Assembly (NCBI GenBank): GCA_039096225.1
Contig: JBBPEB010000002.1
Location: forward strand, 248,001-312,000
DNA: 64,000 bases
Reading direction: 5' to 3'
Source: Blastocystis sp. Blastoise
Lineage: Eukaryota; Protista; Bigyra: Opalinata
Shown here: in pieces, positions 1 to 64,000 of the stretch
Layout: each line of letters opens with the position of its first letter
Numbering within the stretch: the stretch's first letter is position 1
Program-made: the position numbers and the translations under genes
The notes under the pieces: generated by a model
The model's database searches: none
Told to the model about the DNA's origin: nothing
What the model saw: only the letters and a program-made list of their open reading frames with translations

Positions 1-1254
1 CAGACAAAGCCAGCGATTTATATACTCGATTTAAATTAGATGGTTATCCGACTCTTCTGTATTTCCCAAAGAATGAAATTGATACACCTATTGAATTTGG
101 TCAAACCAGACAAATTAATGATTTAGTTCAATTTATTAATGAACAAACAGGTATTATTATGTTTATGGAATATATATATACTTGTATTAATGATCGGATT
201 CACTTTTTTAAGGAATATTCATAGAGTATTATTGTTCTGTTTTTATTTTGTTGTATTTTTTTTCCTTTCTTCTTTCTTTTTTTTTCTTTCTTCTTTCTTT
301 TTTACTTCTTCTTTCTATTTTTTTTCCTTTCTTCTTTCTATTCTTCTTTAGGTTTACATAAAGTACCAAAAGAGCTTTATAATCCAGTGGTTACATTAAC
401 ACATCAAAATTACACTTCTACTATTAAGAATAATCCTTATATATTTATAAAATTTTATGCTCCATGGTGTGCGAATAGTCAAGTTTTTGCTCCTATTTGG
501 AGACAAATAGCTATTATATTTTCTGAAGAAAAAGACGTATATATATATATATATAATAATAAATATTATAATAGAATGCAATATAAATTGTTATTTGTTA
601 ACAATAAGCCTATTATGGAGATTTTATAAATTTTTAATTATCATTATAATAACAATGACAATTATATTTATTATTCTTTAAAAAGAGTTGCTTATTATTT
701 ATATAGGTAGTTATTGCTGAATTGAATAACGATGTTTATCATAATATAGGTCAACGACTTGGTGTTACTGATTATCCAGCACTTTTTGTATATATATAGT
801 TATATATATAACTTTTTAAAATAATTTTATATAGTTTTTTAAAGATGAAAAAGCTATAGAATATGAAGGTGAGCGTGATGTTGAGTCTTTAGTAGATTAT
901 ATTAATACGAATACTGGTACCCAAAGAAGTATTGATGGTAGTCTAAAGCCTGAATATGGAATTCTTGAAGAATTCGAAGAAATCGTTAAATCATTTCCAA
1001 ATCTCACTCAGGAACATGCAGAACAAGCCAAAGAAATCACTAACAGATTACAAGGAAAATCTAAAGAATTCGCAAAAATCTATGTCTCTATAATTAACAA
1101 GATTGTTACAAATGGTGCTACTTATATTGATAACGAAAAAACACGAGTTCAAAACTTTATCGAATCTAAATCTGTTCTACCAAAACAAAAATATACATTC
1201 CGTATTCGTCAAAATATACTTAATCAGTTCAAATTATATGAATTTGAAGTGTAA
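1..1254 (+). CDS. Protein disulfide isomerase family, ERp38/PDI-D type (thioredoxin domains + C-terminal ERp29-like helical domain); 5' part lies outside the window
   Basis: Exons <1-150, 352-536, 707-787, 835-1254 splice in frame (GT-AG). Motifs DGYPTLLYF, IKFYAPWCANS, GVTDYPALF, YEGERDVESLVDYIN; C-terminal ...IRQNILNQF; TAA at 1252-1254. Confidence 0.85.
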
Positions 1255-1784
1255 ATAGCAATCATATTTATGTTCATTTATTTATCTAGATACACCTAAA
1301 CATAATATACTATAATTTATATGTAAATATGTTTATATATGCTAATTTCTTTTTTTTATCTTTTCAAAAACTGTTTTGCTTCATTTGTAACATATCTACA
1401 ATAAACTAGTATATTAAAATCTATATTTACATGTCTTCAATTTACATATATCATCATAAATAATCAAATAAAATAGGAATTAAAAAAGGAACATTTTTTT
1501 TCATGAATTCAAAAGAATACCGCCAAAATATATTTAAATTACTAAATTTCTACGGGAATTTTCTTCTGATAAAGTCTGCACACAACCATTTTCAAAGAAG
1601 TTTCTCCATCCATCGAAAGATCAGACCCTATCTCCATGAATTCACGGGAATATATAACTTTATACGTAATATTTCTATTTTTCCAAGAAACAGAAAAAAT
1701 GATAAATAAAAGACCCTAAGTACCAAGTATTTATTTGTTTGTTTATTGAACACTTATCGTTTAGAACATATAACTTCGTTTAAA

Positions 1785-6103
<4,319 letters not shown>

Positions 6104-6899
6104 ATTTAATTCTTAATTAACCCTTTTTTATACTCTTATATATATAATATATACATATATGCATATTTTTATAGTGTTTTTATTTATTTTTTTTTTCTGA
6201 CTTTAGTATCAATGCATAATATATTGAAATTATACTTCTTTATTTTGCTATATATTTTATATCTACTATTATTCAAAATTGTGTATCGAATTGTAAATTA
6301 TTATTATATATATATACAAATTATACAAAAAAACAAATATTTTTGTTATAGTAGTAATAATGGTAAAAATAATATTTATTTCTTAATACATTTTTTTTAA
6401 ATGAATAATTATGAATATACAGATGATTATGATTTATTAATTATATATATGAAGATATGCTAACACATTTATTTATAAACAAAATAGTACTATTTCTACA
6501 AAACTTGCTAAATTTATAAATAAAAATATATCATGTAATAACTATAGATTATCAAATATCATTATTATTTATTTGATATGCATATCACTTCGCTACAATA
6601 TATATATTAATATATCATTGACACATTACTAGACTGTTTATTTTGGTATATCAATATATATATATATATTTGTTATAATTGAATAGTTTCATGATTAAAA
6701 GAAAAGTTCATATATTAGTATTATAATAAAAATACGAAATGAAAGCAACAAGAACCAGTTTATGCAAATACAACTAATAGAATGATTATATACGAATAAA
6801 CAAATAGATGAAATAAATAAATTAATATTTGAATTTAAAGTGTAGTTAAAAATGAAAAAAAGAAAAGAAATAATAAATTATATATTATACTAATATTTG

Positions 6900-7584
6900 T
6901 TATGATGATTTTTGTTTTGTTTTTTCATATGAGACCATAAGAAGGGATTTATGTTTTACTTTTTGTTTCTATATAATAAAGATAATAGATAAGAAATATA
7001 TATAGAGAGAGGGATATAAAAAATAATATATAATAAATAAAGTATAATAAATAAATAAATATACATCAATAGGAATATCTTTTTTTAGTTTATGATTATG
7101 AATAGTAAGTAGACAGTTTTCCCAATGGAGACAGTTACATATAGAGGTATAAAGTACAGTAGCATCTAAATCCTATATATATATATAATATTATAATGTT
7201 ATATATGTATATATAGAGAAATAAAAATAAATGATAATTATATATTTTAAAAAAATAGAAATCAAAGAATAATAACAAATATTAAGAAAAAATATTATAT
7301 ATATATATATACTTTGGGTATTTGTATATCTGTTTGTATATTTCCAATATTAAGAGTGATAGTAATAAGTTTTTGTTTATTGGTTATATAGGATGCTATA
7401 GATGACTCTATATACGTAGTAATAGAAGAAGGAGAAGGAAGAGAAGAGAAAGGATCGAGGGACTATAGAATAAGCATAGGTATATATATATAGATATAGA
7501 TATAGATATATATAATGTAAATATATACTTGTGATTGACATTGAACATCAATTAATTCTTCTCCTTCTATATCAAGATCCTATA

Positions 7585-7615
<31 letters not shown>

Positions 7616-8865
7616 TATATAGATACTTGAGGAGTATCTGATGGAGACAGTTCGTCGCCATCAAAGAGAAGTTTAACGTTATCAACGTTCTTTGTCGTTT
7701 GAATATGTTGAAATACTATTTCAAAAGTATCTGACTAAAGTATATATATATTTAGTATATTTTAATAATATTTAATTGGATAAATATAAAAAATATATAT
7801 GTTATATACAGAAATAATAAATATATATATATACAGGAAATAAGAAGAAGTTTTCTTTTTGAGAATCATCTTCATTGTATCTTAATTTAATATATATTTG
7901 TCCAGGTAGTCCCGTGGGAATCTCAGGTTCCTTTGTAGTTGTACTAGATGTATTTATAGGAAGAGAAGCAAGAGAAGTGGAATAAGTTTTATCTACTTGA
8001 TCATATATCTGTTTATCAAATGCATCTAATTCTGCATCTACTGACTTCTCTACCTATATATAATAATAATATATAATGATATATAATAATATAATAATAT
8101 AATATATATATATACATCTATATTATTAATAACATTAAGATCTTCTTCTTCTTCTTCTTCTTCTTGAAGTTGTTTCAACTCAGGAATCTCTTCTCTATCT
8201 ATATCTATGATTGGACTAATATTATTCTCCTGGGAATCCATCGTTCTAGTAATATTCTCACATAATTCATTCGTTTTTGATGTTATCTGTCTATAAAATT
8301 AATATATATATTTATATTGAAAATATTCATAAATATATAAACTATATATAATAAAAGAATTACTTTAAAAGAACAATTTTATTGAGCATTTCTATAGAAT
8401 CTTTAGACATATTTGTTAACGCAGACGCTTTGCTCTCTTTTAAAATCTGCTCGACATCAATATCACTAGCTGTACTGGACTCTATATATATAGACATATA
8501 AAATAATATATAAAAGAACATAAAAAAATAAATAATAAATTATTTTGGTCTATAAAAAAAATACTATTCATTTGTGTATCACCAGATTGACTTGGATTCT
8601 GAGTTGTGTCGGTATCCAAGAAACTTTCATCACCTTCAGATTGTTTTCTTCGTTTTGAAGAGTAGAATGAAGAGTTCTCTTCACTATCAGAGTCATCACT
8701 CGATATATTTATAGTTGTTAATTCATTAGCTAAAAAGAAAAAAAATGAAAAAACATAGAGAAATAAAGAGATTCAAGCATTAATGAAATAAATACCTTTC
8801 TTTACTAATGAATCTTTCTTCTTCGATACAAATAACGATATATCATCAGAATCAGAGTCACTCAT
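6900..8865 (-). CDS. Rad60/Esc2/NIP45-like protein: acidic Ser-rich N-terminus plus SUMO-like domain(s)
   Basis: 10 exons in frame from MSDSDSDDISLF to ...KTKQKSS*. SUMO-like signature VKLLFDGDELSPSDTPQDLDIEGEELIDV, followed by a second, divergent ubiquitin-fold-like segment. Confidence 0.7.
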
Positions 8866-9105
8866 TTGTAACTAATACACTAATTACTATTTATTCTTGT
8901 GTTTAAATAATCAATTAAACTTTCTAATAATGGAAAAAATAAATTATTCACTGAATCTAGGGTTTTATTCACTATATATGTGATCAAATTTAAATCATAT
9001 CGAGTTGCTCGAAAAAGAAGAACAGAACAAATTTCTGAGAATTTATTATTTCTTTGCTGTTTCCCAAGAAATCAGAGAAATACTTTTGTCTATTTGTTAA
9101 TAACC

Positions 9106-9153
9106 ATGGAAAATAAAGCAGTTTTGTTTTTTCTTGTCGTTCTTTTAAAATAA
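9106..9153 (+). promoter_or_regulatory. Putative uORF (MENKAVLFFLVVLLK*) upstream of ABCF gene, within the 294-bp divergent intergenic region
   Basis: accATGg context at 9106; in frame with main ATG 9160; TAA ends 6 nt before it. Confidence 0.35.
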
Positions 9154-9159
9154 AGAAAT

Positions 9160-9811
9160 ATGCAATCTGCTGATGAATTTCATGAAGATAAAGATTGGGG
9201 TGGTGCTGCTCCTGATCAATTCACTTGTTCTCAACAACCTCAAAACAAGAATGATGTCAATTGGATCAATAGCAAAGATATTCATATTGATAAAATCAAT
9301 ATCGCTGCTAAAGGCAAACCTCTGTTTGTGAATGCAGAATTAAAGATTGCTTATGGTAAGAAATATGGTTTAGTAGGTCCTAATGGTCAAGGTAAATCAA
9401 CTCTTTTGAAGATGATTGCTAGTCGTGAGTTATCGATTCCTCCAAATATTGAAATTCTTTATGTGGAACAAGAAATTGTAGCTGATGATACTCCTGCTAT
9501 TAAAGCTGTCCTTAAAGCTGATCAAAAAAGAACAAATCTTTTAAAAAGAGAAAAAGAACTTCAAGCTATTGTTGAAGATGAAAATGCTTTAGAAGAAATG
9601 AGTCTTGAAGAATCCGATAAAATCGTATTTATTTTATTTTTTATTTAATTTATATATTTAATAAATATTATATGTATATATTATTTATTTAGTATTATAT
9701 ATTTATTTTTATTTGATTTATATATAGATGGAAGAATATCGTGATTTAGAAAAAGAGATTAATTTCTTAGGATTACATAATGCTGAACCTAGAGCTAGAA
9801 GAATATTAGCT

Positions 9812-9877
<66 letters not shown>

Positions 9878-11622
9878 TAGGTCTTGGATTTACTCCGGAT
9901 ATGCAGCAGATGCCTACGAAGTCATTTAGTGGTGGTTGGAGAATGAGAATATCTTTGGCACGTGCTCTGTTTTTACAACCTGATTTATTATTATTGGATG
10001 AACCCACAAATCACCTTGATCTTAATGCTGTTATTTGGTTGGATAATTATTTACAGAAATGGAAGTCTACTTTATTAGTAGTATCACATGATCAGGAGTT
10101 CTTATCTTCTGTTTGTGAATCTATTATACATTTAGATATGAAGAAATTGAATTATTATAAAGGTGATTATTATACATTTAAGAAGATGGAAGTTCAGAAG
10201 AAAGCTGAATCGTATAAAGCTTGGCAGGAACAGCAGAAAGAGTTAAAGAAAGCGAAGTTAGCAGGTAAATCGAAAGAAGCCGCTGAGAAGAATGTCACGA
10301 AGAGAAGAGAGAAAGATGCAGGAAAGAAGAGTAAGAAGAATGGTATGGGGGAATGGACAGAAGAACAGGATGATGCTACACAATTACTAGAAAGACCCTC
10401 AGAATATATTGTGGAATTCTCATTCCCTCCTGTATATACATTATTATATTATTATTATTATATTTATTATTAGATCATTCTATTTATTTATTATTATTAA
10501 TATATATATATATATATATATAGTGTGATGAATTACGTCCTCCGATTATTTCAGTTGAAAATGTGACATTTGGTTATTCACCTGAAAAGATCTTACTGAA
10601 AAATGTTGATTTCGGCTTAAATATGTCAAGTAGAATTAGTATTGTAGGTCCAAATGGTATCGGTAAAAGTACTTTATTGAAATTAATCACGGGAGATCTC
10701 CATCCTTTAGAAGGTGAAGTACGTATTAATAGCAAATTAAGACTTGGTATATATAATCAACATTTCGTAGATAAATTACCTATGGATGTATCTGCTGTTG
10801 AATACCTTCAATCTCGTTATCCAGAACAATCTTATCAAGATAGTATATATATATAATTATTATTATTATAGTACTTATTATAATATTCTATTTATAGTTC
10901 GTAATTTACTTGGTCGTTATGGTTTAGAGGGACATGCACATACAATTAAGATTCAAAGCTTATCTGGTGGTCAAAAGTCACGTGTTACATTCGCTGAGAT
11001 ATCTTTATCTCGTCCTCATATTCTATTATTAGATGAACCTACAAATCATTTAGATATAGAGTCTATTGATGCTTTAGGTGAGGCTCTTCGTACATTTGAA
11101 GGAGGTGTATTATTAGTATCTCATGATGCTCGTTTATTAATGGTCACTAATTGTGAAATGTGGTTAATGGATAATCAAACAGTTAGCTTTATTGAAGGAG
11201 GATATGAAGAATATAAGAAATCATTACTTGATAGCTTAGAAGATGTATATATATTATTATTATATTCTATATTATTATATTATTATATTATTATATTATA
11301 TTATTTTATATAGTCTGATGATGAAGATAATGCATCTCAAATTAAATATACGAAGAAGAAACAGTTGAAAGTAGAGAATATAGATGAAGCTGCTATAGCT
11401 GCTAATGCTCTTGATGCTTTATTTGCTAAGAAGAAGGATAAGAAAGAAAAGAAAGAGAAAAAGGAAAAGAAAGAGAAGAAAGAAGGTGAGGATGGAGAAG
11501 AAAAGAAGAAGAAGAAAGAAAAGAAAGAGAAAAAGGAAAAGAAAGAAGGTGAAGATGGTGAAGAAAAGAAGAAGAAGAAGGAAAAGAAGGAAAAGAAAGA
11601 GAAAGAAACTGTAGAAGCCTAA
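9160..11622 (+). CDS. ABCF1: ABC-F family ATPase (ABCF1/GCN20-like translation factor) with C-terminal Lys/Glu-rich tail
   Basis: Two ABC domains and no TM domain: [28 protein letters not shown]; [28 protein letters not shown]. 6 exons in frame. Paralogue assignment within ABCF is less certain than the family. Confidence 0.85.
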
Positions 11623-11926
11623 ATGGTTTTATAATAAGCATATATTTTTTCAAATTCACTCTTTTTTTTATTTTTTCTTATTTATTTATTTGTTTTCAAT
11701 AATTCATAATTCTTTTTCTTGTTATATATAATATATTGACTGTGTTTCTATATATATATTTGTTCTCATTTTCTTCAGTTGTTTTGTTTAAATAGAATAT
11801 TAAGTTTTTTTTAGAAAATATAAAATAAAATTTTTAGAAATATACTATATACTATAAATAGATGAAAAACAAAATATTATTGAATGAAAACAACACGATT
11901 ATTTAGATAAAGAATATATTTATATA

Positions 11927-14619
11927 TTATTTCTTTAATAAGTCTGCCAGTTGCTTAAGGTCTTCTTTTGTTGTTGTTTTCTCTGGTGTGTCATTTGATG
12001 TCATTTCAAAATGTGGCATAGCCTCTTTTGACTATAGAATAAGTATATGTAGAATAATAAGTTGAATAATAAGTATAAAACTAAGTATAATAACAATAAT
12101 AAGTAGGATAACTATAATAAGTAGAATAACTATAATAAGTTGAATAAATATATATATATACAATCATAAAGGGTTTTTCTTGAAAATAAGGATGTTGAAG
12201 TGCTTCTTCCGCGGTTATTCTTTGTTTTGGATCCCACGCTAATAATTTTAGTAATAAATCCATTCCTTGTTCTGATAAATATACAGGTGAAGCAATAGCA
12301 ATAGCAGGTAATACAGTTCGTAAGTTACTTCTCACATTTTTCACTTTATTTAATTCATTATTCCAACAAGTATTCTTAAAACCATCATATTCAGGCTATA
12401 CATATATAATACATAATATATAATACATAATATATAATATATAATATAATTATATATATATATACAGGTGGATAGCCAATTTGTTTAATAATTTTAATAA
12501 GTGCTTCCATTTCTCCGTTTCCCTGTTTTAGAGACACAAATGGAGTTCGAGTTAATAACTCATAAAATATACATCCTACACTCCACATATCTAATTTATC
12601 ATCATATAAAACTTTAGATTCCCGCGGGTTTACTAGTAATTCAGGTGCTCTATATCCGAGTGACACGACCTGCTGCGTATATAACTCGAGGGGATCCGAA
12701 TAAATACGCGCCAAACCTAATGGAGGGAAATACACAATAATAAATGAATAAATAATAATAATAGTAGTATTATTATATATATATATATATACCAAAATCA
12801 CAAATAGAGAGTTGACCATTATTATATAATAAATTACTCAATTTTAAATCTCTATAGATTTATGAATAAATAAATAATAATAATAATAATATATATATAC
12901 CTATGTATAATCCATTTAGAATGCATATATTCCACTCCTTGTAATAATTGATATAATAAGCATTTCACTTCTGATTGGCTGAAAGGCACCTGCATCTTCG
13001 TGAACATGACTTTGACCATATCAAGTGGCAGATATTCCATGACCATATACGTCGTCATTGGGGGATGAGGGTCTATCACCATCTCTTTCACGGGAATTAT
13101 ATTGGGATGATGCAATGATAATAATACTATATATATATATATATATATCTAGAGTAATTTATATATATAATAGTATATCTACAGATATAGAGATAGAGAG
13201 AAATATATATATATATAATAGTATATATATACAATTCACTTCTCGAAGTGCTGTAATGGGAAAACCAGAAGCAGATGTTGTCGATGGATTTATTTTAATC
13301 TTTTTAAGAGCGACAATTTCTTGTGTGATATTATTCTTTGCTTTGTATACAACGCCATACGTACCCTCTCCTAACCTCTGAATCTTGGAATATACACTTA
13401 TATTACGACATCCCTATATATATACATACATAGATAATATCTATATATATATATATACATACATCTGGATTTATTGGTTCTATTATTTTAGGTGCTATAT
13501 ATATAATGATATTATTATTAAATAGAGTATCATATTATTATATATAGAATACATTCAATAATAGGTGAAACAATCTTTTCTTCTTCTTCTTCTTTTTCTT
13601 CTTCTTGTGTATTTATATCCATTTTATTTATAGAAATAGTATTTGAGGGATCTTGAGGAGTCAGAGACACAGATGGAGACACAGATTTTGGAGATACTCT
13701 CTATATTCATTATATATATATATATATATTATTATGATTACCTTTTGAAAGGATATCTCTTCTTGATCTTCTTCTTCTATATATATATATATAATCATAT
13801 AATTATTATTATATATTAACTATATATATATATACCATCATCACTCATCCATCGAGGAGTCTTCTTCTTTCCATCCTCTATATACATATACATATATATA
13901 TATATATATATATACCTAAAGGAGTACAAGGTGAAACACTATTATTATTATTATTATTATTATTTGTGCATATATTTGGTGACACACTGTTCGTCACATC
14001 TTCATCAGAAGACCAAACATGTGATTTCGTTAACTATATATATATATAATATCAATAATATTCATCTTATAATATATACACTCTTTTCATTTACTTCTTT
14101 TTGATTCTGTTTTTCTATATAAAAAAAAATAAGAATATATATATATATATATAAATATCACTTACCTGTTTCTTGTTTTTCTTTTAACGAAAGTGCCTTC
14201 TTCTTTAAATTCTCTAATACCTATTCAATATATAATTATATATAACTATAGAGTATAATCTAAAATACAGAGTTCTTTTTAACTGGAGGTAATTTTGATT
14301 TTGATTCTTCTTTATAGGACTGATGATCCTCTCTATGTGGTCTAGAAGATCTAGATGATCTAGAATCTCTGCGATCATCAACATCATAGGAATGAAGACC
14401 ATAACGATCTGAAGGAGAACGAGATCGTCCACGATCACCATAATATCGACCTTTTTCTTCATATTTATTCAATTTTGAAATCGATTTATCTTTTGAATTA
14501 TCAAAGTCAAAATCATAGATTCTTTCATTCATCCTATCTCTGTTTCTGTGTGATGAACGATATGGTTTTTGATCTTCGTAAGATGGTGAATGCGATAAAC
14601 TACGATTTCTTGAACTCAT
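11927..14619 (-). CDS. CDK11: CDK11/CDK10-type cyclin-dependent kinase with N-terminal RS/RD-rich region
   Basis: 14 exons in frame; GCRN, LGEGTYGVVY, VALKK, GFPITALRE (PITSLRE-like), HRDLKLSNLL, DFGLAR, YRAPE. Confidence 0.85.
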
Positions 14620-14995
14620 CTCTCAACTTTTCTCTTTATAATGAGTATAAATAAATGTAAAAGAAAACCAAATGAAGAAGTTCGAAACACTTTTTGTTTT
14701 GATTTTCTTAAAAATTTTAAAGATTTGCTAGTTCTATAATAAGTAATTAAGTCATTATAAAAAATGTAGAAATAAAAACATGGATTCACACTAGTATATG
14801 TTTATGAAATATAAGGATAACAATCTGTTTGTAATCGAATGAAGAAGAATGTTACTGTAATATTGCATATTTTTCAATAGAATCATTTAATTATGTAGAT
14901 GATATTATGGTGTAATTGAAGAAAGTATTTCATAAAGTATTGATGGATTCTAGATATGAAATGACTGTAAACACTATGGACATTTTTTCAGGTTT

Positions 14996-15204
14996 CTGTC
15001 AAAAGGTCCAACGACTTTTTTGTTTTGGTTTCCCCAGTGGTGAGCAGTGAAAATTTTTAAATATGTAGCTGACAAAAGGTTATTTGATTTTTCTGTTTGG
15101 TTTCCCCAGTGGTGGAGCAGTGAAAAAATTTTAAAGGGTAGCTGACAAAAGGTCCAACGACTTTTTTGCTTTGGTTTCCCCAGTGGTGAGCAGTGAAATT
15201 TTTT
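14996..15204 (+). repeat. Three 73-bp subterminal tandem repeats (core TTTGGTTTCCCCAGTGGTG(G)AGCAGTGAAA)
   Basis: Units start at 14996, 15069 and 15142 (CTGWCAAAAGGT...), directly inside the left TIR. Confidence 0.9.
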
Positions 15205-15492
15205 GTCAGAGTTTCAGTGATTTTATAAAATCGAAAAGCAGTGCAAAAGTATGACGCACCTTAAAACAATAATTGGCGAATAAAAATGGTTTTAAATATT
15301 CTCTATTTTTTCATTTATTGGTTTTTTTATTCTTTTTGTGGTGTAATAATAAACGATATAACAAAACAAACAAATTAAATATTATCAAATAATCATAAAA
15401 ACAAATAATAGAAAACAATAATAATAAATATATAAAAAAAAGATAATAAAACATATAATAAATAATATAATAAAATATATATAATATTTAAT

Positions 15493-15989
15493 TTATAATA
15501 TTTCAACCAGGACAGTTTCAGTCTTTAATTTGCATTTAAGCCTAAGCAACCTATATAAAGAGATGATATTAATTAACTAGTACTATTAGTAATATATATA
15601 ACATTTTAAAATAATAATAAAATAAAAATATATACCTTTTATTGAAGCCATTACTAGAAAAAGCAAGGACCAAAGGCAAGGAACCATCCTATAAAAGATA
15701 TATTAAATAGTATAAGTAATAAAAAGGAATATAATTAATATATATACATACCTTTGATAAGCCATTCTCTCCAATTAACAACAACGACAGCAACGGAACC
15801 CCCGGAAACCTATATAAAGATAGAGTAAGTTATATAATATAATAATATATAATAAAGTAAATTAATATAGAATAATAAAATATAAATATATACATTACTG
15901 CTATATAAATATAAAGTGGGGTTAGTTATATAATATGTAATAGATAATATAGATGATATATACCTTCTTTTAACATTGATTCCTTCCAT
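15493..15989 (-). CDS. Small spliced ORF of unknown function (64 aa) inside the CACTA-type element
   Basis: Comparatively GC-rich exons 15989-15964, 15809-15752, 15688-15636, 15550-15493 bounded by host-type GTAT..TATAG introns; frame stays open: MEGINVKRRFPGVPLLSLLLIGENGLSKDGSLPLVLAFSSNGFNKRLLRLKCKLKTETVLVEIL*. Could instead be non-coding. Confidence 0.4.
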
Positions 15990-17999
15990 TCTAGACCTAA
16001 AGAACCCATCTATAAGAGAGCCACGACCACACAAAAGAAGGACCAGAACGTTTAAGGAGACCAGCAAGTGTCAAAACACCAAGCAGAGACAGCTACAATA
16101 GAAAAATGAATGAATAGAGTAGAAAAAATAAAATATAAAGAAACAGCAAACACCTACCATCATAATAGTATCATATATAATAAAATAAAAATAAAATTTA
16201 ATAATATATCATATTAATCATATAAGATATAATAAAATAAATATGTGATAAGTCATGTAGCATTTTGTTTTGTTATAAAAGGGTGTAATAGGAATTTAGA
16301 AGATATAGCTGAAATAATGAAAATAAACATGAATAATCTCATATCTACTAAATATAGAGAATCTTCATCATAAGAAAAATGAATGGTTAAGAATAAAAGA
16401 GAAAGAAAAATTTTATTTCTATGAGGAAAATGGATATTGTTATTGTTATTTTCAATTTATCATAATTATCATAAGTAATACAAAAATTGTTTTATTTTAA
16501 AGAATTATATAGTTATTTATCATTATATCATTTTATAATCAGTTTTGACTATGGAAGAGTGATTTTTATCCTTAATTGTCAAAATTATTTTTAGTATCAC
16601 TCAGTAAGTATAAGTCTTTTAAAAAATAAATATAGGTTACAATACAGACTTATAGAGAAGACTCTGAAACTTCTATTTCCAGAATAAAAGTCATTTATAT
16701 AATCCAGAATGATTGCCTGAATCATTATTTAAAGAATCAGTTTTATCACATATCTTCAATAAAATTATAAAATAAAGAAAATGAAGATAAAAAGGTCTAG
16801 AGTCGAAAATGTTATGAAATATTATCTTTTTAATGTATTTGTCCCGATTTTTTATTAATCTGTTATCATAATATGACAAAGAGAGTGGTAAAAACATTTT
16901 AAAAGTGAATTAAAGCAATAATTGGAATCAAGTTAAAGTCTTCTAATACCTTTAAATAGACTTGAAATACATAGAGTAAGCATTTTTTCATGCAAATAGT
17001 GTTTTTCATTTAAATAATATCAAAAACAAATCAAAATAGTATTTTATAATTACTCAGCAAGAACTTTTTCTAGTATTCAAGGACTTACTATTATCAAATA
17101 TACGTATAAACAAACAAAAATCATATTTTATATATTTTTAGTTGAATAGTCGGAGTCGTGTTGATAGTTTATTATAAAACAAATGCAAAAATCACTTTTT
17201 TGTCAAAAAAAGTCTTATATCGATATATAGTTTTATTCATAATTTATTTATTGTCTACAAACTCTGTGTATTCATTTTAAGTGATTTTTAGTAAAACTAA
17301 AATTATTTGAAATATATTCTAATTTCGAAAATGACAAAAACATATTATATTACATATTTAGTGTTTAAATGAAGTTTAAAAGTTATTAAAATATCAATTA
17401 GTTAAAAAATATAAAATATTGAGAATCTCCATTTTTATGACTTGTCTTAAATCACGTTAAAGGTGTATAATTGAATAGTTGCATTGATTATTTGTATGAT
17501 TCTAGTAATATTTTCTAAGAATTTTGTTTTTTAACAAGAATAAATTCTTAATTTATTGTTTATCAACTTAAAAATGTATTTAAATGATTATTTTCTTGTG
17601 TAAAAGGGTATAGTGGTTATATGAAAAAAAAATTACGCAGAATCATTTGATAATATAATTTTGAAAATGAGAATTATTATTTTGAACTAAACTAATTTTT
17701 CACATATACTCATTATAAAACGACTTGAATAATCTTTTGAGAAGATTATTTTGTTTTATAATACACTTAAGAAGTAATTGAATGTTATTGTGTCTCTTTT
17801 TGTTAAAAAGATTATTTTGAATGCTATTTTTGATTGATCTATATATTATCAATGCATTCAATGATGAAATAAATACATATGTAAAGAAAAAATAGTAATT
17901 GATCTAATTTATCTTCATCTATTTGAATAGATAATTTTTGAAAAAATTAATATAATATAATTATTGATACCTATATATAAAGAATTAGTTATGTAATTG

Positions 18000-18068
18000 A
18001 CCTTAAGACAGGAATTGAACCTGTTTTCTATCATAAACTGATAGATACTTACCAATATAAGCTTAAGG
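18000..18068 (-). ncRNA. Non-canonical tRNA-like cloverleaf (nominal anticodon TTT)
   Basis: CCTTAAG CT TAT ATTGGTAA GTA T CTATC AGTTTAT GATAG AAA ACAGG TTCAATT CCTGT CTTAAGG T: 7-bp acceptor, 3-bp D, 5-bp anticodon and 5-bp T stems all pair; GG in D loop and TTCAA T loop; lacks U8 and U33; 3-nt variable loop. Confidence 0.75.
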
Positions 18069-19810
18069 ATAATATAGAATAAAAATACATAAATGAAAGT
18101 AAAATAGTAGGAATAATGAGTCAGTATGATGTGTAAGGATATATTTATATATGTATAAGTGAAAAAGGATGCTAGAAGAAGGGAAAAGAAGTAAAAAAGA
18201 ATAAAAGAGAAAGAAATATAAAGTAAATGAGATAGGGTCTTTAATTATTGAGATTAATAAAAAAAATGAAAAATAATTTATAATAAATGACAAAGATAGA
18301 TATATAGAGATCTATAATAATAAGGAATGCAGAAGAGAAGAGGATTAGAGGATAAAGAATAAGAAGAAGATAAGGAAGATAAGGAAGAAGATAAGGAAGA
18401 TAAGGAAGAATAAGAAGAAGATAAGGAAGAAGATAAGGAAGATAAGGAAGAATAAGAAGAAGATAAGGAAGAATAAGAAGAAGAAAAGAAGAATAGGAAG
18501 AAGATAAGGAAGATAAGGAAGAAGAAGAAAAGAAGAATAGGAAGAAGATAAGGAAGAAGAAGAAGAATAGGAAGAAGAATAAGAAGATAAGGAAGAATAA
18601 GAAGAATAAGAAGATAAGGAAGATAAGGAAGAAGAAGAAGAAGATAAGGAAGAAGAAGAAAAGAAGAATAGGAAGAAGAAAAAGAAAAGAAGAATAGGAA
18701 GAAGATAAGGAAGAAGAAGAAGAATAGGAAGAAGAATAAGAAGATAAGGAAGATAAGGAAGAATAAGAAGAAGATAAGGAAGAAGAAGAAAAGAAGAATA
18801 GGAAGAAGATAAGGAAGAAGAAGAAGAATAGGAAGAAGAATAAGAAGATAAGGAAGATAAGGAAGAATAAGAAGAAGGAAATGAATAATGACAACAAGAA
18901 GATGAAGAATAAATAGAATAATGATAAGAAAGAATAAATAGATTAATAAGAGAACAAGAGGATGAATGTGAAGAAGAGACAAGGAAGGAGGTGAAAAAAA
19001 GAAAGAAAAGTAAGATAAAGAATAGGAAGAAGATATACAAGAAAATGAAGAAGAAGAGAAAGAAAAGAAAAGAAGAATAAACAAGAAACATATATAGAGA
19101 AACAGAAAGATATAAAGAAATAAAAGAGATAGATAGATAGATAGATAGATAGAGAGAAAAAAAATACAAAGATATAAATAGATAGATACACTAATAGATG
19201 AATAGAAAGAAAGAAGAAAAGAGAGACATAAAGAAGAAATTAGATAGAAAGAGATAGAATTCTATATAGAATGAGAGATATACAAAAGAAATCAAATGAA
19301 ATAGAGAATAAGATAAAAATAGATACAAGAATAAAGATAAAAAGAGAAATAGAGGAGTAGGGAAGGTGTATAAAAAAGAAAGAATATAAAGATAGGTAGA
19401 GAGGAATTGAGAAGGATAGAGAAGGAGGAGGAAAACAGATAGAATTGGAAGACGAAGAAAAGAAGATGAGACGAAGAAGGGAGAAAAAAGGAGCAGGAAG
19501 TGAATATCAAGAAAGATAAATTTATATAGAAAAAAATTAGAAAGAAAAATACATACAAAGAAAACGATAGGGAATGATAGAGAGAATTATAATTTGAATG
19601 ACATAGAGAGAAGGAGAGACAAAGCAAGATAAAGAAGTATAATAGAAAAAACAAAGAAGAAAAAAAGAAGAATAAAAAAAGAAAAGATAGAACAATAGTA
19701 TATGAGAGAAGAAAGAGACAGAAAGAAAACGGGAAATAGGGTAGAGACATAGAAGGTAATAAAATATATAGAAGGGGAGAGGGGATTGAGATAAATAAAT
19801 AGATAGATAT

Positions 19811-19879
<69 letters not shown>

Positions 19880-22530
19880 GATAGAAGAATACCGAAAGAT
19901 ATAGAGAAGGAGATAAATATTAATAAAAAGGAAAATATGGATAGAGAGGAGATAGAATCAAACAGAGAAGGAGAAGTAGATAAAAGTCGATTGAGGGAAG
20001 AGAGAAGTAGATTAAAATAAAAACAAATAGCAAGAGTTAAAAGGAAGAAGGGAAGAATATAGAATGATTTGAAGAATGAGATGTATATAGAAGTGAATAG
20101 AAGGAAATAGAGAAGGAGAAGTAGATAGAAAAGATTAAAAATAGAAGGAGATAGAAAGATAAGAGAATGATATAGATACAATAGAATGAGATAGAGAAGA
20201 TAAAGTAGATAGAAATGGATAGAAATAAGAAAAATAAATAGGATAAGAGAGAAAGAGAGATAAAAGGATATAAAAGGATATAGAAGGAGAGAAAACGGAT
20301 TGAGATGTAGTAAGATGGAAGGATGTAGATGGAAATAGAGAAGTAGATAGAAGATGATGGAGAATAAAGAGGAGATAGAAGAGGAGATAGAAGGAGAAAA
20401 AGAAGAAGAGGAAGTAAATTAAGTTAGAAGGAGATATAATAAGATAGAGAAGTAGATATACGTAGATATAAGGAAATATACGAAGATATAAGTAGATAAG
20501 AGAAAATAGAAGGAAATAGAGAATGAGATTGAGACACATAAATGAGGTAGAATGAGATAGATAAGGATAGAGAAATATGAAGAGAAATATAGGAATACAG
20601 AGAGATAGAATGATGTTGAAAGAGAAAGAAAAGGAAAGACTGAAGATTGAGACAGAAGGAGTAGCTGAGATAAAAGGAAGATAGAGAAGGAAATTGAAAG
20701 ATGAAGGAAGAAGGAGAGAAGATGAAAGAAGAAGAATATAGAAGAAGATAGAGAATGAGATAATAGGGATAGAAAGAGAAAAATAGGAAAAAAGATGGTT
20801 AGAAGAAAATAGAAAAGGAGAAAGAAGGAGAGATAGAAGGAGAAATAGAAGGATATAAAAGAGATTAAGAAAGAAGTTAGAGACAAGAAGATATAGATAT
20901 ATAGAAAGAAATAAAAGGATTAAATAGAAGATTAATAGGAAATAAATAGGAGACATATAGAAGATTAAGATAGAAGAAAAGAGACAAAATAGAAGTAGAT
21001 ATAACAATATAGAGAATGAAAGGATAGAAATAAAAATAGAAAATAGATAACTAGAACATAAGAATATATAATAATAGAGAGAAGGAGAGAGAGAAGAAAA
21101 AGTAGATATAAAGTGGAAAAGGAGACATAGAAGGAAATATAAAAGGAAACAAGAAGGTAGAAAGAGACATATAAGATAAAATAGACAGGGACAGAGAGAA
21201 ATAAATGGAAAAAGAATAAGGATAAAGATGGATACGAGAATAGAGAGGGAGAGAAGGAAGATTGAGATAGAATTATACAGAAAGAGGAGAGAAGGAAGAT
21301 AAAGAAGGAAAATAGGGCAGTAAAAAAAAGGGAATCAGAAGGAGGAGAGAAGAAGTATGAGAAGAATAGAAAGAAGGAAGAGGAGGAAGGCAAATAATAG
21401 AAGAGAACTATATATATAATAAATAGTGATATAAATATAAATAAGAAGATGAAGATCTGAAAAAAGCAAAGAATTATATGGAGAAGAAGAAGAAGAAGAG
21501 GAAGAGGAAGAAAAGGAGGGTATACACTAATACATGTCGAGGAAAAAGAAGTATAGAATAAGGAGAAGAGGATAACAGGATAAAAGAAAAAGACATAACG
21601 AAATACAATGTAAATAGAATAGTGATTAAGAAAGAGTAATGAAAGAGTGATATAAAAGGGAAGCGAAGATAAGAGAGAGGTATAATTAAAAAAAAGAAAA
21701 ATAAAGGAATTTAGATAGAAGAAAAAATAAAAGAAAAATGAAGATCTGAGGAAGATAATGAATCAAAGGGAGAGACAAGGATATAGGCTGGAGACAAGGC
21801 ATAGGAAGAAGTAATAAAGAAAGAAGATGAAGAAATAAGGAGATAAAAGTGTAGAAGGAAGAAAATGAAGAAGAGAGAAGAAGGAATCATTTTGTGTAAG
21901 AAGAAGAAATAAAGAAGAACTAGATAATAAATAAATAAATAAATAAATAAATAAACATACCTAATAGAAAAAAAATGAATTTGGTGATGTTGAGTCATAG
22001 GGAAAGATAACCAACAGAAACAGTAGAAAACAACCTAAATAAATAAATAATAATAAATAAAAATATAAAAATAATGAAAATAAATAATAAAATGAATTAG
22101 ATTCTAATTTAAGAAAAAACAAAAAGAAAGCTAATAATAGATAGAATGAATATACGATAAGTACTCTATTATATAATACTTAAAAATATAACAAAGAAAA
22201 AAATTAGAGATAATTATAAAAATAAATAAATACATATATACTTTGAAAGTAGTTTGACATCATAGACGTTGTTGACATGGACTGAAGAGGACTCTTATAA
22301 CCATGGACGAGCAGGAACCTATACATGCTAGAGAATGGGAGAATGTTAATATTGATAAAGAATAAAAAATAGTAATATACATACAAGAGAATAATCTGAA
22401 GTTAAAATCAACTTCTATTTTTTAAAATAACAGCTAATAAAAATAAAATAAAAATAAAGAAAATAAGTAACAAATGAAAATATTTTCTAAGTTAATAGGC
22501 TCAATAGCGTATGGGTGTATTCAGGTCTTA
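18069..22530 (-). ncRNA. Putative spliced pyrimidine-rich long non-coding transcript
   Basis: Minus-strand GT-AG bounded exons 22433-22385, 22318-22242, 22034-21961; acceptors at 21920 and 21408; no continuous ORF through the 5' exons; leads into a ~3.7 kb T/C-rich, G-poor tract. No expression data. Confidence 0.4.
18240..21920 (+). repeat. ~3.7 kb polypurine (+) / polypyrimidine (-) low-complexity tract, including a GAA/GAT/AAG/TAA/TAG triplet minisatellite (~18350-18880) and (GATA)n (~19127-19152, ~19800-19878)
   Basis: Plus strand almost lacks C; repeats visible directly. Confidence 0.95.
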
Positions 22531-23039
22531 AAAGAAAAATCATTTTTGCGGGAATATCAAGAAACTCAAAAAAAGTATTTTTTCCCTCCTTTTTTCACTG
22601 TCACTTTTCTTTAATATTTTTGACTTTTTAGTATTAAAAACGATTCTTACAGGCATGTATAGAGACTCTATACCACTTTTGAGACTAAAAATCAAATATT
22701 TAAAAATGAGTGAAAAATCTTGACTAGCAAGAAAAACAATTATGTGAAGCTGAGTATGTTGTGTATACACATATCTAACAACAGAGATGATAAAAACACA
22801 CAACTCCTCTTGGTTTAGGACATAATTATGAATTCTCTCAAAAAAGCTATTTTAAACCTTAAAACGATACCCTGAACTATAAATCAAGTCCTGAATGATA
22901 TTCTAAAGTCATATTTTTAAAAACAGGTTTAATGACGATAATCAATAAACAAAAACAAGAGCTTCCGTTTTACTTTTCTTTTTTGAATTTTTAATTGTTT
23001 TGACTTTCTAGGGTAGTTGGCTGAAAGAAATGTTGTCGT

Positions 23040-23513
23040 CTTTAGGCTAAAAAATGATGAATAAAAAAGTCAAGTCATTTTATTGTTTTTTCCTTGGGAA
23101 ATAAAAAAGAAGAAATTTTTAGGTGTGTTTTGGTTTAGGCTGTATAATGGTTTTTATTGTAAAAGGACTTGACGAGAATGATTGAAATGATAATACATCA
23201 CTCAGAGAACACACAACTTTAAAAAATTTGTCACTCATGTAATCCATTCCTGAATTATAGACTTCAGAGAAAAAATTAAAGTCTTTTTGGTTTTAAACAG
23301 TCATTTTAAATCATAAAACACTGTAAAATAGTCAATATTTAGAATGTCTATGATTATATAAATAAACAATATATTTTGTAGAGTTATTTTTAAGTTTTTC
23401 TCGTCAAAAAGAGAGAAACTTGACAAGTTGGCGGACACTCTTTTCTCGAGTTTAGGCCAACGTATTTTTGATTAAAAAATCCCAGTCATTTTGTTGTTTC
23501 TCTTACGGGAAAT
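23040..23513 (+). repeat. Two diverged ~63-bp direct repeats near the right TIR (TTTAGGC...AGTCATTTT..TTGTTT...GGGAAATA)
   Basis: Copies at about 23040-23103 and 23450-23513; shorter TTGGTTTAGG copies near 22810 and 23130. Confidence 0.7.
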
Positions 23514-23941
23514 AGGGTCAAAAAAACACAAAATGTCCATAGTGAATGTTTTTTTATATAACGAAACGGTTCAAATAGGATTCTTATTCAATCAGTATTT
23601 CTTAAAATATGTGGATAAATTAATATAAATTATACTATATAAGTAATTATGATGAAAATCGATATAAATAGATTGTTTTTATCTCATTATTATAATTTAA
23701 CCATATTATTAAGAAAAAGACAAAAAATAGAAAAAGATAAAAATAATTATAATCTCTATATGCCTGCATTAGTTTATATTTCATATAAAACAATATCAAT
23801 AAATATTTTATTATAAGTAATGTTATAATGGTTAATATAATGAAAACAAAACAAAATAATAATCAAAACAACCAAGATTCAATATATATATATATATATA
23901 TATATGAATAGAACAAAAGAAATAGTTAATATTTATTTATA

Positions 23942-24927
23942 CTAATGATGTCTATGAGACTCATGTGTATTATGATTATGATTATGATGTTCACTTTGAT
24001 GTTCATATCTGTTACTATTATTACTCTTATTATTAGTATTATGATGATGATGATGATGATCTTGACTTCGACTTCGAGTTCTTCGATTATGTGAATAATC
24101 ATTATATTTATCTTCTTTCTCTATATTTTTAGATTTTGAATGTGAATGGCCTTTTGAAACAGATTGTTCTCTTTGAGAATGATGTGATTTCCTAAGAGAA
24201 GAAGAAGAAGAAGGAGAAGGAGAAGGAGATTGTTCTTTAGTTTTAGTATTTAATGAATTATCTGAATGTACAGAAGTATTGGATTGTTCTTCAAGTCTCT
24301 TAAGACTATATATATATTATTATTAATTAATTATAATCATATTAAATATATAGTGATTAAAAATAGAGAACTAATAAATTAATTAATTAATATTTTATAC
24401 AATTCTCTATTATTTCCATAAGAAATATATTCTTGAAAAAAATTTTTGATTTTTGCTTGATTATTTAATAAAATAACATTTGATTTATGTACTGTTATCA
24501 TTTTATTTAAATCATTTATATTTATCTATAAAGTATAATCAATATTATTATCATAAAATAAGATAAATTATACATATATATACAGTAATATCCCCATTAA
24601 TTCTCATCATTTTTATACTAATAATACTACCCATAAAACCTGTATGCATATATAATATATATATAATATATATATAATATATATATACCTGTATACTGTC
24701 CATGAGTAATACCTATATCTGCTCCATCTCTTAAAATATTACTATTTTTAAGTTCTTTCTCATCTATTACTTGTGCTCCTAAACCAGAACGAAATGGAAT
24801 AGGTTTTAATTGAACAGGTTCAATTTTCTGTGGTTTTCGTCCAATAAATCCGTCATCTTTATATCCCATCCCGCGTAATAAGGCCGCGCCAAAATCTTCA
24901 ACTGGCATATCAGTATAAGAACGACTC

Positions 24928-24982
<55 letters not shown>

Positions 24983-25787
24983 TTGGATCAGGGGCATCTG
25001 GTTTCGATTCTATTTCTTCTAATACTTGTTCTTTAGTATTCTATATATATAAATATATATATATATCAACAACTATATAAATACAAATAATAATTATATA
25101 CATATAATTATACATAATGACTATATATATAACATAAATAACTTACACTTTTCTCTTGATTCTCTTTAATTGTTTGAAATATTTGAGAAACTTCTTCTTT
25201 TCCTTCTCCTATCAAAGCGTTTTCCACGGGAATAACCAATTTGCTATCATGATCTTCTTTTTGAACAGCATCTATATACACATATATTTATTACTACTAC
25301 TTTATAGTATTTCTTCGATATTTTTTTAATTTTATATATTTCAGTATATATATTTATATTAAAATTCATTATAATAACTAATATACCTGGATTCACACTT
25401 TTTAAAATAGCTTGACGCGCTAATTCTTCTACTGACTAAACATAATTATACAAATTAATATAATTAGCACATGAAAATTACCAATTCTTTTGATTGAGTT
25501 TGTTTTGATTCAGGTTGTGATTCTTTTTGTGATTCTATTTCGGTAACTGATTGTGATTGTTCTTGTTTCTTTTCCTTTGCTTGCTTTATTTGATCAGATA
25601 CAGACCATGTGTCTCCCTTAAACGAAATAACAAGTTTAACTTGTGGAATTTCAATGGGTTTATTAATATCTTCAATAGATGATATAAATTGTTTCTTTTC
25701 TGTAGCCACTGTTTGCTTCACCCCAAAGATGGACAAACCTTGCTTTGGTTTCACAACTGCCTTAGAGGAATTTAAAGAGAAATTCAT
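23942..25787 (-). CDS. G-patch + KOW splicing factor (Spp2/MOS2/GPKOW-like) with Ser/His/Arg-rich tail
   Basis: 8 exons in frame; G-patch_2 signature YTDMPVEDFGAALLRGMGY...RSGLGA; KOW-like IGITHGQYTGFMGSI; TAG at 23942-23944. Confidence 0.85.
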
Positions 25788-25865
25788 TATTCTACAAAAA
25801 GAAACAAAACGAAAATCAAACAATTACACGAAAAGAGATTTTTGAAATTTTTTTTCATAACGTAG

Positions 25866-27161
25866 TAGAGATTTACAAAAAACCGTATATGAATATATCA
25901 CCGGTTTTTTTTTGAGAAAACCGTATATACGGTTTTTTATTGTACTTATATGTCTTTTAATGTTGATATTTTTTTGTTTATTAATTATGTATATTCATAA
26001 GAATTATAGTTGTAATAGAAAGAAACTTAGAAAAAAAAGAAACAGTTCCATTTGTTGACATTGTTCACAAAGTATCTTCGAATTTATTGTTTACTATATT
26101 ATGATAATGTTAATTATGTTATGTATATATGTAAAAACTAATATTGTTGAAATACTCATGATATAAGTACTATTTTATAAGCAATTAATTATTTAATTTG
26201 ATATTTTTTATACTATAATATTTCTCCTTTACTATAAATGCTATTTAATACACAATAAACTAATATAATCAACATTTGATGAGCTTTAAAAAACTACATA
26301 TTCTGTGAAATGTTTTTAATATCTTTCAGATTAATGTGCTCTATCATGTCAACATCTTCATAAATAATTACATATCATAAATTATAACTGATATTACATT
26401 TTCACTAATTGTACATTGATTCTATTTTTATTTGACTCATTAATAGTAGTAATGATTCATTTATACTTTATATCTCTCTATATAAATATTTCATGCTTTT
26501 AATATAGCTATAACTAGTATTTAAGAGAATAAAAAACATCATTCATTTTATGATAGATAAATTTCAATGAAATTATAATAATATTATAAAATACATTGAG
26601 AAGTGATGATATATATCATATTATGTAATTATTTATAATATAGAGTCAAATATAGCCGATAATGTAAAAAAATGTTATAGTCACGGATTCATTGTATTTC
26701 CAAAAGAAGTTACTTCATTTTATATTGATAAACGCAGATTAGAGTATTGAATAAGAACAATTAACTGATTCAATCAAAATGGACAAAAAGTGATTACTAT
26801 CAATAGAGTTTAATCTACCCATAACTTGCTTGAGATTATCAGAAACAGTTATTATATGTTTGTAATATGACTAGATTAAGCTTAAATCTCTTTATTGTCT
26901 ATATAATCTAATTAATAATAAAATATTTCTAAAAGAATATCAAGAAATAACTTAAATATATGAATAAGCCTGATATAACACTTATAAAACAAAAAACAAT
27001 TTTAAAAAATTAATATTTGACTTTATATAAGTAAAATAAAATTCATATACGGTTTTAAAACCGAATATGGAATTTTGACTGAGAAATGAAAAAACCGTAT
27101 ATACGGTTTTCTCAAAAAAAAAGCGGTGATATATTCATATACGGTTTTTTGTAAATCTCTA
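25866..27161. mobile_element. Non-autonomous hAT-like DNA transposon, 1296 bp
   Basis: 73-bp TIRs (25866-25938, 27089-27161) with one mismatch, starting TAGAGATTTAC; 8-bp TSD TAACGTAG (25858-25865, 27162-27169); no internal ORF of 60 aa or more. Confidence 0.92.
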
Positions 27162-28213
27162 TAACGTAGTAGAAAAATGAAAATAGTCGTGAAATTATTT
27201 ACTATTTATATTTTCCTATATATCTCTCCATAAATGAATTATAAATATGTAAAATGTGTTATATTGTGATGAACATAATATAAATATGTTCATAAGAAAA
27301 AATTAATGATTGTAATATGTATTGTACTGATTTACTCGTTATTCTTAATATGCATTGCATTTATATAATTATTTTTGTGCTAAATGAGTTTAGTAATAAT
27401 AGAAACATATTATAGCCTAATGTAAGCTTCTTTAATTTAACAGTTATTGGACAAGTCTGAATTCAGTCTCAATATTATTCGATAATTATAATACTCTAAT
27501 GTTGTAAATGCTAATATATTACTTTTTATATAAAAAAATAAGTGATTAATATGTTTTCGATCATTTTGTGTAAGTAATGAATCACTTTAAAAGCCATGTT
27601 ATATGTCTCAATAAATATATATATGCTTTATTAAATATAGAAAAAGTGATTTAGTAACAAAAGTCATTACTTTGTTGAAATATGTCAATTTTTTTAAATA
27701 ATTCCTTTGTTACTAATATTTCTTTTTGTGATATTCACATTATTTTCTAAGAAAACTATCAACGTGTTTCTGCAAAGAAATACCCCAATTTAATTTCTAA
27801 AAAAATAATTATATTCATTAAAAGACTTGTTTTTTGCATAATTACGAGTGTATAAGTATTTTTTAGATCTTTACAATAAATATATAGAAAAATTACTGAT
27901 AAGAAAGCAATAATTAGTCCATTCATAGGAAAACAAGATATTTATGTTATAAAAATCATTTTCATTAGTACTTGTGTGTCTCTAATACTTGTATATGAAC
28001 TTAAATTAATCATATATGTAATAATAACGTTAAAATAAAATAAAAATAATTTCCATATACTTTTACGGTTTTTCCCCAAAAAACACTCATAAACTACATT
28101 TTTCATCAAGAAAAACTCTTTATGGAAGTTACTCGTCATTTATCTGATGCATTCTTTTCTGTTTTATTTCATTGATATATATTTTTTTAATTAAAAAGAA
28201 TATTATATTGAAG

Positions 28214-29993
28214 ATGGTATCTGATTTGGGTGATATAAGAAAAAATATTGTTCATTTTGAACAACTGATTGGTGATTTACTTGGAATCTTAAGTACTTCA
28301 ATAAGTTTTTGTGTCCATTCGAGTGATTCTATAAGTGATCTTTTAATGTATTATGTTAATAATAATGCGGATAGCAAGAATAAATCCAAAAATGTGATTC
28401 AAGAGCCATCTTTTCTTCAAAAACCACATGAAGAAATAAGCAATGATAATAATGATGTTGATTATATTCGATTTACAAGTAAAGGCCCAATTTATTGTCT
28501 TCCTAAGAGAATTATAAACAATTTAGTTGGAAGTTTTATTTTAGAACAGTGTGAAGAAGATCAAAGAACTACTGATGGTACTGTATATTTAGATTATCCA
28601 TATGATGAGACTATGGCTCCTTTATTAATTGATTCCTTGATGAATAAGAGTATTGATTTAAGTAAATATGAATATAAAGATAAATATGAGTTATTACGAT
28701 TATTTGAATATTGTGGGCTTCCTCTTCCTGAAGAATTAGTATATACTTTTAATCGAAGTGAAACGAAGTGTGTAAAATGTAAAGAAGGTGATAAAATATA
28801 CTTATATATTAATGGAATAGAAGATGAAAGTATATGTAGATATTTAATGAATAATAATTTATGGGATAATTATGTGATGAATTATAATAATGGATTTGTT
28901 AATTATTATCATATGACTGAAAATTTATATATAGATAAGAAATATAAATATATTAACTATATATATCAATATATTTTTAATAAATATATATTTATTTCTT
29001 CTAATGATATTATATCAATAAATCAAGAATTGTTCGAGAATGAAATGTATGATGTATTTGGAGATAATGGAAGAAATATTGCAAAAGAAGGATTGACACG
29101 AGTTGAATGCTTTTTAGAAACAACAATTATTAGTAACAGATGGATGGAGAAATATATTATAGATTGGATAGGTACAGAAAAGAAATGGAAATTATTATTT
29201 AGGTATTTCTATATAATTCATTTAATATATTTATTTATTATATTATTATATATAGAGCAAGTGAACATGAATATTCTACAAGTGAATTCCATAAATATTG
29301 TGATAATATAGGAGAAAAGATTCTTATCGTGAAGAATATAGATCAAAATAATAATGTTAATATATTTGGAGGATATGCATATGAGAATAGGTCTAATCAA
29401 CAACAAAATAATTGTATATACTTTTATTTTGTTTAATATAATATATAATTTCTTATTATATAGATATTGGTTTTCATAATAATACTAACTTTTTGTTTAC
29501 ATTCAATAATGAAATTGCAAATTATGCTTGTAAATATCCTTGTACAAATAGTAGGTTACGTAATACTTCATTAAATCAATTTGGAACTTTTCATAATAGT
29601 AATATAACTACATTCAATTCATTTGGATCTTTGCCTAATAGTAATACAGTCACTTCAAGTCCATTTGAATTTGCTTTTAAAGATTATATTTATATTTCAG
29701 ATCAATGTCATAATAATAAAGATTCTTATTGTAGTAAGACATTATGTAGATATATTAATAATGAGAATAACTTTGTACTTAAACCAGCAACTAGATATAG
29801 AAAACCAGCTATAGATATAAAAGATAATCTTGGTATATATGGACTTTCACAAATAAATAAAGGATTAGGAAATAATGTAAATTCTGGATTTGGAAATAAT
29901 AAAGCTATTGGATTTGGAGTAATACAACCACAACTTTCTGATTCAATTGTTAATTTCACAGTTGAAGATTATGAAGTATGGGGTATTGCCTAA
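28214..29993 (+). CDS. TLDc-domain protein with N-terminal BTB/T1-like repeats
   Basis: 3 exons; WKLLFRASEH...FHKYCDN...NIFGGY...FLFTF...FTVEDYEVWG; N-terminal DGTVYLDY; clear paralogue of 30700-32273. Confidence 0.85.
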
Positions 29994-30699
29994 AATATAT
30001 CATTATTATAAATCTATTTTTTTTTTTACAAATTTTTTTTATTACTATATATATATTGTTTTACTTTTCTTATTAATCTCAACTTGTTTAAATATAATAT
30101 CCTTTTAAGAAATTTTGTATTTTTTTAAAGTATAATTTTGTCAATAATATATAATTTGTATTAAATAGTCTATAAATGTATAAAAAATATGAGTTTCAAT
30201 TGTTGATGTCATTTATATGTTTTTCTTATATATTGGAAGTTTTTTACGGGTTATCAAAACACGAAAAGTATGTTTTTTCGATTAAGAATACATGTAATAG
30301 TTTATTAATTGTTTTAGGTTTTTAATAAAACTATATCATTTTAAATAGATAATACTATATATTCTTTGTTATTATTTGAATTTTTTTAGAAATATATTTT
30401 CATTTTTCCATATTGATAGCATTTTTATGTTTTTATAATAATTTGATTATTTATAAATATTTTTATAATAAAAGAAGAATATTCTAAATAGATTGCTGTT
30501 ATTTGTTACTCTTGAAAAAAACGTGTTATAATTATCTTGATAATTATTTAATATTATAAACATATTTAAAAAACAACAATAAACCATATTTTAAATCTAT
30601 TAAAAAATATTACATAATATTTTTAAAATTTCTATAAATAAAAGAAAACAATATATATAAAGAGAGAGAACAAAAGAAATAATAATATATTATCCGATT

Positions 30700-32273
30700 T
30701 TATGCTCTTCCCCAGACTTCATAATCTTCTACTGTAAAATAATTTTTAGAATCAGGATTACCAGTATTCACAAATAATGAATGTTTTTGAGGAGTATTTA
30801 CTTCAGAATAAGAATATGCCTTACAATACGATTCTTTTTCTTTATTATTATTATTATATATTCTGATATCACTACCATATCCAAATGTTGGACCATACGA
30901 AGAACCACAATGTATACCAAATCTATTATCACTATCAGTATAATCATATTTAGTAGGAGGAGTACCATGTTCATTACTTAAGGTAAATAGATATTCTTTA
31001 GAATGAGATTTCCACTCTATATAAATGATAATGAATAATTATATACAATAAATCTACTACCTGAACCAGCCCAACTTTGATCTGTGTATCCTCCAAATAT
31101 ATTCATATGATTATTATGACCTTTATGTTTGATTATAGTTACTGTTTCTCCTTTATTATCACAACATCTATGAAATTCACTTACTTTATAATTATGTTCA
31201 CTTGCTCTATATATATAACTATATAATATAATAAAATATATATATATATACCTATATAATAATTTCCATTTCTTTTCTTTACCAAGCCAATTCACTAAAG
31301 AGACTTCAGCTGTTTGATCAACTATATATGAATGTGGAAATGAAAAATTAATATTCCATCCATTCTTTACGCTATTTCTTCCTTTATTACCAAATAAACT
31401 ATACATTTCATTCTCTAATAATTCTTTATTTATAGTCTTAGTTTCTTCTTTAGAAATGTAAATATGATTAGTCTTTATATATTCATAAATATAATCAATA
31501 TATGTATAATTCATCTTCAAATACATTTCATTATTCTTTTCGTCATAATCTACATATCTAAAACCATATTCATTAATAATCTTATTCCATAATCCATTCT
31601 TCTTCCAATAATTTCTTAATAGTTCATCTTTCTCATCATTTATATAAAGAATAACATCATCACCTTCTTTATATTGTATCATATTTTGATCTCTTTGATA
31701 ATGAACTGTCGTTAATTCTTCAGGAATAGGTAATTCACAATATTCAAATAAATCTAATAATTCAAGTTGATCTTTAAAATCTAATTGATCAACATTAATT
31801 TTTTTATTCATTAAAGAATCAATTAATAAAGGAAAAAGTGTTTCATCACCACAATAATCTAAATAAATATCACCATAAATATTCCTTTTATTTTCTTGAG
31901 AATTTTCATAGATAAAACTACCTACTAAACTATTTGTTATTCTTTTAGGAAGAGAATAAACTAGGCCATTATTAGTGAATCGAATATAATCAATTCCATT
32001 ATCATTATTATTCATAGTAGCATCATTTTCATGAACATAAGAAGATTCTTTGATAATTATTTGTGGATCATCACCATTCTTATCATTCATTGCTTCACAA
32101 TTTCTTACAGATTGTTTTACTAATTCATTTATAGATTCACCTGAATGAATACAGAAACTTATTGACTTACTTAAAATACCAATCAAATCACCAATCAGTC
32201 TTTCAAAATGAATTACATCCTTCTGAATATCACCAATCTTATCAGCATCAAATCCTACCTTCTCTTTCACCAT
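30700..32273 (-). CDS. TLDc-domain protein with N-terminal BTB/T1-like repeats (paralogue)
   Basis: 3 exons; WKLLYRASEH...FHRCCDNKGETVTIIK...NIFGGYT...YGPTFG...FTVEDYEVWGRA*; same intron positions as its neighbour. Confidence 0.88.
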
Positions 32274-34080
32274 TCTAAACAATAAAAGAAATAAAAGAAT
32301 AATGAAAACTCTTTTAAAAATTCTTTTTCTATCCTATATAGAGAAATTTGTTTCTCTAATTCAAAAACCTAGTTAAATAACTCTATTGTGAAATATATTC
32401 TTTTATAGCGTAAAATAAATAATAATCGTAAATATTCATTAAAACGACTTTTTCATAAATTCACGGTTATTCTTGATTTACTGACTTTTATTTAAGAATT
32501 AATCGTGATCTAAATCCATTTTTTATTCATTTTTTTAATTCCCTTATTATTCATTTAATTTATATTTTAAATGATAATTATTCCATTAAATTATTTCATA
32601 ACAATGTAATCTATAAGAATATTGTTAGAATAAACTAAAATAATCAACTGATTGTCATTCTTTCTTCAATTAGCTATTGTAGAAAATCTATCCTTCTTTT
32701 ATTATCAATCAAGATGTTCTAAGTATTATAAGTTAATATTTGCTTCTTCTAAATACCTTCATTTATTCACATTTTGGTTTGTAATCTTCTTTATATGGTT
32801 TATTTGAATATCAATCACTGTATATCATTACTCCAATAATCATAAATCACATGAATCACTAATTTAAATCAAGATTATAGTATTTCTTTTGATAATCATT
32901 CCAATGATATCATAAATTTGGTATCTTTATATATTTTTTATATCCGAAATATAATTATCTATCTATTTAATATTAATTTATTTCCTAATATTTCATTATC
33001 CTTCTAGTTTTTTTTTAAGAATCATTTCTTCTTATTATATTTTCTAAGAATTCTCCACATATAATATTTTATACTCCTTATAATCACTAAGAAAATCAGT
33101 CAATTATCTCCTTATAAACAGCTATCATCTACTGTTTTATATTATTTTCACAATCCTTCATACTCAATGATATTTAACTTATTTTTATTATCATCATAAT
33201 TTATCAAATAGGATTAATTCATACCATATGCTATTTCATTTTCTTATTCATAAATATCAATGAAATAATAAATAATATTATATTGTTTAATATATAAATA
33301 AATCTAATTCAGATATTCACTGCTCACATAACATTTTTATATCCATTTTTATCAATAAAAACTATTTATTGATATATAAATTATATTTCTTTTATTCAGT
33401 AATTACCAAAAAAAAATATATAATTCTATTCGATTTAATACAATACTATTAACATATTTATCATATTCATTGCTATTCTATCTAATTAAATATATGTTAA
33501 TAACTATTATCTAGGCAATTACTATGAATAAAAAAAATCAATACTCTTTATTTAAACAACACATCTTCTCTATTTTTATATCACTTACTTTATAACCAGT
33601 TTTATGAAACCTTAAACACAATTTATATAAATAAATTAAAAAAACTATATAATAAAAATTTCATAAATAATAATCATTTTTAATTCTTTCTGTATAATAA
33701 GAAAAGGAGTCACAAGATAATCGTCTTTTCTTTTAATACTTCATATATACCAAACAATTACAAAAATTGATACTTATCATACTTTATGATATTATTGTAA
33801 TAAAAAAATATTTAGAAATACTTATTATTGTAAAAGAATATGAATAGACACAATATATTAATTAATTTATAACATACAATAATAATACAATGTTAAAAAT
33901 GTTATATACTTAAAATAATAATATAAATATATAATTTTCATCATTATTTTATTATTTTCAATTCTATAATATTTTTTATTATATATATAATTAATAAAAA
34001 CTTAAATAAATATAAAAAACGAAAGAAGAATAGAAAATATATATAGTAATTCATAAAAATAGATATAAATACAATTTTTA

Positions 34081-35865
34081 TCATATTGTCTTGAGTTTAT
34101 ACTTCACATGATTTTCTTGAATAAATGAAGAATCATTTAATTGTTGTTTATATATATTTATTTGTTCATCCGAAATTTTATAATCTATACAAAACATTAT
34201 CGATATAGATAACTATATATATATATACTGGTAATTATAAAATCTTTCAATTTAGGAATCTTTCCATTAGTTATAAAATTAATAATTTTTGATAGCTGTT
34301 CCTCACTATAAACATCTATAAAAAAATGAAATTTCATAAAAAGAAAATTAAATAATAATATACATAATTCTAAACTTTTTAAATTTTTAGTTTTGTTTTC
34401 ATTTATACATTCAAATAATATCTCTATTTCATATTTATTCATTTTATAGTCTATATATATAAATATACACTACATTAGTTACACATATATATACCTTCAG
34501 TACCAATAATTGTATCCATAAATGAATTAGTATCATATTTACATCGAAAAATAGAAGTATTAGGATCATATGTATAATAATTGCGGTAATGAAAACCTAT
34601 AGAAATATTATTAATAAATAAGAATAGTATCATTTACTTTCAATAGCCATTAATTCAAAAGTAGTTGATGATGGAAAATTACTATTATTTATATATGTAC
34701 ATAATTCTTGAATAAAACGATTCAACCAATTTCTCTCACCATAATTTTCTATAGATATGTATAATATTTGATAAAAACAATTATTATATAAAAGAATTTA
34801 TTATAAATATCTTGATTCATGATATTATTCTTATTATCTATATACGAAACATGATAAATTTTAATTTATGGAAATTATCTCTAGTGTATACTTCACAAAA
34901 CTTATTATCCGGTATATCCCTAATGACTAGAATAATATTTATATAAATAATAAGAGTAAATATATAAGTAAATAGAATTAAAAACTTTATATATAGATAA
35001 TATATATATATACCAAGACTTAATTTAGTTGTATTATGGAAAATACCTTTGAGAATAAATCGATTTATAAAAGTCATATAGCAATCTAATAAAAATAAAA
35101 TTTCAATTAAATAATTATTAGTAAGCATAAAAATCACAAGTTTATATATATATTAATAAATACTATTTATTCTAACATAAGATGCCCTAGGAATAATTTT
35201 GAGCATAATGTTTTCTAATAATGTTAGATATTTAATGGATAAGTCTCTTGGGATACAAAAAACTATATACTTTTATTCATTTAATAATAAAACATACAAT
35301 CAATCGTTAGGCTATCAATAAAAATAATTCTATTGTTATTAAAGATATTTGATATGGATTCTAAATACTCTAAATCTAAATTCTCATCAACTATAGACAT
35401 AGTATAAAAAGCAGTATTAATATAAATATTTTCATTTAGAATATACAAGAAACACTAAAATTTTGTAAATTTTGTAATATATTAAGTTTTAAGAATCTTT
35501 CTAAAGAATTATTCATATCATCTTCCATAATATCTATAAGGATTAATATTATATATCAACTCTACAATTATTAAATATATATGAATACCTCCGACTGTAA
35601 TATCTAAACTATTAATATTTCTTTTATAATTCTCAAAATAATCTAATTTTTTGATATTTTCAGAATCAGAAGTATCAACTTTATAGTATATAAATATATA
35701 TAATAAATAGCATATAAAAAAATACGTTAAATAAAAAAAAATACTTTTAATTTCATAAAAAGAAATAAGATCTTTATCAAATAATTCCTTTACATGTGGA
35801 AAATCATAAAACAAATTATCTATATAAAAAACAAAGAAATATAATTAGATACAAAAACTTATAAA

Positions 35866-35905
<40 letters not shown>

Positions 35906-37903
35906 ACCACAACGATAAATATCAATATGAATTGAATGAGTATAAACTAGGTTATCTAAAAGAATAATTATTGTATCTTTTTGATTGCTCTCTATATGAT
36001 ATATTTTCATTGTATCAATTATTGTCATTAGATTAACAGGAAATAGAGACTCAAAATTCTTATAAGCTAGATTTAAAATAATAGTTTATTCATTAATATA
36101 TACATATACTTATTTTAATTTTGTAATTGATAATATGTAGTTGAGGAAAACATTCTTTCTTCATTGAAGATAAAGAAAAGGATTCTATATATAATATATA
36201 CTTTATATAATAATCTTTACCATCATCATATATGAGTTCAGTAACATTTGGAAATACATGAGTTGTCATTATTTTATTTAATACATTATTATCAATTTTA
36301 TGAGCCAGTTCTTTAACTATATTAAATAATTATAAAGTAGTATTATTAGCATCAATAACTACACATAAATACTTGATTGAACACTTAATATAGTTAAAAA
36401 ATCAAAAGATCCCTCTTCCAATAATTTCATAATAATTATCGCCATATTTTTTGAAATGGAATGAACTATTGTTTAATATTATGCTTATTATGTATATATT
36501 TACATGAACCATGCTCGAATTCTGAAATAGAGAAATAAGGACAAAGTTGTAATAATTGAGATATACCCCTTTCTGAAGATACTTTATTGATTCTAATTGA
36601 TATATATGTATATATAAGATAAATTAATGAATCAAAAACTTATAAATATAAATATACTGCAACGTATAATTTATTGTTGTATCTATATATAAGAATTATT
36701 AATAAAACAATTATATTATATTATATATATATATACAATCTGGTTTAATTATAATTATATCATTAAATGTATTTTGATCAGTATTTTCATTTTCTTCTAT
36801 TTGTGAACAATCATTTATATATATAGCTTCATTAATAGCATTTTTATAAAATGTATGTAGCGCATTTTCGTCTTTTCTTTTATTATAAGAATCAATTAAA
36901 TCGCGAGAATAATAAATATGATTTGTATCTAAAGAAGAAATTTTATTATATTTATTCATTTCTGATTTGGTGTAATAATCATATTTTTTAGGATAATTTG
37001 TTGTATTGTCATCACTATAGTATAGGCGAGCATATTCCATCATATAGTAATCACTATTTGGATTCAATAATAGTTTAGTTTCCTTGTAATGTGTTGTTAC
37101 TATATATATATATACTAGTTTTTAATAATACTTTACATACCAATTATTATTAATTCTTCTAATGAAGGAAATATATCATAAATACACGATGGACATATAT
37201 ATTCTATTGGAATATTTGACGCATAATCATCTATATATATTACTATTAAAATTTATATACTAATATATATATACATTCAATTATAGCTTTATCTATATTC
37301 ATCATTTTAATAAGTAGTGAATAATATAATAATTCATCTTTTCGCTGTGGAGTAAATAATAATCCTATTATATTATATTTGTAATGAATAATATACTAAT
37401 ACTTTTTATATGTATTTTTTTCTTATTTGAATTAAATAGTTCAATAAAATCATCATTCAATATGTTATTGTTATTATTATGTTCAAATATCTCATAATTA
37501 TTGTCTTTCAAATAATTATAAAACAACTCTTTAACATGAACAAATAAAACATTTTGAATTTCATTATCAAGTGTAATTGCATATTCAAGAAGTGTTTTAT
37601 ATATATCATAACCATCTCGTAGATTTAAAGAAGAAATATCCATATTATCTTCCATTAAAAACTGAATCACTTTGTCAATGCTCAATGAAGGAATATCTAT
37701 ATAATAACTACCATCCTCATATTTCTCAGAGTGTTGAACAATATCATAAAAGGTGAATTGTGGATATTTCTCAATAAATTCTTTAGAAATCCATAATTGC
37801 GTCTCATCTTGAAACGTAAACAAATCTAAAAGCATATGAATTGTTTTGATTACACTTGTATACATTTATCTTCGGTTAATAAAGACTTATTTTCTGACAT
37901 CAT
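34081..37903 (-). CDS. Lineage-specific protein: N-terminal BTB/T1-like domain plus degenerate leucine-rich-repeat-like modules
   Basis: 23 exons traced in frame; YLFTFQDETQLWISKEFIEKYP...DGSYYID; repeated FPxLxxL-type motifs (IFPSLEEL, VFPNVTEL, CFPQLHII, KIPKLKDF). Domain names are inference. Confidence 0.7.
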
Positions 37904-38279
37904 TTAAATTCAACTATAAAGATAACATAATCATACAGTATTATGCTTAAAAATACATTTCTATATAATAGATCAAATAAATACTGAAAGATTCCTTACA
38001 ATAGATTAAAAAAATGCAAAGACTTGACATTCGCAGAAAAAGGATATTTTTAGAGTCACAAAAAAATGCAATTGAATAAGTGCAATTTTGGAAATATTCG
38101 CGAGAATATTTTTTGCAAGTTTTACAAAATTTTGAAAATAAATTCAATGTATCACATAATATAGAAGTTGTAAATTATTTAACAAAACACATACGAAAAG
38201 TTTTAATACAATTTTAACAAATATAAAAAAAAAAATACAAAATGAATTCATATGACTATATTATTAATTATTATTATTA

Positions 38280-39972
38280 TTATATTTGTTCATTTCGAAT
38301 AGAACCTTCATATTCTTCATTATCTAAATGATTAATAACTTCTGATGTAGTTTTATTTGAATTTGAATCAGTAGAATTACCTTGTGTTTCATTATTTTCA
38401 GATGTTATATTAGTATTTTTATTGGTAGTACTTTTACCTTCATTAGGATCCACTTCAATAACTAAATCATTATTATTAGTATCATCATCTCCTTGTTTTT
38501 CTTCATTTGATTGAGCCATTTCTCCATAATAACCAGGATTAGCATCTACACAATCTTTTAATATTAAAGTTGGTTTACCACATTTAGTAATAAACTCTTC
38601 AGTATCTGAATTCTGACCACACTATATATAACATAGAATATATATATAAATATATTAATAGTATAATATATATATAATATATTAATAGTATAATATATTA
38701 ATAGTATAATATATATATAATATATTAATAGTATAATATATATATATAGTATAATATATATATAATATATTAATAGTATAATCTATATATACAGCTTGAA
38801 TGCATCTTTGCCATTTAGTGAATTCCCTCCAACATGGCCCGCCTTTCATAAATACACACCAACCACATTCAGCTTTTTGTTTTGGTTCATTACATCTATA
38901 TATATATATATATATATATATAATTATTAATAATTATTAATAGTTGAATATAAATGAATATATTAACATATATATATATATATATATATACTTGCAATCT
39001 TGTTTATCCCATCCTCTACCTGTACAAATTGTACTATTTAACGTTATATGTTTATCAGTTAAATCAATTCCATGAATTTCAGTTTCAGGATACGTATAAT
39101 AATCTTCAACAACTTTAGTTATCTCTTTCTCCTTTAATATATAATGATTGTTCTATTTATATTATATATTATATAATATATATAATACTTTTAAATAAAT
39201 AAAAATCATCAAATAATATAATTCATTATATAATAATAAAGATATTCTATATATATATATATATATAAATAAATACTTCCATAGAGAACATTCCAGCTTT
39301 GAATGCTCTATCTACTAATAATCTTCCATAAGCTTCACTATAAGCATGAGTATCATCTTCTCCCTCACAATCTAATACTATACAAGGATATTGATATACA
39401 CTATTCACACCATGTAAATTAACCATTAAAACATTAACATGTTTATCTTGAATTAATCCAATAATATCAATTTTAACATTTTCTTGAATAAATAAAGCAT
39501 AAGAATTGCTTTCTTCATCCTTAGGATCTAAAACTAAAGTCACACGATCTGCATGTCTTCCAGGTAAAAGTTGAGGAAATTCCTTATCAAGTTTACTTAT
39601 AGATTCTTTATCAAGGAAACAAGAAATCTCCTTAACTCCTCTAAACCATGGATTATATTCCTTCAATTCAGGATCATTTTCATCATCTTCATCTTCTTCA
39701 CTTGGCCATGTTGGAGGAGGTTCTAAGGTACTCTTAGTAGATTCTTCTTTCTTTTCTTCAACTGGAATATCCTTATTTTCTTGAGCAAATGCAAGAGAAG
39801 CTAAACCTAAGCCAGCTAATGTAACTCCAGAACCAATAGAAAGTACCTTGAGCATCGAATTACTTCTTACAGCTTTCGTACTTTTCATGCTGAAGGAACG
39901 AGTCATTTGAGCAACTCTTACGAAATTTATACTACTTCTAGATAGTCTTGTTAACTTACTATATGCAAACAT
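38280..39972 (-). CDS. Mitochondrion/MRO-targeted membrane protein with degenerate 2H-phosphoesterase-like domain and C-terminal GCK/Mia40-like CxxC + twin CX9C domain
   Basis: 4 exons; Arg/Ser-rich acid-free presequence MFAYSKLTRLSRSS...; TM VLSIGSGVTLAGLGLASLAFA; ECGWCVFMKGGPCWREFTKWQRC...KCGKPTLILKDCVDANPGYY. Confidence 0.75.
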
Positions 39973-41121
39973 TCTAATGGCAAAGAATATAAAGACAAAT
40001 AATATATTTTTTGACTTTCTGTTTCTTTGGAAAAAAAGAAAAAATAAGAACAAAATAATCGAAAACAACCAAGGACTATTTTGTTCATTTATTTTTAAGA
40101 CTTTTTCAGTTTCGATTTTTTTTTTGTTTTTTTTCAACTATATTAGGATATATACACTGTTTATTTAGATTTTTCTGTTTATTTTGTCCTGTTTTTGAAA
40201 GAGATGCATCTTAATCAATGGGGTACTAGTTAAGAATTTCATAATTATTTTTTTATTTATCTTATATGAATAATTTTTGTTTAGAAATATACTGTGAAAT
40301 GATTTGGAATATATCAAATTATATTTGCTATCATTCAAAGACATTCTAATCAACACTTAACATTATTATTTAGAAAAACATAGAAGAGAAGCCTTTTAAA
40401 CTATGTCATAATAACTACAGTCATTTCAAATTATTATTTGAAAAATAAAATAAAGAATTCTGAATAATTGTCAATATGTTTCCTTTTCTATTAATCATGA
40501 TAAGTCTGATATAGCAGTTGATATAAGCCACATATAATAACCCGTTTAATAATTAATATTTAAGAATTAATCAAAGAATTCAAAGATACTTTCAATATTT
40601 GTGTGTTATATCATCTCTTTTATCATTATAAACTCTCTTATGCATATAGTAAGTTCGACCTGATTTCTTATAGTGACCAATGTTGATATTATACTTATAA
40701 TAGACAAAAATAAGAATTCTCTAAGAAATCTATTGATTTCATGCTTCAAATAATATTTGTTTATAATGAACAGAGTGAGCTAAGAATTTTGAAATGAAGA
40801 TCTATATAAAATTAACAAAATAGCCAACGAATCATACATAAATCTGTTCTTTTTGATCATTTTAAGTGTGTAATAGTGTTTATGTACTCTATTATATAAT
40901 TTGTGGTCAATCAACTTTTGTTTTCATCCAATAAAATCATTTTAACCTACAAATGATAAATAAATATTAAAAAATGGAGATTTTTCTTTTTAGGAGAGAT
41001 AGAAAAGAAAACCGAGGGAAATCTTGTTAGCGTGTTTAAAATATTTTTGGATTATTTACTATAGTGTATGTTAATAATAGTAAATTTATTGTTTTATCTT
41101 CTTTAGATTAGTGATTTGAGT

Positions 41122-42742
41122 ATGGAAATTGAACAATCAAAAGAAAAGAACGATCAGTATGCTTTAGAATCAATTCAAGGTATTCTGAATAATCACTTAA
41201 CTATTATTTTTTTCATGTTTATAGTTGAGAGTATCGATAAGAAACAACTAGAGACCCATACATGGAAATTATTAGAATCAGCTGTTAACTGTTTTTTCAA
41301 GAATGAGACCTTTGAAGGCTCTTATGCAGACATTCTACGTGTATGTTCTTATAGTTTATTTAGGTTGTTTGATTTATGTTTCTATTCAGTTTAATCAAGT
41401 CATTTTTATTATTTATTCATATTTATAGTCTCTATATGTTCTCAGTTATTCTGGTTCTCTTGACTCATTTTATAATCAACTGAAAGTATATTATAGTAAT
41501 GATCATATGAGAATATTTTTATATATTTTTTTATCAATTGAAACTATTTTTCTTTATATGTAGAACAATTTAGAGTCCAATATACAAATAATCATTAGAA
41601 CCCTCAATGACGCAACTGAAGAGCCTCATGAATTCATTCGATTTGTAATTATTTTATATTATTAAAAATATTAATTATTAATTATTATGATTATATAGTT
41701 AGAAAATACTTGGGTGTCATTTTATAAGACAATATTAAAAATAAGAGAAATTATTATTCATTTTGATCATCTCTATTGTATTAATGTTTTACAGTATGCA
41801 TATATATTGTTTTATTATTATTATATTATTAATATATAAATATGTTAATTTATTGTTATTATATATATATATATATTTTATTATTATTATTAACATATAT
41901 ATATTATTATTTATTATTATTAATATATATAGTACTTCTTTCATTACTCTATGTCTTTCTTTTTGGACAGATGTATTTAATAATTTCCCATTATTAAAGA
42001 ATAAAGTATATAATATAATATAATATAATAATATAATATATATTATATATATATATAGATTTATATATGTTTATTAACCCTTCTTAAAGAAGATCGAGAT
42101 GGAAAACGTGTAGATATTAATGTATATAGTAAATGTATTGATATGCTTATTAAAATGGACATATATTCACGGGAATTCGAACCCAAACTTTTAGAAGATA
42201 CAGGTATATATATTTATTTATTTCAATTATTTTGGATCTACTAAAGTGAATTATATATATTATTATTATGTATATAGGAGAGTATTATATTGAGGAGAGT
42301 GATCGTTTAGTAGACGCAGGAGATATTAATATATATATATCCACATTCCTCAAACGTATTCAACAAGTATTATATATACATATATATTATTTATTAGTAA
42401 TATACTATATATATAAATAGGAAGAGGATCACAGTAGAATACTATTCCAAAACTCCTCTTTTGAATCCCTCATTTCTGTTGTAGAAGATAAATTTATTAA
42501 AATTCCTCATGATTTTGTTATTAAGAAAGGTATATATATATATTATTATTATTATTATATAGGTTTACCTTTATTATTACAAAATAATGATTTTGAGAAA
42601 GCTAGAGTTCTGTATATATATATATATAATCTACTTATATATAGATATACTTATTGTGAGAAATTAGATTTGACAAATGAATTGAAAGATACTGCTTGTA
42701 GATATATTATTGTATATATATATTATTATTGTTGTTTATTAT

Positions 42743-42777
<35 letters not shown>

Positions 42778-42959
42778 AGGGGTGCTTATGAATTAGATCA
42801 TTGTACTACAACTCTCTCTCTTATTAAGGCTCTTATTAATCTACATAGTTTATATAAGTTATTATATAAGGAATGTTTCCAAGAAAACAGTTCGATGTCA
42901 ATATCTTTATCTGCCGCTCTCTCTGAAGTTATTAACAGAGATAATAAGCTGTATATATA

Positions 42960-43027
<68 letters not shown>

Positions 43028-44569
43028 TATATATAGAGTAGCTGAAGTTATTTCTATATATATACATTCCCTTGTTTCTTCTCTTCCCTTAATGTCTAAT
43101 AATGATGTTATATCCTTCAATAAGAACGCAAAGAAACAAGAATTATCGGATAAAATTAACAGTCCTTCTTTTATTGAGGGTATTAATAATATACTCCCTG
43201 TATATAAATACTTAAATAATAAAGATTATTTCGAATCCTTCTATAAAATATATCTTGCAAAAAGACTCGTTATTGGTATATGTTTATATATATATTAGTT
43301 AATTATCTATTACAATATTCATTTTTTATTTATTATCAACTATATATATATATATATATATATTATTCATATATATTGTTTATAATTCTATATTCCTGTG
43401 ATTCTTAAGGTTCTTATGGTCATTTTCTTGCGGAACGATATATTATTCAGAGCATAAATGAATGTGTTGGAGGAAGAAATACTGTTTCTCTGACGCACAT
43501 GCTTGAAGATCTTGATAAATCTATTACTATACGAAAAGAATTTCAATATATATACAATCCTTCTATTCCTATCAATATTACTGTAATCTCTAAAGGTATG
43601 TGGCCTGATTATTCAGAGATTGAATGTGAAATCCCGCGGGAATTCTCTGATTTTGAGGATCGTTTCTTACAATATCATAAGAGTGCTCATAAAGATCGAA
43701 ATATCTCATTTATTCACGGGGATTCCTTTGTTTATGTTGATATGACCTTTAAGAAAGTATATATATATAACTAAAACTTTGATTTTAATCTATATATATA
43801 TATATATTCCTTTTATTTCTAGAATTGTTACCATTTATATTGTAGTATGTTTCAATATAATATACTAAAGTTATTTACTACTAATAAGAGTTGTAGTTAT
43901 AAAGATATTGAAACTATTGTTAAAATGGGTATATATATATATATTCAATTATATATTATATTATATTATATTATATTATATTATATTATATTATATTATA
44001 TTATATTATATATATAGAGGATGCTCTTCTTGTTCCTTGTTTAACGTCCCTCGTTACGAAAGGCATTCTTGTCACTCAAGATAACGTATATATATATATA
44101 TATAGTATATTATATCATATAATAGTATATCGCATAATATATAATATTATATATATAGAATATGACTATAACTAAAGATTCTATATTTACATTTAATTCT
44201 TCTTTCCCTCCTTCAGAATCTCTTATTAATCTAGATAGTATTGAAATCGAAAAACATAAAACGACCAAAGTAACTGAACAATCTTTATTCCATTCCCTCC
44301 AAATTCAAATTGACGCGGGAATTGTTCGTATTGTGAAATCTAAAAAAGTTATTTCATATTCACTCTTGTGTCAAGAACTCAAAAATTCACTTCTTTTTAC
44401 ACCTGACGTATATATATATATATATTTTTATATATTAATATTTAATTAATTATATATATATATTAATTTATAGCCTGCAAAGATAAAAGAACGAGTAGAA
44501 ATGTTAATTAACCGTGAATATTTATCAAGAGATCCTAATAGTCCAGATCTTTTATGTTATCAAAATTAA
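41122..44569 (+). CDS. Divergent cullin (CUL4/CUL3-like)
   Basis: Multi-exon, in frame; IYSREFEPKLLEDT, KDYFESFYKIYLAKRL, ISKGMWP, neddylation motif QIDAGIVRIVKSKK, REYLSRD near the C-terminus. Confidence 0.9.
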
Positions 44570-45276
44570 ACACTCTATTTTTTTATTATTCTTTTCTTTT
44601 ACTATATATATATATATAATATTATTTATAAACTATTCAATTATTTATCTTTACTTTCTATATTTGTATTGTTTATATACATATAAAATAAGCTACAAAT
44701 AATATACCATATAAATTCTTTTGAGTAATTCTTCATTTTCTTTTAAATTATTGAATATATTGACTATTACTCTTTGAATACTAAATGAAATAGTATATTC
44801 TTATTACTACCACATTTCTTTTATTTCGTAAGCGTGAATTACCTCAATATTGACATGGTTTCACTCAATACTGTCATTTTTCATAAAACATCAATTAACT
44901 TGAAACTAGTTCTCAAATTGATTTCAGGAACATCTCTCAATAATATCAAATAAATCCTAATTCACCAATATCAATAATTCGATTCGATTGTTCTGAACGA
45001 TGGTCAATACAAATGAATAAGCATCCTAGATCCTGAGATATAGCTCTGACACAATTAATTTCAGTTTTTACAACTCATTTATAACATTATAGTAGAAATG
45101 ATTCAAAGACCAAAATACATATGACACAATACGAAGGAAAACGGTTGTTTCAAAAAGTCATTTGCTCACAGATTTACGGGAATGCATATGAAATCAGAGA
45201 AATCTGCTATTTTTAGAAAAAGAAGAGAATAGAATTTTTATTTTTTTATTCATATAAATTATTATCTAAATACAAT

Positions 45277-46213
45277 ATGGCTACTAAATTATTATTAACT
45301 CTCGATGCTAAGTTTACTACTGTTGATGACAACGAAACTTTCCATGATTTAAAGATCATGTCCGACAGAACTGTTGCTGATGTACGTATAATTCCTTTAA
45401 TACTTCCTTTGAAACCTATCTAATCATTATCTCTATCAATATATATAGATGTTTAAACTCATCTGCGGTCAATTAGGTATTGCTCATGATTCTCCCATCA
45501 AAGTGTCTGTTAACGATACTATTTATCATGCCGACGATACCAGAACTCTTAAAGAAGCTGGTATTGAAAGTGATGATTTCGTCAATGTTGATGTTTTAAA
45601 GAGAGGTGGTACCACTATTCCTCCTCAAGTTACCTTTATGGATTTATATAATGCTCTTGGTGATAAATTACGTACTATGACATTCAATGAACAAGAAGGT
45701 ATAGAATTAATTGTTATTATTATTTATCATTATTTATTATTGTTATTACTCTTATTATTATTATTATTTTTATTATTTATTATTATTTTATAGCTGCTCC
45801 TAAGACTGAAGCTACTTCTAAGTCTGAAGAAACTAAACAAGAAGATACTCCTGCTGCTTCTACTCCTGCTCCTGCTCCTGCTTCAACTGGATTTAAAGTA
45901 TCTTTTGGTTCTAAACCTACTGCTGCTCCTGCTCCTGCTCCTGCTCCTGCACCTGCTTCTACTGGATTTAAAGTATCTTTTGGTTCTAAACCTGCTGCTT
46001 CTACTCCTGCTCCTGCACCTGCTTCAACTGGATTTAAAGTATCTTTTGGTTCTAAACCTACTGCTGCTCCTGCTCCTGCTCCTGCTCCTGCACCTGCTTC
46101 TACTGGATTTAAAGTATCTTTTGGTTCTAAACCTACTGCTGCTCCTGCTCCTGCTCCTGCTCCTGCACCTGCTTCTACTGGATTTAAAGTATCTTTTGGT
46201 TCTAAACCTACTG

Positions 46214-46248
<35 letters not shown>

Positions 46249-46353
46249 TCAACTGGATTTAAAGTATCTTTTGGTTCTAAACCTACTGCTGCTCCTGCTG
46301 CTGCTCCTGCTTCTCCTGCTCCCACTTCTACTGGATTTAAAGTTAAATTTTAA
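45277..46353 (+). CDS. Ubiquitin-like domain + Pro/Ala-spaced FG-type repeats (TGFKVSFGSKP x6 plus a terminal partial)
   Basis: Exons 45277-45381, 45449-45698, 45794-46353; Ubl signature DTRTLKEAGIESDDFVNV..KRGG; the real repeat frame is absent from the ORF track. Confidence 0.75.
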
Positions 46354-47163
46354 ATGCATTTCAACTATATACGTTATCTAGTTTATCTCCTTTTTTTTTA
46401 CATTACAATGTTTTCATAATTTTGATTTTTTTGTCTTCTTTTCCCTAAATTTATTGTTTTGTTTTATTATTTGTGTCTTTTAGCTTAATAATTAGAAGAA
46501 TCTAGCTTATCTATAAAGTATAAATTTTTGAAAAATTATTTCATAGATACTAAAGAATCAATAATTTTATTATAAAACCTTTATAATCATAAATTATATA
46601 TTAACATTATTCAATGATATTTTTAAATAAATATATTTGTTTTTATATAAATTGATTATTCTTACTCTTAGTAGAGTATTATTCTTTGTATAATATATGA
46701 AATAACTGCATAGATTTTCAATCACATAGACTAAAAGCATTTACGACATACATACCAAATGAGTTTCTTCACATAGAATATCATTTAAAATACGAGAATA
46801 AAGATAATGCGAGAATTTATTCATAATCTAATTCTATTTCTATATTATGATTTTTCACAAGAATTGGATTCATTTAGCTTTCATCATTCCTCTTGTATCT
46901 TCTGCTAATATATTCATATAAATGGAAGAAGAATACTTATAAAATGGAATATGATAATTATGAAATAACTATCAGTACGTGTTTTCTTATATCAACAAAT
47001 AACATAGACCCTAATGACACCATAAATAACTATTTTCTGAATGCAACAAGATTGTGTTTTCCACATATAGTTCCATTTCATAAATAATTTCTCCGTTTTC
47101 CCTTTTCTAAAAATCATTTATTGAATCAAAACATTTTTTTTTTCTGTTTTTTACTGAATAAGA

Positions 47164-48131
47164 ATGAATTACTTAGTAGTTGCTCTTTTGTGTCTTGCAT
47201 GTGTAGTCTCTGCAGATAAATGGGTTGTTTTAGTTAGTGGAAATGATAATTTTTCTAATTATTGTATTACTTCAACTATTTGTCGTGGATATGCTTTAGC
47301 CACTCGTAATGGAATTCCTAGAGATCATATCGTTTATCTTTCACCCATTGATAATTTCTATGGTCCAATGAATATCTATCCTGGTAAGATGTTCACTAAG
47401 AATTCTACAGACGGCTTACCTGAAGATTATGGTGCTGAATGTTACGAATATATCGATTACAACGAAGAAACGATTACTCCTGCTCTCTTTATGAATGTAC
47501 TATCTGGAAATGCCGAAGCTATTACAAAAGCTACTGGTATTGAAAAACCTAAGGTCGTTCAATCTAATGAAGAAGATACTATTTTTGTTTATTACATGGA
47601 TCACGGTAGTCCTGGTTTATGCCAAGTTGTTGATGGCCTTTTAACTGAAGATGTTCTTATGAAAACTATTCAACAAATGCATGATAATAAAAAGTATTAT
47701 AATTATTTATATATTCTATATATCTATTCATCTATTTTTTATATATATATTTTATTTATTTTTTTTATATAATATATCTATTCATCTATTTTTTATATAT
47801 AGTATATCTATTAATAAATATAGTTTCTTTATTTAAAAGATATATATATATGTATATAGATATAATAAATTAGTATTTTATTTTGAAGCTTGTTATTCTG
47901 GTTCTATGTTCACAAATTTACCTAAAGGATTAAATGTATATGCTTTTACGGGTGCTGATGATAGACATTCTTCTTGGATGAGTTTCTGTCCTCCGTACGA
48001 TAAAGTAAATAATGTTACGATGCACACGTGCCTTTCTGCCTATTATGATGATGAATGGGAAGATTATGTCGAAGAAGTATAAAATTTGATAATATTTTTT
48101 TTTATATTTTTATATATTTATAATAATAATA

Positions 48132-48163
<32 letters not shown>

Positions 48164-48852
48164 ATTATATTTCTACAGAAAGGTACTAAAATATCTCATA
48201 ATGATTTATGGAAATTATCTCACGACCATATTGCTCTTAAAACTGATCAGAATGTGTCACAATTTGGAGATATTGACACTGTAGGCAAAGATTTATTATC
48301 TGAATATTTTGGGGAAAAAGCTGAAAATTTTCGTTCACCTATGTTTAATCGTATATATACCATAAATAAAACTATGTTAATTTTCTATAATTCTTATTAT
48401 TTTATTGTTTTAAATATTTTTCTTTTTTTAATGTTATATTAACATAATATTATTCTATATATGATATAAATATACAGAAACCCGTGGATCATATAAATAT
48501 TGCTGATGTTCCCGTTCATCTTGCTAAATGGAACTTGATTCGTTCTGATAAACAATCAAATAATAGAAATCAATTTGAAGATCAATTAAAAGAAGCTGTT
48601 GAAAAGGATATTAGAAGAGAAATTTATGTTAGTAGACTCGTTAGCAAAGCTCTTGATGAACAACAAGTTGAGAAAGCTATGAAATTTAAAAATAATGCTA
48701 ATTCTCAATGTGTTTATCATCTCACAAAAGAATTTGTTCGTCAATGTAAATATGAACTCCCATTCAGAGAAGAACATGTCAACGCTCTTCACTATCTTTG
48801 CTCTCAATTATCTATTGAAGAAATCGACAAACATATGAATTTCGTCTGCTAA
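47164..48852 (+). CDS. Legumain-like cysteine peptidase (C13) with signal peptide and C-terminal prodomain
   Basis: Signal MNYLVVALLCLACVVSA; KWVVLVSG; catalytic YYMDHG and FYFEACYSGSMF; last intron has a phase problem (see findings). Confidence 0.9.
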
Positions 48853-49290
48853 AAGTAAATTATTTTATAACTTGTCTTTTAAAAGAACGATTGCTTTGTT
48901 TATATTTTTTTTTAAACAAATGAGTATAACTTCATAACAATATATCGCAAATTATTACGATCATTGTAAATTTTTAAGTCTGAATTAATAGCAATCGTTT
49001 AGAGAATTATATATATAATATGTAAATAAAATTAGGAACAAATTATGCTAGTTTCTATCATTAACTGATAATGATTCAACGTTTCTTTGTATTCTGAAAT
49101 TCTTATATAGGTAATAAATTTTATTTAAATGATTGATCATATTTTCATAAATTGTAATGTCTCAGAAGTTGTGTAAATAAGAACAATAATTTGAAAAATA
49201 AATAAAAAAAAAAAAAAATTATTCTCTAAAAATTTAAAAATATTCGTGATTACTGAATAAAAGTGAGATTATTTTTGTGTTTTTTCTTTC

Positions 49291-51938
<2,648 letters not shown>

Positions 51939-52490
51939 GAATAATTATATGATATTTTTATTTTCACTTATTATTAATATGATATTTTCTTTTTTTCCTA
52001 TTTTCTATTTTCATTATTTTTTTTTTTTATTTTTATTTTTACATTCTTTTTCCTCTTTTTTTTATTATTTATTTATTTAATTATTGAAAGAATATTATTA
52101 TTCTATTTTATGATATGTGAACTGATATCGTAACAAATAAGTTCAAATATTAAAAAGTTTGTTGCTATTGTATTATAAAGAAAAGGTTGATAAAAATAAT
52201 AATAGTCTTTTTATATATACTATTATTTAACAGTTTATGTTAATAGCTTATCAAAATAGAATATTTTTTATACATTAATTGACCATATATTTAAAACAAA
52301 CTAGTTTTGATTTAGGTATATATATATAAATAGAAAGAAGCTAAAATATAAAATCGTACAAGATTAATAACGCAATAAAAATAAAAAAAATAAAATAAAA
52401 TACAATAAAGAAATTATATGAAAACGCTAGATAATTTATAAATAATGAATTATTTATATATTAATTAAATATCTATATAAATTATTCAGT

Positions 52491-53353
52491 TTAATTTAAT
52501 TTCCATCCCTCAGTAGGCACGTGAGGCTTGAATCCCCAAATAGAAGCAGGAGTTTCAGGTTTTTCTTCAACTACAGGTGTTTCAGGAACAGTAATAGTTT
52601 CCGCAGGTTCTACAGTTTCCACAGGTTCTACGGGTTTAGGAGCAGGTTCAGGAACACTAATAGTTTCCTCTTTTGGTTTCTCTTCTACGACAATAGGTTC
52701 AGAAGGTTGTTCTATAGGTTTGGCGGGCTCAGTGGCGGGAACTTCTTTGTGTTCCGATCCATAAGCAAGATCTTCTTCAATTGCTTTATCTATAGAAGCC
52801 ATAACCTATATATATAGGTATATATATAGTTACATAAAGTTATATATATAGTTATATATAATTATATATAGGTATATATATAGGTATATATATACAATAG
52901 CTTGAGAGGGGAGTTGACGACAAACGGTGGCGAGATAATTAATAAATTGAGGAGCAGAAACTAATTCATACTATACATATGTATATAATATACAGAATAT
53001 ATATATATAGAATATTAATATATATATATATATATACTTCTTTGGTCTTTAATTTTTCAACAAGGAAACCTTCTTCAGCAGGTGCAACTATATAGTAATA
53101 TAATTATAAAGTTATATATAGTTATATATATATATAGTTATATATATATATAGTTATATATAATTATAAAGATATATATACCTGATTGATAGAGGGAATT
53201 ACAGAAGTTTTTAATAAAAGGAGAAGAAGAAAATTGAGCTTTTGATTGTGTTTCCATCTATATATATATATAATAAAGATATATATATATATATATATAT
53301 ATACGTCTCTAAATAAGTCAATAATATCCTTCATACGAATATAGGCCTTACCA

Positions 53354-53405
<52 letters not shown>

Positions 53406-53715
53406 TGTGTCTATATACCCATAGTCACATATTTAGCATTAAAGAAGTTGATACCCTCCTGAAGCGCGAAATCAGTCATGGGACTAATATTATAAAGACG
53501 TTCTCCCTAGGGGAATATATATAAGTATATATAATAATATATAAGTATATATAATATATATAAGTATATATAATAATATATAAGTATATATAAAGATATA
53601 TAAAGATATATAAAGATATATAAAGATATATATACAATAACATAGATATAGACATCTGGAGTTACTTTAGAGATTGATGATAAATAGGAATACATTACTT
53701 GACTTGACATAAGCT

Positions 53716-53760
<45 letters not shown>

Positions 53761-53815
53761 TTGATCATCAAATTCATCTTCAGGAAGTGGAGTATACTAT
53801 ATATAGAATAATGAT

Positions 53816-53865
<50 letters not shown>

Positions 53866-54679
53866 TCTTAAGGAATGCCTTGAAATCACCGACAGTAGCG
53901 AAAGGACGAGGAGCTTTATGTTCCATATCATCTTCGTAGAGATATTGAGCTAATCTTTCAATGTAAGTTAAATAGTTATAATCTGCATGATCAAAAGTAT
54001 ATATAGAAGGCGCAAGTCGAAGAGATCTCATCGTAGACATTACTTTAGGGTGATTCACTTCTAATTTTATTTGAGCATATTCATCATTCTTTATATGATA
54101 CGAATAAGTACCTATCACACCTATATATATAATAATAATATACATATAATAAATAAAAATAGTTAAAATTCTTATTCAAAATAACTATATAATTATATAT
54201 ATATATATATACCAGCAGAAGCAATAAGAGTCCAAGTAGTCCATTTTCCCTATATATATATATAGTATATATAAATATATATAATACATACAACACTAGA
54301 TTTCTTTCCAGTCTTTTTATTTTTAGGAACTTCTGTTTCGACTTTAGGTGCTTCAGCTTTAGGGATTTCAGTCTTAGAAACTTCTACTTTAGGAACTTCA
54401 GTCTTAGGAACTTCTACTTTAGGGATTTCAACCTTAGGAGTAGCTTTAGGAGCAGTTTTTGTAGCAGATTGTTGAACATTTTGTTTTACTACATGTTCAA
54501 CTTTCTTAGAAGCATTTTTACCTTTCTTTGCAGCATCTGCAAAGAATCTAGACTATAGATTATTAGAATTAATTTGAAAAAGAGTGGATTTACATTGACG
54601 ATTCTTCTAGAAGAACGTAATACCGAACGAGCAAACTATAAATTAGTAGTTTCAAGCAATGAAAAGAAATATATACCAT
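52491..54679 (-). CDS. Unknown mitochondrion/MRO-targeted single-pass membrane protein with PK(V/T)E(V/I) pentapeptide repeats and a Pro/Glu-rich tail
   Basis: First coding exon is ATG only; presequence [19 protein letters not shown]; TM-like [18 protein letters not shown]; about 13 exons in frame. Confidence 0.7.
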
Positions 54680-55223
54680 TTTTAAATTAAATTAAACAAA
54701 TAAACAAGAACAGAGAAATAATTAAATGAGAACAGTTCCCCTTTCTTTCTATAGTTTCTATAGAAAGATTCTATTCGGTTCTCCCCTTACAAAAGGGAAA
54801 TTGAAGGAAATAGCCTAAAAATACAATATTTCCACGGATATAATTATGAAGAATCATTCTGACTGAATAATCAGCGCAACACTGAACTTTGTTGAATTTA
54901 TTTAAAAAATAATAAAAAGTATTTTTTTCTTTTTAAATAAGTATAGATACATGGTTTTTATTATTGGAGATTATATAAATAATCACAATTGCTCCTTGTA
55001 TGTATAAAAGTAGTTTTAAAAAGATTACTTGTTCAAATAAATGATCACCAAATTGGTTGTTTTTTGTCGGATTGTGGATGGTATTGACTATTGAGCACTA
55101 TTAATATATGCTAAATTAGAATGAATAGCAATAACAAAACAAATGAGTAAATACATAAAAGTTTTATAGAAATATTGATTAAAACAAACAGACGTTAATG
55201 AATTGTTTCCCTTGGACTAAAAT

Positions 55224-56650
55224 TTAGTTCATGTCATCATTAGTATTGTTATTAGATACTATATAATCTTTAGCATTAAATAATGAGTTAATTTTTTCAG
55301 CAATATCAAGTTGAGTTTTGGCAAGGTTACTTAAATACATGACAAGAGCAACATCTTTAATCTTAGTATCAATAAGTTGACTAAATATTTCAGGTTCAAT
55401 TTGAGGTAATAACGATAATGCACTATGTAACATACGACCAACCTATAATATAGATAAAGAATGAAAAGAAGAGATGAAATATTATATTATATATATGTTG
55501 TGTTTTAATAATAAGTATAATAATAATAATAAGTATAATAAGTATAATATACTCTTTGATCTCCTGATATTTCTCCAGAAACTACTTTATCAACATATTC
55601 ATCAAGATCTTCTAAAGTACCATTTAACTAGAAGAATTATATATATAGATATTTATATTGAGTATCTTATTTATTATTATATCTATATACTTTCTTTAAA
55701 GAACCTTCTAATTTAAATACATCATTATATAATTCAGTATTCTTTGGTACAAATGATTCCTATATATATATATATATATATATATAATTATTAGAATCAT
55801 CATAAATTTATATATATATATATATACAGTATCGGATTTTAATATAGAGTTAAGAATCATATTTTCATTATTAGCAGCATCCATTTCCATGGGAATCTTA
55901 ACTAATTTCACAGCACGAGGACTATTATAAGGTAAAAAATAGTATATAAAGAATAGATAGTATATATAGAGATTATATAGAGATTATATATAGAATATAA
56001 AAATAGTAATATGGAATATATAAATAGTAATATGGAATATATATAGAATATTATAGAATATATATAGAATATATATAGAATATATATAGAATATAAAGAA
56101 TATGTATATACCTATTAAAGAAACTAATAATTTCAGTAGTAAATACTTGTATATCTATTTTATTGGATTGTAAAGAAACATCCATATCAAGATAGATAGG
56201 ATTAGGGACTATAGTTCTATAATAAGTATTAATAGTATTCCAAGCTTTAGTAACTTGAAGTTTATCTTTGGAAATACAATACCAGCCAATTACTTCTTCA
56301 ATAGGATTTGAAGCTTTTTGTAATTGAGCTAAACGATTATTATAATCCTTACCGAAACCAATCTAAATCACAAAATAGTAATAATAACAAACATAATTTC
56401 AAATAAGTGTTTCTATAAAAATATGAATATCACATACTTCATCACCATCGATTTCATGAGGAACAGCGTAACAAAGCTTAACTTCTAAAACGCCATTACT
56501 TAAATGACCCATTAATGTACCAATAATTTTATCTTGACTTTCATGACGTCTAAGATATTGATCAAGAATTAAGACTGGAACAACAGGATGAACGTGAATC
56601 TTAGTAATTTGATTTGTGGTGCTGTTTTGATAAAAGAATTGTTCACTCAT
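55224..56650 (-). CDS. EIF3F: Eukaryotic translation initiation factor 3 subunit F (MPN domain)
   Basis: HVHPVVPVLILDQYLRR...IIGTLMG...CYAVPH; EVIGWY; KDVALVMYLSNLAKTQLDIAEKI; 6 exons in frame. Confidence 0.88.
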
Positions 56651-57604
56651 TGGTAAAGACTCGATCCCTTCAAAATATATAATTGAAATATGAAAAATTT
56701 GCTTTATTTCCACTAAACCAATCTTCCTTGGGAATATTCATTTTTATACTCTAAAAAAAATTATAATTTTATTCATCTTTCTTTTTTATAAGTATTGCAA
56801 AAGACTACAAATTATTTCAATTTATGATAACATTCAAACAATAGCAGCTTTTATAAACTGAAGAAAAGTTTCAAGTTAGATAAAGTCCCTTTAAATAATT
56901 TAGAATATTTAACTTTTTTCGAAATACGTCTCTCATTGAACTTATTCATAACTTATTTTCTGTGACTATGTATATAAGTAGTCCATAGTTCTCAAAAATA
57001 ATTTTTAATAAAATATACTGTTTTTAGATTTTTTATTATTCTGTATAATATAAAATTTCAATTTATTTTATAATTTCAATTCTTTGAAAATATTCTTTAA
57101 TATCATTTCATTCTTTTTTTTTTTATGTATTATTGTATAAGTTAATGTGCTATATATTTAACGATATAAATTCATGTTTCTGGACGTAGATTGAAAAACT
57201 TTATTTTTTAGGTCACGGATATTATTCTTCAAAACAATGTTATCAAAACATAAACATTACTTTATATTCATAAAAGTGATTCTTATGTTTCTTAGAGGAA
57301 CATTCAATAGAATTTGTTGTTAAATATTCGTATTATCTGTTATTACTTTATAGGCCTATATTAGAAGAACTAGTACTATTTATGTTTCTTATTATAAATG
57401 TTCATAACTAATAAAAAAACACAATCAAAACATATAAAATAAAATTGTAATTTAATAACATAGTTTTAACAAATCAAATAAAGTCTATGAAATATATAGT
57501 TCTTAAAAAGGTGAATATATCTTATTATAATATACGAAATCAAATAAAAACAGAGAAAAAATATAATAAATCAATACTCTTTTCATAATAGAATCCAAAA
57601 AAGA

Positions 57605-63273
<5,669 letters not shown>

Positions 63274-64000
63274 TTCTATATATAGAGATCACGATTCTAG
63301 ATTGTTTCGCAATATTAATTTATCAAAACAAGTACTTTACAGAAACCTTTGAGTCAATCAAAACGTTATCCTTTAAAACGGAAAATTACAACTTTTCCAG
63401 TATTTGAAACCATTAAACCACAATTCTAATTCTTTTTGCTAGAAGAGACAAATGACATACTTATAATACAATTGAATATATTCATATGAAAATCCATTAC
63501 TAGAAGCATCCAAACAAACGTTATTGAGACGAAATTAACAATATACGATGATCATAATTGCACTGTTATGTTACATAAGTATATTGGATATATGGTAAAT
63601 GGTAATTTATTAATGGATTCAATTGTTATAGCTCATTATGAACTGCTATTAAACATTTTCGCGTCAAAAGTCGATAGTTATTCTTCTTAAAATATCTTAC
63701 AAGTGTGTGTAATAATATATTAATGATACCAAGTAGGTTTAAAGAGTTATATATATTTATTTTATGAACTCATTAGGAAATAATCATGTCTTAGGGTTTT
63801 CTTTTTACGTTGTATGAGTGATAGATAACTTTTTAAAGCATGACGGATTATTTAACTACACTATTTTATAGACAAGAAAGTGTATTTCTCGGATTTCTTT
63901 GTCATTTTTTAATAGAGGCCATGAAGTATTTGCTAGAAACTCACTCCTATTTCATATATATTATTTTAGATGATTATGATGAATATAACAATAAATAATG

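What the first reader, a model, noticed from the sequence alone, without database searches (positions are those of the whole stretch)
14972..23544. Transposase-less CACTA-ended element whose cargo looks like an RNA system: spliced polypyrimidine lncRNA followed by a tRNA-like cloverleaf
Seen: 15-bp perfect TIRs with subterminal repeat arrays enclose 8.6 kb with no transposase. On the minus strand, in order, are a GCGGGAA site (22548), three short exons with host-type splice sites but no continuous ORF, ~3.7 kb of U/C-rich almost G-free sequence, a fully paired tRNA-like fold (18068-18000), and a second set of spliced exons (16092-15493). Established: MALAT1 and NEAT1 lncRNAs get their 3' ends by RNase P cleavage at a non-canonical tRNA-like element (mascRNA/menRNA). 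Inference: this may be a mobile or domesticated lncRNA cassette with tRNA-like 3' processing. I know of no such arrangement in a DNA transposon or in a protist.
Basis: partly seen in the sequence, partly recalled or inferred. Interest (0 to 1): 0.9.

Follow-up and report, generated by a model that had tools for sequence, protein, structure and literature searches.

The report
Transposon-borne tRNA mimic in a protist
A jumping DNA element of a gut protist carries a small RNA fold that copies the shape of a tRNA but cannot read the genetic code; about 300 copies ride in three unrelated transposon classes, which suggests that these transposons borrow the cell's tRNA-cutting enzymes, a trick known mainly from two vertebrate long RNAs.

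Summary
The anatomy is confirmed. The element is a recently mobile non-autonomous CACTA transposon: about 30 copies, two subfamilies, 3-bp (here 2-bp) target duplications, an empty paralogous site, and a transposase-encoding relative with the same ends. The host is probably tortoise Blastocystis Rus-B. The cloverleaf is a real structured RNA: 26 versions keep 98% of pairs, with double-sided changes in all four stems. It lacks the tRNA 8/9 linker as mascRNA does, keeps the GG/T-loop elbow, and has no fixed anticodon. It is not special to this element: about 300 copies lie in CACTA, MULE and Helitron elements. In four separate contexts it follows short spliced-looking exons and a G-poor tract. 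A PRORP-like RNase P gene is present. The MALAT1 triple helix is absent. Best reading: an RNase P/Z cut site that ends a Pol II non-coding transcript (0.42). Main rival: a stand-alone Pol III tRNA mimic (0.33). Other first readers of this scan noted the same motif on other DNA of this genome (unchecked notes, not independent support).

The parts
14972..14986 (+). Left TIR (CACTA type), preceded by 2-bp target duplication
14996..15198 (+). Left subterminal array, 73-bp unit x2.8, shared (86%) with the transposase element
15493..16092 (-). Unit 2: five predicted exons (16092-15964, 15900-15894 micro-exon, 15809-15752, 15688-15636, 15550-about 15493); skeleton kept in A, B, C and the transposase element; exons drift at the neutral rate
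   Evidence: splicing not shown
16158..16480 (-). Predicted first exon and promoter region of unit 2; 6.5% divergence A/B, also matched in family C
16481..17970 (.). AT-rich spacer, no reading frame kept, 19% divergence A/B
17970..17999 (-). Acceptor-like site 29 nt after the cloverleaf; similar site in B, C and two MULE versions
18000..18068 (-). Linker-less tRNA-like cloverleaf, 69 nt: 7-bp acceptor, 4-bp D stem with GG loop, 6-7-bp arm with free loop, 5-bp T stem, canonical T loop
18100..21919 (-). U/C-rich, G-poor low-complexity tract, 3.8 kb, no continuous frame
21961..22500 (-). Unit 1: three predicted short exons (to 22385; 22327/22319-22242; 22034-21961); start not known
   Evidence: splicing not shown
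22548..22554 (-). E2F-like site, kept in A, B and C, absent from the transposase element
23530..23544 (-). Right TIR; last 160 bp 90% like the transposase element

Best explanation
The element is a non-autonomous CACTA transposon moved in trans by a transposase such as the one in the 15.5-kb element on contig C23 (relatives, target duplications and empty site shown; the trans step inferred). Its cloverleaf belongs to a family of non-decoding tRNA mimics kept by selection on RNA structure and spread over CACTA, MULE and Helitron elements (shown). Most likely working (inferred): RNA polymerase II starts near the E2F-like site, makes a spliced non-coding RNA through the U/C tract, and the protein-only RNase P cuts at 18069/18068 and RNase Z after 18000. 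This ends the upstream RNA without a poly(A) tail, releases a 69-nt mascRNA-like RNA, and opens a free 5' end that stops the polymerase before unit 2. The likely gain for a DNA transposon is a portable transcription stop: it keeps internal and incoming host transcripts from running across the element, its ends and neighbouring genes, and so limits double-stranded RNA and harm to the host (this last step is speculation).
For: About 30 TIR-bounded copies, 3-bp duplications in 12 of 14 A copies, empty site, partner with Transposase_21 and DUF4218. 98.1% of cells paired, 12 of 22 pairs with double-sided change, 0 of 500 shuffles; slid controls 35-42%. Cloverleaf 7% divergent between A and B against 19-28% in flanks (P about 0.01). 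D-loop GG in 25 of 26, T arm almost invariant, nine different middle triplets: these are the features that RNase P reads and mascRNA keeps (PMC11693755, PMC4919922). Same strand and order, exons then G-poor tract then cloverleaf, in CACTA A/B/C, twice in a MULE, and in the long Helitron. PRORP-like gene with motifs in the right order (each piece below cut-off). In the window copy no T4 run follows within 50 nt, which fits Pol III poorly.
Against: No RNA data. No triple-helix motif to protect the cut 3' end. The Helitron 3'-end version has no exons or promoter in front, only a satellite. A T5 run starts within 16 nt downstream in 8 of 12 context groups, 2.0 expected (groups are related). One 6.5-kb U/C tract in the MULE has no cloverleaf behind it. 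A 4.4-kb copy without cloverleaf has intact ends and a target duplication, so the motif may not be needed for jumping. Low-complexity DNA is common in this genome (PMC12129017).
Confidence: 0.42

Rival explanations
1. The cloverleaf is a stand-alone Pol III gene (perfect B box, loose A box, T-run terminator). It gives a 69-nt tRNA mimic that acts in trans (decoy for tRNA-binding or defence proteins), or it binds TFIIIC/TFIIIB and acts as a chromatin barrier and Pol II roadblock. The exons and tracts are separate cargo.
For: B box intact in all versions; T5 run within 16 nt in 8 of 12 groups, 2.0 expected; exon-free placement in short Helitrons; 15 of 26 versions have at most one mismatch to a loose A box (no control); other readers note tRNA-derived Pol III-like units in another transposon of this genome (unchecked).
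Against: A-box positions change with their pairing partners, so the constraint is on fold, not on a DNA box; no T-run behind A, D2 and E1; four contexts place it right behind an exon-plus-tract unit on the same strand.
Confidence: 0.33
2. Tract and cloverleaf lie inside one large intron that ends at the acceptor at 17970; the cloverleaf is an intron-hosted small RNA, or a cut site that splits the intron, and units 1 and 2 form one spliced host transcript.
For: Acceptor-like site 29-48 nt downstream in A, B, C, D1, D1b (5 of 12; background about 6%); a branch-point-like motif in A; conserved introns with drifting exons in unit 2 resemble small-RNA host genes.
Against: 7 of 12 groups lack the site; the stretch between cloverleaf and acceptor is 23% divergent A/B; unit 2 has its own conserved upstream region.
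Confidence: 0.12
3. A dead tRNA relic that hitch-hikes in transposons that swap cargo; no present function.
For: Elements nest in and recombine with each other; young copies are alike anyway; a few versions have broken pairs.
Against: Double-sided changes in all four stems; loss of the linker is shared and stable; flanks are unrelated between groups.
Confidence: 0.07
4. A decoding or suppressor tRNA that lets the element read through stops in hidden genes.
For: Some versions show UUA or UCA in the loop centre.
Against: Nine different triplets; position 33 is a purine in the window copy; no frame with a synonymous excess under any stop reassignment; host uses the standard code.
Confidence: 0.02

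Closest known systems
mascRNA / menRNA of MALAT1 and NEAT1
   Same: tRNA-like cloverleaf with 7-bp acceptor joined directly to the D arm, GG in the D loop, canonical T arm, no decoding loop, placed behind a long non-coding stretch (PMC11693755).
   Different: No triple helix before it; upstream unit looks spliced; 69 nt with a longer D arm and 2-nt joints; about 300 copies in DNA transposons of a stramenopile instead of fixed vertebrate loci (PMC12941219 calls MALAT1 and NEAT1 the only lncRNAs matured this way).
t-elements of plant mitochondrial transcripts
   Same: tRNA-like fold used as a PRORP processing signal (PMC4919922).
   Different: Nuclear, mobile, multi-copy; cleavage not shown.
Pack-CACTA / non-autonomous En/Spm elements
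   Same: CACTA TIRs, subterminal repeats, 3-bp duplication, no transposase, intron-bearing cargo, partner elsewhere (PMC6379663).
   Different: Cargo matched no host gene outside the family; layout is kept across families under 70% alike; some copies have 2-bp duplications; carries a structured RNA.
tRNA-derived SINEs and Cassandra elements with 5S RNA (own knowledge)
   Same: A Pol III-type RNA module inside a mobile element.
   Different: Those are retroelements that need the module for their own transcription; here it rides in DNA transposons, has no tail or duplication of its own, and keeps full pairing.
Fanzor cargo (own knowledge)
   Same: One module shared by several DNA transposon superfamilies.
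   Different: No protein partner found; RNA only.

Membership tests
CACTA (En/Spm) non-autonomous element | Short TIRs starting CACTA | tested here: met
CACTA (En/Spm) non-autonomous element | 2-3-bp target site duplication | tested here: met
   3 bp in 12 of 14 A copies; 2 bp here, confirmed by empty site
CACTA (En/Spm) non-autonomous element | Transposase partner with the same ends | tested here: met
   C23:362896-378401, Transposase_21 and DUF4218; activity not tested
Pack-CACTA | Cargo captured from a host gene | tested here: inconclusive
   Exon sets matched only family members among the candidates scored
Canonical tRNA gene | Nucleotides 8/9, U33, purine 37, stable anticodon | tested here: not met
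MALAT1-like locus (mascRNA/menRNA) | Linker-less cloverleaf with D-loop GG and T-loop elbow | tested here: met
   PMC11693755
MALAT1-like locus (mascRNA/menRNA) | U-rich/A-rich triple-helix motif just upstream | tested here: not met
   Longest A run in the 60 nt upstream is 1-3 in all 12 groups
MALAT1-like locus (mascRNA/menRNA) | Pol II precursor cut by RNase P and RNase Z, CCA added | not testable with these tools
Pol III type 2 gene | B box | tested here: met
Pol III type 2 gene | A box and T-run terminator | tested here: inconclusive
   Loose A box; T-run in 8 of 12 groups but not in the window copy
tRNA-derived SINE | Own tail and target duplication, spread by retrotransposition | tested here: not met
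   All 20 sampled copies share long flanks with other transposon copies or lack a tail

The most novel reading that the evidence does not exclude
DNA transposons of three superfamilies in this protist share a portable RNA-only module, a mascRNA-type tRNA mimic, that recruits the host's RNase P/Z to cut and end polymerase II transcripts; it serves as a mobile terminator and lncRNA 3'-end former and shows that MALAT1-type processing arose apart from vertebrates and spreads by transposition.
Probability: 0.38. Interest if true: 0.9.

Novelty: new variant of a known kind. Interest (0 to 1): 0.8.

Why it matters
tRNA-machinery maturation of nuclear lncRNAs is known from very few vertebrate loci. 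A second, independent family with more than 25 natural versions gives a ready set for testing what RNase P and RNase Z need in a linker-less substrate. DNA transposons have no RNA step, so a structured RNA kept by selection in CACTA, MULE and Helitron elements at once points to an unknown pressure on transposons (silencing, read-through, chromatin). Either main reading would be a new kind of transposon cargo. No match was found in the papers searched, in Rfam, or in metagenome and viral contigs.

Tried and rejected
Hidden transposase or other code in the element: no frame shows a synonymous excess, with or without stop reassignment; host genes use the standard code. Protein in unit 2: a 73-codon frame over the predicted exons in A is broken in B; a start codon at the end of the upstream exon would open about 33 codons in both A and B, but changes are mostly non-synonymous and the exon has no Pfam match. 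The joined spliced model was not searched; exons were searched one by one by reference. TGTTTGTT near the end of unit 2 as a poly(A) signal: dropped, the motif is not enriched in tortoise isolates (PMC12129017). L070 as a long-TIR element: it is nested, inverted Helitrons. Cloverleaf in the transposase element: none. Rfam, ARAGORN: none. Pattern scans of metagenome and viral contigs: none (strict pattern). RNase P RNA: none, but the control rang nowhere.
Full report
Host. The assembly has 33.34 Mb in 34 contigs and about 23% GC. This fits Blastocystis sp. Rus-B from a Russian tortoise (33.3 Mb, 33 scaffolds, 23.1% GC; PMC12129017). The match rests on these figures only. Host genes use the standard code and introns of the GTATAT...ATAG type.

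The element. The 15-bp TIR occurs 66 times, in about 30 pairs. Fifteen full copies are 99-100% like the window; about twelve form a subfamily B of 8.8 kb, identical at the ends and over 19200-22100, and about 80% alike over 15500-19200. Twelve of 14 A copies have a 3-bp target duplication. The window copy has 2 bp, and an empty paralogous site at C5:808340 confirms this. No transposase lies inside; a 15.5-kb element on C23 shares both ends (86% and 90%), has its own 3-bp duplication and encodes Transposase_21 plus DUF4218. So this is a young non-autonomous CACTA family. That the C23 enzyme moves it is inference.

Layout is old. A third family, C (6.7 kb, other TIR, under 70% alike), has the same order of parts: E2F-like site, short exons, purine/pyrimidine tract, cloverleaf, AT-rich spacer, second exon set with a micro-exon. 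The second exon skeleton is also seen at the left end of the transposase element, which has no cloverleaf. Between A and B the unit-2 exons (20%) and spacer (19%) drift alike, while unit-2 introns (8%), its upstream region (6.5%) and the cloverleaf (7%) are held. No frame shows a coding pattern. I read both exon sets as non-coding. Exons were searched one by one; the joined model was left out of all searches.

The cloverleaf. It folds far better than shuffles. A model from six versions found at least 150 copies, the limit of the tool; the T arm occurs 306 times, control 0 (a few may be true tRNAs). On 26 distinct versions 98.1% of cells pair, 12 of 22 pairs have double-sided changes, in all four stems, and no shuffle reaches this (the alignment was fitted to the model, but free folding gave the same cloverleaf for most versions, and the unfitted alignment agrees). 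The acceptor joins the D stem with no 8/9 linker, the D loop ends in GG in 25 of 26, the T arm is nearly fixed, and the middle loop shows nine triplets. It is therefore not a decoding tRNA. The missing linker, the GG and the T arm are the features described for mascRNA and menRNA (PMC11693755).

Carriers. Besides CACTA, the motif sits twice in a MULE with a SWIM-finger transposase end and in Helitrons with 5' TC, 3' hairpin and CTAG. Earlier notes of this scan gave me the lead to look at these carriers; I checked them here. In CACTA, at both MULE sites and at the inner site of the long Helitron it follows short exon-like pieces and a G-poor tract on the same strand. At the Helitron 3' end it follows only an AT satellite and faces inward. 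One long tract in the MULE has no cloverleaf.

Mechanism. Shown: mobility, selection on RNA structure, loss of decoding features, spread over three superfamilies, a PRORP-like gene in the host (pieces are weak but in order). PRORP reads the tRNA body and the D-loop G and cuts t-elements (PMC4919922). Inferred: transcription, splicing, cleavage. I give 0.42 to a cis-acting RNase P/Z cut site that ends the upstream Pol II RNA and frees a 69-nt RNA. I give 0.33 to a stand-alone Pol III gene, because a T5 run follows within 16 nt in 8 of 12 context groups (2.0 expected), though not in the window copy. An intron-hosted reading gets 0.12 (acceptor-like site in 5 of 12). Both main readings would put a transcription barrier and a small tRNA mimic inside transposons. 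The MALAT1 triple helix is absent, so an upstream RNA cut here may be short-lived; the cut, not the lncRNA, may be the point.

RNA data. Three public runs were listed; one holds 64% of the words of 15300-18300 but may be DNA. Nothing was laid. Those places had been part of earlier queries; none of their letters were sent as a query afterwards. There is thus no expression evidence either way.

What is known. Pack-CACTA elements are known (PMC6379663). MALAT1 and NEAT1 are called the only lncRNAs matured by the tRNA machinery (PMC12941219). Searches for tRNA-like elements in CACTA, Helitron or Blastocystis found nothing relevant; the library lacks most subscription papers. Rfam has no such family, and a strict pattern found nothing in metagenome or viral contigs.

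Verdict. It is not a member of the MALAT1-like class (no triple helix) but may work like one. Novelty: new variant of a known kind. Interest 0.8, held down by the lack of any RNA evidence and by an open Pol III rival.

Noticed in passing
window 25850-27165: A 1.3-kb element with long imperfect inverted ends and no reading frame, probably another non-autonomous DNA transposon.
   Followed up: no
L039:1439-4011 (G000:C23): A piggyBac-like element (DDE_Tnp_1_7, intron-bearing) nested in the transposase-encoding CACTA element, in the place that matches the upstream region of unit 2; apparent 4-bp duplication.
   Followed up: partly
G000:C5:500192, C19:220920, C23:205345: Three identical-scoring copies of a second CACTA transposase (758-aa open frame). 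One family here shows both 2-bp and 3-bp duplications; two transposases might explain that.
   Followed up: no
L043:251-8916 (G000:C34): A-type body with different TIRs and left end; six such copies carry the A cloverleaf, four with one loop change.
   Followed up: partly
window 15500-19200 against L017: Subfamilies A and B are identical at both ends and over 19200-22100 but about 80% alike between: a recombinant mosaic. Unit-2 introns (8%) are more conserved than exons (20%).
   Followed up: partly
L076:1860-3130 (-): The long Helitron carries a gene of many short exons that begin with the same few codons; looks like a small secreted repeat protein.
   Followed up: no
L073:190-1990 (G000:C15:233800-235600): PRORP-like gene, about 13 kb before the window start; no RNase P RNA found.
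   Followed up: partly
L075:620-5001 (G000:C8): Tandem array of 779-bp Helitron-like units beside the MULE end.
   Followed up: no
window 43636, 44315, 52735, 59328, 60718: More GCGGGAA sites than composition predicts; probably a common host promoter motif.
   Followed up: no
window 12000-14620 and 23900-25820: The element sits between a G-patch-like gene and the promoter of a CDK11-like kinase gene, both on the same strand as the cloverleaf.
   Followed up: no
window 28172-29993 and 31017-32282: Two divergent paralogues of a BTB/TLDc-like family; a fragment of a related family lies between the Helitrons of L070.
   Followed up: no
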